In this document: positions 1 to 60,526 of the stretch, one piece after another
Position numbering within the stretch: position 1 is the first letter of the stretch
Layout: every line of letters starts with the position of its first letter
DNA from: Deltaproteobacteria bacterium
GTDB lineage: Bacteria; JAGRBM01; JAHCIT01
Length of the DNA: 60,526 nt
NCBI GenBank assembly: GCA_026129095.1
Contig: JAHCIT010000001.1
Span: 558,245-618,770 of the forward strand
Reading direction: 5' to 3'
Position numbers and translations under genes: made by a program
The notes under the pieces: generated by a model
What the model was told of the DNA's origin: nothing
What the model saw: the letters and a program-made list of their open reading frames with translations, nothing else
Database searches by the model: none

Positions 1-1
1 A

Positions 2-151
2 AGCACGATTACCGAGAACGACATCTGTGACAAGTGCTGGTTTGCCTGCCGTGGCGAGAGCCAGGCCCCGCTCAATCTTGCCCGGATTGGTGAAGTAGTC
101 CGAAAGCCCGCCTACGAGCTGCCGTTCGAGAGTTCGCTGGACCTCGCCTGA
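2..151 (+). CDS. 3' end of a CDS truncated by the window edge; Cys-rich tail (CDKCWFAC), possibly a radical-SAM SPASM/twitch domain
   Basis: Open frame 2..151 reads STITENDICDKCWFACRGESQAPL...LA*, with CxxCxxxC spacing. Confidence 0.45.
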   Translation, partial: STITENDICDKCWFACRGESQAPLNLARIGEVVRKPAYELPFESSLDLA

Positions 152-247
152 TACGCCCCCTTGCCCATTCCTCCTCCCGGCGTCTAGACCCGTACGGTGT
201 GGAAAATACCTTTGTCCGCACACTGCACATCTGGAACCGGGAGTATC

Positions 248-1030
248 ATGAGCTACGAAAATATCCTCTTCGAAACAGCCGGGCCCATTGGCAGGCTCAC
301 CGTGAACCGGCCGAAATTACTGAACGCACTGAATCGGCGTACCCTCTCCGAAATCGCCGACTGTGCAAAAGCAGCCGCCCAAGACCGGTCACTCCGGGCA
401 CTGATCGTCACCGGTGCAGGTGAGAAAGCATTTGTCGCCGGAGCAGATATTTCCGAGATGACCGATTTTCCCCGGGAGGCGGCACTCGAATTTTCCCGTG
501 ACGGGCACCGGGCAATGGATGCCATAGCGGCAATCCCTTTTCCGGTCATCGCCCAGGTAAACGGCTTCGCACTCGGGGGCGGCCTGGAACTGGCTCTAGC
601 CTGTGACGTCATTTTTGCTGCCGACACGGCAAAGCTGGGGTTACCGGAAGTGACACTTGGCCTGCTGCCGGGCTTTGGCGGAACGCAGCGGCTTTCCCGC
701 CGGGTTGGGCCAGGGAAAGCCCGTGAACTCACCTATTCCGGTGAACACATACCAGCCACCGAAGCGCTTCGGATACATCTTGTAGATCGCGTGTATCCGG
801 CAGCCGAACTCGGCGATGCCTGTACAAAATGGGCAGAACTGGTTGCCACGCGTGGACCTTGTGGAATTGCCCTGGCCAAGGAGGCAATCGAGACCGGTTC
901 CGGGCTCACACTGGCAGATGGCCTGAGGATCGAACAGCACCTGTTTTCAACTGCTTTCACCACACAGGACATGCGCGAAGGAACACAAGCCTTCCTCGCC
1001 AAGCGCAAGGCCGATTTCAAAGGGAACTGA
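248..1030 (+). CDS. Enoyl-CoA hydratase (crotonase family)
   Basis: NRPKLLNAL, FVAGADISE, GFALGGGLELALACD and PEVTLGLLPGFGGTQRL motifs; ATG 248 follows GGGAG. Confidence 0.95.
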   Translation: MSYENILFETAGPIGRLTVNRPKLLNALNRRTLSEIADCAKAAAQDRSLRALIVTGAGEKAFVAGADISEMTDFPREAALEFSRDGHRAMDAIAAIPFPVIAQVNGFALGGGLELALACDVIFAADTAKLGLPEVTLGLLPGFGGTQRLSRRVGPGKARELTYSGEHIPATEALRIHLVDRVYPAAELGDACTKWAELVATRGPCGIALAKEAIETGSGLTLADGLRIEQHLFSTAFTTQDMREGTQAFLAKRKADFKGN

Positions 1031-1033
1031 TCC

Positions 1034-2176
1034 ATGGATTTTGCCCTTTCCGGAACGCATCGCCTTCTCCAGCAGGCGGCCCGCGAGTTTGCTCAAAAGG
1101 AACTGGCACCACTGGCCGAGAAGGTGGATCGAGAACACTACTTTCCTGTTGAAAGCGTGAAAAAGCTTGGTGAGATGGGTTTTATGGGTGTTTTTGTTCC
1201 GGAAAAGCTTGGCGGCGCCGGAATGGACTTTCTTTCCTACGTTATTGTGATGGAGGAAGTCGCCGCCGCCTGTGCAGCGACTTCTGTCATCGTCAGTGTG
1301 AATAATTCTCTCGTTTGTGCCGGCTTGCTTCAGTTCGGAACCGAATCACAGAAGCGTGACCTCCTTGTGCCGCTTGCATCCGGAAAGCAGCTCGGCTGCT
1401 ACTGTCTATCGGAGCCAGACACGGGATCAGACGCGGCCGCCCAGCGTACCCGCGCCACCAGGAATGGCAGCGGGTGGATAATTGAAGGTGCCAAAAATTT
1501 CATCTCCAGTGCATTGCATGCCGACTGGGCTATTGTCTTTGCCATGACCGAGCCGGACAGGGGTTCCAAGGGTATCACGGCATTTCTGGTCGATACGAAA
1601 TCACCGGGTTTTGAAGTCGGAAAGGCGGAGATGAAACTTGGTATCTGTGGATCGGCCACGTCACAAATTACACTGAATGGCGTCAGAGTCCCGGAGGCCA
1701 ACGTACTCGGCGAGGTGAACGGCGGGTTTAAAATTGCAATGACGTTGCTTGAATCGGGACGAATCGGCATAGCGGCCCAGGCACTCGGCATTGGACGGGC
1801 GGCTTATGAGGCGGCCGTGAAATATTCAAAAGAACGTGTCGCCTTCGGCAAGCCGATCAGCGCCAACCAGGGTATCCAGTGGTATTTGTGCGACATGGCC
1901 GTAAGGCTCGAGAACTCACGCAATCTCATCTGCAAGGCCGCCTGGCTGAAGGAAACCGGCCAGCCATTTGGCAAGGAGGCCGCGATGGCGAAACTGTACG
2001 CGTCGGAGTCGGCCAACTGGATTGCCAATAAGGCTTTGCAAATCCATGGCGGCAATGGATACCTCAAGGAATATCCCGTCGAACGGTACTTCCGCGATGC
2101 CCGCGTCACAGAAATCTACGAAGGTACTACCGAGATTCAGAGGCTCGTGATCGCCCGGCATATCCTGAAAGACTAA
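1034..2176 (+). CDS. Short-chain (butyryl-CoA-type) acyl-CoA dehydrogenase
   Basis: CLSEPDTGSDAA, GRIGIAAQALG, QIHGGNGY and IYEGTTEIQR motifs; 3 bp after the crotonase gene. Confidence 0.95.
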   Translation: MDFALSGTHRLLQQAAREFAQKELAPLAEKVDREHYFPVESVKKLGEMGFMGVFVPEKLGGAGMDFLSYVIVMEEVAAACAATSVIVSVNNSLVCAGLLQFGTESQKRDLLVPLASGKQLGCYCLSEPDTGSDAAAQRTRATRNGSGWIIEGAKNFISSALHADWAIVFAMTEPDRGSKGITAFLVDTKSPGFEVGKAEMKLGICGSATSQITLNGVRVPEANVLGEVNGGFKIAMTLLESGRIGIAAQALGIGRAAYEAAVKYSKERVAFGKPISANQGIQWYLCDMAVRLENSRNLICKAAWLKETGQPFGKEAAMAKLYASESANWIANKALQIHGGNGYLKEYPVERYFRDARVTEIYEGTTEIQRLVIARHILKD

Positions 2177-2210
2177 ACCAAATAGCCAAAGGGCATCTTG
2201 GCTACAGGTT

Positions 2211-4916
2211 CTAGGTTCTAATTCTGGCGCCCAGCCGACGGATAACCGCCTTCTCAAGCTCGACGCTGAAGAACAGGAAAATCCCGAATGCCAGCATCCA
2301 GAGCCAGATATGCGGCGGGAATGCCGCTACACCAAATAGCAAGTGCATCGGCGGAGCATAGGTGAACAGCGCCTGGATCACTATGATTGCGGCAATCGAA
2401 AGCATAACGTATACATTTCCGAACAGACCCTCAATGGATAGCGCTGATGCCCGCAGATAGCGGCTGCTGAACAAAAAGAATACCTCCCCCATCACCAGTG
2501 TATTGACAGCTATTGCACGTGATTGTTCGAGACTGAGTCCCTGCGTCTCATACCACAGGAACAACCCGTACGATCCGGCAATCAGAAGCGTGGCGACCAC
2601 AATGATCCGGGCCACGAGAAAAGGAGTAATGAGCGCTTCACCTGGATCCCGTGGTGGCCGCTCCATAATGCCAGGTTCGAGATGCTCAAAGGCGAGTGCC
2701 AGCGAGAGCGTCACTGCCGTTACCATGTTCACCCAGAGAATCTGGACCGGCGTTATGGGAAGCACATGGCCAGTCAATGTTGCAGCCATAACCATTCCGG
2801 CCTGGCCGCCACTGACCGCAAGTATATAGACAATGGCTTTACGGATATTTTCGTAAACGGTCCGGCCTTCTTCCACAGCCGAGACAATCGAGGCGAAATT
2901 GTCATCTACCAGAACCATTTCTGAGGCATCCTTGGCCGCCTCAGTCCCCTTGATCCCCATCGATACACCGACATCAGCACGTTTAAGTGCCGGTGAATCA
3001 TTCACGCCATCTCCAGTCATGGCGCAGATGTCGCCATTGCTCTGCATGGCTTCGACCAGCCGGAGCTTGTGCTCCGGATTAGCGCGGGCAAAAATATCTG
3101 CCTCCCTTACGGCCTTCCGTAGTGCCGAGGCATCCAGCTTTTCTATATCGGAGCCTGTCAGCACCTGCGAGGCGTCAATTCCCAGTTGCCCGCCAATCGC
3201 CTGCGCTGTAGCCGCATGGTCGCCAGTGATCATTTTGACGTCGATCCCCGCCCGATGGCAGAGGCGGATTGCCTCGACCGCCTCGTCTCGCGGCGGATCC
3301 ATGATCCCGAACAGGGCGAGCAGCGTAAAGCCGTCCTCCATATCACCAAACCGCAGCTCGCCGGTTCCACCGGCCACCGGCCGGCAGGCGACAGCCAGCA
3401 GCCTTTGTCCCAGCCGTGCCGTCTCCTCCATACGGTCATGCCAGTAAGCCTTGCGCATGGTCCGGTCTTCGCCTCCGGAACGCTCAAATGCACACATTTC
3501 CATTACCCGTTCAGGCGCCCCTTTGAGGAATATGAACCCATGGCCCGCATGATCGTGATGAAGCGTCGCCATGAACCTGTGCTCGGATTCAAACGGTATG
3601 ACATCCCGTCGTGGCTGGGCTTCGTTCTCATAGACAGGATCCAGCCCAGCCTTCATCGCCAGAGTAACCAGTGCCCCTTCGGTCGGATCACCCTCAACAA
3701 TCCAGTGACCGCCAGACTCCCGTACAATGGCGTCGTTGCACAGAAGAGCCGCCCTTCCGATATCGGCAAGCTCGGGGTAGCTGCTAGCCAGGGCTTCCTT
3801 CCCCCCGATCGTGAAACCGCCCCTTGGGGCATACCCAGTACCATCGACATGAAAGACCTGGTCGGCTGTCACCACGCGCTGAACCGTCATCTCATTGCGC
3901 GTGAGCGTTCCAGTCTTGTCAGAACAGATTACAGTTACCGATCCCAGCGTCTCGACCGCCGGAAGCCGGCGTATGATCGTCTTGCGTCGGGCCATCCGCT
4001 GCACACCGATAGCAAGGGTAATGGTCATGATGGCCGGAAGGCCTTCTGGAATGGCTGCCACTGCCAGACCTACGGCCGCCATGAAGACTTCCCCGCCGCT
4101 CTGCTCCCAGACCCAGAATCCGACAGCGAAAGTGATGGCGGAGAATACAAGTATGAGGACCGTGAGCCACCGGGCAAAATGAGCCATCTTGCGAAGGAGA
4201 GGAGTAGTGATCTCTTCGACTTCCGCCAACAGGCGGCTGATCCGACCAATCTCTGTCTGTGCCCCAGTCGAAACGACCAGCCCAAGACCCTGGCCATAAG
4301 TTACCAGTGTGCCGGAATGCGCCATGCACAGGCGATCACCGAGAGACGTGTCGGGAGCTGCTGGTTCAAGAGATTTTTCGACACTCTCCGATTCCCCCGT
4401 AAGCATGGACTCGTCGACCTTCAGCGTGCGAACTTCAATTAAGCGCAAGTCCGCAGGAACCTTGTCACCTGATTGAAGAAACACCACATCCCCGGGCACC
4501 AGATCTTCTGCTCCAATTTCCTGCCGGTGGCCATCACGAAGGACTACCGCGTGGAGAGAGAGCAGGTTGCGGATGGCATCAAGTGCGCTCTCAGCTTTCC
4601 CCTCCTGGATAAAACCAATCAACGCATTGATAACGACTACGCCAACAATGACCAGGGTATCGACAGCATGTCCCAGGAACGCTGTCACCACTGCTGCGCC
4701 AAGCAGCACATATATGAGCACATTATGGAACTGGAGCAGAAAGCGCATCCAGGAACTGCGTCGGGGAGGCGGGGGCAGATGATTGGGTCCGTGTTCGCGG
4801 AGCCGACGCGCCGCTTCATCAGAAGAAAGGCCCTCGGGCCGTGACTTCAGGCGGGCAAGGGCATCCGCCGGGGAAAGCGTGTGCCAGTATGTTTGATTAT
4901 CAGCTGCGGATTCCAT
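2211..4916 (-). CDS. Cation-transporting P-type ATPase (P2A / Ca2+-like)
   Basis: TGES, IPEGLP, DKTGTLT, KGAPE, MITGD and TGDGVND motifs; about 10 TM helices. Confidence 0.95.
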   Translation of the reverse strand: MESAADNQTYWHTLSPADALARLKSRPEGLSSDEAARRLREHGPNHLPPPPRRSSWMRFLLQFHNVLIYVLLGAAVVTAFLGHAVDTLVIVGVVVINALIGFIQEGKAESALDAIRNLLSLHAVVLRDGHRQEIGAEDLVPGDVVFLQSGDKVPADLRLIEVRTLKVDESMLTGESESVEKSLEPAAPDTSLGDRLCMAHSGTLVTYGQGLGLVVSTGAQTEIGRISRLLAEVEEITTPLLRKMAHFARWLTVLILVFSAITFAVGFWVWEQSGGEVFMAAVGLAVAAIPEGLPAIMTITLAIGVQRMARRKTIIRRLPAVETLGSVTVICSDKTGTLTRNEMTVQRVVTADQVFHVDGTGYAPRGGFTIGGKEALASSYPELADIGRAALLCNDAIVRESGGHWIVEGDPTEGALVTLAMKAGLDPVYENEAQPRRDVIPFESEHRFMATLHHDHAGHGFIFLKGAPERVMEMCAFERSGGEDRTMRKAYWHDRMEETARLGQRLLAVACRPVAGGTGELRFGDMEDGFTLLALFGIMDPPRDEAVEAIRLCHRAGIDVKMITGDHAATAQAIGGQLGIDASQVLTGSDIEKLDASALRKAVREADIFARANPEHKLRLVEAMQSNGDICAMTGDGVNDSPALKRADVGVSMGIKGTEAAKDASEMVLVDDNFASIVSAVEEGRTVYENIRKAIVYILAVSGGQAGMVMAATLTGHVLPITPVQILWVNMVTAVTLSLALAFEHLEPGIMERPPRDPGEALITPFLVARIIVVATLLIAGSYGLFLWYETQGLSLEQSRAIAVNTLVMGEVFFLFSSRYLRASALSIEGLFGNVYVMLSIAAIIVIQALFTYAPPMHLLFGVAAFPPHIWLWMLAFGIFLFFSVELEKAVIRRLGARIRT

Positions 4917-4922
4917 CCGGGC

Positions 4923-4951
4923 AGACTAGCCCGATAGGATTAAAGTGTCAG
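4923..4951 (-). promoter_or_regulatory. Sigma70-like promoter of the P-type ATPase, probably leaderless
   Basis: Minus strand CTGACA-N17-TAGTCT-N6-ATG; no Shine-Dalgarno before the ATG. Confidence 0.45.
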
Positions 4952-4989
4952 ATGATTTCGGTCAGGCGTTAACAGGTCTTAAGAACCGG

Positions 4990-6351
4990 TCAGTCCACCG
5001 TATCGAAGCTAACGACCGCGGCCTTGCCCGCCTGAACTTCCACTTCACCGATCGGGACCATCTTGCCAACCGAAAGCTGCGCACTGAGTTCATAGCGGCC
5101 GGGTGCCAGCCGGAGCCGCGCAATGCGGATCTGGTCCGGCAAAAAACCCCAATGGCGTGTATCGGCATTTTCCGTTGCGACGGCAGCGACATTCATGGCC
5201 AATCCCACGAGGCTGCCGATCAGTTGTGCATTGGGATCATTCCCCCTCGACCGCTTGATCGCCTCTTCGGTCGCCTTCGTAGCAGCATACTTGGCGAGTG
5301 CACGGGCAACCGCCTTGGCCTTGATCCGGCCCAGCCGGTCCTCGAGATTTTTCCTTGCAATATCACCCAGTGGCTGCGCTTCTTCCGTCGCGGCAGAAGC
5401 AATCTCATAAGGCAGTCCATCGCCCTCCCCGATGCGTGTTGCCCGGATGACCGAACCCTTGTTGAAATACTGGCGACGCCTGTACTCGGGATAAGCAACC
5501 TTGATCACATGCCCGTCCGGGGTCGGAATGATCCAGGACTTTTCCACCTTTTCCGGCACGAGTCCGTTCAGATGGATCACCACAACATCTCCAAAGTCCT
5601 GTGGGGTTAGTCCCTCTGGTGGTGGCACAGCGCCGTCTGGAAGCTCATCACCCGACAGAAATGCCGCCTCACCGGCCAGTACAGCCAACTGCTTCGGTAC
5701 CGCCGACCGGTAGTGCTTCTGGTAGTCCCCGCCATAGATTTCGAAAGCCTTGCGAAAGGCGACGCCTGCATCCTGAAGGTCTTCCGAGGTACCGGAGTGC
5801 AGGTACAGGATACCAGTGATGAAACGGCCGAAAGCATCCTCGGTATAGACGTTCTGGCTTTCCTCGTATTTCGTGTTGTAGAGCGCCAGCTTTTCATCCA
5901 CCCGGCGGGCCTCGACGAGTGCGCTTTCGGTATTCCCCATTTCCGCATAGATGAGGGCCTTGAAGATGTTTACCATCACCCGCTCGAAATCCTCGCCGCT
6001 GTATTCTGACATCGTGTCGTTGACTATTCCGGTGGCGAGCGTCCGGGTAACGGACGTGGTGTACAGTTCTTCTCCCAGAATATCGGCCTGTTCGAATACC
6101 TTGAGTGCCTCGGGAAACCGTTTGGCATAGTAGAGAAGCGCGCCTTCCTCATAGATTGCCAGCAGCCGTTCCGCCTTGCCGTAGTTCTTGCGGTTCTCCT
6201 GAAAAGTCTTGAGCGCGCCGTCGTGGTTCCGGTGTGCGCGCTGGTTGTTCACCTGCTGATGAAACCTGACGCTCGGTGCACAGGCCGACACCAGCACGCA
6301 CAATGCACCACCCAGCACCAGACTGAACTGGCGCATCCGTCCTGTTATCAT
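4990..6351 (-). CDS. COG3014-type TPR-like lipoprotein, commonly found next to lpoB
   Basis: Lipobox VSAC; motifs YSGEDFERVMVN, ALVEARR and ENADTRHW. Confidence 0.8.
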   Translation of the reverse strand: MITGRMRQFSLVLGGALCVLVSACAPSVRFHQQVNNQRAHRNHDGALKTFQENRKNYGKAERLLAIYEEGALLYYAKRFPEALKVFEQADILGEELYTTSVTRTLATGIVNDTMSEYSGEDFERVMVNIFKALIYAEMGNTESALVEARRVDEKLALYNTKYEESQNVYTEDAFGRFITGILYLHSGTSEDLQDAGVAFRKAFEIYGGDYQKHYRSAVPKQLAVLAGEAAFLSGDELPDGAVPPPEGLTPQDFGDVVVIHLNGLVPEKVEKSWIIPTPDGHVIKVAYPEYRRRQYFNKGSVIRATRIGEGDGLPYEIASAATEEAQPLGDIARKNLEDRLGRIKAKAVARALAKYAATKATEEAIKRSRGNDPNAQLIGSLVGLAMNVAAVATENADTRHWGFLPDQIRIARLRLAPGRYELSAQLSVGKMVPIGEVEVQAGKAAVVSFDTVD

Positions 6352-6387
6352 GACTCTGCCCTCCCCAGGGATTTCCGAATGGCGGTA

Positions 6388-6996
6388 CTAGAACTTCGCC
6401 TTTGACCGCTCGATGTATTTCTTGATCTTCTTTTCGCCAATCCAGACCTTCTGGTTGGTGCTGAGATTGATGAGCTCCAGATTGATCTGGTAGAAAACCA
6501 CACGTTCACCCTCGGCCTGGTCAGTGATGCTGTTGATGACGCCCTGAAGCATGTAGTCGGCGCCCTTTTCGGCATGATCGGCCTGGTTCTGTGCCGTGAA
6601 ACCGTACTGCTGGTCGGTTCGCTCGTCACGAATCTCCTTGCGCTCATCCTTGGATGCAACCACATCGACCCGCCCGGAGTTCACCCAGGCGCGCTCCAGA
6701 TCCTTCGAGAACGTCTGCGTGTTGATATGCTCACTGGACCGGTTGCGGATGGTTCCGACAATCACGGTCGGCACCCCGCCGGGCTTTTTCGGCTGGAACC
6801 GCTCCAGCCAGGCGGCCGACATGACATCCTTGATTACCTCCTCCGAGACGAGGCGTGAATCGGTGTCATTCCACCGCCCTGAAAGGTCCTTCTGCTCCTT
6901 GACGTCAACACGGCTGACTTTCGTTCCGCAGGCCGGGGCAGACAGAACCGCCGCCACAAACAGGATCCGCACCAGGCGTCCAGACAGGAATTTCAT
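6388..6996 (-). CDS. lpoB: Penicillin-binding protein activator LpoB family lipoprotein
   Basis: Lipobox APAC; motifs DLSGRWNDTD, NRSSEHINT, GADYMLQG and KVWIGEKKIKK. Confidence 0.85.
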   Translation of the reverse strand: MKFLSGRLVRILFVAAVLSAPACGTKVSRVDVKEQKDLSGRWNDTDSRLVSEEVIKDVMSAAWLERFQPKKPGGVPTVIVGTIRNRSSEHINTQTFSKDLERAWVNSGRVDVVASKDERKEIRDERTDQQYGFTAQNQADHAEKGADYMLQGVINSITDQAEGERVVFYQINLELINLSTNQKVWIGEKKIKKYIERSKAKF

Positions 6997-7155
6997 TCGA
7001 CATACCTCCAGTGGATATTTGGCGGCACCAGTCAGGAGCCGTCTCGAAACAGTTTTCAGGAACAGCAGGGACTCTAGGTCTGCCCCGGCTTGTTGCCAAG
7101 TCGGGACAACTTGCCTGCCAGCATTGCGGCGTGTCAGGGGGACGGCATTAGCATC

Positions 7156-7629
7156 ATGGGTAAAAAGGACAAAAAGCCGGACTCCCTCATTACCGAGAAC
7201 CGCAAGGCGCGATTCCGGTACCAGGTGCTGGAAACAGTCGAGGCGGGGATCGTGCTGGAAGGCTGGGAAGTCAAGAGCCTGCGCGAGGACGGCGCGAATG
7301 TGTCAGACGCCTATGGGGTCATCAACGGAAGCGAGGTGTTCCTCCTGAATCTGCACATTTCACCCTATACCAAGTCCCGTGTGATCCCCGGCATGGAGAC
7401 CCGGACCCGCAAGCTCCTGCTGAACCGCAAGGAGATCAACGGCCTCGTCGGACAGGTGCGCGAGAAAGGCCGGACGCTCATCCCGCTCAAGCTCTACTGG
7501 AACGAGGCCGGACGGGCCAAGGTCCTGCTCGGTGTCTGCATCGGCAAGCAGGCCCACGACAAGCGGGAAACGATCAAGCGGCGCGACGAGGACCGCTACA
7601 TCGCCCGGGTAAAAAAACAGTTCCGTTAA
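7156..7629 (+). CDS. smpB: SsrA-binding protein SmpB
   Basis: NRKARFRY, EAGIVLEGWEVKSLR, RTRKLLL and GKQAHDKRETIK motifs. Confidence 0.97.
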   Translation: MGKKDKKPDSLITENRKARFRYQVLETVEAGIVLEGWEVKSLREDGANVSDAYGVINGSEVFLLNLHISPYTKSRVIPGMETRTRKLLLNRKEINGLVGQVREKGRTLIPLKLYWNEAGRAKVLLGVCIGKQAHDKRETIKRRDEDRYIARVKKQFR

Positions 7630-7684
7630 CGCCCTGCGTTGTCCTGAGGCTGACAAGAGCGTGCTGACGCCCGTGTCAGTCCCG

Positions 7685-7785
7685 GTTCACTGGTTGAACA
7701 ACAGCCGAACATGGCGTCTTATTTTGTAATATATATCAATAGTTTTAACAGGTTAGGGTTGAACATGGAACCGAACAGCCGTTCG
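7685..7785. promoter_or_regulatory. Cluster of GAAC/GTTC half-sites flanking an AT-rich IHF-like tract
   Basis: GGTTGAACA at 7692 and 7757; GAAC-N7-GAAC 7696-7710; palindrome CGAAC-AGCC-GTTCG 7772-7785; TATCAATAGTTTT within the 7718-7750 AT tract. Confidence 0.45.
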
Positions 7786-7804
7786 CTGAATGGGTGTTTT
7801 TTTC

Positions 7805-7834
7805 TTGCTGTTTCAGTTCCGTGTCATTCATAAT
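7805..7834 (+). promoter_or_regulatory. Sigma70-like promoter for the structured RNA and/or panBCD
   Basis: TTGCTG (7805-7810)-N18-CATAAT (7829-7834) with an upstream T-tract; the predicted start at about 7840-7841 coincides with the 5' end of the folded element. Confidence 0.5.
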
Positions 7835-7839
7835 GCCCG

Positions 7840-8089
7840 CGTGACCGGAGCCCGAAGGGCAAATAGCCCACAGAAGGCTCCAGGCCGCCTGGATTCCTGT
7901 CCGGATTGACGGAGGAACCGGGACGGAAAGGCCACAAGGACGCGGCAAGCTGTCAGGCCGGCGCGGCAGATTCCCCAGGAGCCCGGAAACGGACCCAGGA
8001 GGAAAGAGCCAGCAAAGCGCAGGTAACCCCAACGACAGTTCACCCGTTAACTGGCCCGCAAAGCGACGAACGGCTCGCCTTCACGTTTT
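7840..8089 (+). ncRNA. Unclassified ~245-nt structured RNA (sRNA or cis-regulatory leader of panBCD)
   Basis: Nested helices pair the 5' and 3' ends and form two long arms; G.U pairs favour the + strand; CCG-GAAA-CGG tetraloop; 13 GGA trinucleotides in 7847-8003; TTTT after the closing stem. Confidence 0.55.
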
Positions 8090-8209
8090 GCGTACGTCCC
8101 GGCTCACATCACTCCCTCATATCCGAGCAATGGAAGCACCTCCGGCGGAGACATGAAACCGGCGCATCGGGATTTTCCCGTGGCACCGGGATCGGAGAAG
8201 CGCACGGAC

Positions 8210-9013
8210 GTGGCAAAAAAGAAGACCATACCGGAACTTCAGGCCATGAAAGCCAAGGACGAGAAGATCGTCATGGTCACGGCCTACGACGCGACGTTCA
8301 CCCGGATCCTGGACCAGGCCGGGGTGGACTGCGTTCTGGTGGGCGATTCCCTGTCGATGGTGATCCAGGGCAATCCGGACACCCTCTCGGTCACGCTCGA
8401 TGAAATGATCTACCACGGCCGGATTGTCCGGCGCGGCATCTCCAAGGCCCATCTGGTTGTCGATCTGCCGTTCGGCTCCTATCAGGAGTCTCCCGAACAG
8501 GCCGTGCGTTCGGCTTCGAGACTCATGAAAGAGGGAGGCGCCGAAAGCGTGAAGCTGGAGGGTGGCCTCCCGATGGTTCCCTCGGTGCGGCGTCTTTCCG
8601 AGGTGGGCATCCCGGTCATGGGTCACATCGGCCTCACGCCGCAGTCGATCCACGCTTTCGGGGGCTTCAAGGTGCAGGGCCGTTCAGCCGAGGCGGCCGC
8701 GATCCTGAAGGAATCGGCTCTCGCCCTTGAGGATGCTGGCGCCTGGGCCATCGTTCTGGAGGGGATCCCTTCGGCCCTTGCCCGGGAGATTTCACTCTCG
8801 CTCCGTATCCCCACAATCGGTATCGGCGCCGGCGCGGCCTGTGACGGGCAGGTACTCGTAATTTATGACCTGCTGGGAATGGACAATTCATTCAACCCCA
8901 AGTTTGCCAAAAAATACGCCAAGCTGGCCGACACCATCAATGAAGCCGTCGGCTCGTTCATCGGAGAGGTCCGTTCGGGGCAGTTCCCGGCGGCGGAGCA
9001 CAGCTACTCATGA
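8210..9013 (+). CDS. panB: 3-methyl-2-oxobutanoate hydroxymethyltransferase
   Basis: VTAYD, LVGDS, VKLEGG, GHIGLTPQ and TIGIGAG motifs; GTG 8210 after GGAG (an in-frame ATG at 8153 is an alternative start). Confidence 0.97.
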   Translation: MAKKKTIPELQAMKAKDEKIVMVTAYDATFTRILDQAGVDCVLVGDSLSMVIQGNPDTLSVTLDEMIYHGRIVRRGISKAHLVVDLPFGSYQESPEQAVRSASRLMKEGGAESVKLEGGLPMVPSVRRLSEVGIPVMGHIGLTPQSIHAFGGFKVQGRSAEAAAILKESALALEDAGAWAIVLEGIPSALAREISLSLRIPTIGIGAGAACDGQVLVIYDLLGMDNSFNPKFAKKYAKLADTINEAVGSFIGEVRSGQFPAAEHSYS

Positions 9014-9924
9014 AGGTTGTCGGCACCACGACCGAGATGCGTGATCTCACCCGGCGGCTCCGCCGGGAGGACAAAACGATCGCCTTCGTGCCAACGATGG
9101 GCTTCCTGCATGAGGGCCATGCCTCGCTGCTCCGGCTTGCCCGCCGGAAAGGCGACGTCCTGGTGCTGTCGATTTTTGTCAATCCCGCGCAGTTTGGACC
9201 CAGTGAGGATCTCGATCGTTATCCCCGGAATCTTGAAGGCGATCTTGCCATTGCCCGCCGCGAGAACGTGGACATTGTTTTCACCCCCACACCGGCGGAA
9301 ATGTACGGAACAGGCTTCCAGACCTGGATCGACGTGGCAGAAGTATCGAAGCCCCTCTGCGGCGCCTCACGGCCGGGGCATTTCCGGGGAGTGGCGACCG
9401 TAGTAGCCAAGCTGCTGAACATCGTCCATGCCGACGTGGCCGTTTTCGGTGAAAAGGATTTCCAGCAGCTGGCCGTGATCCGCCGGATGGTCCGCGACCT
9501 CGACATGGACGTGGAAATCCTGGGCGGCCCTCTCGTCCGGGAAACCGACGGTCTGGCCATGAGTTCGCGTAACGTGAACCTCTCTCCGGCCCACCGGCGT
9601 GATGCACTCGTTCTGAAGCGTGCAATCGACCGCGTTAGGGAACTGTCCGCAGCGGGTGAAACCAGCGCCGGAACACTCATCGCCGCCGCCCGGAAAGTGC
9701 TTGACGAAGTACCCGGTGGCGAGACCGACTACGTGGAGATTCGCGACGCCTCCACGCTCGAAACCATTGACCGGCTGGACGGACCCGCGCTACTGGCGCT
9801 GGCGGTCCGTTTTGGCGGTACCAGGCTCATCGACAACACGGTACTCCCTGTGGGGGGCCGGGTTCATGAGGAAAACCCGAGGGCTCCGATCCCTGAACTG
9901 TCAGGGACGGCGACCCCGCACTGA
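9010..9924 (+). CDS. panC: Pantoate-beta-alanine ligase
   Basis: FVPTMGFLHEGH, SIFVNPAQF, RPGHFRGV, FGEKDFQQ, GLAMSSRN and RLIDN motifs; ATGA overlap with panB. Confidence 0.97.
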   Translation: MKVVGTTTEMRDLTRRLRREDKTIAFVPTMGFLHEGHASLLRLARRKGDVLVLSIFVNPAQFGPSEDLDRYPRNLEGDLAIARRENVDIVFTPTPAEMYGTGFQTWIDVAEVSKPLCGASRPGHFRGVATVVAKLLNIVHADVAVFGEKDFQQLAVIRRMVRDLDMDVEILGGPLVRETDGLAMSSRNVNLSPAHRRDALVLKRAIDRVRELSAAGETSAGTLIAAARKVLDEVPGGETDYVEIRDASTLETIDRLDGPALLALAVRFGGTRLIDNTVLPVGGRVHEENPRAPIPELSGTATPH

Positions 9925-9939
9925 AGAGGAAGCACGCTC

Positions 9940-10329
9940 ATGGCAACCAGAACAATGCTCCGGGGCAAGATCCATCGCTGCACAGTGACGCAGGCCGACC
10001 TGCACTATGAGGGCAGCGTGACGATCGACCGCGACCTGATGGATGGAGCGAACCTGCTCCCCTACGAGGCTGTAGACATCTGGAACGTGGACAACGGCGA
10101 GCGGTTCTCAACCTATGCGCTCGAAGGCCCCCGTGGCTCGGGCGTCATCTGCGTCAATGGCGCCGCAGCCCGCAAGGTGGCCGTGGGCGACCGGATCATC
10201 ATCGCCCATTTCGCCCAGGCGACCGAGGAAGAAGCCCGGAGCTGGGAACCAGCCTGTGTGTTTGTCGACGAGAAGAACCGGCCGAAGAAGCTCCAGTCCT
10301 ACGAATCAGTGAATCTCCGCGCGGTCTGA
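9940..10329 (+). CDS. panD: Aspartate 1-decarboxylase (pyruvoyl enzyme)
   Basis: [16 protein letters not shown] autocleavage site, NGERFSTY and NGAAAR motifs. Confidence 0.97.
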
Positions 10330-10354
10330 ATCGCACGGCATTTCCCGAAGCCAC

Positions 10355-10390
10355 AAAACGCCGCCACCGGTCACCCGGAGGCGGCGTTTC
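10355..10390. terminator. Probable bidirectional intrinsic terminator between panD and the ABC1 kinase gene
   Basis: AAACGCCGCC-A-CCGG-TCAC-CCGG-A-GGCGGCGTTT hairpin between convergent genes. Confidence 0.75.
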
Positions 10391-10403
10391 CTATTAAGGC
10401 CCT

Positions 10404-11987
10404 TCAGGCGCCCTGTTGCACGGATTCCGAGGGAGACGCCTTCACCACTGCCTCCAGCCGCTTCTTGTCCTCATTGGCGGCCATCGTGAGAACAGCCATG
10501 TGGGGCATGATGAGCTGGACGAGATCGGCTTTAGGCTGGTGCTTGTCGATCGGGATGGGTGGAGTTGCCAGGATACGGCCCAGCATGACGTACTGCTCGG
10601 GAATGTAGTCTATGCGGTGATTCTGGTCGACGGCGTTGAAATCCTCGGTCATCTGCCGGAGATTGCCCTTGAGATGGGTGATGAGATCACTACCGTCGTT
10701 GAAATGCTTTACGACGATGTCGGTCACCTTCATTCCGTAGACAGCCCATTCCCGCAGCGACTCCTTGGTGTGGAGCTTGGTGCGGTAGCTGAGATCCCAC
10801 AGGGCGTTGGTGATCTGGTCCGGATTCTTTGTGAGATATCCGTTGATGATCTCCACAACACCGACACGGAAATTCTCTGGAAGCTGCTTGGCGCAGCCGA
10901 AATCGATCATCACCAGCGCCGGCTTGCACTCAGCATTGTGCGGATCCTTGTCATAAACCATGAAATTGCCCGGATGCGTGTCAGCCTGGAAGAAACCATG
11001 CCGGGTGATCGTATGCAGCATTGAATTGAGGAGCAGCTTGTAGAGCGTGTCCTTCTTCGTACCGGGCACGTTCGGATCCGAATACCAGTCCATCATCTTG
11101 TGCCCGTTGATGAACTCCATGCCGATCACCGCATTCGTGCAGTATTCGGGATACAGCTCCGGAATGATGATTTCGCCCTTCTCTCGCATCGCCGCAAGCA
11201 GTTCCCGCATCCGGACGTGGTTCTCGATCTCGTTTCGGTAGTCGAGCTCCATCCGGATGTATTTGACGAATTCACCGATGGTTTTTCCGTGATCGATGCC
11301 AGATACTTCTTTGTACCAGGCCAGCTCAATGATCCGGACGAAGATGGGGAGCATCAGGTTGATAACGTTCAGATCGGTATGAAACTTGGCATCAATGCCG
11401 GGATACTTGATCTTCATGACCCCGTGACGGCCGTCCTTGAAGATACAGCGGTGAACCTGTCCGATGGAGGCACAGGCCAGGGGCTCCGTATCAAAACTGA
11501 GGCAGATATCCTCGATCTCCTTGCCGAACTCCTCACGGATCCGTCGGCGGATCTGCCGGGTTGACGCACGCGGCACACGGTCCTGCATCTTGGTCATCTC
11601 GACCAGGTAGATCGGTGGCAGAAGCGCCATCTGGGTCGAAAGAAACTGTCCGATCTTGATGTACACACCCTTGAGGAGAACAAAGGAATCGTAGATGCGC
11701 CGGGCATTCCGGGCATGGACCTCCTCCAGAGCCTCCCGCCGTTTGCCCTTTTCCGTGAAGGTCTTGGTAATGAGGGCGAACCAGACGTAGCTCACCAGCA
11801 CACGGGCAAACAGGTAGGTCGTAATGATCGTCCGTGGGATGCGGTAGTCCATCAGGAAGCCCCAGAAGCCGGAGCCAGCATGAGGCAGGTCTCCCTGCTT
11901 TTCAGCCTCTTCCCTGGCCTTCTTGACCTTGGCCACCCATTCGTCGACTTCCTGTTCGGAAGGCGCTTTTACCGGTTCACGCTCCAC
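10404..11987 (-). CDS. ABC1/UbiB/AarF-family atypical protein kinase
   Basis: IKIGQFLST (KxGQ), PLACASIGQVH, KIKYPG, ELDYRNE, QADTHPGN and IDFGC motifs. Confidence 0.92.
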   Translation of the reverse strand: MEREPVKAPSEQEVDEWVAKVKKAREEAEKQGDLPHAGSGFWGFLMDYRIPRTIITTYLFARVLVSYVWFALITKTFTEKGKRREALEEVHARNARRIYDSFVLLKGVYIKIGQFLSTQMALLPPIYLVEMTKMQDRVPRASTRQIRRRIREEFGKEIEDICLSFDTEPLACASIGQVHRCIFKDGRHGVMKIKYPGIDAKFHTDLNVINLMLPIFVRIIELAWYKEVSGIDHGKTIGEFVKYIRMELDYRNEIENHVRMRELLAAMREKGEIIIPELYPEYCTNAVIGMEFINGHKMMDWYSDPNVPGTKKDTLYKLLLNSMLHTITRHGFFQADTHPGNFMVYDKDPHNAECKPALVMIDFGCAKQLPENFRVGVVEIINGYLTKNPDQITNALWDLSYRTKLHTKESLREWAVYGMKVTDIVVKHFNDGSDLITHLKGNLRQMTEDFNAVDQNHRIDYIPEQYVMLGRILATPPIPIDKHQPKADLVQLIMPHMAVLTMAANEDKKRLEAVVKASPSESVQQGA

Positions 11988-12173
11988 GAGATTATTACCT
12001 TCCCGGCCATTCCGTTTTATTCACAGGCAAATGGCCGTCCGTTCCCGGCTTCCACATAGCGGAGAACGGTCCAAATTCCCAACGGTTCCGCATTCTTGCC
12101 GACTTACCGATGGGTTGTCTAGCTCCGGCCATTCTGAATAGGACTCATCAAAGGCTACAAAGCTATTTTCTGG

Positions 12174-12214
12174 CCAAAAAGACACCGGAGCAGCCCCGTA
12201 AGCCTGCTCCGGTG
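12174..12214 (-). terminator. Intrinsic terminator of the large lipoprotein gene
   Basis: 11-bp stem CACCGGAGCAG/CTGCTCCGGTG (12183-12214) followed on the minus strand by TCTTTTTGG. Confidence 0.8.
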
Positions 12215-12241
12215 AACTCTACAACCCTTGTGAATTAGTAT

Positions 12242-14296
12242 TCAGGGCCCAGGATTTGTCACTGTAATTGTTACAAAGCCGGATGACGGCACATGGCCCT
12301 GTCCGGAAGTGTAGGCCCTAAGCGTCGACCCGCCCCATGAACTCAGATCAACACTTGAGCAGGACGCCGAACTGCCTGTGTAAGGGCAAGTCACGATTGG
12401 ATACTCGAAGACCGGGCGATCGCCGGAATTGGACGGTGCCGCAACAATCACGATATTGCCGGATGGATTTGGAGTTCCAGAGACCACCGACGCTGGGATC
12501 GTGAAGTTGAACGACAGGCCCTCCCCGGCAGCTACCGTCGTCGGGCTGTTGGTACTGGGCCCGCCCGTCCGTCGGGTCTGGAACGAAATACCGTCAGCTA
12601 TATTGACCGGTTTGCCGTTAACCACTCCACCCGGTGGCTGGCAGGTACCGTTTGGGCGGTCACCCGGGACGTTGCTGCCAAAATTGCTCACTGGAAGCGA
12701 AATCGTCGGGTCGCTGGCGGGACGGGCCGAATTGACCAGTGGCAGACCGTTGCCGCTGGAATAGAACGTCGTATAGACGCAGAAGCTGTCAGCCAAGCCG
12801 TTGCCATAGTCCGGCTGGATCACACCGGTGTCCAGACCTTCAGGATCGGGCGCCGGGATCGGAATAAAGGCGCTGGTCGCACGTGCCTCGATAGTCTGGA
12901 AGGTGATATCCAAGCTTGATACGTCTTCGGTAGGATCAACGCCGAAGCCGCTATTACCCCACGCGTATACACCGGACATGAATGCCATCTGGGGTGGCGC
13001 AGGGAGCGGATCGGGCGAATCCGCCAGAGGCATACAGTCCTCGTGGTAAAGAAATCCGGAGTTACCGTCTGACAGGCCTGTCAGATTGCATACATTGAAT
13101 GACTTGAGCGCTTCACGGATTCCCGTCTTGTCCGGCTGATTCGCCACCGACAGATCTACTGCAAGACCCAAGGCAGGGATCCACGGACGAAGGGGCTGGT
13201 CCTGGTCAAAGTCGATCTCCGCCACAAGCGCGCCGATCGGAATATTCTGCGGCGAGATGCCCGTTTCAGTCAGCGGGGGAGTATCCGTGTGGGTCCGAAT
13301 CACAGACACGCCATATTTGCCGGCGTTGCTAACCGATGTCACAAACCCGGAATTGCCCCACTCGGGATGACGTCCCGGATACCACGCCATAAACCTGTAG
13401 TCCCGGCCAACGGGTACATCAGGAAACACGTTCGCTTCGTCTGGTTCGGAATTCGGGCAGCTCTCCCCGTCTAGCGCTGCTACAATCTCGTCATTGCAGT
13501 TGTACTGGTCATCGGAGATATTCCGCACCGGGAATCCGTAGCCGGTGTCCTGGTCGACAAGGCCGATATGCACGAACCGCTCCGGATAGGGATAATCACC
13601 GTAGCTGGGAGGCCCCGCATACCGTGGCAGATTATCGCCTGTAGATGTTACTCCCACGGTAAGGTTGGAACCGGCAGCCCGCCGGGCTTCGATCAGTATC
13701 ACCTGGCCGTCGCCTGTAATATCTACTGTCGCTTCGCCCTCGCACAGTTCCGGAATCACTGAATACTGGGGAGTAGAGCTTCCTGAACTGACCCGGCTCC
13801 GCACCCAGGCAGTAAACTCGATCCTGATTTCTGTCGGCGGCAACAGAAAGATCGCTGACAGGCCGGCACCGCCATCCGCCGCCGGCAACATGGTCGAGCC
13901 GACGACATCAGAGTCACCTTCAAACGGAAGCGGATTGAGATAGGGGTTCAGATAAACCGCCCGACGCACATGGCTCCGGTTATTACGGTTAACAAATGTC
14001 GTCAGGCGGCCCAGTTCGTCCTCGGACAGTTCACCGCGTTCAAGTTGTCTGGCGATTTCCTCACCACCGATATCGGTGAACCGGAACCGGATGTATTCCG
14101 GCAGCACCTGGCCACTGCAGAGTTCGTCGGGATCGAACGCCTGCGCGGTCAGCGCCCCGGCATTATCGGCAGTAACGATCTGGATCGGCACGCTGACACG
14201 CTCCGGACCGCCGTGTGAAAAGCAGCCCGTCATCAGCACGGCCATCCCTAAGACGGGTACCAAACCCACAATACGAACAAACGGCTTCCGTAACAT
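12242..14296 (-). CDS. Large hypothetical surface lipoprotein (~684 aa; Pro/Gly/Ser/Thr/Asp-rich, paired Cys)
   Basis: Long ORF; ATG 14296 after AGGAG; signal peptide with lipobox LMTG-C; no recognised domain. Confidence 0.75.
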   Translation of the reverse strand: MLRKPFVRIVGLVPVLGMAVLMTGCFSHGGPERVSVPIQIVTADNAGALTAQAFDPDELCSGQVLPEYIRFRFTDIGGEEIARQLERGELSEDELGRLTTFVNRNNRSHVRRAVYLNPYLNPLPFEGDSDVVGSTMLPAADGGAGLSAIFLLPPTEIRIEFTAWVRSRVSSGSSTPQYSVIPELCEGEATVDITGDGQVILIEARRAAGSNLTVGVTSTGDNLPRYAGPPSYGDYPYPERFVHIGLVDQDTGYGFPVRNISDDQYNCNDEIVAALDGESCPNSEPDEANVFPDVPVGRDYRFMAWYPGRHPEWGNSGFVTSVSNAGKYGVSVIRTHTDTPPLTETGISPQNIPIGALVAEIDFDQDQPLRPWIPALGLAVDLSVANQPDKTGIREALKSFNVCNLTGLSDGNSGFLYHEDCMPLADSPDPLPAPPQMAFMSGVYAWGNSGFGVDPTEDVSSLDITFQTIEARATSAFIPIPAPDPEGLDTGVIQPDYGNGLADSFCVYTTFYSSGNGLPLVNSARPASDPTISLPVSNFGSNVPGDRPNGTCQPPGGVVNGKPVNIADGISFQTRRTGGPSTNSPTTVAAGEGLSFNFTIPASVVSGTPNPSGNIVIVAAPSNSGDRPVFEYPIVTCPYTGSSASCSSVDLSSWGGSTLRAYTSGQGHVPSSGFVTITVTNPGP

Positions 14297-14806
14297 AGTC
14301 ACCACTCCTGCCGACACGCGATTTCCGCTCATCCCCCAACAAAAGAGGGCCAGACGGCGGTTTCCCTATCAACCACAGCTTATATCTTCAGGGCACGCCT
14401 GAAGCCATAACCAGCACAAAAAACCTATCATTCCCGGCATTGGTTTGGAAGCGATACACATCACGTCCTGAAAAGTTCCAAGCCCATGAATTTTGGCTGT
14501 TTTCCAGTGATTCAACGCACGTTTCGCCTGTCATTAGCGCAAGTCCGGGCTCAAGCGTGTGACATGGATCCCCAGTTTTCATGCAACCATTGCACGCCCA
14601 TGCCATGAGGATGTCGCCATCACGGGACATTTTATGTCCGGTTTGCCGGAAACCGAATCACAGACCAGAGCTGCAGTAACCCGGTGTGAATGGGCTGCCA
14701 GCACAACTATTTGTTAATATTGGGGAAATCTGGATTATCTGAGCTTCATCAAAAGCCAGCCATTTGGCATAAGCCGTGAATATGAAATCCCAAGGAGTGC
14801 TGCCAG

Positions 14807-15154
14807 ATGATGAAGCGAGGACTGATTGCTGGAGCCGACCCCAGTGTTGTCGCCGCCCTGCAGGTAATGCTGTACGGGCAAGTCTGCATCGACTCTCTGC
14901 GGGAGGGCTCTGGAGCTGAACTGCTCGGCGCTGTTTCACGCCGGACCTACGACTGGGTCATGGTCGAGGAAAGCGGGAATTCGCATCTGGATCGGGATGC
15001 ACTGGCGGCCCTGGCTTCACGCACGCATGTCATCGTAGTGAGCAGCCATGACCGGGAGGCTGCCACCGGGCTGGAATCGCAGGCCATTTATCTGGAAAAA
15101 GATGCCCGCCTTTCCGAGCGGCTAAAGACCGTCCAACAGGTCACCGTGCATTGA
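14807..15154 (+). CDS. Single-domain degenerate (pseudo-)receiver protein
   Basis: AAGGAG Shine-Dalgarno; CheY-like pattern LIAGADPSVV...YDWVMVEE...VIVVSS...YLEKD. Confidence 0.65.
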   Translation: MMKRGLIAGADPSVVAALQVMLYGQVCIDSLREGSGAELLGAVSRRTYDWVMVEESGNSHLDRDALAALASRTHVIVVSSHDREAATGLESQAIYLEKDARLSERLKTVQQVTVH

Positions 15155-15259
15155 CAGGCACGATACAGCGATAGCGAACAGGGCCGTATTCAGCGGTGGC
15201 CTTTCCCTCCCTAATTTCCGCTTGTTCTTTCCCGCAGGCGGACTAATCCTTTGCCGATC

Positions 15260-16243
15260 ATGAACTACCTGCTTGTCTCCGCAGCTACCCTGTTTATTAC
15301 GCTGGCTCCACCCGATCTTGGCAGCGACTCGTCATGGGCCAACTACCTGACTGCCTACCCGGAAGTCCGCCAGCGAATTGAAAATCATGAAAAATGGGTC
15401 AAGGCCCTGTCACCGGACAAGACCGCATGGGTCGAACTGGCCGACGCCCATTTTGATGCTGACCCGCTCTGGGCACGGGAGATGCTCAGCTTCCTTGATG
15501 CGCAGACAGCCAGCACCGAAGTTCTCACCGCTACACGGGCGTTGGACCAGTTCCTTGGCGACAACCGGATACACGAGGCAGCGGAACTCGCCCAGGCGAA
15601 ACTGCTTCTCAATGACGGCTATGCCCGTGCCTGGCGCGACCTTGTTTCGGCCATGGCCGAAGCCCAGGGGTTTGAATATCACATCCAGTGCTGGAACCAT
15701 TTTCATACCCAGCGCGTCGAAAGCGACATTGTTTTCAATACCAGTGGCCGCGGTGGAATTGAGACCTACCGTCGCCAGTATCCGGGTGCATCGCCCCTAT
15801 GGCAGCCTTGCCTGGATTTCCTGGACCGCAATCCTGCCGTTTACGACGCCGCCCGCCGCTACTTTATGGTCCTGAAGGGCGATACCGGACTTTCCGGCCA
15901 GGTGGACCGGCTCTATAGCCGTCTCCGGCAGGAATCGAACGAGGTGATGCTGGTCGAGATATGGCGTCTCAGACTTCAGATCGCTCGCCACCGGGACTTC
16001 TGGGTCCGGTTCCTCAATCACGAGCGGGCACGGGCCTCCCGGGGTGACAGCGCCCCCGCCCTGCTTCGGATCCGCCGCGAATTTTCTGCCGACTCCGATA
16101 CAGCTGCACGGCTGGTTCAGTTTCGGAAATGGGCCCTCGGCATTGAAAACCTGAGCCGCCGCATGCACGTCCGGCGAGTGGCACTCCGGGAAGCGAGCCG
16201 TCCGGTCATCCTGAGCCAGCTCCCTTCCGTCTCCCGGCCATAA
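15260..16243 (+). CDS. Hypothetical secreted alpha-helical protein with ~17-aa degenerate repeats
   Basis: N-terminal signal-like segment; periodic helical pattern (see findings). Confidence 0.7.
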   Translation: MNYLLVSAATLFITLAPPDLGSDSSWANYLTAYPEVRQRIENHEKWVKALSPDKTAWVELADAHFDADPLWAREMLSFLDAQTASTEVLTATRALDQFLGDNRIHEAAELAQAKLLLNDGYARAWRDLVSAMAEAQGFEYHIQCWNHFHTQRVESDIVFNTSGRGGIETYRRQYPGASPLWQPCLDFLDRNPAVYDAARRYFMVLKGDTGLSGQVDRLYSRLRQESNEVMLVEIWRLRLQIARHRDFWVRFLNHERARASRGDSAPALLRIRREFSADSDTAARLVQFRKWALGIENLSRRMHVRRVALREASRPVILSQLPSVSRP

Positions 16244-16309
16244 CGGCTTGCGGTATTAGCGTGAGAGGCATTACGATGGAGCCATCAGCCTCCGTCACAG
16301 GAAGGATAC

Positions 16310-17842
16310 TTGGCTCTGCCCGCTGCCATTCAGCCATTGCACCAGATCATTACTGATCTGGCCGGAAAAGTCCGCGCCCATTACCCGTTGATCGGGCTTC
16401 GCACCACCGAAGAAGAGCGTGCGGAACGGGTATTCTCGGACGTATCGAAACAAACAAACCGTCACCTTGTCCGATGGACTACGGCGAGCGGGTTTATCCT
16501 GCTCCGCGCAGAGGCAGATACTGCACCGAATGGCCCGGTCCAGACCAAAGATCCCACTGGGCTTGCAACTGCGATCGACAATGGTCCGGACAATACAATC
16601 TACCTGCTCGAGGACTTCGGCACATATCTTGAGTTACCCGTTTTGCGGCGCGCACTGCGCGACCATTTCCGCCGATGGGTGTCACGGGGCATAACCCTGG
16701 CCCTGACCGGGCCCACCATCTGGCCACCAGACGAACTGGCCACCGATATGGTTGTAGCTGACCTCCCGCTGCCCTGCGGATTCGAGCTGGAACAGCTGGT
16801 CCGCAACATCGCCAGAGCCGCCGGGCGGAATGTAGACGCGCTGGCCGAACGCATAGCGGCGGCGGCCGGGGGACTCACGGAAGCCGAAGCATCACGGCTT
16901 TTTCACCGGCTTCTTGGAACGGGAAAAGACCCCGTGCCGGACGACATCCAGATGCTGATTCGGGAGAAAAAGCAGCTTCTGGGGCGCGGCGAAACCCTGG
17001 AGTTTTTCGAATCGCCCGATACGTTGGCCTCCATCGCCGGCCTCGACAACCTGAAAGAATGGCTCGTAAGCCGGGAGCGGGCATTCTCCCGGGAAGCCCG
17101 CGATTTCGGCCTGCCGGAACCCAAGGGACTTTTCCTCCTGGGGGTCCAGGGGTGTGGAAAGTCGCTGACAGCAAAAGCGGTGGCGAACCTGTGGCGACTG
17201 CCGTTGCTCAGGTTTGACCTCGGATCGCTCTTTTCCAGCGGAAAGTCCGGACCTGAAGAACTGATGCGGAGATCACTCCAGGTGGCAGCATCCATCGCCC
17301 CGGCCGTGCTCTGGATTGATGAAATCGAAAAGGGATTCGCAGGCATAGAAGGCGGCACCGGGACGGCGGCGCGCCTGCTGGGCAGCTTCATCACCTGGAT
17401 GCAGGAAAAAAATGCTCCGGTATTCGTTGTTGCGACGGCTAACTCGATCGAACAGCTTCCGCCGGAACTCCTCCGCAAGGGCCGGTTTGACGAGATATTC
17501 TTCGTTGACCTGCCAAGCCTTGCCGAACGTCGTCAGATTTTCGAAGTTCATCTGAAACACCGGCGGCGCGATCCGGCAGCCTTCGACCTCGACACACTTG
17601 CCGCCAAGGCCGACAAGTTCTCCGGTGCCGAAATCGAAGCCGCAATAGTCGCCGGCCTGTACGAAGCATTTTCGGACGCCCGGGAACTCAACACCGCTGA
17701 TATCATGAAAGCACTCAAGGAGACCGTTCCCCTGGCGCTCACCCAGCAGGAGCGAATAAAGGCGCTCAAAGACTGGGCAGAAGGTCGGGCACGGCGTGCA
17801 TCGGCCGATGCGCGAATGCTGGATCTGCTCTCCAATCGCTAA
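16310..17842 (+). CDS. Ycf46/SpoVK-like AAA+ ATPase (degenerate N-terminal AAA plus an active AAA domain)
   Basis: GVQGCGKS Walker A, LWIDEIEK Walker [29 protein letters not shown] start after AGGAAGGA. Confidence 0.92.
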
Positions 17843-17856
17843 CATCCGCCCGCCTC

Positions 17857-18210
17857 ATGACAAGCCGCTCCATTCCTCCCTCCCAATCCCGCCGCAGACA
17901 TCCCCGCGTACCGGTCACCATGGAGATCCGGGCGACACAGGCTGCTGGTTCACTGCCATTCGTGGCAAGAAATCTGTCCGGGTCGGGTGTCTTCCTGCAC
18001 GCCACGCGAGCCTATCCGGCCGGAACGGAACTCACGCTCGAGTTCGAACTTCCCTATTCGTCGGGAAAGATCAGAACGACAGCAAAAGTCGTCCGTCATT
18101 CGACAGATCCGGCGACCGGCCTCATCAACGGGATGGGTCTGGAATTCACCAGCCGCACCGATGAAATCGCCGGAATGATTGAGGCATATCTGCAGCAGAC
18201 TGAAGGCTAA
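17857..18210 (+). CDS. Stand-alone PilZ-domain protein (TIGR02266-like)
   Basis: RRRHPRVP (RxxxR), NLSGSG (D/NxSxxG) and GMGLEF motifs. Confidence 0.9.
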   Translation: MTSRSIPPSQSRRRHPRVPVTMEIRATQAAGSLPFVARNLSGSGVFLHATRAYPAGTELTLEFELPYSSGKIRTTAKVVRHSTDPATGLINGMGLEFTSRTDEIAGMIEAYLQQTEG

Positions 18211-18219
18211 TAGAAAATC

Positions 18220-18921
18220 TCAGTCCTTGCAGGCAGAAGGGACAGCGGCCAGCGTTTGAACCATCCGGATGACATGGGGCCGACGTTCGATATGGTCGAA
18301 ACCCTCGCACCCCTCAAACATACGGATCAATCCATAGACGGCAAAATCTGCAGACATGGGTTCGGGACCGAAGATAAACGGCGCTTCAGCCAGAAGTTCG
18401 TTCAGCCGGTCGAGCTGGTAATCGAACAGTTCGGCATTCGCCTTCCATCCGCCGCGGGCATTGGCCAGCTGGCGCATCTGGTAGACAAGAACCCGGCCGC
18501 CAGCAATTTGAAGGGCCCTGTTCTTGAGGCTCCTCGGATACCGCTCGGCATTTATTTGCATCAACTTCTGTGCATTGTCGCCCTGACACCATTTGAACGG
18601 CTGAAGTGTCGAGGAAAACGCCTCGTCAGCCCAGTCCTCCAGAAGGGCATTGAGCGCACCCTCACGCTGGCCTTTGGGATGAATGGGTTTATCCGGAAAA
18701 CGCTCATCCAGCCATTCGCAAATCGTGGTCGAATCGGAAACCCACTGGTCTCCCACCACGATGACCGGCACTTTGGTCCGGCCTGTCCGCCGCTTGATTT
18801 CAGGCCGTGCCTCCATCGGCGCTTCCACGCGGACGTACGGCAGCCCCTTGTAGTCAAGCACCTTTCGGATTTTCTCGCAGTACGGGGATATCTGAAACTG
18901 GTGCAGAATGATGGGGTCCAC
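18220..18921 (-). CDS. Glutathione S-transferase family protein
   Basis: SPYCEKIR, KVPVI, DSTTICEWL and MSADFAVYG motifs; GTG after AGGAGG. Confidence 0.88.
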   Translation of the reverse strand: MDPIILHQFQISPYCEKIRKVLDYKGLPYVRVEAPMEARPEIKRRTGRTKVPVIVVGDQWVSDSTTICEWLDERFPDKPIHPKGQREGALNALLEDWADEAFSSTLQPFKWCQGDNAQKLMQINAERYPRSLKNRALQIAGGRVLVYQMRQLANARGGWKANAELFDYQLDRLNELLAEAPFIFGPEPMSADFAVYGLIRMFEGCEGFDHIERRPHVIRMVQTLAAVPSACKD

Positions 18922-18977
18922 CGGAAATTCCTCCTGAAGGCAGCAGGAGGGTAACACCTTGGCAAAGGCGGGCAAAC

Positions 18978-19229
18978 CTACCGGTATTTCGACCCAATTC
19001 GCGCCCGGATGGCCATCTGCGCGCCAAGAATACCGGCCAGATAGCCATCCTCGAAGTTGAACTGTTCACTCCCCCGAAGTTCCTCGTAGTCATGAGGCTG
19101 GGCAAGATCATCCTCGGTAAGATGCGGAAGGAGCGAACGGCCCAGTTTCAGGAGTTTCTTGCGCTGGAGCTCGGCATCGGCTTCCAAAAGACGGTCAATT
19201 TCTTCCAGCAGGATGGTTGGATCAGTCAT
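18978..19229 (-). CDS. Small hypothetical protein
   Basis: 83-aa ORF with protein-like composition (LTEDDLAQPHDYEEL...FNFEDGYLAG), co-oriented with the GST gene. Confidence 0.7.
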   Translation of the reverse strand: MTDPTILLEEIDRLLEADAELQRKKLLKLGRSLLPHLTEDDLAQPHDYEELRGSEQFNFEDGYLAGILGAQMAIRARIGSKYR

Positions 19230-19294
19230 GCCAAGGTTGGTAGCTTTTCATCCCGCCGGAGACAAAAATCCACTACCAGGCAGCATGACGACAC

Positions 19295-19516
19295 ATGGGA
19301 CTGTTCGAAGATGAAATGGAAGCGGCACTGGACCGGGCGTCAGCTTCCGGGAGCCCCAAGTGCCCCTGGTGCGGCGAAACAATCTGGCTTCAGGTGGATA
19401 CCGGGGGCGGTGATAGCCAAACGGTCATCGAAGATTGCCCGGTCTGCTGCCGGCCAATCACAGTCCACTGGACGCGGACCGGCGGGCGCTGGCGCGGTGA
19501 TACCATCCGGTCATAA
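19295..19516 (+). CDS. CPXCG-motif cysteine-rich (zinc-ribbon) protein
   Basis: CPWCGE ... [11 protein letters not shown]. Confidence 0.85.
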
Positions 19517-19557
19517 TATTCAACAAATCCGGAAATATTCCGGGGAGCAGGTAGATT

Positions 19558-20124
19558 ATGAGGTCATATCCGCAATTCTGGCTTTCTTTATTTCTTCTGG
19601 CACTTCTGGCTGCATTTCCAGCACGTGCAATAGCGGAAGAAGCGACTCCCAAATTGGCCCCGGCACTCGAAGGGCCAACCGTGGGAGGTGCGCCGTTCAG
19701 CCTGAAAAAACTTCTCGCCGAAAAAAAGCCAAAAGAAACCTGGGTACTGTTCTGGGCAACCTGGTGCCCACCGTGTGTTTTTGAGCTGCCCGAACTGGAT
19801 CGCCTGTGGAGCGAGCTCAAGGGGCAGGGCTTTGAGCTGGTTACGGTCAATGAAGAGAACATGAACCCTGATATGGCATGGGCAAAAGGGCTTCCAGACT
19901 ATATCCGGATGCGAAATCTCAGCTTTGTTGTGGTTGACGACGCTGACGGCAAGATAGCCCAGAGCTGGCCGGTGGAAGGAAAGCTCCCCACCCTGTTTCG
20001 ACTGGATGGCGAGGGCCGAATCGTTGCGCAGGAAATAGGTTTTTCCGAGAAAATATTCCGGGAACGCGAGGAGAGCCTTCGCAAGCGGCTGGGCTCCAGT
20101 GGCAAAAAGCCGAAGAAGAAGTGA
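19558..20124 (+). CDS. TlpA/ResA-like thiol-disulfide oxidoreductase, exported
   Basis: Signal peptide; FWATWCPPCVFELP; cis-Pro LPT. Confidence 0.9.
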   Translation: MRSYPQFWLSLFLLALLAAFPARAIAEEATPKLAPALEGPTVGGAPFSLKKLLAEKKPKETWVLFWATWCPPCVFELPELDRLWSELKGQGFELVTVNEENMNPDMAWAKGLPDYIRMRNLSFVVVDDADGKIAQSWPVEGKLPTLFRLDGEGRIVAQEIGFSEKIFREREESLRKRLGSSGKKPKKK

Positions 20125-20610
20125 TCATTCAGATCCAAATTTTCGCAGCGCACCGCCTTCCAGCCGGTATATACGCCAATCGGGCATGATGTCGGCTCCA
20201 ATAGACCGGTAAAGCGACTGTGCATTTTTATTCCAGTCGAGCACTGACCACTCAAAACGGGCACACCCGTGCTTGACCGCAATCCGGGCAACAATCTCCA
20301 GCAACCGTTTGCCTATCCCCATCCGGCGGCGGGAAGGGGTTACGTACAAATCCTCAAGCCACAGTCCACGCTTCATACGGAAAGTACTGAAAGTTTCAAA
20401 GAAAATGGCATAGCCCACGACGCCATGGCCGGTCTCTTCGGCCACAAGACACTGGGCCGCTGGCGGATCACTGAATAGGGCCTCGGCAAGGTCATACGTG
20501 GAGCCGGTAAACTGATGTTCCAGCTTTTCAAATGCCGCCAGCTCACCAATCAGGTCGCGTACCCGCTGCGTATCTGCCATTTCTGCGGGGCGATAGATAA
20601 TTTCAGCCAT
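20125..20610 (-). CDS. GNAT N-acetyltransferase (diamine/spermidine acetyltransferase-like)
   Basis: ELAAFEKL, LWLEDLYV, RRMGIG and WSVLDWN motifs. Confidence 0.9.
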   Translation of the reverse strand: MAEIIYRPAEMADTQRVRDLIGELAAFEKLEHQFTGSTYDLAEALFSDPPAAQCLVAEETGHGVVGYAIFFETFSTFRMKRGLWLEDLYVTPSRRRMGIGKRLLEIVARIAVKHGCARFEWSVLDWNKNAQSLYRSIGADIMPDWRIYRLEGGALRKFGSE

Positions 20611-20725
20611 TCCGGGTCCATAGCACGGAGTTTGGTGGCCTGCACCGGGGTTCTGTTTCTACCTTGCGATGAAATAAGGTGGCGGTAAAATGGGGTTATT
20701 AGAATGGCAAAGGGGGTAATGAGCC

Positions 20726-21268
20726 ATGCGCCGAAGCGGAACCGCCTTGATGACAGCAATACTGGTTATATCAACAGCCGGACCGGTTGCGGCCAAACTG
20801 TATAAATACCGGGATAACGCCGGCAATCTCCATGTGGTCGATGCCTATGAAAAAGTCCCCCGGGAGTACCAGAACCAGGTTTCTCCAGATGGCGAAAAGA
20901 CCAGGCGGAATGAATACCGTATCCAGCAAAGTGAGCCCTTGGCAACCGATAGCGGCCTTCAGTCCAGCCCTACTACCCAGGCGCCGCCATCATCCAGAGA
21001 ACGATGCCAGCAGGATGCTGTCCAGCTCCGGCAGAAAATTGGTGCCCTTGAGAAACAGGCTGACCAGTGGACACGTGACGAGCTGATGCGCAACTGTCCG
21101 GCCGAATCACGTACCGATGACAATGACTGTATTGTCGTGGCACCCACTGGAGAAATGAAAGCCATGGTCAACAGCATGCTCGTTGAAACTGAAAAGAAGA
21201 ACCCCTATCGAAAAACCGTCGAGACCGAACAGTTACGCCTTAAAAAACTGGAGGCATCCTGTCGGTAG
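20726..21268 (+). CDS. DUF4124-like exported protein
   Basis: Signal peptide followed by LYKYRDNAGNLHVVD..KVP; C-terminal coiled coil with Cys. Confidence 0.75.
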   Translation: MRRSGTALMTAILVISTAGPVAAKLYKYRDNAGNLHVVDAYEKVPREYQNQVSPDGEKTRRNEYRIQQSEPLATDSGLQSSPTTQAPPSSRERCQQDAVQLRQKIGALEKQADQWTRDELMRNCPAESRTDDNDCIVVAPTGEMKAMVNSMLVETEKKNPYRKTVETEQLRLKKLEASCR

Positions 21269-21279
21269 GATTTTGCGAT

Positions 21280-22350
21280 ATGGTAACAATGACTGCCCCT
21301 GTGCAAAAACATTCGCGATCCAGTGCCCCGCAGCATGAGCGGGAGATTGTCCACCCCGTGGATCTCTGCCTCCCTGGAGGCCGCCTGAACCCCGCCGCGA
21401 CGGGATGGTCCCGGCATCCTCTTCAGCGCTGCAACCTCCAAGGCCCCTGGGGACGGCAAAAGCGGTGGGACTTCTGGAGTGTTACCAGCCAGGAATGCGC
21501 CCTGTCTGTGACCTACGCAAGCCTTGACTATCTGGGCTTTGCGGCAGTGTCGTTTAACGATTTTGCCAGCAAGCGGGCCTATGAGCATGCGATGCTGGTC
21601 CCCTTCGCCATTGGTTTCCGGCAACCGGAGCAGGTTGGTGGAGCGGTGCTGGCGTTCAATGCACTGGGGTTGCGGGTCCGGATAGACGATCGTGGCAACA
21701 CGGTGCTGATCGACGCTGGTATCCGCCGACCTGGTATTCCCCCTGTCGAAGCTCATGCAGTCATTACCCGTCCAAAGGGCCATGAAACCCTGAATGTCGT
21801 TGTCCCCTGGAGCGAGCGTCGATATCAGTTCACTTCCAAGCAGAATACCCTTCCCGCCACTGGCGAAGTGCGCGCCGGCAAGCAGCAATTCCGGTTTGGC
21901 CCGGAAAACCAGTCGTTCGGGTGCATGGACTATGGGCGCGGTGTCTGGCCGTATGCGACGACATGGAACTGGGCGACTGCCTCCGGCGAATGCGGCGGCC
22001 ATACCGTTGGACTCCAGTTTGGTGGCCAATGGACCGATGGAACCGGTTCTACTGAAAATGGCATCTGCCTTGATGGCCGACTGCACAAAATCAGCGAGGA
22101 TGTGTGTTTTGATTGTGACCGGCGGAATTTCCTCAAACCCTGGCGAATTCATTCACCCGGTTCGGATCGTGTCGATCTCATATTTGATCCCTTTATCGAC
22201 CGTCCGCTTCGGGCGCCCCTGATTGTGGCCGGTGTGGATCTGCACCTGTGTTTCGGGAAATTTTCCGGACAAGTCAGGCTTACTGACGGGAAGACGCTCG
22301 AAGTCGCAGGACTCATCGGCACATCCGAGGAGATGCGCGCCCGGTGGTAG
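21280..22350 (+). CDS. DUF2804 family protein
   Basis: LNPAATGWSR, KRWDFW, FTSKQNTLPA, DYGRGVWPY, TWNWA and TENGICLDGRLHK motifs. Confidence 0.85.
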   Translation: MVTMTAPVQKHSRSSAPQHEREIVHPVDLCLPGGRLNPAATGWSRHPLQRCNLQGPWGRQKRWDFWSVTSQECALSVTYASLDYLGFAAVSFNDFASKRAYEHAMLVPFAIGFRQPEQVGGAVLAFNALGLRVRIDDRGNTVLIDAGIRRPGIPPVEAHAVITRPKGHETLNVVVPWSERRYQFTSKQNTLPATGEVRAGKQQFRFGPENQSFGCMDYGRGVWPYATTWNWATASGECGGHTVGLQFGGQWTDGTGSTENGICLDGRLHKISEDVCFDCDRRNFLKPWRIHSPGSDRVDLIFDPFIDRPLRAPLIVAGVDLHLCFGKFSGQVRLTDGKTLEVAGLIGTSEEMRARW

Positions 22351-23078
22351 ACCCCGCCACGCCCCCATCCTTATCTGGGAGCGATCCCACATCACGCCTC
22401 ATCGAGATGAGACGTAATACCATCGATTTTTTTAGTGATCTGGTTTTCGGCTCACTCCGGCGAATCATTTTATGGACCGCTGCCTCCACGGCACTTGCCG
22501 GAGTGTTTGCAGTCTGGATCTGCCAGAACATCATTCTGCCGGGCGGATCGCACTGGACCCTGAAGGCGCTTCAATGCATCATTCTTTGCGTGTCTTACGT
22601 TATCGGTGGGCTCGCCGTGGGTATTTCTCATGGTATTACGTCCGCCTTGCTCCGGCAGCTTGTTAAAGTTCGCGATCTGATCACCCGACTTATTGAGCCA
22701 GTCATTAACTGGATCGCCGAGCAGTCTCCCTTGGCGTCGAAATCCCTCAGTACACAGGAGTTTATAACTACCTGGAGCCAGGCCGTCGCCTCTTTGTCTG
22801 CCATTCCACCCGACAGTTCCATTGGACGGAGACTTCTTTACCGGGCTTATGGCTGGGCGCTTCGACAGGCAAGTGATCAGTATTTGAACCGCTTCATCGC
22901 CGACGCCAGAAAGCGTGGGCAATCCCAAATAACGCTGGCTACGGTTCAATCGTTTGTCGTGGCCCAGCTAGCAGAAAACCTTGCCGCAGCACTGACCATG
23001 AAGCTGCTGCTGATCCGCACGTTGACCTGGGCATTGGCAGTTCTTGCCGCAGTCATCCCGCTGTGGGGAATGCGCTGA
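22344..23078 (+). CDS. Hypothetical membrane protein (about 3 TM); start may be 22407
   Basis: Two N-terminal and one C-terminal hydrophobic segments. Confidence 0.65.
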   Translation: MVDPATPPSLSGSDPTSRLIEMRRNTIDFFSDLVFGSLRRIILWTAASTALAGVFAVWICQNIILPGGSHWTLKALQCIILCVSYVIGGLAVGISHGITSALLRQLVKVRDLITRLIEPVINWIAEQSPLASKSLSTQEFITTWSQAVASLSAIPPDSSIGRRLLYRAYGWALRQASDQYLNRFIADARKRGQSQITLATVQSFVVAQLAENLAAALTMKLLLIRTLTWALAVLAAVIPLWGMR

Positions 23079-23083
23079 CACCC

Positions 23084-24274
23084 CTATGGATGGGGCATGA
23101 ACAGAAAATCGCTGATACGCCTTAGGCCAGCCAGATCATGGATATCGGACTCGAAATAGGGAACGTGCTCGATGAACTCTTCTCCCCTTACCATATAGGA
23201 AAGCCGTTCGAGATTCTTCTCGTCGATTTCACCCAAAAGCTGGTAATTGACGAAGTTCTCCAGCAGCGGCTGGGCAAGATCCCCATAACCAGAAGCGGCA
23301 AGATCTGCGGCAAAATGACGCACGACCTCTTCCATCTTCCTGCGACCATGGCAAAGGTCATCCAGCGGTCCTACCTGTCCATTCAGTGCTTTCAGGTAGT
23401 TCTGATGAACCTTGTTTACGACCACACCTTCGAACGGCATGCCAAATTCAACAAGCTTGGAGTGGAAATAGGCCGCCTCGTCGAGAGTGAGCTTGTTGGG
23501 TGAGGTCACAAGCACAAAACCGAGCTTCTGGTCCCGAAACAGCTTCTGCACACGATGAGCCCGGGACCTGAACCCGTCATAAAGCCCATTCAATGCGGTA
23601 AAAAACTCCGATCCCGCAGTCAGAAACTCCGAGGACAATGCCGTATTCAGGACCGGCATGAACCGGTCTGATGCCCAGCTGATCAGTGATGAAGAGAATG
23701 AGCCGGCTTGAACAGTGGGACGAATCAGAAGATTCAGAAGCTTGTTATCTGTCAGGAAGTTTACCATCCGGTCCGGCGCGGTAAGAAAATCAAGCGCATG
23801 CTTTGCTGGCGGAGTATCCAGCACCACGAGGTCATAATCCCCTGACTCGTACAGTTCATACAGCTTCTCGACTGCCATATATTCGGGCGATCCTATCAGG
23901 GAGCTGGCACCTTCCCGGTAAATCACTGAATTAAATACCCGCTCAGCTTCGCGTTCAGACGCGGTATACTTGCGGATAATTGCTTCCAGCGTCTTCCCCC
24001 CATCCAGCATCATTGCATGCAGTTCGCCCTTCACTTCAAAGCCGAGTGTTTCCAGCCGTTCTTTTGGAACGAGCTTAGGCTCATTGACCAGTTCCTTGAG
24101 ACCTAGAGAATCGGCCAGCCGGTGCGCTGGGTCGATCGTGCAGACAACTGCCCGTTTTCCCGACAAGGCAGCGTGAAGCGCAATGACGGCAGATGTCGTC
24201 GTCTTCCCGACACCACCCGATCCGACGCAGATGATCACTTCCTTTCGGCGCACCAGTGCCTCCAGAGATCTCAT
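23084..24274 (-). CDS. ArsA/Get3-family ATPase, subunit lacking the signature Lys
   Basis: GSGGVGKTT, TIDPAHRLADSLG and LDTPPAKHALDFL motifs. Confidence 0.9.
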   Translation of the reverse strand: MRSLEALVRRKEVIICVGSGGVGKTTTSAVIALHAALSGKRAVVCTIDPAHRLADSLGLKELVNEPKLVPKERLETLGFEVKGELHAMMLDGGKTLEAIIRKYTASEREAERVFNSVIYREGASSLIGSPEYMAVEKLYELYESGDYDLVVLDTPPAKHALDFLTAPDRMVNFLTDNKLLNLLIRPTVQAGSFSSSLISWASDRFMPVLNTALSSEFLTAGSEFFTALNGLYDGFRSRAHRVQKLFRDQKLGFVLVTSPNKLTLDEAAYFHSKLVEFGMPFEGVVVNKVHQNYLKALNGQVGPLDDLCHGRRKMEEVVRHFAADLAASGYGDLAQPLLENFVNYQLLGEIDEKNLERLSYMVRGEEFIEHVPYFESDIHDLAGLRRISDFLFMPHP

Positions 24275-25266
24275 GCCATGACTCCCTTGCGGATCACTTC
24301 AGAGATACCGATGATGGTGTTGATGTCGAAATTGCGTGAATAAATGAACGGGAGCTGTATGTACCGCATGTCTTCCCTGAGAAGCTTGTCAACGTAACTC
24401 TGGTTAAGACGCGCCCGTTCCCTTTGAAAGGCAGCCGCTTCGGTCGCAAAGCGGACAGCCTGTTCGCCGCCCAGGAAACCAGCAGCCGCCCGCTGAAATC
24501 CAGTGTCGGCAGAGGCTTCTCTCAGACGTTCGCCAAGCCCGTTTGCCAGCGGCGAACTGTTAATCATATTTATGAACACGTAACCGAGCGGTACGTCCAG
24601 CGACAGTTTGGCATTTCTGATAAGGTCGATCGTTTCGTTGACTGGCATTTCCTCGGCCAGTGTTACGACATTAAAGGATGTGTTGTCACCGCTTACGATT
24701 GTATCGTGAGTAAGGGCAGCATCCCTCGTGAAAGCCCCCACTTTCAGCATATCCCGGATCATTTTCGGAGCCTGCAGATAGAAAAGAGAATGACCGGTTG
24801 TAGGTCCGTCGAATATCACCAGATCCCAGGCAAGGCGGCCACGGCTGCGCTCATTAACGAACTGGGCAATCCGATGCATGATAAAGAACTCTTTGACACC
24901 TGGAAAGAATTCCATCGTGTTTCGTACGAATGGCAGCCGGAATGCAAGATTGTAGATCGATTCAAACCGAACTTTTGAAACTACATAATGCCTGAGCGGC
25001 GCATCTCCGCTTAGATTTGCAGCAAATATATTCGGGTAAACCTCGCGGGGATCGGCATCGACATGAGGAGTACCAAAAATTTCCGTGATCCGTGCCTTGG
25101 AACCGGAACGTGAATCACATTCAACCAGTAGCACTCGTTTGCCCTGCTTGACGGCGGCAAGAGCAAGTCCCGCGCAGACGGTCGACTTCCCGGTGCCGCC
25201 CTTTCCGGTAACGATCAGTAGTCTGCGGTTTAGAATATTGATGGCTACTGTTCCTTCCCGAGCCAT
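24271..25266 (-). CDS. ArsA/Get3-family ATPase, subunit with the signature Lys
   Basis: GKGGTGKST, DGPTTGH and TLAEEMPVNET motifs; ATGA overlap with its partner. Confidence 0.9.
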   Translation of the reverse strand: MAREGTVAINILNRRLLIVTGKGGTGKSTVCAGLALAAVKQGKRVLLVECDSRSGSKARITEIFGTPHVDADPREVYPNIFAANLSGDAPLRHYVVSKVRFESIYNLAFRLPFVRNTMEFFPGVKEFFIMHRIAQFVNERSRGRLAWDLVIFDGPTTGHSLFYLQAPKMIRDMLKVGAFTRDAALTHDTIVSGDNTSFNVVTLAEEMPVNETIDLIRNAKLSLDVPLGYVFINMINSSPLANGLGERLREASADTGFQRAAAGFLGGEQAVRFATEAAAFQRERARLNQSYVDKLLREDMRYIQLPFIYSRNFDINTIIGISEVIRKGVMA

Positions 25267-25389
25267 GCGGCCCCCAAGAGGGGCTTTGAAATCATTGCCC
25301 CGCCGGAACCAGCGGGGCACACAACTTCTGCATATAGCACCGGCAGGTCGGAGGAGAAAACAAATGTCACAGTTCCATCACGCAAGGCG

Positions 25390-26247
25390 TCAGAGCGATT
25401 CCCACCAGTCGAGAAGCTCTGGTGGCACCGGATCCGTGATCTCCTGTGACCCATCCAGTTTCACCTTCCAGGCATGAAGCGCCAGCCGATCCGGCGCTCC
25501 CAGCCGATCACCGCCATAAAGCCGGTCACCCGCCACTGGCAGCCCTTCCCCGGACAGATGGGCCCGGATCTGATGCCGGGCGCCGGGGCCCACAAGTTTC
25601 ACCTCCAGCAAGGCAAATCCATCTTTCCGAGATGTCGTGTGAAACCGGGTAATTCCGGTCCGCTGGGCCCGGCGGCCGAACTTTGAAACGGTTGGTGCAT
25701 TCCTGGACGATGCACGAAGTTCGAAATCCACGATGCCTTCATCAGGCGGATTTCCGATGACACCTGCCCAGTAGGTTTTTTCAGCGCCAGACAGCCTGTC
25801 CCGAAGCATTTGCTGTATTTTCTCGGTCCGGCCGACAAGAACGATCCCTGACGTTTCCAGGTCAAGACGATTTACAAGGCCATGCTCTGCAAGCCTTTCC
25901 TGCGACGGCTCATGGATAGCCAGCCAATCCTCCAGAGATGGTCCTCCACGTCCTGTCAACCGGACCGAATGCACACCAGATGGCTTGCTTACGGCAAACC
26001 AGTCCGGAGCCTCTTCCAGAACCCGGATGTGCTCATTTGGAGTTCCGGCGGATGGTTTCGGGAGATCCCACTCGAAAGTTACAGGACCGCTAAGCATTGA
26101 GGAAGCCTGCACCCGCCGTCCGTTGGCCCGGATACGCCCCTGCTGAAACAGCTGCTTCATCAGCGCACGGGGAAGTTCTGGTGCCACCTGACGCAGAAGG
26201 TGATCCGCCCGGCCACTATCAGCTTTGGCGATTGCCTTCGTCACCAT
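25390..26247 (-). CDS. RluA/RluC/RluD-family pseudouridine synthase with an S4-like N-terminus
   Basis: SKPSG, NRLDLETSG (catalytic Asp), GARHQIRAHL, GDRLYG and LHAW motifs. Confidence 0.9.
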   Translation of the reverse strand: MVTKAIAKADSGRADHLLRQVAPELPRALMKQLFQQGRIRANGRRVQASSMLSGPVTFEWDLPKPSAGTPNEHIRVLEEAPDWFAVSKPSGVHSVRLTGRGGPSLEDWLAIHEPSQERLAEHGLVNRLDLETSGIVLVGRTEKIQQMLRDRLSGAEKTYWAGVIGNPPDEGIVDFELRASSRNAPTVSKFGRRAQRTGITRFHTTSRKDGFALLEVKLVGPGARHQIRAHLSGEGLPVAGDRLYGGDRLGAPDRLALHAWKVKLDGSQEITDPVPPELLDWWESL

Positions 26248-26249
26248 GA

Positions 26250-26864
26250 TCAGGACGGATCATCCAGGTAGCCGCGCCTGGGCAGCGTCTGGCTTATATC
26301 CCTGAGAAGCTCGTGAATCAGAAGCTCGTAGTCGCCAGAATCCGTGGCAACCGTATCAAACAGCGACCGGCCTGGCAGATGACGCACCACTTCATGCCGC
26401 GCACGCCATATCACTGTCAGGCTGGCCGATTCGACAAGCTGAAAACCGGCACCCACTGACACCTGATCACGATCGACAATGCGGGTCCGGTCCCATTCAA
26501 ACAGCTCGGTAAACAGCAGTGCATCCGCCCTCAGCTCCGAACCGAATGCTGCAGCCAGTTCCGAAGGTTCAATATTTGCGAGCTGGGCGCCATAAGTAAT
26601 CCCGTACTTTTCCTTCAGCATCTCGTCTATACGATCACCAGAAAGCGTGTCATAGCCGGAATTCTTCAGCATTATTTCTACCCGATGCCGCAAGAGCTCC
26701 GGCCCTTCAGGATATAAGGTGCCATTGGCAACAGGGAGAATCGCAATTCTTGCTGGAGTGCGTGTCCCAAAGTCCTCTACAACAAATGACTGAACCGGAG
26801 CCGAAAAGAGAGAGCAGGCCGACCCGAGACAAACCAGCGTCACGCATACTGCCGCAATGCGCAT
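26250..26864 (-). CDS. DUF799/GNA1162-like lipoprotein
   Basis: Lipobox GSAC; RIAILP, ADALLF and VIW motifs. Confidence 0.7.
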   Translation of the reverse strand: MRIAAVCVTLVCLGSACSLFSAPVQSFVVEDFGTRTPARIAILPVANGTLYPEGPELLRHRVEIMLKNSGYDTLSGDRIDEMLKEKYGITYGAQLANIEPSELAAAFGSELRADALLFTELFEWDRTRIVDRDQVSVGAGFQLVESASLTVIWRARHEVVRHLPGRSLFDTVATDSGDYELLIHELLRDISQTLPRRGYLDDPS

Positions 26865-26873
26865 GTAGCCCGC

Positions 26874-27893
26874 CTACCGGGAGAGCACCGGTCCGACCAC
26901 CCGGCCGAGATTCTCGAACGCCTCTCCAGGCGCCATTGCCCCTTGCCACAAATAAAGTGCCGGAGGCCGAATCTGAAATGCGGACGGGCCTGTCACCGCA
27001 CTGGCATAGAGGTTGTCATTGAATTTCTGGTAGTTACGGTAGGTGATGACCCGGAGCGGTCGTCCGCCCGTAACCTGCTCCAGTTCAGACACTACCTCGT
27101 CGATATGCCGGATACCGTCAATCAGTTTCAGGTCCAAGGCCTGCCGCGCGGTGTAAATACGCCCATCAGCGGCTTTAAGAATTTCATCTCGGCTCATGCC
27201 GGGTCGCGCACCCTGGATGCGATCAACAAACTGCTGATAGTAGTCATCAACAATCGACTGGGCGATGACGCGATCACCTTCCGTAGGTTCTCGGAATGGT
27301 GAAAGCATGTCTTTGTGCGGACCGCTTTTCACCGTCGTATCCTTGACGCCGAACCGGTTCATCAGGCCCGCAAAATTGATCATCGGAACGACAACGCCAA
27401 TAGAACCCGTGGCAGTGGTCGGAATCGCGTACACCCTGTCGCCCGCCATCGCCGCGTAGTAGCCGCCACTAGCTGCCAGATCGAGCATCAGGACATACAT
27501 GGGAATTTTACGCCGAACACGAAATGCCTTCAGCTCGTGGTAAATTATCTCGCTCGCTGAAACCGACCCACCCGGCGAATTGATCCGGACCAGAACGGCA
27601 CGGATATTATCGTCGTCCTCGGCCTGATCCAAGGCTGCCTTGAGCTTCGTTACAGTGCTTTCGATCTCAATCAGGCCAAGAGCCACCCGGCTGTCATTGT
27701 CCAAAAGCACCCCGCTCAGGTCAACCAGCAGGATTTTCTGCCGAGCCGAACGGTTGCCACCCACGGTCGACTCGGAAAGCGGGCGCCGCTGCGGGAACAT
27801 CGAAACGTCATTTCCAATTACGCAGCTTGCACCTATTAGGACCGTCAATATGAGAAATACCGATGAAAACTTCCGGCCAGATAGCAGCTTCAT
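26874..27893 (-). CDS. sppA: Signal peptide peptidase SppA (36K type, S49)
   Basis: RINSPGG, AASGGYY, TGSIGV, KSGPHKD and DGRIYT motifs. Confidence 0.93.
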   Translation of the reverse strand: MKLLSGRKFSSVFLILTVLIGASCVIGNDVSMFPQRRPLSESTVGGNRSARQKILLVDLSGVLLDNDSRVALGLIEIESTVTKLKAALDQAEDDDNIRAVLVRINSPGGSVSASEIIYHELKAFRVRRKIPMYVLMLDLAASGGYYAAMAGDRVYAIPTTATGSIGVVVPMINFAGLMNRFGVKDTTVKSGPHKDMLSPFREPTEGDRVIAQSIVDDYYQQFVDRIQGARPGMSRDEILKAADGRIYTARQALDLKLIDGIRHIDEVVSELEQVTGGRPLRVITYRNYQKFNDNLYASAVTGPSAFQIRPPALYLWQGAMAPGEAFENLGRVVGPVLSR

Positions 27894-27913
27894 GGATCAT
27901 TCTCCTCGCTTTG

Positions 27914-28990
27914 TTACCGGGGTCTGCCCTCAGGAGTTCCGAATTTTGGGCCTTCCACGTAGCTGGCTGGCGATTGTATTTCAGATATGTTTCCAATGTC
28001 CCTTACGTCGAGCTTCATCGACAGGGTTTCCACTGTGGTGCCTTCCGGGTTTGTGGCAAAGCGGGCATTCATCAGAAAATCAAAACCGAGCATCATGCCG
28101 GTAGTGTCATCAATCATGATCTGGGCACCCAGCTCAAGCGATGCCGGATTTAATGCGGCCATATGTGGCGGCAGCTCCCCGGGTTTCCGCTCGACCCTAT
28201 AGCGGGTCACACGACGCTCCAAATACGTGTCCTTTGACTCACGAAACTGGCCCGCCAAACCAAGGCTCACGAGAACCTCCTCCAGTAGTTGCGTGTCCAG
28301 ATACCGCTCTACTCGAATTCTATCATCGGGTGGGTATCGCCACCAGGGAGCGTCAGCAAGCTTCATGAAGAGCCCCTCCCCTGTCCTGATGAATTTCATG
28401 CTTGCACGGGATGGTGTTCCAGTATCCAGCGGCGTCTGGGTGATCACACTATCGAATTCGAAGTCGTCTGCGGCCGCTTTTCTGAGGCGGGACAGTATCT
28501 CGACGGCTACCCGGTCCTGGGGATGAATCCGTTCATTACTGATCCGGAAATCGAGCTGAAATGAAATAAGATTATCAAGATAGGCCAAGGCCCTTCGACC
28601 ATCGAAAGGAAGAAGACCTGGCGGAATTGATTGCCCCGGCCTGCGCTGCTGCTCAATCTCCGGAATCTTGACGGCTGAATCGGCTCCGAGCAGACCCTTC
28701 AAAAGATCACTAGCAAAGGCCGGGCCCGGAGATTTAGGAGGCGTCTTCCCTTCTGATTCCAGTTGTTCAATGGCCTTCTCAAGATTCTGTATGGCCTGCC
28801 GGTCTTCGGGGCTGAATTCCGGCTGCCCAGATGAACCTGCCAGTTCAGTACCGGACGAACCATCCGGTATACCAGCAACTGGTTTTTCTGGGGCCGCTGG
28901 CGGCGATGATTTCCGCTCGCACGCAAATGGAGCCAGTCCCAGCAGCAGGACAGAAACAATACCGGGCAGCTGAGGGATGATCCGTTTCAG
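27914..28990 (-). CDS. Hypothetical lipoprotein (possible LolA/LppX-like fold); probable CTG start
   Basis: The frame stays open 96 codons upstream of the ORF-track start at 28702 and encodes a signal peptide with lipobox PFA-C; CTG at 28990 follows GAGGTG. Confidence 0.7.
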
Positions 28991-29460
28991 GCGAACTTCA
29001 CCTCTAGTATTTCGTATTCGGTTACACCCTTGGCAGTTTTTATTTCCACCGTATCACCCCGGCTACGGCCAATCAGTGCCCGGGCTACTGGCGTACTCAG
29101 GGATATCCGCCCAACAGTATGATCAGACTCCACGTCACCGACGATCGTATAGGTCTTTTTTTCATCCGTATCGACATCAACGAGCTTCACGGTCGCTCCA
29201 AACATGACCTTGTTGCCGGACAGTTTTGAGATATCAATAACTTCCACACGCGCAAGCATGTCCTCGAGCTGGGCGATACGCCCCTCGATAAACCCCTGCC
29301 GCTCACGGGCTGCATGGTATTCTGCGTTTTCCGATAGATCTCCATGCTCGCGGGCCTCGGCTATCGCCCGGATAACAGTTGGCCGTTCTTCGGTCTTGAG
29401 GCGCAGCAACTCCTCGTTCAGTTTTTCGTATCCTGCCGATGTAATCGGTACCCGGTCCAT
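28987..29460 (-). CDS. greA: Transcription elongation factor GreA
   Basis: [23 protein letters not shown] and [13 protein letters not shown] motifs. Confidence 0.97.
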
Positions 29461-29621
29461 GAAAACCCCCCGCTCCGCCGGTCTTGCCACAGGTATCCCC
29501 AAGAATACCCAGCGGCAGAAAACGCCGCCCGGAAGCATTAGTTCGCGTTGATAGCGTTGTTAGCGGTCCATGCTCATTTGGACGATGAAATTACTCCCGA
29601 AGCCTTCTTCCAGCACCTTAG

Positions 29622-32600
29622 TCAGTCCCGAACGTGCGGGTGATACTCCTGGAGCGACATAACCGATACTGGCTCACACTTAAGAGCCCGAATCGCGGTC
29701 ACCATCGCTGATGCAGCCGCCATGGTCGTGGCGTAGGGGACATTATACACCAAAGCTGTCCGGCGGATAGAGTAGGAATCGGCGATCGATTGAGTACCTG
29801 AACTGGTGTTAATGACGAGTGCCACACGGCCTTTTTCGAGCCAGTCGACAATATGGGGACTCCCCTGAGCCACCTTGCTGACAGTTTCACATGAAACGCC
29901 ATTTCCCTTGAGATATTCAGCAGTTCCATGTGTTGCGATGATGGAAAACCCGTTTTCCACAAGACCCTTCGCCACATCCAGCGCCTCGGCCTTGTCCTCA
30001 TCCCGAACACTGATGAAAGCCAGTCCCGACGAAGGAATGTGTGTTCCAGCAGCGGCCTCGCCCTTCCAGAATGCACGGCCGAAATCCCGGTCGATTCCCA
30101 TCACTTCGCCTGTCGATTTCATTTCCGGGCCAAGCATCGTATCAACACCGGGAAACTTGATGAACGGGAAAACGGACTCTTTAACGGCCACATGGCCAAA
30201 CTCGGTGATTTCTTTCACCCCGAGATCACGAATCGTCCTGCCGGCCATTACCCGAGCGCCCATCTTCGCCCACGGAACACCGGTCGCCTTCGCGACAAAG
30301 GGCACCGTGCGGGATGCCCGGGGATTCACTTCGAGTATATAGATATCTTCTCCCTGTACGGCCCATTGGACATTCATAAGCCCCACAACGCCCAGTTCCA
30401 ATGCCAAGATCCGTGTCAGCCGCTGTATCTCCTCCACGATTTTGGGGTTCAGCCGCATGGGAGGAATTGAACAGGCAGAATCGCCGGAATGCACACCTGC
30501 CTCTTCAATATGTTCCATTACACCGCAGATGACCGCTTCCGTGCGATCGGCCAAGCAGTCTACATCCACTTCGGTAGCGTCGTTCAGAAACCGGTCGATC
30601 AGTACCGGATGGTCCGGAGAAGCTATCACGGCCCGTTCCATGTAGCTGAGAAGCGCCGCCTGGTCGTGGCATATCTCCATCGCCCGGCCACCCAGTACGT
30701 AGGATGGCCGCACCACCACCGGATAGCCAATCCGGCGAGCCGCCTGGAGCGCTTCCTCGGCACTGCGGGCGATGCCGTTCGGGGGCTGACGTATCTTCAG
30801 CTTGTCGACAAGTTTGGCGAACCGCTCACGGTCCTCAGCCATATCTATTACATCGGGTGGCGTACCAATGATCGGAACTCCCGCGTTACCAAGGGCTACA
30901 GACAGCTTGAGTGGCGTCTGGCCCCCGAACTGGACTATCACGCCCCAGGGCCTTTCCACGTTGACTATTTCAAGCACGTCCTCAAGCGTCAGCGGCTCAA
31001 AATACAACCGGTCAGATGTGTCATAATCGGTTGAAACAGTCTCCGGGTTGCAGTTGATCATGATGGTCTCAAATCCGTCTTCACGTAACGCCATTGCCGC
31101 ATGGACGCAGCAGTAGTCGAATTCAATTCCCTGCCCAATCCGGTTTGGCCCACCGCCCAGAATCATCACCTTCTTCTTTCCTGTCGGCTGGGATTCGCAC
31201 TCCTGCTCGTAAGTCGAATAGAGATAGGGGGTCTTTGCCTCGAACTCCGCAGCGCAGGTATCTACCCGCTTGTAAACCGGCCGGATGCCGTCGGCATGGC
31301 GGGCTTCACGGATTTCGGCTTCGGTATAGCCCGTAAGCTTTCCAAGACGCCGGTCAGAAAACCCCATTTGCTTCAGCCGGCGGAGATCCCGGCCCCTAGG
31401 CAGGCTTCCCGACATAAGCTGTTTTTCAGTCTCGACAATCTCCCGGATGTTACGCAGAAACCACGGGTCAATCCTGGTGAGCTGATAAAGCTGATCATCA
31501 CTGAGACCTTGCCGGATTGCCTCGGCCAAATACCACAGGCGATCGGCTCCCGGAATTCGAAGCTTTTCCTCCAGCAATGCACGATTCAGCGCACCGCTCG
31601 GAACCTCAAAACCGTAACGATCGATCTCCAGTGACCGGAGCGCCTTTTGCAGACTTTCCTTGAAGGTCCGGCCAATGGCCATCACCTCCCCCACCGATTT
31701 CATTTGGGTTGTAAGCGTGGCATCGGCAGCCGGGAATTTCTCGAACGTAAACCGTGGGACCTTGGTGACCACATAGTCGATCGTTGGCTCGAATGAGGCA
31801 GGTGTCACCTTCGTAATGTCATTGGGAATCTCGTCCAGCGAGTAACCCACAGCCAGCTTGGCCGCGATCTTTGCTATAGGGAACCCCGTCGCCTTTGAAG
31901 CAAGCGCCGAGGAGCGCGACACGCGGGGGTTCATCTCTACTACCACCAGGCGGCCCGTGCGGGGGTCAACAGCAAACTGGACATTTGATCCACCAGTGTC
32001 GACGCCTACCTCGCGAATAATGGCGAGCGCGGCATCACGCATGATCTGGTATTCCTTGTCGGTCAGCGTTTGTGCCGGAGCAATGGTAATCGAATCCCCA
32101 GTATGAACGCCCATCGGATCCAGATTTTCAATCGAACAGATGATGACGACGTTATCCTTCGTGTCACGCATTACCTCCAGTTCGTATTCCTTCCAGCCGA
32201 GTACACTTTCCTCGACCAGCGTTTCCGATACTGGCGACATGCGAAGGGCCGTTTCGAGCTTCTCCTGATACTCCTGTGCCGAATAGACGATACCGCCTCC
32301 CGATCCGCCCATTGTAAAGGCAGGCCGAAGGATCAGCGGGAACCCCAGCTCCGCAGCCGCTTTCATCCCCTCCTCGACGGTGCGCACCACATGACTTCGC
32401 GGCAAGTCCAAGCCGATCCGGATCATGGCATCCTTGAATAGCTGGCGATCTTCGGCAGTCTCGATCGCTTTCAGGTTTGCGCCAATAAGCTCGCATTTGT
32501 ATTTTTCCAGAACTCCACGCTTCGCTACAGCGACAGCAGCATTCAGGGCTGTCTGGCCACCGACAGTGGGTAGCAGCGCGTCAGGACGTTCACGCGCAAT

Positions 32601-32831
32601 AATCTGCTCTATTATTTCCGGAGTGATCGGCTCGATATAGGTCCGCTGGGCCATTTCCGGATCGGTCATGATCGTGGCCGGATTCGAATTGACGAGAACA
32701 ACTTCATACCCTTCTTCGCGTAGCGCCTTACATGCCTGGGTGCCCGAGTAGTCGAACTCACAAGCCTGGCCGATCACGATGGGACCAGACCCGATCAGCA
32801 TGATCTTCTTGATATCAGTACGCTTGGGCAT
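29622..32831 (-). CDS. carB: Carbamoyl-phosphate synthase large subunit
   Basis: [24 protein letters not shown]; duplicated ATP-grasp domains; C-terminal MGS domain. Confidence 0.99.
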
Positions 32832-32868
32832 ATTTCTTCGGGCTCCTCAATATCGTCCAGTGAATGCT

Positions 32869-33543
32869 TCAGGCCACTAGCCTTGAAAGTCCTTCGCGGT
32901 AAATCACTTCCGGAGACAGCTTGCGGTACCGGGCCGCACGGACCCACATCCGCTCCAGTGCCAGCCGGAGTGGATCGAAACGGTCGCGGGCCAGTCCATC
33001 AGTACGCTTTTCCTTTTTGGCAGCCTTCAGCTCCCGTTTACGGATTTTTTTCACCGTATTTAGAACCAGCTCACGGGTTTCTGGCGTATGGATGAAAACT
33101 CCGCCGAGCATCACTACCTCACCATTCCAGGTGGCAACTATCGCCTGGAGTACGTCTCCCTTTTCCAGGCGTGGAACATTCAGTAGCGGTATCTTGAAGG
33201 AGGTTTCGTGCCAGATATCCTCCATCTCGACTGCTTCGTTTTTCAGTTTCTTCACTAGCCAGACCGACCGTCTGATATTGTCAATTCCCTTCCAGGGTGC
33301 ATCCGGTGGAGCATTCTCGACTGCCCGGTCGTAGAGCGTACGGCCATCACCATCACGCTGGCAGAAGATCAAATCTTCAAGAAAAAGATTCAGCCACTGG
33401 TCGAATCCGGGCTCGTCATCGTGCATCTCACCAATGGTTTGGGAGAACGATTTTCGGGCATCAGCCACCCCCTGCGTTCCGAGCCTCTCGGTAAGCAGTG
33501 CGGCAAGTGCCTCATGGGCCTGCTGGAAAGCCTCGACTGTCAC
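32869..33543 (-). CDS. Hypothetical protein between carA and carB
   Basis: 224-aa ORF with a GTGA overlap with the carA stop. Confidence 0.75.
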
Positions 33544-34661
33544 TGGCGTTCGATCAGTTTCCGGAACCGCCCGAACAGGTAGTTCGCATCATGCGGTCCG
33601 GGAGATGCCTCCGGATGATACTGGACACAAAAAACCGGCAGAGACACATGCTCAAGTCCCTCGACGGTCTGGTCATTCAGGTTGACGTGCGAGATCCGGA
33701 AGCCCTTGTCCAGAACAGACTCCTCCTTCACTGCAAAGCCATGATTCTGCGAGGTAATCTCTACCTTGCGGGTGTATAGATCCATTACCGGCTGATTCCC
33801 CCCCCGATGCCCGAACTTGAGTTTGTAGGTAGAGCCGCCCACCGAAAGAGCCAGCATCTGGTGGCCAAGGCAAATACCAAAAATTGGCACTTTTCCAAGA
33901 AGTGACGAAACCGTTTCATATGCATACGGCACAGCCTCAGGATCGCCGGGACCATTCGACAGGAAAATACCATCTGGCTTCAAAGCTAGTGCTTCGGCAG
34001 CCTGCGTCGCAGCGGGGACGACCGTTACCCGCATGCCGGAATCGACCATACCGCGCAGGATGTTGCGCTTGATACCGAAGTCATAGGCCACCACGTGAAA
34101 GTCTGTCCTGACATTCTTGAACCCCTCGCCACGGACCCAGGATCCCTCCTTCCATTCGTAGCGGCTTGTGCAGGTGACATCCTTTACCAGATCCCGGCCC
34201 ACAAGTGGCGGTGCAGCCTTGGCCTTGGCAACCAGTGATTCCCGGCTGCTGTCGATGGTTGAAATCAGACCCATTTGGGCGCCGACAGTCCGGATATGCT
34301 TGACCAGCGCACGTGTGTCGATTCCGCTTATTCCCACTACCCCTGCCTGCTCCAGAAATGAGCCCAGCGTATTTCGTGCGCGGAAATTTGATGGCTGCTC
34401 GTAATATTCCTTCACAATGAATCCGCTGCACTGGACCCGGTCCGATTCCATGTCCTCGGGGTTGACGCCTACATTGCCGATCTGCGGGCAGGTCATGGCA
34501 ATGATCTGTCCACGGTAAGACGGATCAGTCAGGATTTCCTGGTAACCCGACAGTGAGGTATTAAAAACGACCTCTCCGAAAGACTCCCCGGTAGCGCCAA
34601 ACTGCTCGCCTTCGAAAAAAGTTCCATCGGCCAGCGCCAGATATGCAGCCCCCCGTTTCAT
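33540..34661 (-). CDS. carA: Carbamoyl-phosphate synthase small subunit
   Basis: [29 protein letters not shown] and [10 protein letters not shown] motifs; ATGA overlap with pyrC. Confidence 0.98.
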
Positions 34662-35947
34662 GGCTGCCATACCTTGCGTCCTCCCCGGTAAAGTCCTTTC
34701 ACTCGACCTCTCACCTCCCACCCGTCGAACGGGCAGTTACGGCTCTTCGACTGGAATGTCCCCGCGTCAATGCGATACCGCTCCTCTGGGTCGAGAATTA
34801 CGACATCAGCAACAGCTCCCTTACGAAGGGTGCCGCAATCCAGACCCAGTGCGCGAGCCGGACCGACAGTAAACAGTTCGACCAGGCGGCTCAGCTTAAG
34901 CTCGTTCTCATGGACCAGCTTCATCATTACAGGAAAAGCGGTTTCGAGTCCGATCACGCCTGGTGGTGCAAGATCAAAATCCCGCGCCTTTTCATCCAGC
35001 GAGTGCGGTGCATGGTCGGTAGCAATGCAGTCGATCGTTCCATCACGGATTGCCTCACGCAACGCTGCCTGATCAAGCATTGTCCTGAGCGGCGGATTCA
35101 TCTTGGCATTGGTGTTGTATCCGACAACGGCCCGTTCATCGAGCACGAGATTGTGCGGTGTCACTTCAGCTGTCACCCTTACGCCCCGCTCCTTGGCCTC
35201 CCGGATTATTTTCACAGCCTGGGCAGTGGTTACATGGGCCACATGCAGCCGTGCACCTGTCAGACCGGCCAGCATGGTGTCCCGGAAAGTTATGATATTT
35301 TCACCGACAGCCGGCCGGCCCCGGATTCCGAGTCGAGTGGAGAGTGCCCCCTCATTCATCGACCCTTCGCCGCACAGGCATTCGTCTTCGGCATGGGTAA
35401 TGACCGGAATGTCGAACCCGCGTGCGTACTCCAGAGCCCGGCGGAACAGATCTGCATCCATCACGCAGCGGCCGTCGTCGGAAACAGCCACGGCACCTGC
35501 TGCCACCATTGAACCAATCTCGGCCAGCCGCTTGCCCTCAAGACCCACCGTTACCGCACCGATCGGTTTCACATCCACCAATCCGACCAGCCGTGCCCGA
35601 TCCTGGATGTAACGGGTGATACTCACGCTGTCGTTGACTGGCCGCGTATTGGCCATGCAGCAGACTGTTCCAAAGCCGCCAGCAGCAGCAGCCCGCGATC
35701 CGCTTTCGATATCTTCCTTGTATTCCTGTCCAGGATCACGGAAGTGGACATGAACATCCACAAACGCCGGGGCGACAACAAATCCGGAAAGATCGTCGAG
35801 CTCATAGCCCGGCGGGCTTTTCCCCAGGCCCCCTTGAACAATATCCCTTACACGGCCGTCTTCGATCAGAATGTCTGCCGGGCCATCAATCCCCTGGCTT
35901 GGATCCACAAGCCGCGCATTTTTAAGGTGAAGTGGTGCCAGCGCCAT
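34658..35947 (-). CDS. pyrC: Dihydroorotase (type I)
   Basis: [21 protein letters not shown] and ATDHAPH motifs. Confidence 0.97.
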
Positions 35948-35949
35948 AT

Positions 35950-36903
35950 TCAGGCTCCCACCCGGATTGCATCCGGCCCCCGGTTCAGAAGGTACAAAAC
36001 GGCCATTCGGGTCGCGACGCCATTTTCCACCTGCGGCAGAACAACCGAACTTTTGCCGTCCACCACATCGGAGCTGATTTCAAGCCCCCGGTTAACCGGT
36101 CCGGGATGCATCACAATGGTGTCTTTCCGGGCCATCGCCAGCCGCTTGCTGTTCAGACAGTAAAATCGTGCATACTCGCCTTCACTCGGGAAAAGCGAAC
36201 GCCCAATCCGCTCCAGCTGGATACGGAGCATCATCACGACATCCGCTTTCGGAAGGGCCTCATCCAGCCGGTTGTAAACCTCGACTGGATATTCAGCATC
36301 GCTGCCGATACCAGCCGGGATCAGTGTGCCGGGTCCAGCCACCATGACCTTGGCCCCCAGCTTATTCAGGCCATAGATATTAGACCGGGCCACGCGGGAG
36401 TGGGCAATGTCTCCCACAATCAGGACATTCAATCCATCGAACCGGCCGAACCGTTCGCGGATTGTCATGATATCCAGAAGTGACTGGGTTGGGTGCTCAT
36501 GCCAGCCGTCACCGGCATTTACGACGCTGGCATCCACCATACGGGCCAGCCGTTCGGCGGCCCCCGACTGCGGATGGCGGAGCACCACATAATCCACCTG
36601 CATCGCTTCGAGATTCCTGACCGTGTCGAGCAGGGTTTCTCCCTTGGTGAGTGAAGAAGCGTCGGCTGATACGGTAATGGTATCGGCCGAAAGCCGCTTG
36701 GCAGCCAGATCAAAACTGGTGCGGGTACGGGTTGAGGCCTCAAGAAACAGCGTTACGACAGTCTTTCCCTGAAGCGGAGGCACCCTTTTCCGGTCACGGC
36801 GGAGAATCTGCTTCATCGAATCAGCCGTATCGAGGATCATGATGATCTCCTCGGCCGAGAGTGAATCAATTGAAACGAGATCCTTGCGCTGGAAGCCCTT
36901 CAC
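35950..36903 (-). CDS. pyrB: Aspartate carbamoyltransferase catalytic subunit
   Basis: STRTRTSF, NAGDGWHEHPTQ, LRIQLER and MHPGPVNRG motifs. Confidence 0.98.
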   Translation of the reverse strand: MKGFQRKDLVSIDSLSAEEIIMILDTADSMKQILRRDRKRVPPLQGKTVVTLFLEASTRTRTSFDLAAKRLSADTITVSADASSLTKGETLLDTVRNLEAMQVDYVVLRHPQSGAAERLARMVDASVVNAGDGWHEHPTQSLLDIMTIRERFGRFDGLNVLIVGDIAHSRVARSNIYGLNKLGAKVMVAGPGTLIPAGIGSDAEYPVEVYNRLDEALPKADVVMMLRIQLERIGRSLFPSEGEYARFYCLNSKRLAMARKDTIVMHPGPVNRGLEISSDVVDGKSSVVLPQVENGVATRMAVLYLLNRGPDAIRVGA

Positions 36904-37463
36904 TCGCGGACCTCCCGGCTCACCAGATCAAGCTGGTCAATGCCCTCTTCTTCCTTGAGAGAAAGCTTAACAGTCTCATCCTTGCGGGTAGGCTGATTGC
37001 GGCCAACATAGTCAGGCCGAATGGGCAGTTCCCGGTGTCCCCGGTCGACCAGAACAGCCAATTCAATCCGCCGCGGACGGCCAAGATCGGTAATTGCTCC
37101 CAGTGCAGCTCGCACCGTGCGGCCGGTGAACAGTACGTCGTCTACCAGTACGATCCTGTACCCTGATACATCAAAATCGACCTGTGTTGCGTTCAGGACA
37201 CGCCGGTCGCTGAGAGTATCCAGATCGTCACGGTACAGGGTGATATCCAGTTCACCTACCGGCACCGGTGTCTTGGCAGCGGTAATCTCCGTGGCGAGTT
37301 TCGCCAGACGGGCGGCCAGATGAACACCACGTGTACGGATTCCAATAAAGGCGAGTGGTGCTTCGTCCGCCTGCTCGACGATCTCGTGGGCGATGCGAGT
37401 AAGCGCCCGCCGGATACCAGCTTCATCCAGCAAAAGTGTCCGTGTTTCCCGTGCCTGTGTCAC
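36900..37463 (-). CDS. pyrR: Pyrimidine attenuation regulator / UPRTase PyrR
   Basis: RIAHEIVE, GIRTRG, DITLYRDD, VDDVLFTGRT and DRGHRELPIRPDYVG motifs. Confidence 0.98.
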   Translation of the reverse strand: MTQARETRTLLLDEAGIRRALTRIAHEIVEQADEAPLAFIGIRTRGVHLAARLAKLATEITAAKTPVPVGELDITLYRDDLDTLSDRRVLNATQVDFDVSGYRIVLVDDVLFTGRTVRAALGAITDLGRPRRIELAVLVDRGHRELPIRPDYVGRNQPTRKDETVKLSLKEEEGIDQLDLVSREVRE

Positions 37464-37490
37464 AAACGGAATCCTTCCATGATAGCAGGC

Positions 37491-37521
37491 AAAAAAAAGC
37501 CGGCTTGCGGGAGCAGCCGGG
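37491..37521 (-). terminator. Attenuator terminator in the pyrR leader
   Basis: Minus strand CCGGCT-GCTCCCGCA-AGCCGG-C-TTTTTTTT. Confidence 0.85.
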
Positions 37522-37558
37522 GCGGCAAGTGGCGGTCAATGTGCTTCAATTTCGTAGA

Positions 37559-37591
37559 ACCTTCCCGGCCTCTCTGGACCGCGTTAAAGAG
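37559..37591 (-). ncRNA. PyrR-binding RNA (anti-antiterminator)
   Basis: Minus strand CTTTAA-CGC-GGTCCAGAGAGGCC-GGGAAGG matches the PyrR binding-loop consensus. Confidence 0.9.
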
Positions 37592-37670
37592 TTCAACCGC
37601 GAGAAGGTATAGAGACACGGGGGCCCCGAGGTCAACCAGCCGGGTAGAATTATCACAGAATGTTGCAGGA

Positions 37671-37991
37671 TCAGGGTTTTCTGGTGGCTTCGGCTACCCA
37701 AGCGATATACTTCGGAGAAACCGACGAAGGCTCCAGTTCGACGATTTCCGGGAGTTCATAGGGATGAAGCGCTTCGAGTTGTGACTTCAGAGTATCCACC
37801 CGGTCAGCGAGCGTCTTTATCACAAGCAGCCATTCAGGTTCCTTTTCCACCCTGTCCTTCCAGCGGTAGACCGAGAAGGCGGCCGGCACGACGCTGACAC
37901 AAGCAGCAAGTTTTTCCGCCACGAGTGTTTCCGCCAGTTTGCCAGCGGCCGCTTCACTGCCAACCGTAGTAAGAACAATGCGAAGGTCCAT
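37671..37991 (-). CDS. cutA: Divalent-cation tolerance protein CutA
   Basis: LVAEKLAACV, SVYRWKD and HPYELPEI motifs. Confidence 0.95.
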   Translation of the reverse strand: MDLRIVLTTVGSEAAAGKLAETLVAEKLAACVSVVPAAFSVYRWKDRVEKEPEWLLVIKTLADRVDTLKSQLEALHPYELPEIVELEPSSVSPKYIAWVAEATRKP

Positions 37992-38018
37992 CTGCTTCCA
38001 CTCCGGAAACTGCCATCA

Positions 38019-39491
38019 TCAAGGCTGCCAGGCCGGACTACCGCCCGGCGCCCAGGTTTCCTGGCTCCCTTCGACCAGGATAGCATTATGACGGAAATAA
38101 ATACCCCGGGCGGGGATTCGGAGCTCAATCACATGAGAACCCGGCTCCAGCTCGATGGTTTGTGATCCAGCAACTGTGCCGACAAACTTCCCCGACACAT
38201 AGAGTTCTGCCAGTTCCGGAGCGACGACTTCGACAACGGCTGGTTTTCGGGGTACCGGCATTACCGGTGGCAGGATTTTCAGCTGCTCTCCTCCCATTAC
38301 AGTCCCAACATCTCCTGAGCCGGGTTCCCGGCTTTCTGTTTCCCACGGCGCGTACCAGAGAAAATTTTCGTGAGACCAGGCGAGAATCGCGGAAACAACG
38401 ATCGTCACCAGAACAAGCGCACTCCGGAAACTCCGGGATTTTTCCTCGCGCCGATCCGTCTCATACCTCGGTGAGGTCATTACTGGCGTCGCTTCACCCC
38501 ACAATAACGGCAGTGACTCCAGGCCTTCTGTTACCGGCCGAACCGCTTCTTCAGCCGCCTGGATGTCATGGATTCGGTCTTTCCATAGCGCCGTTACATC
38601 AGCGCCAGACTGTGCGGCTGGCCATGCTCTCTCCAGCCCGTCAAGAAATGACCGCGGCACCGGAGGCCTCATATCCGGAGAAGCCGCCAGCAATGTTTCA
38701 AAGAAAACACGGCCGGGGAGTTCTGGCGGCAGGGGTGGAGGCCCCTTGCGATCACGAAGTGCGGATAGCTGCCTGGCAGTGTCAGGCTCGAACCCCGGGA
38801 CATTACCGGTAACGAGTTCAACTGCTATCAGTCCTAACGCGTAAAGATCGCCTGTGGGTCCAAATGCTTCACCTCGGACCACTTCTGGTGGCAGGTAGGC
38901 AAGACGCCCCTTGAGGACGCCTGTCTCCGTGGCAAGCCGTGAATCTGAACTTTTGGCGATTCCAAAATCGACGACATGAACCCGGCCATTTTCATCAATG
39001 ACAATGTTTTCCGGTGAAAGGTCACGGTGATAGAGCGGTGCAGCGCGACCGCTTTCATCTTCAAGCCCAGACAGGTAGTCCAGAACACCAGCTACTTCCC
39101 GGATTAGTCCGAATACTTCCGGCAGGGAAAACGGCCGTGCCTTCCCTCCCTCCACCTGGCGTATCAGTGCCCGCAGGGATACCCCCCGCACCCATTCCAT
39201 TACGATCACCGGCGGTTCCAGGCTGTCCAGGAGTCCGTAAACGACAGGAATAGCGGGATGGCGGAGCCTCCCAGCGAGCCTGGCTTCTTCGATAAACAGG
39301 GCGCGATGGGTGGAATCCTTCGCCAGGGCTGGCAGAAGCCGTTTGAGCACAACCGGACGCGTCAGGGAACCGGACAACTGCTCGGCAAGGAACAGCTCCG
39401 ACATACCGCCGACGCTCAGGCGCCGCACCAGCCGGTAACGGACCCGATCGCCAATTTCGACCATCATTTCTTGATTCCAGCCGGAGGCCAC
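38019..39491 (-). CDS. Hanks-type Ser/Thr protein kinase with one TM helix and a PEGA-like C-terminal domain
   Basis: GGMSELF, VVLKRL, HRDLSPEN, DFGIAK and YLPPE motifs. Confidence 0.92.
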   Translation of the reverse strand: MASGWNQEMMVEIGDRVRYRLVRRLSVGGMSELFLAEQLSGSLTRPVVLKRLLPALAKDSTHRALFIEEARLAGRLRHPAIPVVYGLLDSLEPPVIVMEWVRGVSLRALIRQVEGGKARPFSLPEVFGLIREVAGVLDYLSGLEDESGRAAPLYHRDLSPENIVIDENGRVHVVDFGIAKSSDSRLATETGVLKGRLAYLPPEVVRGEAFGPTGDLYALGLIAVELVTGNVPGFEPDTARQLSALRDRKGPPPLPPELPGRVFFETLLAASPDMRPPVPRSFLDGLERAWPAAQSGADVTALWKDRIHDIQAAEEAVRPVTEGLESLPLLWGEATPVMTSPRYETDRREEKSRSFRSALVLVTIVVSAILAWSHENFLWYAPWETESREPGSGDVGTVMGGEQLKILPPVMPVPRKPAVVEVVAPELAELYVSGKFVGTVAGSQTIELEPGSHVIELRIPARGIYFRHNAILVEGSQETWAPGGSPAWQP

Positions 39492-39502
39492 ATCCGTCGG
39501 CC

Positions 39503-40273
39503 CTACAGGGTATCAATTCGGACAAGGCCTACGGTAATATTGTCAGGGCCGCCCAGTTCATTGGCGCGGTTGATAAGCGTTTCAGCAGCCTTTTCCAGAT
39601 CGTTGGAACGTGCTCCCAGCACCTCTGCTATTTCCACGTCTGACACCGGTCCGGTAAGTCCGTCTGAACAGAGCAGATAGATATCCCCTGCCTTGATGAC
39701 TTCAGACCGGATATCCGGCTCAATATCGGGCCGAATACCGCAAGCTCTGGAAATCACATTCCGATACGGGCTTCGAGCAGCTTCCTCGGGAGTCAGTATC
39801 CCCTGCCGGACCTGTTCATTCACCAGTGAATGGTCGTCGGTGAGCTGCACCAGACAGCCTTCACGATACCGATAGATGCGTGAATCTCCCATATGCCCCA
39901 AGTATGCCTTGCCGTCATTACCGATCAGCAGAACGACTACCGTGCTTCCCATACCCTGAAGCTCCGGGGCTTTCTGTGCCTGACTGAGGATGTTCAGGTT
40001 TGCAATCTTGATCGAGGCAAGCAGAATGTTGGCAGCGCGGCTCAGAGATCCAACATATTCAAACGGCCACGTCATATCCGGCCGCTCTTCGGCGGTCCGG
40101 ACAAAACCAGTAATTGACTCGATGGCGAGCTGTGACGCCACTTCGCCGCCGTTATGCCCGCCCAGCCCGTCAGCCACTATAAAGACACGCCGATCTGGGA
40201 CCATGGCGACGCTGTCTTCATTGTGGGAACGAAGGCGGCCCACATCAGTCATGCCAAAAGCCGTAAGATTCAT
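39503..40273 (-). CDS. PP2C-family (Stp1/PrpC) Ser/Thr phosphatase
   Basis: GRLRSHNEDS, VADGLGGH, GDSRIY, LCSDGL and GGPDNIT motifs. Confidence 0.95.
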   Translation of the reverse strand: MNLTAFGMTDVGRLRSHNEDSVAMVPDRRVFIVADGLGGHNGGEVASQLAIESITGFVRTAEERPDMTWPFEYVGSLSRAANILLASIKIANLNILSQAQKAPELQGMGSTVVVLLIGNDGKAYLGHMGDSRIYRYREGCLVQLTDDHSLVNEQVRQGILTPEEAARSPYRNVISRACGIRPDIEPDIRSEVIKAGDIYLLCSDGLTGPVSDVEIAEVLGARSNDLEKAAETLINRANELGGPDNITVGLVRIDTL

Positions 40274-40312
40274 CTGGTAGTTAAGCCCGCTTGTTGCTCA
40301 AGACGCGACCGT

Positions 40313-41059
40313 TCAGACCTTTCTGTGGGGGGTGTCGGTAGTTTCGGAGCCGTCGGCAAGTTTGGCTATTGTATAATCACCGAACAGGCTGGGTGCTTCC
40401 TTTTGAAGTATCCTGAGAACACCCACTGCAAGTTTTCGAATCTCAACGTCTGCATGGGCACTGCCGCGAAGTTCAATAAAATGACGCCATGCGCGCGCAT
40501 TGGCAGTAACGATGATCTTGGTCTCGGTGGCGTTTGGCAAAACGCTACGCGCCGCCTGCCGTGAAAGTTTGCGCCGGTCTGTTGCCGCTTCGACGTGGGC
40601 ATTCTTCTTCATCAGTGCTTCTACCAGATCCGTATAGGTTTTCTGGCAATGCTCGACGCAGGCGAGCCATTTGGCATGGAGTTCAGGATCGTCCGCTATA
40701 TCATCGGGCTCGATAAATGCCGCATAGGATTCGTCCACATAGCGCTGGGACAGCTGCGAATAGGCAAAACCCGCCCGGTGGCGGATCAACTCGTGTGTAA
40801 GCGACCGGGATATTCCCTCAAAACAGAACGAAAATTGTGCATGCTCGAGTACACTTCCGTGACCCGATTCAATAATGTGGGCAATGTATTCCCGGTTGGT
40901 TTTACGCCCCTTGCCATAGCTCATGTAACAAACACGGCCCCCGAACTCGACGAGCCGCTCGGCAGGAACTTCGGTATCGGTCGACCACTGGATCCCCGGA
41001 TGATCCTGGAAAACCTGGCGGGCAATAAGCGTAATCTTGGGCTCTCGGTAAATATCCAT
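40313..41059 (-). CDS. thyX: Flavin-dependent thymidylate synthase
   Basis: HGSVLEH, RHRAGFAYSQLSQRY and ARSVLPNATET motifs. Confidence 0.96.
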   Translation of the reverse strand: MDIYREPKITLIARQVFQDHPGIQWSTDTEVPAERLVEFGGRVCYMSYGKGRKTNREYIAHIIESGHGSVLEHAQFSFCFEGISRSLTHELIRHRAGFAYSQLSQRYVDESYAAFIEPDDIADDPELHAKWLACVEHCQKTYTDLVEALMKKNAHVEAATDRRKLSRQAARSVLPNATETKIIVTANARAWRHFIELRGSAHADVEIRKLAVGVLRILQKEAPSLFGDYTIAKLADGSETTDTPHRKV

Positions 41060-41210
41060 TTGTCTACCCCGGTAAAAGAGTCACGACGCTGGCCGTACCC
41101 GGCCCTACCGTTTATCCCTGTTACTGCTTCTCAAGGATGGTCGGCAAGCCTATCCACGCCGGGGTCCGGGCGGCAAGAGCGGCCGGTTGAAAGTGGACGG
41201 CAGGGGACCG

Positions 41211-42704
41211 CTACAGCATCTTGGCCATATAGGCGAGGATTTTCTGCTTGAGCTGAGGATTCGGACAGACACGGGCAGAGCGCTCAAACGCCTCATAGGC
41301 CTTGCGCTTGAAGCCGAGTTTCTCATAGGCCACCGCCAGTTTTTTCAGGACGAGGAAACTATCCTGCATCCGGTCAACGGCCTTCTCATATGCACCCAGG
41401 GATTTGTACTTCTGTCCGGCCGCCGTGTAGGCCTCAGCAAGATAATAGTGCGTATTACCGTCAGAGTCGTGATAATCGGCCGCTTCAATGAACAGCGGGA
41501 TAGCCTTGGCATAATCTCCAGCCTCATAAAACTGGAGCGCTGACTTTACCAGTTCGCTGGCAATATGCTGGGCCTCAATTTCGGACTGGGAAACCGTATC
41601 CCTTGATCCTGTTTCCAGAAGTCGCTGAACAGTAATGCGGGCCTGGTGCAGATCCAGCGGCTTGGGCACGAAAGCAGACGCACTGGTAAGCTCCATGAGG
41701 TCATCCCGGGAACGCCAGTCAGAGAACTGGCCACTCATCAGGACAATCGGAACGCCTGAGAATGCCTGGGAACTTTTCAGCTTGCGGCACATGTCAATGC
41801 CAGCAACATCCTGAGTGGAAAGATCTATCATAAGCAATTGCGGCCTCTGGCTCTTGATCAGATCAACCACATGAAGTCCGTCACCGGTTTCAACCACACG
41901 GCAGCCATGTCGCCGCAGCACCAGCCGGAGCTGTCTCCGCACGTCTTCATCCGAATCAACAATCAGGACAAGATTTCCCGCCGTGTCCGTCGCTTGCGTC
42001 CCAGTCGGGGTGCGGGCTGCTATCTTCGGAGGCGGCACTGAACCTTCAGAGACAATCTCCGCTTCGGGCTCTTCGGACACAAGATCAGGCGGTGTTTCAA
42101 CCGCACGGGGAGGCACAACTACTCGCAAGTGTCCGGAAGAGGCCGCTCGGGATGAACTGTCCATTGCTGGTGCCGGAGCGGCTTCCTCCGGGGCAGGTTC
42201 CAGCAGATTCGGATCCCCGTCGGAGACATCTATCTCTTCCGATTCCGGTTCCAATTCTGATTCGCCAGCTTCCATGGACTGATAGGCCTGCTCAATCCGG
42301 ACGGCTAATGCTTTGGCGTCAGCCACCATGATGTTCAGACGCTTGCCTAGCCGGAACTCCGTATCCCGGGCGGCTTCTCCATCATTTGGATCTGCCATCG
42401 CAACGGTGAATGATTTACCATCCGTCGATAGCGGCAATACCATCTGCTTCAGTGCGATATTTTTGGGAAATTTCTGCAGCAGTGTCAGATCAATGCGGGT
42501 CCTGCGAATTGAAACAGGACGAACGCCGAGCTGCTTGGCAACTACCCGGTTCAAAGTTTCGGCATCACAGAACTCAAGGGCAATGACATTTTCCCCGAAC
42601 TTCCCGCCCCAGCGCTGCTGCCTGGCAAGCGCGGATTTCACCTGGAGCTCATCCAGGATGCCCGCGCTGATCAGCAGTTCTCCCAGTTTTGGTTTTGGTG
42701 GCAT
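41211..42704 (-). CDS. MshEN (GspE_N) - linker - receiver - TPR signalling protein
   Basis: KLGELLISAG...ALARQ and VAMADP (MshEN); LIVDSD, LMID and KP (REC); C-terminal TPRs. Confidence 0.85.
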   Translation of the reverse strand: MPPKPKLGELLISAGILDELQVKSALARQQRWGGKFGENVIALEFCDAETLNRVVAKQLGVRPVSIRRTRIDLTLLQKFPKNIALKQMVLPLSTDGKSFTVAMADPNDGEAARDTEFRLGKRLNIMVADAKALAVRIEQAYQSMEAGESELEPESEEIDVSDGDPNLLEPAPEEAAPAPAMDSSSRAASSGHLRVVVPPRAVETPPDLVSEEPEAEIVSEGSVPPPKIAARTPTGTQATDTAGNLVLIVDSDEDVRRQLRLVLRRHGCRVVETGDGLHVVDLIKSQRPQLLMIDLSTQDVAGIDMCRKLKSSQAFSGVPIVLMSGQFSDWRSRDDLMELTSASAFVPKPLDLHQARITVQRLLETGSRDTVSQSEIEAQHIASELVKSALQFYEAGDYAKAIPLFIEAADYHDSDGNTHYYLAEAYTAAGQKYKSLGAYEKAVDRMQDSFLVLKKLAVAYEKLGFKRKAYEAFERSARVCPNPQLKQKILAYMAKML

Positions 42705-42957
42705 AACGCTTCCCGACTGAAAAACTGAATGCCCACGCAAGCCAACCGCCGCGCAAGCCTAATCCTAATTTCCGGGAGCCGCTCCCCAGCAGCTTTCCCC
42801 AACAACCCCGGGTGAAAGTCTACTACAACTGGCACGCCCCTGAAAACGGCTCATCATACTTATTCGTATGGCTAACTTATGGAAAGGTCTGATGTATCAG
42901 GCCGAAACGCTCGTGAGTGGTATCACGTTTTGGGTTGGAAAACGGTCCATAGAATCT

Positions 42958-42985
42958 TTGACTGATGCGTCAGTCATTGTAGAAT
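42958..42985 (+). promoter_or_regulatory. Sigma70 promoter overlapped by a palindromic TetR-like operator
   Basis: TTGACT-N16-TAGAAT; TGACTGA-TGCG-TCAGTCA at 42959-42976. Confidence 0.7.
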
Positions 42986-43029
42986 CACGTTGGGCTTTTA
43001 CTCTGCATGCCAAGGACCTGCGAACATCT

Positions 43030-43986
43030 ATGACCGTCAGTCGCGCCGACCTTGAACGCTATCTGGATCGTCTTGCGAGCAGGATCCAAAACCCCTCCTA
43101 TGGACTGTTCGGCCCAGAATCGATGCTCTGGAAGCTGAACCGTGAGTCGATAATTTTCCTGGGAGGTGGCCGGGCTGCCCTTTTGCAAACTGCCCATCCG
43201 TTCGTTGCACACGGAGTCGATCAGCATTCCAAAACCAAAACTGATCCGCAGGGCCGCTTTCGGCGGACATTCGCCAACGTGTTTGCCATGGTGTTCGGCG
43301 ATCTGTCCGACGCGACGAGATCAGCACGGCGTGTCCATGCGATCCATGACCGTATCACGGGGCTCATCACGGAGCGAATAGGCGCTTTCGATCTTAATTC
43401 ACCCTATGAGGCCAACAAGGAAGAAGCTCTGCTCTGGGTGCATGCAACACTGTGGGATACCTCCATCCTGGTATATGAGCACATGTTTGGCCCCCTGCCG
43501 CTCCCAGTGAAAGACCGCTACTATGAGGAAACGAAGCTTTTCGCCTACCTGTTCGGCATTCCCGATTCTGTACTCCCGCCCAACTGGACCGAGTTCATGG
43601 AGTACAATCGAAAAATGTGGGAATCAGACGTACTCGCTGCGGGGCGCCCCGCAAGCGAAATTGCCCACTTCATCCTGCAGTCACCGCGCCCCGAACTGAA
43701 ACCGGTATTTGCCTGGTACAAGATCATCACCGCCGCGCTATTGCCTGAGCGTATTCGTCACCAGTTCAATATCGGATATGGCCGGGCAGAAAAGGCGGTT
43801 TTTGATGCCTCACTCCGTGCCATCCGAACCGTCTATCCTAAAGTCCCAGAACGCCTGCGGTACTTGCCCGCCTACAACGAAGCCCAGCGGCGGATTAGGG
43901 GTAAAGAGGGGAAGGATCTATTCGGCAAGATCGTCGAGAAGTCCGTTCTGCTGGGACTGAAGCGCCGGGAATCACAAGCGGCCTGA
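43030..43986 (+). CDS. MpaB/DUF2236 (ER-bound oxygenase-like) family protein
   Basis: GLFGPESMLW, LLQTAHP.VAHGV, RVHAIH and LLWVHATL motifs. Confidence 0.9.
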   Translation: MTVSRADLERYLDRLASRIQNPSYGLFGPESMLWKLNRESIIFLGGGRAALLQTAHPFVAHGVDQHSKTKTDPQGRFRRTFANVFAMVFGDLSDATRSARRVHAIHDRITGLITERIGAFDLNSPYEANKEEALLWVHATLWDTSILVYEHMFGPLPLPVKDRYYEETKLFAYLFGIPDSVLPPNWTEFMEYNRKMWESDVLAAGRPASEIAHFILQSPRPELKPVFAWYKIITAALLPERIRHQFNIGYGRAEKAVFDASLRAIRTVYPKVPERLRYLPAYNEAQRRIRGKEGKDLFGKIVEKSVLLGLKRRESQAA

Positions 43987-43991
43987 ATCAG

Positions 43992-45980
43992 TCAGGGAAG
44001 CTCTATCGGTACGGACAGTTCTATGATCACAGGTTCGGTGTTTGCACTCGTAAGTCGTATACCGACATTTCCTGCTACCAACCCGCTGCAAGCCAGTGTC
44101 ACCGACCCGGCCGCGGACAGAATGTTCGCGGAAACGCCTCCGTTTACCGTGCAACCAGCACCGGGAGGCTGGGTCACCCGCTGAACCATTACCGGATAGC
44201 GCAGCTCTGGATCTGTCAACGAATCGATACCGACAGTAATGCCACCTGGGGCCAGAATTGACGAAGCCGATAGGTCTGCCACCATCAACGGCGGAAGACG
44301 GACAACCCTGAGCGCCGTCGAGGCCGTTTCCATGCTCACGGCTGCCGCCCGAACCACAATAATTCCGTCTTCGGAATCGTCTTCGGCGGTGCATTCAACT
44401 CCATCAAAATCCAGTTCGTTATCCAGATCTCCATCACCGGAGAACTGGCACTGAACGCCATCGGGAACCTGCTGAAATGTCAACACTGCAGGACCTGTAA
44501 AACCACTGCCCGCACCGGAGGCGACTTCCGTAGCGACAGAATTCCCGGTCAGGAATGAATTCATGACCGGGAAAAGCTCTAAAACATCCGTTACAAGTAA
44601 AAAATTGGCTTCATATATGGAGACCAGGACGCCCGTAAATACCGTCGGGCCCAATGCTGGCGTTACAGCTAGAATTACCTCTCCGGCAACAGCAGGGCCT
44701 TCCGCAATGCACTCAAGCAAGGCGGTGTCGTTCTCATCTGACAGTTCATTATCACTGAATTCACAGACAACACCCATGGGAAAAGATGTCATCTGTGCCA
44801 CTGCCGGGAAAAAGGCGCTTGAATTTGATGACGTTGTGGCCAGAACTACCGGCTGAGCACTTCCATTCCGCTCCAGTTCCAGAATACTGGCATCGGGCTC
44901 CACCACCAGAACGGGCGCTTCCGGTTGAACGGTAATTTCTATCTGATCGGCAAACGGATCAGAAGATACGAGCGGGCAGGCAAAGAGCGCAATCTCCCGA
45001 ATGTATTCGATAGTATCTTCTGGCTGTACAGTGGCCCCGCAGACGGCCACTGCTTCGACCATTACTATTCCCGGATCACTCCCGTCACTGGCGGAACAGG
45101 TAATCGTTGTCGTTCCTGAAACTTCGAACAACTCTTCTGAAAGCAGGCATTCAACTCCTGCGGGCATCTGTGTCACCCGGAGAACAGCGGGTCCGGCACC
45201 ATCTTCAATCAGGTCATTTGACAGCGTTATCGCTATATCCCGGCTGCCTGTTTCCACTGTCTCAATGATTTTCACAGGAGTTCCGGAAACCGGCGTCAAC
45301 TCCAGATCAGTAGCTCTCGCCAGAATTTCAACCGATACTTCACCTGCAGCAAGCGGCCCGCTGCTGCCAGATCCGGATATTGCTATTTCCGCTGGCCCAG
45401 TTGCGAAGTCAGTCTCCGGCAAGCATGCGACTACAAACCTGGACGGTGGAACCAGTGCATGTGAACAACCAAATTCACCGGGAATCCCCGCCGGAGCAAG
45501 GTTCAGCTGCGGATTCACCGTTCCCGGCGGCAGTTGCACTGAAAAGCGGGCCGGATTTCCGGACAGTGTACCGCGTCGCAGGGTTATTGTGTGCCGGATC
45601 TTCACCGCAAAACTGGCCACACCGGACTCCAGCAAGGAATCACTGAGTTTCCAGGTGAACACATCGGTCCCGGTAGCATCCTCGGCGGGCGTGTAGGTGA
45701 ACGCACCAGTTGCGGCATTAGTAATTTCAACCGTGCCCAGGGAACCACCACTTACAATACTGAATATCCGGTCAGGACCATCAATGTCGGATCCGGGCAG
45801 AAGCCCCGAATAGGCAAAATTCCGCACCGTTTCCCCCTCACTGCTGATGGCAACAGGAGCCGTGTTGGGTGGTGGTAATGTATCGTTTCGGTGTGGCAGG
45901 CCAGAACCAGCCCCATCACAGGAAATCTGCCAGCACAAAATCAGCAGAAGTGCAGTTTTTCGAAGTGGTCCGGAGTCCAT
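43992..45980 (-). CDS. Surface lipoprotein: N-terminal cadherin/Big_9-like Ig domain plus about 5 Cys-paired repeats
   Basis: Lipobox QIS-C; NTAPVA...DIDG...TGAFTYTP...GTDVFT; repeated P-x-G-x-x-C...C units. Confidence 0.8.
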   Translation of the reverse strand: MDSGPLRKTALLLILCWQISCDGAGSGLPHRNDTLPPPNTAPVAISSEGETVRNFAYSGLLPGSDIDGPDRIFSIVSGGSLGTVEITNAATGAFTYTPAEDATGTDVFTWKLSDSLLESGVASFAVKIRHTITLRRGTLSGNPARFSVQLPPGTVNPQLNLAPAGIPGEFGCSHALVPPSRFVVACLPETDFATGPAEIAISGSGSSGPLAAGEVSVEILARATDLELTPVSGTPVKIIETVETGSRDIAITLSNDLIEDGAGPAVLRVTQMPAGVECLLSEELFEVSGTTTITCSASDGSDPGIVMVEAVAVCGATVQPEDTIEYIREIALFACPLVSSDPFADQIEITVQPEAPVLVVEPDASILELERNGSAQPVVLATTSSNSSAFFPAVAQMTSFPMGVVCEFSDNELSDENDTALLECIAEGPAVAGEVILAVTPALGPTVFTGVLVSIYEANFLLVTDVLELFPVMNSFLTGNSVATEVASGAGSGFTGPAVLTFQQVPDGVQCQFSGDGDLDNELDFDGVECTAEDDSEDGIIVVRAAAVSMETASTALRVVRLPPLMVADLSASSILAPGGITVGIDSLTDPELRYPVMVQRVTQPPGAGCTVNGGVSANILSAAGSVTLACSGLVAGNVGIRLTSANTEPVIIELSVPIELP

Positions 45981-46080
45981 GTGGCCAACCTGCGTATACT
46001 ATCACCTTCCGTAGCAGCAAATTCCACAACCCATATCACGTTTGCGCATGGTGGCTGACAAACTAGATTAATGCCGTCTG

Positions 46081-47154
46081 ATGAAACTGGACTACGTCAA
46101 TTACCGAACCAATCCGGAACAGTGGGCTCGTCATCTCGGGATTTCATCCGAAGCGGTACAGCTGTATCTTTCAGCAGAAGTCATCGACCTGCATACGACG
46201 AGTTTCATATGGACACGTGTATTTGGCTACAATCTTTCCAAGCGTCACCGGTCTTTTATTCCCGGTTCGCCGATCCTGAATCAGGTCGATTTTCCCCGCG
46301 TGAGAGAAGCCCAGATGGGCGGCGTCGTCTGGGACGTAACGACCAATCCGCTACGGACCGAAAGTCAACGGCCCGATATAGCTTTCGAAAATATTCGTGA
46401 GCTGGCCCGACTCCTCCGGCACCACCCCAACGAATTTGCCGTTATCCGTACCGAGAGTGACTACCGGAATGCGCGTGCGAAGGGTCTTACCGCCTCCTGG
46501 ATATCAATTCAGGGCGGTCAGGCTATTGATCATGATCTTGGTGATCTAGATCGCATCCCAGAGGATCTTCTGCATCGAGTCACCCTTGTCCATTTTACCC
46601 GCTCCCGTATTGGTGTCTCCAGTGCTGCCCGACGGCATGAAACGGAGGGCTTGAGTAGTTTTGGCCGGGAATTTGTGCGTGCCCTCAATCATCGCCAAAT
46701 TCTTGTCGATCTTTCCCATATCAACCGGTCAGGTTTCATGGACGCCGTGAAAATCCACGACCGCTCGCTTCCGTTCATTGTCTCGCACACCGGAGTTCGG
46801 GGGGTACGCAATTTGTGGCGGAATCTTGATGACGAACAGATCCGGCTCGTTGCCAAAAGCGGCGGCACCATTGGTATCATTTTTCAGCCGGGATTTCTCT
46901 CGGACTCATGGAATAATTGTCCGGTCAGCCGGGTCATCGATCACATGGAGCACGTTATCCGGGTTGCCGGAGAAGATTTTATCTCGCTTGGATCCGATTT
47001 TGACGGGGCCATCCTGCTCCCGCGCGAGCTTCACGATATCACGGGCATGCCTAGGCTGGTTCAGGCCATGCTGGACCGTCACTGGACAGACGTCCGTATT
47101 CGTAAAGTTCTTGGAGAAAATTACCTGCGCGTGGTCCGCACCATCCGGCCCTGA
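46081..47154 (+). CDS. Membrane dipeptidase (peptidase M19) family protein
   Basis: IDLH, VDLSH, VSHTG, RNLDDEQ and LGSDFDG motifs. Confidence 0.9.
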   Translation: MKLDYVNYRTNPEQWARHLGISSEAVQLYLSAEVIDLHTTSFIWTRVFGYNLSKRHRSFIPGSPILNQVDFPRVREAQMGGVVWDVTTNPLRTESQRPDIAFENIRELARLLRHHPNEFAVIRTESDYRNARAKGLTASWISIQGGQAIDHDLGDLDRIPEDLLHRVTLVHFTRSRIGVSSAARRHETEGLSSFGREFVRALNHRQILVDLSHINRSGFMDAVKIHDRSLPFIVSHTGVRGVRNLWRNLDDEQIRLVAKSGGTIGIIFQPGFLSDSWNNCPVSRVIDHMEHVIRVAGEDFISLGSDFDGAILLPRELHDITGMPRLVQAMLDRHWTDVRIRKVLGENYLRVVRTIRP

Positions 47155-47160
47155 GCCGCC

Positions 47161-48735
47161 TCAGGGGGAAGAGGGCGATTGTTTCATCTGCTCCCGCGCC
47201 AGATCTTCCAGTGACATCCCCTCGCTGCCAGGTGGTTGCTGTCGCATCGTATCCACTCCGCAGGCTGCCATGGCTGCAGCATCATTGACGAAGACGGGAA
47301 ATGACTCACGGGCCTTCTGCTCCACGAGCTGGAAACCTTCTTTCATGATTTCCTTTCGAATTGTGGCCTTCACTGACACCGGGTTGTCTGAATAAGCCGG
47401 ATCCTCCAGAGCCTTGAAAATATGCAAGCCGGCGCCTGTTTCCACGATTTCACTCAACTGCCCTTTGTTGAGACCACTTACCGCACGGCCCACATCGGGA
47501 GTGATAACGGAATGAGGAAACTGACCCAAATCACCGCCCTTGGCACCGCTTGTGGCATCGTCCGACATGATTTTCGCCAGCTTCTCGAAGCTGTCGCCCT
47601 GCGCCAGTCGGTCCTTGATTGCCTGCATACGGTCGCGGGCCTTTTGTTTCTCTTCGTCGGTCATGGGATCTCGCAGACGCACCAGAATATGCGCCAGATG
47701 GTAGATCGCGTTCCGGTACTCCGGCAGGCCCTTGACCTGCTCGTACTTTTCATTGATTCGCTGGTCAAAACCACTCCCCAGCAGTTCAACCGCCAAGCGC
47801 TCAGCAGCCACATTGGGGCGCACGTTTTCCGCGATGCTGGTCACCTTCGGATCATCCATGAGGCCACGCCGCCGGGCTTCCCGGATGGCGGCATACCGCT
47901 CGACAATTCCATCCAGAAGTTTCTGCCGGCCTTCCATGGTCCGGATTTCCACCTGCCGTTTTTCCGGATACTTGGAGGCTTCTTCCTCGAACTTTTCAAC
48001 CGTGATATCCATTTTCTCGTCACCAAAGTCTATGGTAGCGATGACGCTCGCGTCCCAGTCCGGTGCTGAAACGCTGGCCTGCTTGCGAAGTGATGCCAGC
48101 AGATCAAGCACTTTTTGCCGGCCCATGGCTGTCGGAATCAGGTGCTTTACCTCGTCATATTTCGCTTTTTCAGTAGCAGAAGAGAACCAGAACTTGTCCT
48201 CATCATAAAATTTCCGCGTTTCGGCCTCGGACGGTGAAACCTCCGTCACCGTTCGGAGCATTTCCGTCACAGCAACCATCTCGATCTGGCTCTGGAACCG
48301 GTTTCGGAACTCCTCGGTTTCATAAACACCCTGCGCCTTGGCATACTGGGCTATGGCATCCCGGATCAGCATCTGGCCCAGAAAATCCCGGCAGAACTGT
48401 GGATCCTGGGCAAGTTGCAACCGGAGCATTTCCGGAGGAGTTGCCATCGCACCGGCAGTCAGGGCTGGATAAACTTCATCCACAAACCGGTCCACGTCCG
48501 TCTTCTGGATGACTTTCTGCCCTACGCTGGCTACATCTTCTGGACCCAGCACTGGTGCCTTTCCCACACTAGGAGTGGAGCCGGATCGCGTGAATATGAA
48601 GACGGCCGCTCCAATCAGGACCACAAGAACAATCACAACGGCGATAATGCCAAAATCCCGGCGACCGCCCATGTCGAACGGATCGGGTGGCGGAACCGGA
48701 TTCTGGGCTGCTGGTAATTCTGGCTTGTCTGTCAT
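47161..48735 (-). CDS. Membrane-anchored SurA/PrsA-like parvulin peptidyl-prolyl isomerase
   Basis: N-terminal TM helix; HILV, FEKLAKIMSDD, GGDLG and GLHI motifs. Confidence 0.88.
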   Translation of the reverse strand: MTDKPELPAAQNPVPPPDPFDMGGRRDFGIIAVVIVLVVLIGAAVFIFTRSGSTPSVGKAPVLGPEDVASVGQKVIQKTDVDRFVDEVYPALTAGAMATPPEMLRLQLAQDPQFCRDFLGQMLIRDAIAQYAKAQGVYETEEFRNRFQSQIEMVAVTEMLRTVTEVSPSEAETRKFYDEDKFWFSSATEKAKYDEVKHLIPTAMGRQKVLDLLASLRKQASVSAPDWDASVIATIDFGDEKMDITVEKFEEEASKYPEKRQVEIRTMEGRQKLLDGIVERYAAIREARRRGLMDDPKVTSIAENVRPNVAAERLAVELLGSGFDQRINEKYEQVKGLPEYRNAIYHLAHILVRLRDPMTDEEKQKARDRMQAIKDRLAQGDSFEKLAKIMSDDATSGAKGGDLGQFPHSVITPDVGRAVSGLNKGQLSEIVETGAGLHIFKALEDPAYSDNPVSVKATIRKEIMKEGFQLVEQKARESFPVFVNDAAAMAACGVDTMRQQPPGSEGMSLEDLAREQMKQSPSSP

Positions 48736-48855
48736 GGCTGGTTTCTCTTGCTTTCGTCCCGCCCTACCGCATCATAACCGCAACCGGTCAAATGGCGGAT
48801 TCAGGGGGGACGGAGCGATACTGGACCGGGCTATCGCAAAAGAAAAGGCGTGTAA

Positions 48856-49728
48856 CTAGGGCCTTTTCAGGCAGCTATCAAGATAATCCGAAAGTTGGTC
48901 CTTCCAATGCCGAGGAGGCTGAGCGGGGAAAAACCGGCTCCATTTGTCCAGTGACAAAACAGACCACGCAGGCCGCCGGGCCGGAGCAGCGAATTCGGCT
49001 GACGACACCGGCACAACCCTCTTTGCACGGATCAGTTCGCCCCGCTTTTGGGCTCCCTCCACAATTGCCTTGGCGAACTCATACCATGTGCAATTTCCCG
49101 ATGCGGTCCAATGGAGCAGCCCCGTGACGTCTGGCCGGCCGGGGAGCAGCCAGAGTGCACGAGCGAGGTCATGGCTCCACGTCGGCGCCCCCCGCTGGTC
49201 ATCCACCACGCGAAGCTCGTCCTGTATACGGGAACGGGCCAGGATTTTCTGTGGGAAATTGTTCTGTCCCGGTCCATAAACCCAGGACGTACGGACTACC
49301 ACCGCGAGGGGATCGGCCTCACAAACCCGCCGCTCACCTTCAGCCTTGGATCGTCCGTATTCACTCCGGGGGTTTACTGGATCATCCGGCTCATATGGCT
49401 GTGTGCCGTCACCACCAAACACATAGTCAGTGGACAGATGCACAAGACGAATTCCTGCCGACCTGCACAGTCGCGCGATCTGTCCGGGTGCTTCCGCATT
49501 GGCCCTCCAAGCGGTTTCCCTGTTGGTTTCGCAGGCGTCCACAGCCGTATAGGCCGCACAATTAAACAGGAGATCCGGACGAAACTCACTAATGACCGTT
49601 TTAACGGCACTATCACTGGTAATATCGAGTTGACCATGCGCGTATGCCATTACAGTCGTATTTTTTGGGGCCGTAGCAACAAGATCGCGGCCTACCTGTC
49701 CCCCCGCTCCCGTGATAAGAGCTCTCAC
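48856..49728 (-). CDS. rfbD: dTDP-4-dehydrorhamnose reductase
   Basis: TGAGGQVG, AAYTAVD, STDYVF and YGRSK motifs. Confidence 0.95.
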   Translation of the reverse strand: MRALITGAGGQVGRDLVATAPKNTTVMAYAHGQLDITSDSAVKTVISEFRPDLLFNCAAYTAVDACETNRETAWRANAEAPGQIARLCRSAGIRLVHLSTDYVFGGDGTQPYEPDDPVNPRSEYGRSKAEGERRVCEADPLAVVVRTSWVYGPGQNNFPQKILARSRIQDELRVVDDQRGAPTWSHDLARALWLLPGRPDVTGLLHWTASGNCTWYEFAKAIVEGAQKRGELIRAKRVVPVSSAEFAAPARRPAWSVLSLDKWSRFFPAQPPRHWKDQLSDYLDSCLKRP

Positions 49729-49731
49729 GAG

Positions 49732-50142
49732 TCACCGCACCCTGTTCCCGTCAATAGCTCTATTGGCAAGATCGTCAGCCTCACGGTTTTCTTCCCGGGG
49801 CACATGGCGAAATTCATAGGGGCTGAATCCTGTGAGCAACTCGGCTGCCCGGTCCCGTAAAGGGCGCAGCCGGGGTTCCTTTACCTTCCAGCGCCCGAGT
49901 GTTTGCTCAACTACCAGCTTGCTGTCGGCACGGCAGCGTACGCCCTTGGCACCCAGTTCCTGTGCCTTTTCCAGTGCAAGAATAATCGCCTCATATTCAG
50001 CCTCGTTATTGGTACGGCAGTCACCAAGATAGGCCGCCACCTCTGCTACGATCCGGCCCTTTTCATCCTTGAGCACGGCGCCAGCTCCGGCAGGACCGGG
50101 ATTTCCACGGGCCGCACCATCGGTATAAATCGTTAAAATCAT
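49732..50142 (-). CDS. rnhA: Ribonuclease HI (archaeal/actinobacterial-like subtype)
   Basis: TDGAARGNPG, TNNEAEY, DSKLVVEQ and HVPREENREADDLAN motifs. Confidence 0.9.
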   Translation of the reverse strand: MILTIYTDGAARGNPGPAGAGAVLKDEKGRIVAEVAAYLGDCRTNNEAEYEAIILALEKAQELGAKGVRCRADSKLVVEQTLGRWKVKEPRLRPLRDRAAELLTGFSPYEFRHVPREENREADDLANRAIDGNRVR

Positions 50143-50208
50143 CCGGCACCCCTGCGCGCCAACCAAAGTCCCTTGAAGGAGGCGTCCCATCCTGTAGAAT
50201 TGCCAGTA

Positions 50209-51012
50209 ATGCTGAGCAAGTGGTCACGGGTGGTCCTAGCCGTATCGGCACTCGCCCTGTTCGCCGGAATTTCGGGAATAAACCGCCGCTGGGCGGAGAT
50301 CTATGCCGGAGAGCCGCCAGTTTCCTATCTACTGCCCAAACCGGAACTGTTCCGGTATATTTCCCTCGGTTATGACAAGGCTGTAGCCAGCGCAATGTTT
50401 ACCCATCTTGTAGGGGCAATATCATGGGGTGTACAGCCTGAAGCTTACACCCAATGGGTGTACAACACCGTCAGAATCATCAACCTTCTGGACCCCCAGT
50501 TCTATACGCCATATGTGGTTGGCGGCTATTTCCTCAGGGCACAAGAGGGCAACGGACCGGATCTCGCCTTACAGCTGTTTGCCAGTGCATCCACAGTAAC
50601 AGACCTGTTCGAGCCATTCCTGATGACGGCCATGATCTACTATTTCGAGAAAAGGGATCTCGAAAATGCAGCCAAATGGTTTGAGCTCGGTAGCAAAAAG
50701 CCCAACGCTCCTGATTATGCAGGCCGAATCGCCGCCGGTATACGTTACAAATCTGATCCTCGGGCAGCGATGGAACTCATCCTGGATGCCTATTGCTCAA
50801 CCCCGATGCCCTTCTGGAAGGAGCGTTATGCCTATGAGTTCCTGGCCTATTTCGAGAAATCCGACATGTCTCCACAGGAACGCACAGCCCTGATTCAGGA
50901 GTTTATAAACCGCCTCATGGCCCCCACATGCGCTCTTCCCGGTGACACGCCAAGCATGGACTGGCTGACTCCCGAGTTGCGACAGGAAATAAGGCGGGTA
51001 ATGGGACAATGA
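50209..51012 (+). CDS. Membrane-anchored TPR-like protein (PilG/XapA-like)
   Basis: N-terminal TM; LGYDKAVAS..F, LDPQF..Y and YYF...D...AA.WF patterns; first gene of the ABC cassette. Confidence 0.7.
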   Translation: MLSKWSRVVLAVSALALFAGISGINRRWAEIYAGEPPVSYLLPKPELFRYISLGYDKAVASAMFTHLVGAISWGVQPEAYTQWVYNTVRIINLLDPQFYTPYVVGGYFLRAQEGNGPDLALQLFASASTVTDLFEPFLMTAMIYYFEKRDLENAAKWFELGSKKPNAPDYAGRIAAGIRYKSDPRAAMELILDAYCSTPMPFWKERYAYEFLAYFEKSDMSPQERTALIQEFINRLMAPTCALPGDTPSMDWLTPELRQEIRRVMGQ

Positions 51013-51977
51013 CTGAAATAATCTGTAATCAAGAACCGGTAATAACCGTGGAAGGACTTTCCAAGACTTTCCATACCGGTTTCTGGATGCGTCCCAAAAA
51101 AATCCTGAGTGATGTTTCCTTCGCCGTACGAACAGGAGAATGCGTCGGTTTCCTCGGCCCAAACGGAGCCGGAAAGACAACGACTCTCAAATGCATTCTT
51201 GGGCTCCTTGCTTATGAGCACGGAGAAATACGGATTTTCGGTCAGGATGCGCGTAAAGCTTCTGCCCGGTCGCGCATTGGATATATGCCGGATAATCCCT
51301 ATTTCTATGACCACCTGAAAGGCGATGAGTTTCTGGATTTGGCAGGCCGGCTTCATTCGATTCCAGGCACCGATCGCAAGCGGCGCATCAGCGAGCTCAT
51401 GGAACTGGTCGGGCTCCCGCATGCCCGCCGACTTGAACTTCGTAAGTACTCGAAGGGGATGCTGCAGCGAATCGGCATTGCCCAGGCGCTTATCAATGAT
51501 CCTGATATCGCCATTTTTGACGAACCAATGGAAGGCCTTGATCCGATTGGCCGCAAGGAAGTGCGCGACCTCCTCCGGAACCTGAACCGCGAACGGGGGA
51601 AAACCATATTTTTCAGCACCCACATTCTTCCGGATATCGAGGTGATCTGTGACCGGGTAATCGTCATCGCAGGAGGAGCACTGCAGGGCTCGGGTTCGCT
51701 TGCCGAACTGCTTCCGCCTGGAATCCGGTCATGGGAAGTCGTGTTTCGCTCTACGGAGGAAGCTGCAGGCAAGCTTTCAGTCGGCGCACAACCAGATTTA
51801 TCGCGGCCCGGGCTCTGGATCAGTCACAGTCGCTCCGAGGAAGACCTCAACCGTCTTCTATCTTCCTTGCAGTCTTCGTCAGAAGCCCAGATCATATCCG
51901 TCACGCCCGTGCGAGCACATATTGAGGACATTTTCTACGAGCGGTTTGGCAACCGGCCGCAGGGGGCGGCCTCATGA
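51009..51977 (+). CDS. ABC transporter ATP-binding protein (PilH/XapD-like)
   Basis: KTFHTGFW, GPNGAGKTT, YSKGMLQR and DEPMEGLDPIGR motifs. Confidence 0.92.
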   Translation: MTEIICNQEPVITVEGLSKTFHTGFWMRPKKILSDVSFAVRTGECVGFLGPNGAGKTTTLKCILGLLAYEHGEIRIFGQDARKASARSRIGYMPDNPYFYDHLKGDEFLDLAGRLHSIPGTDRKRRISELMELVGLPHARRLELRKYSKGMLQRIGIAQALINDPDIAIFDEPMEGLDPIGRKEVRDLLRNLNRERGKTIFFSTHILPDIEVICDRVIVIAGGALQGSGSLAELLPPGIRSWEVVFRSTEEAAGKLSVGAQPDLSRPGLWISHSRSEEDLNRLLSSLQSSSEAQIISVTPVRAHIEDIFYERFGNRPQGAAS

Positions 51978-52750
51978 TCGGACGAATCTGGGCTATAGGC
52001 CTCAATACTTTAAGGGAACTGGTGCGAGACCGGGTGCTCGCCGTGGCGCTATTCTTTGGCATTGCTATCACGATTTTCGCAGGTGTTGTTGCAGCCAAGA
52101 CGCCGTTGAACTGGGGAGAAGTGGTGGTGAACGTCGCCCTTGGCGGTATGAACTTTTCACTTGTCTTCATTGCGATCATCATCAGCGTGACGCTGCTGTC
52201 CAAAGAAATCGAAAAGAAAACGGTCTTTACGATTCTGACGAAACCCTTGTCCCGAGCCGAATTCCTCCTGGGCAAATTCTTAGGCATGGCCCTTACGCTG
52301 CTGGCTGCCCTGCTGATCATGACGGTAGTAGTAAAGTGGCTTTGCTGGCGCTCTGCCTGGCCGCTTCAGCCAGTATTCTACCAGGCTGTGGCCAGCATTT
52401 ATGGCGAGCTGATCGTCGTGGCTTCTGTGGCCCTGCTGTTTTCGTCGTTTTCGACTCCGTACGTGTCGGGGCTTTTGACTCTTGGCGTCTGGATTGCCGG
52501 AACCCTTGCCGGAATCGTCAATAAAATGGTGGTCGGGCCTGAAGATATGGATCTGTCCACCCTCCAGGCTATCAAGACGGTCTATCTGTTTCTGCCCGAC
52601 TTTACCCGCCTCAACCTGAAGGACCGGGTTCCATACAATCTGCCCCCTCCGGACGACTATTTTCTGTACGCCCCGCTATTTGTCTGCATGTGGACAGCAT
52701 CCTTGCTGACGGCAGCAATCCTTCTATTTGACCGCCGGGATCTGAAATAG
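51974..52750 (+). CDS. ABC-2 type permease (PilI/XapB-like)
   Basis: IGLNTLRELVRDR, KEIEKKTVFTILTKPLSR and FDRRDLK motifs; about 6 TM helices. Confidence 0.9.
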   Translation: MIGRIWAIGLNTLRELVRDRVLAVALFFGIAITIFAGVVAAKTPLNWGEVVVNVALGGMNFSLVFIAIIISVTLLSKEIEKKTVFTILTKPLSRAEFLLGKFLGMALTLLAALLIMTVVVKWLCWRSAWPLQPVFYQAVASIYGELIVVASVALLFSSFSTPYVSGLLTLGVWIAGTLAGIVNKMVVGPEDMDLSTLQAIKTVYLFLPDFTRLNLKDRVPYNLPPPDDYFLYAPLFVCMWTASLLTAAILLFDRRDLK

Positions 52751-53587
52751 TCAGGGCACGAACACGAGCTCGAAACCCGCCGATCGCGGTCCATGACCGG
52801 AATCCAGCATCTTTTCATCTACTATGATCCGGCTGGCATCCACTCCCCGTGAAACGAGATAGTTTTTGATACTCATTGCCCGCCGGTTCGCGTTGCGCTG
52901 AGCCAGCTCCGGGTTGTCAGTTTCATCGGAACTGGCCTTGACGATGACTTTCAGTATACGTGGCCGTTTCCCCATCAACAGTACGAGCCGGTCAAGCGGC
53001 GGGTAAGCCGATGGTGGCAGCGCGGTCTGCCCTTCGCCGAAGGAGATAATCTCCTTAAGTGGCTGAATCCGGAGGTCAGATGACCTGTAGCCTGCATCGG
53101 CAGCCAGTGCCTCATACATCAATGCCGCTGGCGGTACAACGGGGGCCGGGTCAGATGAAACCGGCGGCGGAGAAGTATCGGGAGATTTTGCGGCTTCGGG
53201 AGACTTCCCTGCCACCGGAACAGGAGCAGCCGGAACCAGCGGATTCAGGCGAAGTGTCAGCCGTGCACGCCGACGCTCTTTGATATTTATGTTGTCATAA
53301 AGACCTGTAATGAACCCATCAGCCATCACGCGTATCCGGTAGTCGCCAGGTGCCATTACGACAGAAAAATCTCCACTTTGAGGATCCACTGGAATCACGC
53401 GGGCGGTTTCCGAAGGTACCGAAAGTGATTCAATCTGAAGACGGGCCCCTGGAAGTGGCTCATCCGTCACCCCATGCAGAACCTTTCCGGTAAGCTCTCC
53501 AGTAGCCGGAGCCATTTCCTGGGCATGAACTCCGGCAGAAATAGAGGCGGCCACCAATAGGGTTGCCAATGCCATTTTTCGGATCAT
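52751..53587 (-). CDS. Exported protein: carboxypeptidase-regulatory-like domain, Pro linker and divergent OmpA_C-like domain
   Basis: Signal peptide; LTGKV..VTDEPLPGA; RRAMSIKNYLVSRGVDASRI. Confidence 0.8.
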   Translation of the reverse strand: MIRKMALATLLVAASISAGVHAQEMAPATGELTGKVLHGVTDEPLPGARLQIESLSVPSETARVIPVDPQSGDFSVVMAPGDYRIRVMADGFITGLYDNINIKERRRARLTLRLNPLVPAAPVPVAGKSPEAAKSPDTSPPPVSSDPAPVVPPAALMYEALAADAGYRSSDLRIQPLKEIISFGEGQTALPPSAYPPLDRLVLLMGKRPRILKVIVKASSDETDNPELAQRNANRRAMSIKNYLVSRGVDASRIIVDEKMLDSGHGPRSAGFELVFVP

Positions 53588-54231
53588 GAAGATTTCCTCC
53601 CGTGCCGGAAGCGATTGTGAACTACCATGTAGTCCCGTGCAGTTCCTGCACGGCGATCCAGCCGCTCGCGCAAGCGATGATAGTATTCATGAAAGTCACT
53701 TATGACAGAAATACCAAAAACTTCTTCGCCCGTCAGCCCCGGATAACCGACAGCAAGAGCCGCGACCACCCGCCACCCTTCCCGTGCGGAAAGAACGCGT
53801 TTTACCTCCCGCCCATCAAACCCCAGCACCGGGCACGAGCCCAATCCGTGTGTTTGCGCGGATGATGCAATTCGTTCCAGCGCCTGTATCAGGTCGAATC
53901 TCTCGCCGTCGATCGACCGGAGACGGTCCACCATAGCCTGACGTGACAGGGCCATGATGATGAGCGGTGCCGACCGGACCCAGAAGTTGATCCGGTTCAA
54001 TCCCTTGCAAAGGGCATCTCCAAGCTCTGCTCGCAGACCAGGATCAGAAACAAACACCAGCCGTTCCCGTGCCGGATCTCCTACACGCGGACCAGCCATT
54101 GCTGCCCGCTCCATGTCCGAAACCGCCCGGTCAGGTACCGGATCGGGCTTAAACGTGCGCATGAGGCCCCGGCCGGACCACTGCGAAAGCAGAAGCCCCG
54201 CAAGGTCGTCGGTGGGCGGATGCTCTGGCAT
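53584..54231 (-). CDS. Divergent nitroreductase-family protein
   Basis: RTFKPDPVP, GLGSCPVLGFD and LAVGYP motifs; canonical RRS and APSxxN motifs altered. Confidence 0.75.
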   Translation of the reverse strand: MPEHPPTDDLAGLLLSQWSGRGLMRTFKPDPVPDRAVSDMERAAMAGPRVGDPARERLVFVSDPGLRAELGDALCKGLNRINFWVRSAPLIIMALSRQAMVDRLRSIDGERFDLIQALERIASSAQTHGLGSCPVLGFDGREVKRVLSAREGWRVVAALAVGYPGLTGEEVFGISVISDFHEYYHRLRERLDRRAGTARDYMVVHNRFRHGRKSS

Positions 54232-54308
54232 ACCCCATTGTGTCCAGCGCATGGGGGGTACAGTCAACTTGTGATTGATGCACTGGAACTGGTTTCCGTT
54301 CACACTGG

Positions 54309-56471
54309 ATGACAGCCATGCAGTATGCAGTCGCCCCAGCATCCGACCCGTTTGACCGGATTCGGCACTGGTCAATCACAATACTGGTGATAATTTCACA
54401 GATTCTGCTGGTATGGGCAGATCCCACAGCTCGGCCATTTCATCTGGCAGTACTGGGAGCGGCTGTTCTGGGGCTGGTTCTTCCCGAACGGCAGCGGCTT
54501 TCTATCCCGGTCGCTTTCTGGAATACCGCCGTCGTACTTATGCTGGCCGGTGCCGTGCTCTGGATCCGTCAGGATCCCGTCATGCTATTCGAGGTGCTGC
54601 TCTATTTCCTCGAACTGCTGCTGGTCGTAAAGCTTTTCTCGCGCCGCCAGTCCCGGGATTATTGGCAGATCGTTGTGGCTGCCTATTTCATTCTTATTGC
54701 TGGCGTCATGGCCATGGCATCCGTGTGGACAATGGTGCTGCTCGTCGTGGTGCTCGGCTTCATTGTCATGGCATTGGTGGCAGATACGGCTGCCGAACCT
54801 GCGGCTGTTTCCGGCAACTTTGATCAGCCGGTGCTTGCCGGAGAAGGAGATCCGGCTGGCGATCTCCGGACCGGAACGGTGCTCACTCTCACCGTTACCA
54901 TTGTGGTTGCTGCAGCCACATTCGTTGCAATTCCACGCCTTTCAAGAGCCATGTTCGACATAGGCATGTTCCGAACCGGTGGAGGAACCCGGTCCGGATT
55001 TTCTGGACAGGTAGACCTGGCTCAGCGTGGCGAAATTGGACTTGATCCTTCAGTCGTCGGCCGTCTTCGTATCCAGCCAGTTGGCGACGGCCTGCCGGAC
55101 GAAATGTTCTATGTAGTTGGAAGACGGCTTGACCATTTCGATGGGATATTGTGGTACGCCGATGACTCCAATGCGACTCCGGTTTACCCAAGCCGTGGTG
55201 GAATCCTCTGGCTCCGGCCTGAATGGCCGGACCAGCGCGCCCGCCGCTACGAAATCCTCCTGAAGCCGATTGGACAGCCGTTCCTTCCCCACTTGGAGCG
55301 GACGATCGCCATCCGCTTTGCTCATCCGGTGCAACTGGCCACTAGCTATCCGCAAAGCAACGTCATTTTGGCTCCAATTCCATCCCAACCCATCCGTTAT
55401 GATGGATGGTTCACGGACCTCCCGATGACTGACACCAGTCGGGCCGACCCGGTAACCTACCTGACAGCTATTCCGGAGACGATTGACCCCCGAGTGAAGT
55501 TACTGGCCGCGTCGCTGGCTGCCGGAAATCCAGGCACCCGTGAAACCATCCGGCGCATTGATCAGCATCTCCGTGCTACCGGGTTTCATTACTCACTTGA
55601 ACGGCCAGCCACTGGTTCGGAAGATATCGTCGCTTCATTCCTGTTCGATTCGAAGCAGGGCCATTGTGAGTATTTCGCCTCCGCTGCTGCCCTGCTGGCC
55701 AGACTGAATGGCATTCCGGCACGCGTAGTAACCGGCTTCCTCGTGCGCGAAAGAGCGAGCGAAGACGAATGGCTTATTCGCATGCAGAATGCTCATGCCT
55801 GGGTGGAATATTTGGATCCTGTTTCGGGCTGGAATCGGCTGGACCCATCACCACGGGATCCGGGTATTGAACTGGCGGCACAAACACGATGGTGGCTTTC
55901 ACTCCAAACACTCATCGGGCGTATCGAGTTCTGGTGGCACGACAAGGTGATAGACTTTGAGCAGGCTGACCAGTTCAGGATGCTGAAAGCCCTTCTGGAC
56001 CAGCTAAACAGGATAGGCCATCGGGAAAACAAAACCGCAAGGACAGAGAATCAGGCCGAGACGGGAAGCTCCACAAGCATCCGGGATAATCTTGGCTGGG
56101 CTGTCGCGGCCATCATGGCCTTTGTCCTTATTGGTGCAGGATATTCTTCAGCAATCCGCCGGAAAAGGGCCCGTCAGAAGCACCCTGCAACCGGATACTA
56201 TCTCCAGCTTGCCGCAGTTCTTGGAATCAATGACCCCGAGGACGGTGGAATTCCCGCCGGGAAGGCAGTGTCTGATGCCGTTGACCGCCGGAAACTTACT
56301 CCAGCCCAGCGGGAGCGGATCCGCCTCTGGGTAGAAATGTACCACCAGGGCCGGTTTGGCCATATCGAAGGAAAACCTGGCGTCAAGCAGCTTGGTCTTC
56401 TGACCAGCGAATTAATAGCATCCCTGAGCATGCCGGAATCACCGGCGAACCCCGAGCACAAAGAGTCATGA
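54309..56471 (+). CDS. TgpA-like membrane transglutaminase (DUF3488 plus Transglut_core)
   Basis: About 6 N-terminal TMs; triad GHCEYFASA / HAWVE / LDPSP. Confidence 0.92.
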   Translation: MTAMQYAVAPASDPFDRIRHWSITILVIISQILLVWADPTARPFHLAVLGAAVLGLVLPERQRLSIPVAFWNTAVVLMLAGAVLWIRQDPVMLFEVLLYFLELLLVVKLFSRRQSRDYWQIVVAAYFILIAGVMAMASVWTMVLLVVVLGFIVMALVADTAAEPAAVSGNFDQPVLAGEGDPAGDLRTGTVLTLTVTIVVAAATFVAIPRLSRAMFDIGMFRTGGGTRSGFSGQVDLAQRGEIGLDPSVVGRLRIQPVGDGLPDEMFYVVGRRLDHFDGILWYADDSNATPVYPSRGGILWLRPEWPDQRARRYEILLKPIGQPFLPHLERTIAIRFAHPVQLATSYPQSNVILAPIPSQPIRYDGWFTDLPMTDTSRADPVTYLTAIPETIDPRVKLLAASLAAGNPGTRETIRRIDQHLRATGFHYSLERPATGSEDIVASFLFDSKQGHCEYFASAAALLARLNGIPARVVTGFLVRERASEDEWLIRMQNAHAWVEYLDPVSGWNRLDPSPRDPGIELAAQTRWWLSLQTLIGRIEFWWHDKVIDFEQADQFRMLKALLDQLNRIGHRENKTARTENQAETGSSTSIRDNLGWAVAAIMAFVLIGAGYSSAIRRKRARQKHPATGYYLQLAAVLGINDPEDGGIPAGKAVSDAVDRRKLTPAQRERIRLWVEMYHQGRFGHIEGKPGVKQLGLLTSELIASLSMPESPANPEHKES

Positions 56472-58001
56472 CGAAGATGGTCCGGCGGTTCCTGTCGGCA
56501 CATGTTCCGGCAACGCACCAATCCCGGCCTTGATTCCTGTCACCTTATAGACCGATACGGCCTGCTGCTTTCCCTTGAGCTGAAGATCGCCTGCGTGCTC
56601 GGCATCAACAAGATGCTTCACCTTCTCATACGTAGAACCGCTTATGGCAATCTCCCCACGGCGCGCCTGACCTTCCAGTCGAGCAGCTGTGTTCACGCCA
56701 TCGCCGATCGCCGTATAATCATAGCGCTCCTCGGTTCCTATATTCCCCACAACCACTTCGGCAGTATTGATACCAATTCCTACTTCCACCGGCTTCCAGC
56801 CCCATTCGATACGCAGCACATTTTCTGCATTTACTGCATCACGGATCCGGAGTGCGGCTCGAACAGCCCGCTCGGCGTGGTCGTCAAAATAGATCGGGGC
56901 GCCAAACAGCGCCATCACGCAGTCACCGATAAACTTGTCCAGCGTGCCCAGTTCATCACCAATAATGGCAGCCATCAGTTTGAAATACTTGTTCAGGATA
57001 TTAACCACATCGCGGGGATTCATCTCTTCGGACATTGTGGTGAACCCGCGAATATCAACGAACATGACCGTCACGGCCTGGCTTTTCCCCCCCAGTTGAA
57101 GCTGTGTCGGGTTGGAAAGCACCTGGTCCAGCAGGCCCTTGGATACATACCGGCCGAGGGCATTTGTCTCCTGTTCCTTACGGAGCAGTTTCGCCGCCAT
57201 CCGGTTGAATGCATGCGTGATTGCGCCAATTTCATCCGAGGTCGTTACCGGCGTCACGTAGTCGAGCTTGCCCCGGCCGACAATTTCGATTCCGCTCTTG
57301 AGAGTGGATAGCGGATTAACCAGCAACCGGGCGACCAGCATCGTGAGCATGACACCGAGAATGAAGATCGGCAGCGCAACCAGCGATACCCGGCGCGCAC
57401 TTTCGACGAATGCCAGCCGTATCTGATGCTCAAGGTTTACCAGAACCACAAGTCCGCCAATGGTGCGGTTCTTGAAGCTGACAGGAACCCATATCTGGCG
57501 CGTGCTTAGAATTTTCGTCAGGGCTGGCTGGTCTGTAACTTGAAATGGCTGACGGGTAACCGGATCAAAGTAGCGCTCGCCCGCATAGTTAATTTCAAGG
57601 GCTGACAGCACTCTTGCCTCATGATCAATAAAGAATGCCCCCACTACCTCCGGACGGCTTCGGAACACATCGAGCGCATCGCCCATGATAAGATCGTCCT
57701 GGATAAGGATAGATTCCTTTGCATACTTGGCCACCGTCTCCGACAGTGCGAGAAACGATTTTTCCTGTGCATTTTCGATCGATGCCTTTTCCTGAAAAAG
57801 CAGGACACCCGCAACCGATCCCACAGCAAGCACCAGAATGCCGACAACCAGCGTCTCAAGCTTGAGCAGCAGGGTAGCCCGTTGCCGGAACTCAGTCTCG
57901 GCCTGAACGCCTGGAGATACATTACCGGATGGCCGCACCGGACGGGCAACCGGCTTTGCCGGTGAATTTGCTTTTACTGTGGCAGGCTTGGCCGTGCTCA
58001 T
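56466..58001 (-). CDS. Membrane class III adenylate cyclase with periplasmic sensor and HAMP domain
   Basis: 2 TM; DEIGAITHAFNRM; FVDIRGFT, DKFIGD and YTAIGDGVNTAARL (K/T, adenine-type). Confidence 0.93.
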   Translation of the reverse strand: MSTAKPATVKANSPAKPVARPVRPSGNVSPGVQAETEFRQRATLLLKLETLVVGILVLAVGSVAGVLLFQEKASIENAQEKSFLALSETVAKYAKESILIQDDLIMGDALDVFRSRPEVVGAFFIDHEARVLSALEINYAGERYFDPVTRQPFQVTDQPALTKILSTRQIWVPVSFKNRTIGGLVVLVNLEHQIRLAFVESARRVSLVALPIFILGVMLTMLVARLLVNPLSTLKSGIEIVGRGKLDYVTPVTTSDEIGAITHAFNRMAAKLLRKEQETNALGRYVSKGLLDQVLSNPTQLQLGGKSQAVTVMFVDIRGFTTMSEEMNPRDVVNILNKYFKLMAAIIGDELGTLDKFIGDCVMALFGAPIYFDDHAERAVRAALRIRDAVNAENVLRIEWGWKPVEVGIGINTAEVVVGNIGTEERYDYTAIGDGVNTAARLEGQARRGEIAISGSTYEKVKHLVDAEHAGDLQLKGKQQAVSVYKVTGIKAGIGALPEHVPTGTAGPSSS

Positions 58002-58093
58002 GCCGGACTTATTTCCACAATCTGGCCCATTGTTCCACCAAGAGGCATGGATTGATTAAACCCGATCCTGAGCAGTGGTTCAATGCCTTCATG

Positions 58094-59371
58094 TCATACT
58101 ACCTTCGTATCCGGAACCGAGAACCACCGGCCGAGATCCCGCGCCTGGGCCAATTCAGCAATCGAACCATATGGTCCCACAACCGCAGCGTTCAGCCGAA
58201 AAAGATTCCTGTCCAACCGTGGTTTTTCGATACGGGCATTTTCTACCGGAAGCCAGGGCTGATAAGGATCGAGAATACAGACTGCAGCCTGGGCTTCCCT
58301 GAAACCGGGAGAAAGCTCCTCCAGCATCTGCAATGCGATCTGTCCAAGCCGACTGTCCGAAGCAGCCTGCGATTCCTCGGCTACTCTTCGAAAACTCACG
58401 ATGATTCGTTCCCTGTCGGCCCCATGAGGTTCACGGCCAATCCAGACAATCCGGGGACCACTTTCGGCGTCTGGCAGCCCGCTCCGGCACCAGATAGCAC
58501 GAGGGCCAACAGCCGGATCCAGTGCTTCCCGTGACGTGACAATTTCAATGGCGGTGAGCCCCAGAAACCGCTTTGACAGGGATCTGGCCAATGGAAATCC
58601 TGCGGGCTCTTTCTCCCCCAGAACCAGTGTATCCGTCCCGGTGGTTTTTCCGCTGCCGGCCCATTCGACCGTAAATCCCCTTTCGCGTGGTGAAATCCGG
58701 TGAATGGTACCATCGGCCATCTCGACGCCAGCCTGACGGACTGCATCCTGCAGGCCCTTACGGACCGCGGTCGCAGCAGGACCAGCAACCCAGGTCTCAC
58801 CAGCTTCTCCATGAAGAAGAGACGCTGTGCTTGAGGGTTCATAACCTCCCGACATCGCTGCTCCAGTCAGTTCCAGCAGACGCCTGAGGCGTGGATATTC
58901 ATCAAGCGCCCCAGTTAGTGAGGCTGGGGCTTCGACTTTTACTGTCCGGCCAAGCCGTGAACGAAACCAGCCTTGCGGTGCAAAACGGCCGGGCCTTAAG
59001 AGTGACGCGGTAAATGACCGCGCAGCTGTGTCCAGATACACGCCAGATCCAAACACCCGCTGCCATTCACCTTTCCCGCGCCGGCGGTCCGTCCACCAGT
59101 GAAACCGGAAATCTGGTGAGATCACCTGCACATTACTCTGCGGAGCAATACGTTCTACCTGCTGGCGAACCGGATCCGGCAGAAGCCCATCAAAGGCAGC
59201 CGCGAGGGCCGCGGTATTCAATGCGCCAAACCCCGGCAACAGATGCCCGTCTTTTCCGTTATTGCTGCCCTTGGTCACCAGAACCCGGCGTCCAGACCGG
59301 GCTGCATGCCAGGCCAGAACGAACCCGCCGGGACCGGAGGAATCAATTATAATGTCATAATGGGATTTCAC
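58094..59371 (-). CDS. Divergent phytoene-dehydrogenase-like (FAD-fold) protein
   Basis: YDIIIDSSGPGGFVLAWHAARSGRRVLV resembles a Rossmann start with an altered GxGxxG. Confidence 0.6.
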   Translation of the reverse strand: MKSHYDIIIDSSGPGGFVLAWHAARSGRRVLVTKGSNNGKDGHLLPGFGALNTAALAAAFDGLLPDPVRQQVERIAPQSNVQVISPDFRFHWWTDRRRGKGEWQRVFGSGVYLDTAARSFTASLLRPGRFAPQGWFRSRLGRTVKVEAPASLTGALDEYPRLRRLLELTGAAMSGGYEPSSTASLLHGEAGETWVAGPAATAVRKGLQDAVRQAGVEMADGTIHRISPRERGFTVEWAGSGKTTGTDTLVLGEKEPAGFPLARSLSKRFLGLTAIEIVTSREALDPAVGPRAIWCRSGLPDAESGPRIVWIGREPHGADRERIIVSFRRVAEESQAASDSRLGQIALQMLEELSPGFREAQAAVCILDPYQPWLPVENARIEKPRLDRNLFRLNAAVVGPYGSIAELAQARDLGRWFSVPDTKVV

Positions 59372-59407
59372 TGCGAGTCAGCTGTACCACAAGAAATGAA
59401 GGGGCGC

Positions 59408-60469
59408 TTAGGTCCGCATCCGGAAAATCCGGAGTTCCAGCTCGCGCACGGCCTTCTCTGTCTCTCTGTCCATTGGGCCCAGCTTCCGGCATTCCTCAAG
59501 GATTTCCATGGCCCGGACGGCATCACCTGTCTCAAGGTATGCTTGAGCAAGCGTGTGCAGAATGGACGCCGATTGCCGATCGGACAGTTCCGCTGCCTTT
59601 TCGGCAAGCGCGAGCGCCCGGCCGTAGTCACGAAGTGACTTGTCTGCGAACGTCAGGAGATACCATGCCTGATTATTGATCAATGTCGCGTTACCGGGAA
59701 ACAGTCCAGCCCCCTGCTCTAACGGTGCGATAGAAGCCTCCTCCTCACCACCGAGGCGGAGCGCCTCTGCCCAGTAGATATAGTAGCTGTCGAAATAGGG
59801 ATTGAGGGCGGAGCAGGTCTGAAACAGCCTGGCTGTCCCGCGCCTGATACCTCCAAATCCCATCCGCACAATCAGTTTGCAGGCCTTCAGGGCATCCACT
59901 TCCGCATCGGTGAGAAGCCGGGCGCTGTCACCCATCCGGAAAGTGCCGGCAATCCGAACGGCAGCGGAACGGTATGTCCCCAGCTCATCCAGCCCGAACT
60001 TCTCGTAGGCCGTCAGCAGAAAAGTTTTTCCCTTCTGCGCCACCAGGATAAGGCTTAAATCGCCTTCCTGACCCTCCCTGGGAATGCTTTCCATGCCATA
60101 GAGCCGGGCTTGTGGTTCGGCATAGTAGATCTCTCCCAGCCCATATGGCCGCACAAGACCGGATGCAAACTGCGGGGCAAGAACCCGCGTCTCAAAGTCG
60201 TGAAGAAATTCTTCAAATGACAAAGATGTATGGCGCCGGATAAAGCTGATCTTGCGCTGCCGGTCGACAGCAAAGACGGTCGTATTCTCTTCGGGGGTGG
60301 AGATTCGTTCCATCTCGCCAAGCGGCGACAGTTCAAACTGTAGAAAGCTGTCCCGGTAAACAGGGGCGTTTTTCAGATCATCCGGCAGCTGGATAGATGC
60401 GGCTTTTCCGCCGCAAGACAGCATCAGCAGGAAAAGCAGAAACCCGGCAACACAAGCTCCATGGCGCAT
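59408..60469 (-). CDS. TPR-containing lipoprotein
   Basis: Lipobox LSC; NNQAWYL...ALALAEKA...ILHTLAQAY. Confidence 0.8.
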   Translation of the reverse strand: MRHGACVAGFLLFLLMLSCGGKAASIQLPDDLKNAPVYRDSFLQFELSPLGEMERISTPEENTTVFAVDRQRKISFIRRHTSLSFEEFLHDFETRVLAPQFASGLVRPYGLGEIYYAEPQARLYGMESIPREGQEGDLSLILVAQKGKTFLLTAYEKFGLDELGTYRSAAVRIAGTFRMGDSARLLTDAEVDALKACKLIVRMGFGGIRRGTARLFQTCSALNPYFDSYYIYWAEALRLGGEEEASIAPLEQGAGLFPGNATLINNQAWYLLTFADKSLRDYGRALALAEKAAELSDRQSASILHTLAQAYLETGDAVRAMEILEECRKLGPMDRETEKAVRELELRIFRMRT

Positions 60470-60472
60470 GTT

Positions 60473-60526
60473 TCATTGTGACGGACCGGCGTCGAGGGTG
60501 CCAACGGTCAGCACAGCTTTTGCCAG
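60473..60526 (-). CDS. Probable 3' end of an upstream CDS truncated by the window edge
   Basis: Open frame LAKAVLTVGTLDAGPSQ* ends 3 bp before the next ATG. Confidence 0.35.
   Translation of the reverse strand: MAKAVLTVGTLDAGPSQ

What the first reader, a model, noticed from the sequence alone, without database searches (positions are those of the whole stretch)
7840..8089. Unclassified ~245-nt Y-shaped structured RNA between smpB and panBCD
Seen: a closing stem CGTGA(7840-44)/TCACG(8081-85), GAGCC(7848-52)/GGCTC(8072-76), GGGC(7857-60)/GCCC(8054-57), TAGC(7864-67)/GTTA(8046-49), followed by TTTT. Arm 1 (7883-7933) pairs GGCC/GGCC, CCTGG/CCGGG, TTCC/GGAA and TGTC/GACG. Arm 2 (7948-8040) pairs AGCTGTC/GACAGTT, GCGC/GCGC, GGC/GCC and TTCC/GGAA and is capped by CCG-GAAA-CGG. 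Four helices use G.U pairs that work only on the + strand, the loops are purine-rich, and a promoter lies immediately upstream. It lacks the diagnostic signatures of tmRNA, RNase P RNA, SRP RNA and the riboswitches I know. Inference: a discrete, possibly undescribed ncRNA at a locus (after smpB) that often hosts RNA genes.
Basis: partly seen in the sequence, partly recalled or inferred. Interest (0 to 1): 0.8.

Follow-up and report, generated by a model that had tools for sequence, protein, structure and literature searches.

The report
Variant pan-motif leader of panBCD
The structured stretch is not a new free-standing RNA but the long 5' leader of the pantothenate (vitamin B5) synthesis operon, carrying two hairpins of the already described but still unexplained "pan" regulatory RNA type.

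Summary
Its two arms are real and conserved. The long-range closing stems that make the "Y" are not supported.

Arm 1 (7885-7926) is a canonical pan-motif hairpin: a stem with two bulged A residues. A covariance model built only from pan hairpins of unrelated lineages finds it in all 7 homologous leaders (22-31 bits). Rfam's two-hairpin model RF01749 gives 18.5 bits, below its 36.2 cut-off.

The tip of arm 2 (7971-8004) has the same bulged-A architecture. It shows compensatory changes across the phylum, and in the sister family it carries the canonical GGAU signature.

The element sits upstream of panB in all 6 genomes of a small phylum and in one metagenome contig, whether or not smpB is adjacent. 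A conserved promoter-like site lies just upstream.

In 6 of 7 leaders a terminator-like hairpin lies between the hairpins and panB. This genome lacks one.

Best reading: a cis-regulatory attenuator of the pan class whose effector is unknown. It is a new variant of a known kind and of modest interest.

The parts
7771..7785 (.). Palindrome CCGAAC-AGCC-GTTCG upstream of the -35-like site; possible operator for a DNA-binding protein (inference)
   Evidence: Arms invariant and 4-nt spacer variable in the 4 family genomes. Also seen in L047.
7805..7834 (+). Promoter-like site: -35-like TTGCTG (7805-10), 18-nt spacer, -10-like CATAAT (7829-34). The predicted start is near 7840.
   Evidence: CTTGC and CATAAT are invariant in 4 of 4 family genomes. 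Similar TTTTTCTTGC in G005. Below the threshold of the consensus scan, which found 0.
7847..7881 (+). P1: local 5' hairpin GGAGCC/GGCUCC with an inner hairpin GGGC-AAAUA-GCCC. It is longer here than in relatives.
   Evidence: Present in the minimum-energy fold. The consensus fold of 4 sequences predicts this local helix, with changes on both sides in 3 of 8 pairs.
7885..7926 (+). pan-A, a canonical pan hairpin: CCG / CCUGG / bulged A7893 / UUCC ... GGAA / CCGGG / bulged A7923 / CGG
   Evidence: RF01749 second hairpin aligned here. Model R1, built from 16 hairpins of other lineages, gives 29.9 bits, E 1.3e-5, and hits the same place in 7 of 7 leaders.
7956..8030 (+). Arm 2: long irregular helix with purine-rich internal loops (GCGC 7961-64/8017-20, GGC 7965-67/GCC 8008-10). 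pan-B sits at its tip.
   Evidence: Minimum-energy folds. Each relative has a long arm at the same place, with different basal sequences.
7971..8004 (+). pan-B, a pan-like hairpin: UUCC / CCAGG / bulged A7980 / GCCCG-GAAA-CGGAC / CCAGG / bulged A8000 / GGAA. It has an A.A at the centre of the 5-bp block and one extra pair after the bulge.
   Evidence: 13 pairs over 7 sequences: 86.8% of cells paired against 78.0% in shuffles (0 of 500 reach it). 4 pairs have changes on both sides (3 of 500 reach it). Slid controls give 35-59%. The pan-B model R2 finds pan-A as its best non-training hit (18.4 bits, E 0.011). The canonical model R1 does not find pan-B here.
8097..8104 (+). CGUCCCGG, complementary to the pan-A 3' strand CCGGGACG (7918-25); possible alternative pairing
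   Evidence: Best duplex -17.9 kcal/mol, reached by 6 of 300 shuffles. The full-leader minimum-energy fold uses it and breaks pan-A.
8086..8209 (+). Rest of the 5' leader. No recognisable intrinsic terminator here, unlike the relatives.
   Evidence: My terminator scan found candidates in 6 of 7 leaders and none in G000. The tool scan found none on the + strand between 7794 and 8300.
8210..9013 (+). panB, with GTG 8210 the likelier start (ATG 8153 is the longest ORF); followed by panC 9010-9924 and panD 9940-10329
   Evidence: ORFs. Relatives start just before the KKKT motif. Strain differences in 8153-8209 fall on codon position 1 in 3 of 5 cases; after 8210 they fall on position 3 in 5 of 6 listed.

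Best explanation
Bases from about 7840 to 8209 are the 5' untranslated leader of the panB-panC-panD mRNA. Transcription starts from a conserved promoter-like site just upstream.

The leader carries, in order:
- a variable 5' hairpin (P1);
- a canonical pan-motif hairpin (pan-A);
- a long arm tipped by a second, diverged pan-type hairpin (pan-B).

Each pan hairpin is a short helix of near two-fold symmetry in which a 5-bp block is flanked by one bulged A on each strand.

Shown: the homology, the structure, the link to panB, and the presence of terminators in relatives.

Inferred: the two hairpins are binding sites for one effector that reports the state of the pantothenate/CoA pathway. That effector is either a dimeric protein, as Weinberg et al. 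proposed for pan RNAs, or a small molecule. A bound, closed hairpin lets a downstream terminator form, so that panBCD is shut off. An unbound hairpin lets one of its strands pair with the terminator's 5' arm, so that transcription reads through.

This genome has lost the recognisable terminator. Its output step (alternative pairing with 8097-8136, RNA stability or translation) is unknown.
For: 1. pan-A. RF01749 aligns its second hairpin here (18.5 bits). R1, built only from 16 pan hairpins of other lineages, hits the same hairpin in 7 of 7 leaders at 22.3-30.6 bits, E 8.7e-6 to 1.6e-3 over 80 kb. The next window hits are 11.8 and 9.9 bits.

2. pan-B. It has the same architecture by direct reading and aligns in all 7 leaders. 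86.8% of cells are paired against 78.0% in shuffles (0 of 500), and 4 of 13 pairs have changes on both sides. The sister family shows GGAU after the 5-bp block, as in the Rfam consensus. R2 finds pan-A at E 0.011.

3. Context. The element is upstream of panB in all 6 genomes held for the phylum and in L047. R1 finds pan hairpins on the + strand in 21 of 80 metagenome panB loci, 8 of them neither in nor near-identical to the training set. I checked the position upstream of the panB match from the locus table rather than with a separate script.

4. [quoted passage not shown]

5. Terminator-like hairpins with U tails lie 25-60 nt before the end of the extracted leader in 6 of 7 leaders.

6. The terminator 5' arm finds its best upstream partner in the pan-A 3' strand in G004 (-30.6 kcal/mol, 1 of 300 shuffles) and in pan-B in G005 (-26.9, 4 of 300).

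7. Contigs from RNA libraries cover the leader. One 947-nt contig runs 7576-8522 from smpB into panB, and one covers 7865-8004. This is weak evidence, because DNA can be present in such libraries.
Against: - The Rfam gathering score is not met (18.5 against 36.2). No genome of the phylum has a match at E <= 1 in the whole-genome search (0 of 6).
- The canonical single-hairpin model does not recognise pan-B in this genome (4.2 bits, wrong register). It recognises pan-B only weakly in G005 (8.4 bits, E 0.022 within 188 nt).
- Only 7 sequences exist, two of them near-identical, so the covariation statistics are thin.
- This genome has no terminator.
- The antiterminator pairing is not above shuffles in the 4 sequences of the sister genus (178, 244, 283 and 293 of 300 shuffles as good).
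- Folding with pan-A open or closed leaves the ribosome-site region unchanged.
- No effector is known for any pan RNA in the papers I could search.
- No transcript ends could be read, because all the runs are contigs.
Confidence: 0.8

Rival explanations
1. A direct metabolite-sensing riboswitch. The two pan hairpins are tandem aptamers for a small molecule of the pantothenate/CoA pathway, and no protein is involved.
For: The position is that of a biosynthetic 5' leader with terminators downstream in relatives. The conserved unpaired A residues and the invariant 5-bp blocks could form ligand pockets. Tandem arrangement is compatible with cooperative sensing. No regulator protein is known.
Against: Each hairpin is very simple and nearly two-fold symmetric. 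The authors who described the class read this as a protein site. In the library I searched, no paper since 2010 reports a ligand. Nothing in my data separates this reading from protein binding.
Confidence: 0.2
2. One reading: a free-standing ~245-nt Y-shaped small RNA, closed by long-range stems and ended by TTTT at 8086-8089, with a function unrelated to panBCD.
For: CGTGA/TCACG pairs in the fold of the excerpt and is followed by UUUU. The conserved promoter-like site lies upstream. In one RNA library, contigs begin at 8089 and 8112. Contig ends carry little weight.
Against: - Two of the four closing stems need a segment that the 3 relatives in that alignment lack. A third is outcompeted by a local hairpin that covaries.
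- The closing stem is not kept in relatives and is absent from the full-leader fold.
- The UUUU pairs inside a local hairpin GCAAAGCG...CGUUUUGC.
- The element follows panB, not smpB.
- One RNA-library contig runs through 8085-8089 into panB.
Confidence: 0.05
3. The structure has no regulatory role. It is a stabilising 5' structure of the mRNA, or GC-rich sequence that folds by chance, and the match to pan is coincidental.
For: Both strands fold about equally better than shuffles. The genome is GC-rich. The Rfam score is sub-threshold.
Against: An independent model finds the same hairpin in 7 of 7 leaders, and only there at E < 0.01 in 80 kb. The sequence is conserved across two families whose PanB proteins are only 72-73% identical. 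Compensatory changes are seen. In a strain variant differing at 44 positions in 947 nt, no listed difference lies inside either hairpin, though 8 differences were not shown.
Confidence: 0.04
4. The region is coding: ORF 7906-8403 (165 aa, TTG start), or one of the minus-strand ORFs, is translated.
For: The ORFs are open.
Against: - ORF 7906-8403 overlaps panB in another frame.
- Relatives differ from G000 inside it by insertions and deletions that are not multiples of three, for example the 11-nt block in arm 2.
- The relatives list no ORF of matching extent there.
- Long spurious ORFs are common around here on all frames.
Confidence: 0.01

Closest known systems
pan motif (Rfam RF01749; Weinberg et al. 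2010, PMC2864571)
   Same: - A hairpin in which a 5-bp block is flanked by one conserved bulged A on each strand.
- The same core sequence: CCG-CCUGG-A-U...GGA-CCGGG-A-CGG.
- Two such hairpins in one leader.
- Placed upstream of panB/panC/panD.
   Different: - Below the family's gathering score (18.5 against 36.2).
- The hairpin that matches the model's strongly conserved second hairpin comes first here, not last.
- The two hairpins are 44 nt apart (7927-7970), and the second sits at the tip of a ~75-nt arm. In the Rfam consensus a ~30-nt AU-rich linker separates them.
- pan-B in this family has GGAG(C/U)C instead of GGAUC, a U-A or A.A in place of the central U.G, and one extra pair.
- The hairpins lie more than 200 nt from the start codon. 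In the lineage where the family model scores best (L001, 54.8 bits), and in L048, the last hairpin lies within about 10-30 nt of the start of the PanB match.
- The host belongs to a phylum of which only 6 species genomes are held.
Attenuators of the PyrR type: a protein-stabilised anti-antiterminator hairpin in pyr leaders of Bacillus. Recalled from general knowledge, not tested here.
   Same: The proposed logic. A conserved upstream hairpin, when held closed by a bound effector, withholds a strand that would otherwise pair with the terminator's 5' arm. In G004 a 10-nt perfect complement links the pan-A 3' strand and the terminator arm.
   Different: No homology is claimed. The effector is unknown. 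The competing pairing is supported in 2 of 6 terminator-bearing leaders only.
RAT hairpins bound by dimeric LicT/SacY-type antiterminators. Recalled from general knowledge, not tested here.
   Same: A short hairpin with near two-fold symmetric irregularities on both strands, of the kind a protein dimer reads.
   Different: RAT overlaps its terminator and binding gives read-through. Here the hairpins lie 100-200 nt upstream of the terminators. No CAT-domain protein was sought.

Membership tests
pan motif (RF01749) | Score at or above Rfam's gathering cut-off (36.2 bits) with the two-hairpin model | tested here: not met
   18.5 bits, E 1.5, at 7834-7930. 0 matches at gathering in the whole window. 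0 of 6 genomes of the phylum match at E <= 1.
pan motif (RF01749) | [quoted passage not shown] | tested here: met
   Bulged A7893 and A7923 flank CCUGG/CCGGG. Model R1, built from 16 hairpins of other lineages, gives 29.9 bits, E 1.3e-5, and hits 7 of 7 leaders.
pan motif (RF01749) | The same bulged-A stem - second hairpin, 7971-8004 | tested here: inconclusive
   The architecture is met by reading (A7980, A8000 flank CCAGG/CCAGG) and by covariation. R2 to pan-A gives E 0.011. R1 fails on it here (4.2 bits, wrong register) and is weak in G005 (8.4 bits).
pan motif (RF01749) | [quoted passage not shown] | tested here: met
   Two hairpins of the type lie in each of the 7 leaders. Their order, their spacing and the embedding of the second in a long arm differ from the Rfam consensus.
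pan motif (RF01749) | Located upstream of operons with panB, panC or aspartate decarboxylase (panD) | tested here: met
   panB, panC and panD follow directly. The same holds upstream of panB in the 6 other loci.
tmRNA (ssrA), the RNA gene often found beside smpB | tRNA-like domain and tag reading frame detectable by ARAGORN or Rfam | tested here: not met
   ARAGORN finds 0 genes in the window. No Rfam match.
Any other Rfam 15 family (6S, SRP, RNase P, known riboswitches) | A match at gathering score, or any match at E <= 10 in the 601-nt local search | tested here: not met
   One search gave 0 matches. One search gave only pan and a chance lncRNA fragment. One search (arm 2 alone) gave only two lncRNA fragments at 4-9 bits.

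The most novel reading that the evidence does not exclude
The two non-identical pan hairpins, joined by the long arm, form one composite sensor that binds a small molecule of the pantothenate/CoA pathway directly. That would make the pan class the missing RNA sensor for this coenzyme pathway. This phylum's version would be an expanded form whose extra helices pre-organise the two sites.
Probability: 0.12. Interest if true: 0.75.

Novelty: new variant of a known kind. Interest (0 to 1): 0.3.

Why it matters
The pan motif was described in 2010. In the literature I could search it still has no known effector. Only the 2010 paper describes it; the later papers I opened only list it in transcriptome surveys.

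This locus does three things:
- It extends the class to a small, uncultured phylum.
- It shows that Rfam's two-hairpin model misses such variants.
- It offers a natural series for defining what the effector reads. The series runs from a canonical first hairpin through a second hairpin that drifts from GGAU to GGAG(C/U)C, with terminators present in some lineages and lost in this one.

For annotation, the practical gain is smaller. The smpB-panB spacer should be labelled as a pan-type leader, not as a new small RNA, and panB probably starts at GTG 8210.

Tried and rejected
- Exact-pattern scan for the pan-B core in species genomes. It gave 19 stretches: 3 were the family's own leaders and 16 were not leaders. 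13 of those 16 show one shared coding context that I recognise from memory as ispG; I ran no family search on them.
- A stricter pattern in metagenome contigs gave 0 stretches. L047 was missed because of a C-to-U change that turns a C.A mismatch into a U-A pair.
- Whole-genome search of G000 with R1 returned nothing, not even pan-A. Only 150 of 4522 first-look candidates were scored, so it is uninformative.
- A loose text-pattern scan of the genome gave 31 hits. Apart from pan-A and pan-B, most have long spacers. Three were cut out and one was read. The R1 hit at window 1368-1426 lies inside an acyl-CoA dehydrogenase-like ORF.
- Antiterminator pairing between pan strands and the terminator arm was not above shuffles in G001, G002, G003 or L047 when tested from the terminator side. 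It was mixed from the pan-A side, with 4, 24, 85 and 27 of 300 shuffles as good.
- Ribosome-site sequestration in G000: the folds with pan-A open or forced closed show the same structure over 8137-8212.
- RNA evidence. All four RNA runs are kept as contigs, so starts, ends, strand and level cannot be read. The lack of cover over 7500-8088 in run X9, and its contig starts at 8089 and 8112, prove nothing.
- Supplementary files of Weinberg 2010 (the pan alignment and drawing) could not be seen. They may show whether long-arm variants were already noted.

Full report
**Setting.** The window encodes smpB (ORF 7090-7629; I took ATG 7153 as the start). After a 520-580 nt spacer come panB (ATG 8153 or GTG 8210 to 9013), panC (9010-9924) and panD (9940-10329), all on the + strand. 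The finding covers 7840-8089 inside that spacer.

**The observation.**
- The 250-nt excerpt folds to -103.6 kcal/mol, z -3.13, with 1 of 200 shuffles as good.
- The reverse complement does about as well: -112.4 kcal/mol, z -2.83, 1 of 200. Energy therefore does not set the strand.
- The other three closing stems are replaced by a local hairpin, GGAGCC(7847-52)/GGCUCC(7876-81), which encloses GGGC/GCCC.

**Known families.**
- Rfam 15 gives nothing at gathering score in the whole window. ARAGORN finds no tRNA or tmRNA.
- In the lax search of 7600-8200 the only relevant match is the pan motif RF01749 at 7834-7930. It scores 18.5 bits against a cut-off of 36.2, E 1.5.
- The model's second hairpin aligns well to arm 1, and its first hairpin aligns poorly.
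[quoted passage not shown] **Relatives.**
- The phylum of this genome holds only 6 species genomes: G000; G001-G003 in a sister genus; and G004-G005 in a second family.
- A DNA search finds parts of the spacer upstream of panB in G001-G003.
- A PanB search places the G004 and G005 genes, and I read their upstream regions.
- A PanB-based scan of metagenome contigs adds one close relative, L047 (88% PanB identity). It also adds 79 more distant panB loci.
- The element is upstream of panB in all 7 loci. Of the six genomes, smpB is adjacent only in G000 and G003; in G002 it lies about 3.6 kb downstream of panB on the same contig.
- The element therefore belongs to panB, not to smpB.

**Promoter.** In the family alignment, CTTGC and CATAAT are invariant just upstream of the first conserved RNA bases CGTG(A/G)C. 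The spacing is 18 nt and the -35 matches the consensus in only 3 of 6 positions, which is why the consensus scan reports no promoter. A palindrome CCGAAC-N4-GTTCG further upstream is also conserved.

**Arm 1 is a pan hairpin.**
- I built a covariance model (R1) of a single pan hairpin from 16 hairpins found upstream of panB in other lineages. None came from this phylum.
- Over 80 kb (the window plus six loci, both strands), R1 finds exactly one strong hit in each of the 7 leaders. All are at the homologous place and on the panB strand, at 22.3-30.6 bits, E 8.7e-6 to 1.6e-3.
- The window scores 29.9 bits at 7883-7928. The next hits score 11.8 and 9.9 bits.
- The anatomy is CCG / CCUGG / A7893 / UUCC ... 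GGAA / CCGGG / A7923 / CGG.
- In the 80 metagenome panB loci, R1 finds 21 hits at E <= 0.1, all on the panB strand. 8 of them are neither in nor near-identical to the training set.

**The tip of arm 2 is a second hairpin of the same build.**
- Read directly, it is UUCC / CCAGG / A7980 / GCCCG-GAAA-CGGAC / CCAGG / A8000 / GGAA. This is the same plan of outer pairs, a 5-bp block and one bulged A on the 3' side of each strand's block.
- MAFFT aligns this hairpin in all 7 leaders, and RNAalifold predicts it as the consensus structure.
- Over its 13 pairs, 86.8% of cells pair against 78.0% in shuffles (0 of 500 as high). 4 pairs have changes on both sides (3 of 500). Sliding the partner by 1-3 columns gives 35-59%.
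- In G004 and G005 the base after the bulged A is U, so the strand reads GGAU as in the Rfam consensus. In this family it is G.
- In L047 a C-to-U change turns the C.A mismatch into U-A.
- Against this, R1 does not find the hairpin in G000 (4.2 bits, wrong register) and finds it only weakly in G005 (8.4 bits, E 0.022 in 188 nt).
- The reverse test is positive but modest. A model of pan-B (R2) has pan-A of the window as its best hit outside its own training sequences, in the right register (18.4 bits, E 0.011 over 122 kb).
- R2 finds no further example in the 80 metagenome loci except L047.
- I therefore call pan-B a diverged pan hairpin by architecture, position and covariation, not by sequence-model score.

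**The closing stems.** On the family alignment:
- The 5' strands of GGGC/GCCC(8054) and TAGC/GTTA fall in a segment that only G000 has. All 8 pairs show gaps in 3 of 4 rows.
- CGTGA/TCACG is unpaired in 2-3 of the 3 relatives at 3 of its 5 pairs. That alignment misplaces the pan-A 3' strand, so I use it only for these stems.
- The local P1 hairpin is predicted by the consensus fold of 4 sequences, with changes on both sides in 3 of 8 pairs.
- When the leader is folded through to panB, the CGUGA/UCACG stem disappears, and the UUUU at 8086-8089 pairs inside a local hairpin.
- The overall plan common to all 7 leaders is a linear series, not a Y: P1, pan-A, a long arm with pan-B on top, then a variable 3' part.

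**The 3' part and the likely mechanism.**
- A scan for a closed hairpin followed by a U-rich tail finds one 25-60 nt before the end of the extracted leader in 6 of 7 leaders. The energies run from -25.7 to -40.8 kcal/mol. G000 has none.
- Terminators also follow single pan hairpins in unrelated metagenome lineages. Their stems are often GCCUUCCGG/CCGGAAGGC, like the stem of the sister genus.
- This points to control of transcription termination.
- For the switch itself the evidence is partial. In G004 the terminator's 5' arm is perfectly complementary over 10 nt to the pan-A 3' strand and flank (-30.6 kcal/mol, 1 of 300 shuffles). In G005 its best partner is pan-B (-26.9, 4 of 300). In the sister genus nothing exceeds shuffles.
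- In G000 the pan-A 3' strand has an 8-nt complement at 8097-8104 (6 of 300 shuffles). The full-leader fold (-161.4 kcal/mol) breaks pan-A to pair with 8095-8136, while forcing pan-A costs 7 kcal/mol. The fold around the ribosome site is the same in both.
- How G000 converts hairpin state into output is therefore open.

**Start of panB.**
- Relatives begin just before the KKKT motif.
- In contigs of related strains, differences within 8153-8209 fall on codon position 1 in 3 of 5 cases. After 8210, 5 of 6 listed differences fall on position 3.
- GTG 8210 is therefore the likelier start, and the leader is about 370 nt long.

**RNA data.**
- 20 of the 24 listed public runs hold the stretch or part of it, and 6 are recorded as RNA.
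- I laid four RNA runs, all of which are kept as contigs.
- One 947-nt contig runs from 7576 to 8522 with 44 differences. None of the listed differences lies inside pan-A or pan-B, though 8 were not shown.
- Another contig covers 7865-8004.
- This is compatible with a transcribed leader continuous with panB. It cannot show ends, strand or level.

**Literature.**
- Searches for the pan motif under several names return the 2010 description and papers that merely list it in transcriptome surveys. Two of these I opened by passage.
- Two riboswitch reviews and two later motif surveys do not mention pantothenate or panB in their main text.
- I found no report of an effector.

**Verdict.**
- The finding is real as a structure but misdrawn and misfiled. 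It is the panBCD leader with tandem pan-type hairpins, a variant that Rfam's model misses.
- It is not a new class and not an smpB-associated small RNA.
- Confidence that it is a pan-class cis-regulatory leader is about 0.8. The effector, and the output step in this genome, remain unknown.

Noticed in passing
window 7771-7785: Palindrome CCGAAC-N4-GTTCG just upstream of the -35-like site. The arms are invariant and the spacer differs in the 4 family genomes and in L047. It looks like an operator for a dimeric DNA-binding protein. A loose scan finds 14 such palindromes (3-5 nt spacers) in the genome; I did not examine their contexts.
   Followed up: partly
window 8153-8212: panB probably starts at GTG 8210, not ATG 8153. 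Relatives start just before the KKKT motif. Strain differences in 8153-8209 do not show the third-position pattern that is seen after 8210.
   Followed up: partly
L004, L054-L059, L087, L097; L022/L023/L047 leaders: Terminator hairpins downstream of pan hairpins in unrelated lineages share nearly the same stem, GCCUUCCGG...CCGGAAGGC. In L097 the 3' arm carries a bulged A. The pan-B model hits three of them weakly on the opposite strand (L056, L057, L068; 10-14 bits). I could not explain why this stem sequence recurs.
   Followed up: partly
L127 1138-1182 (G000:C12:149437-149481): A hairpin with the pan plan, CGG / CCCGG / A / GCCU...AGGC / CCGGG / A / CCG. It ends in GGAGG 6 nt before the ATG of a 2-nitropropane dioxygenase-like ORF; that name rests on my reading of the sequence, with no family search run. 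It may be a chance palindrome.
   Followed up: partly
L054, L056-L059, L087 (about 140-170 nt upstream of panB): In this metagenome lineage the single pan hairpin appears to begin inside the last codons of the upstream ORF, with stop codons in the hairpin loop. I did not check this by translation.
   Followed up: no
L027, L028, L030, L032, L035-L039, L042-L044: The 28-29-nt core of pan-B (GGAGCCCG...CGGACCCAGGAGG) also occurs in one conserved coding region in 13 genomes of several phyla. I recognise that region from memory as ispG and ran no family search. It is a trap for pattern searches.
   Followed up: yes
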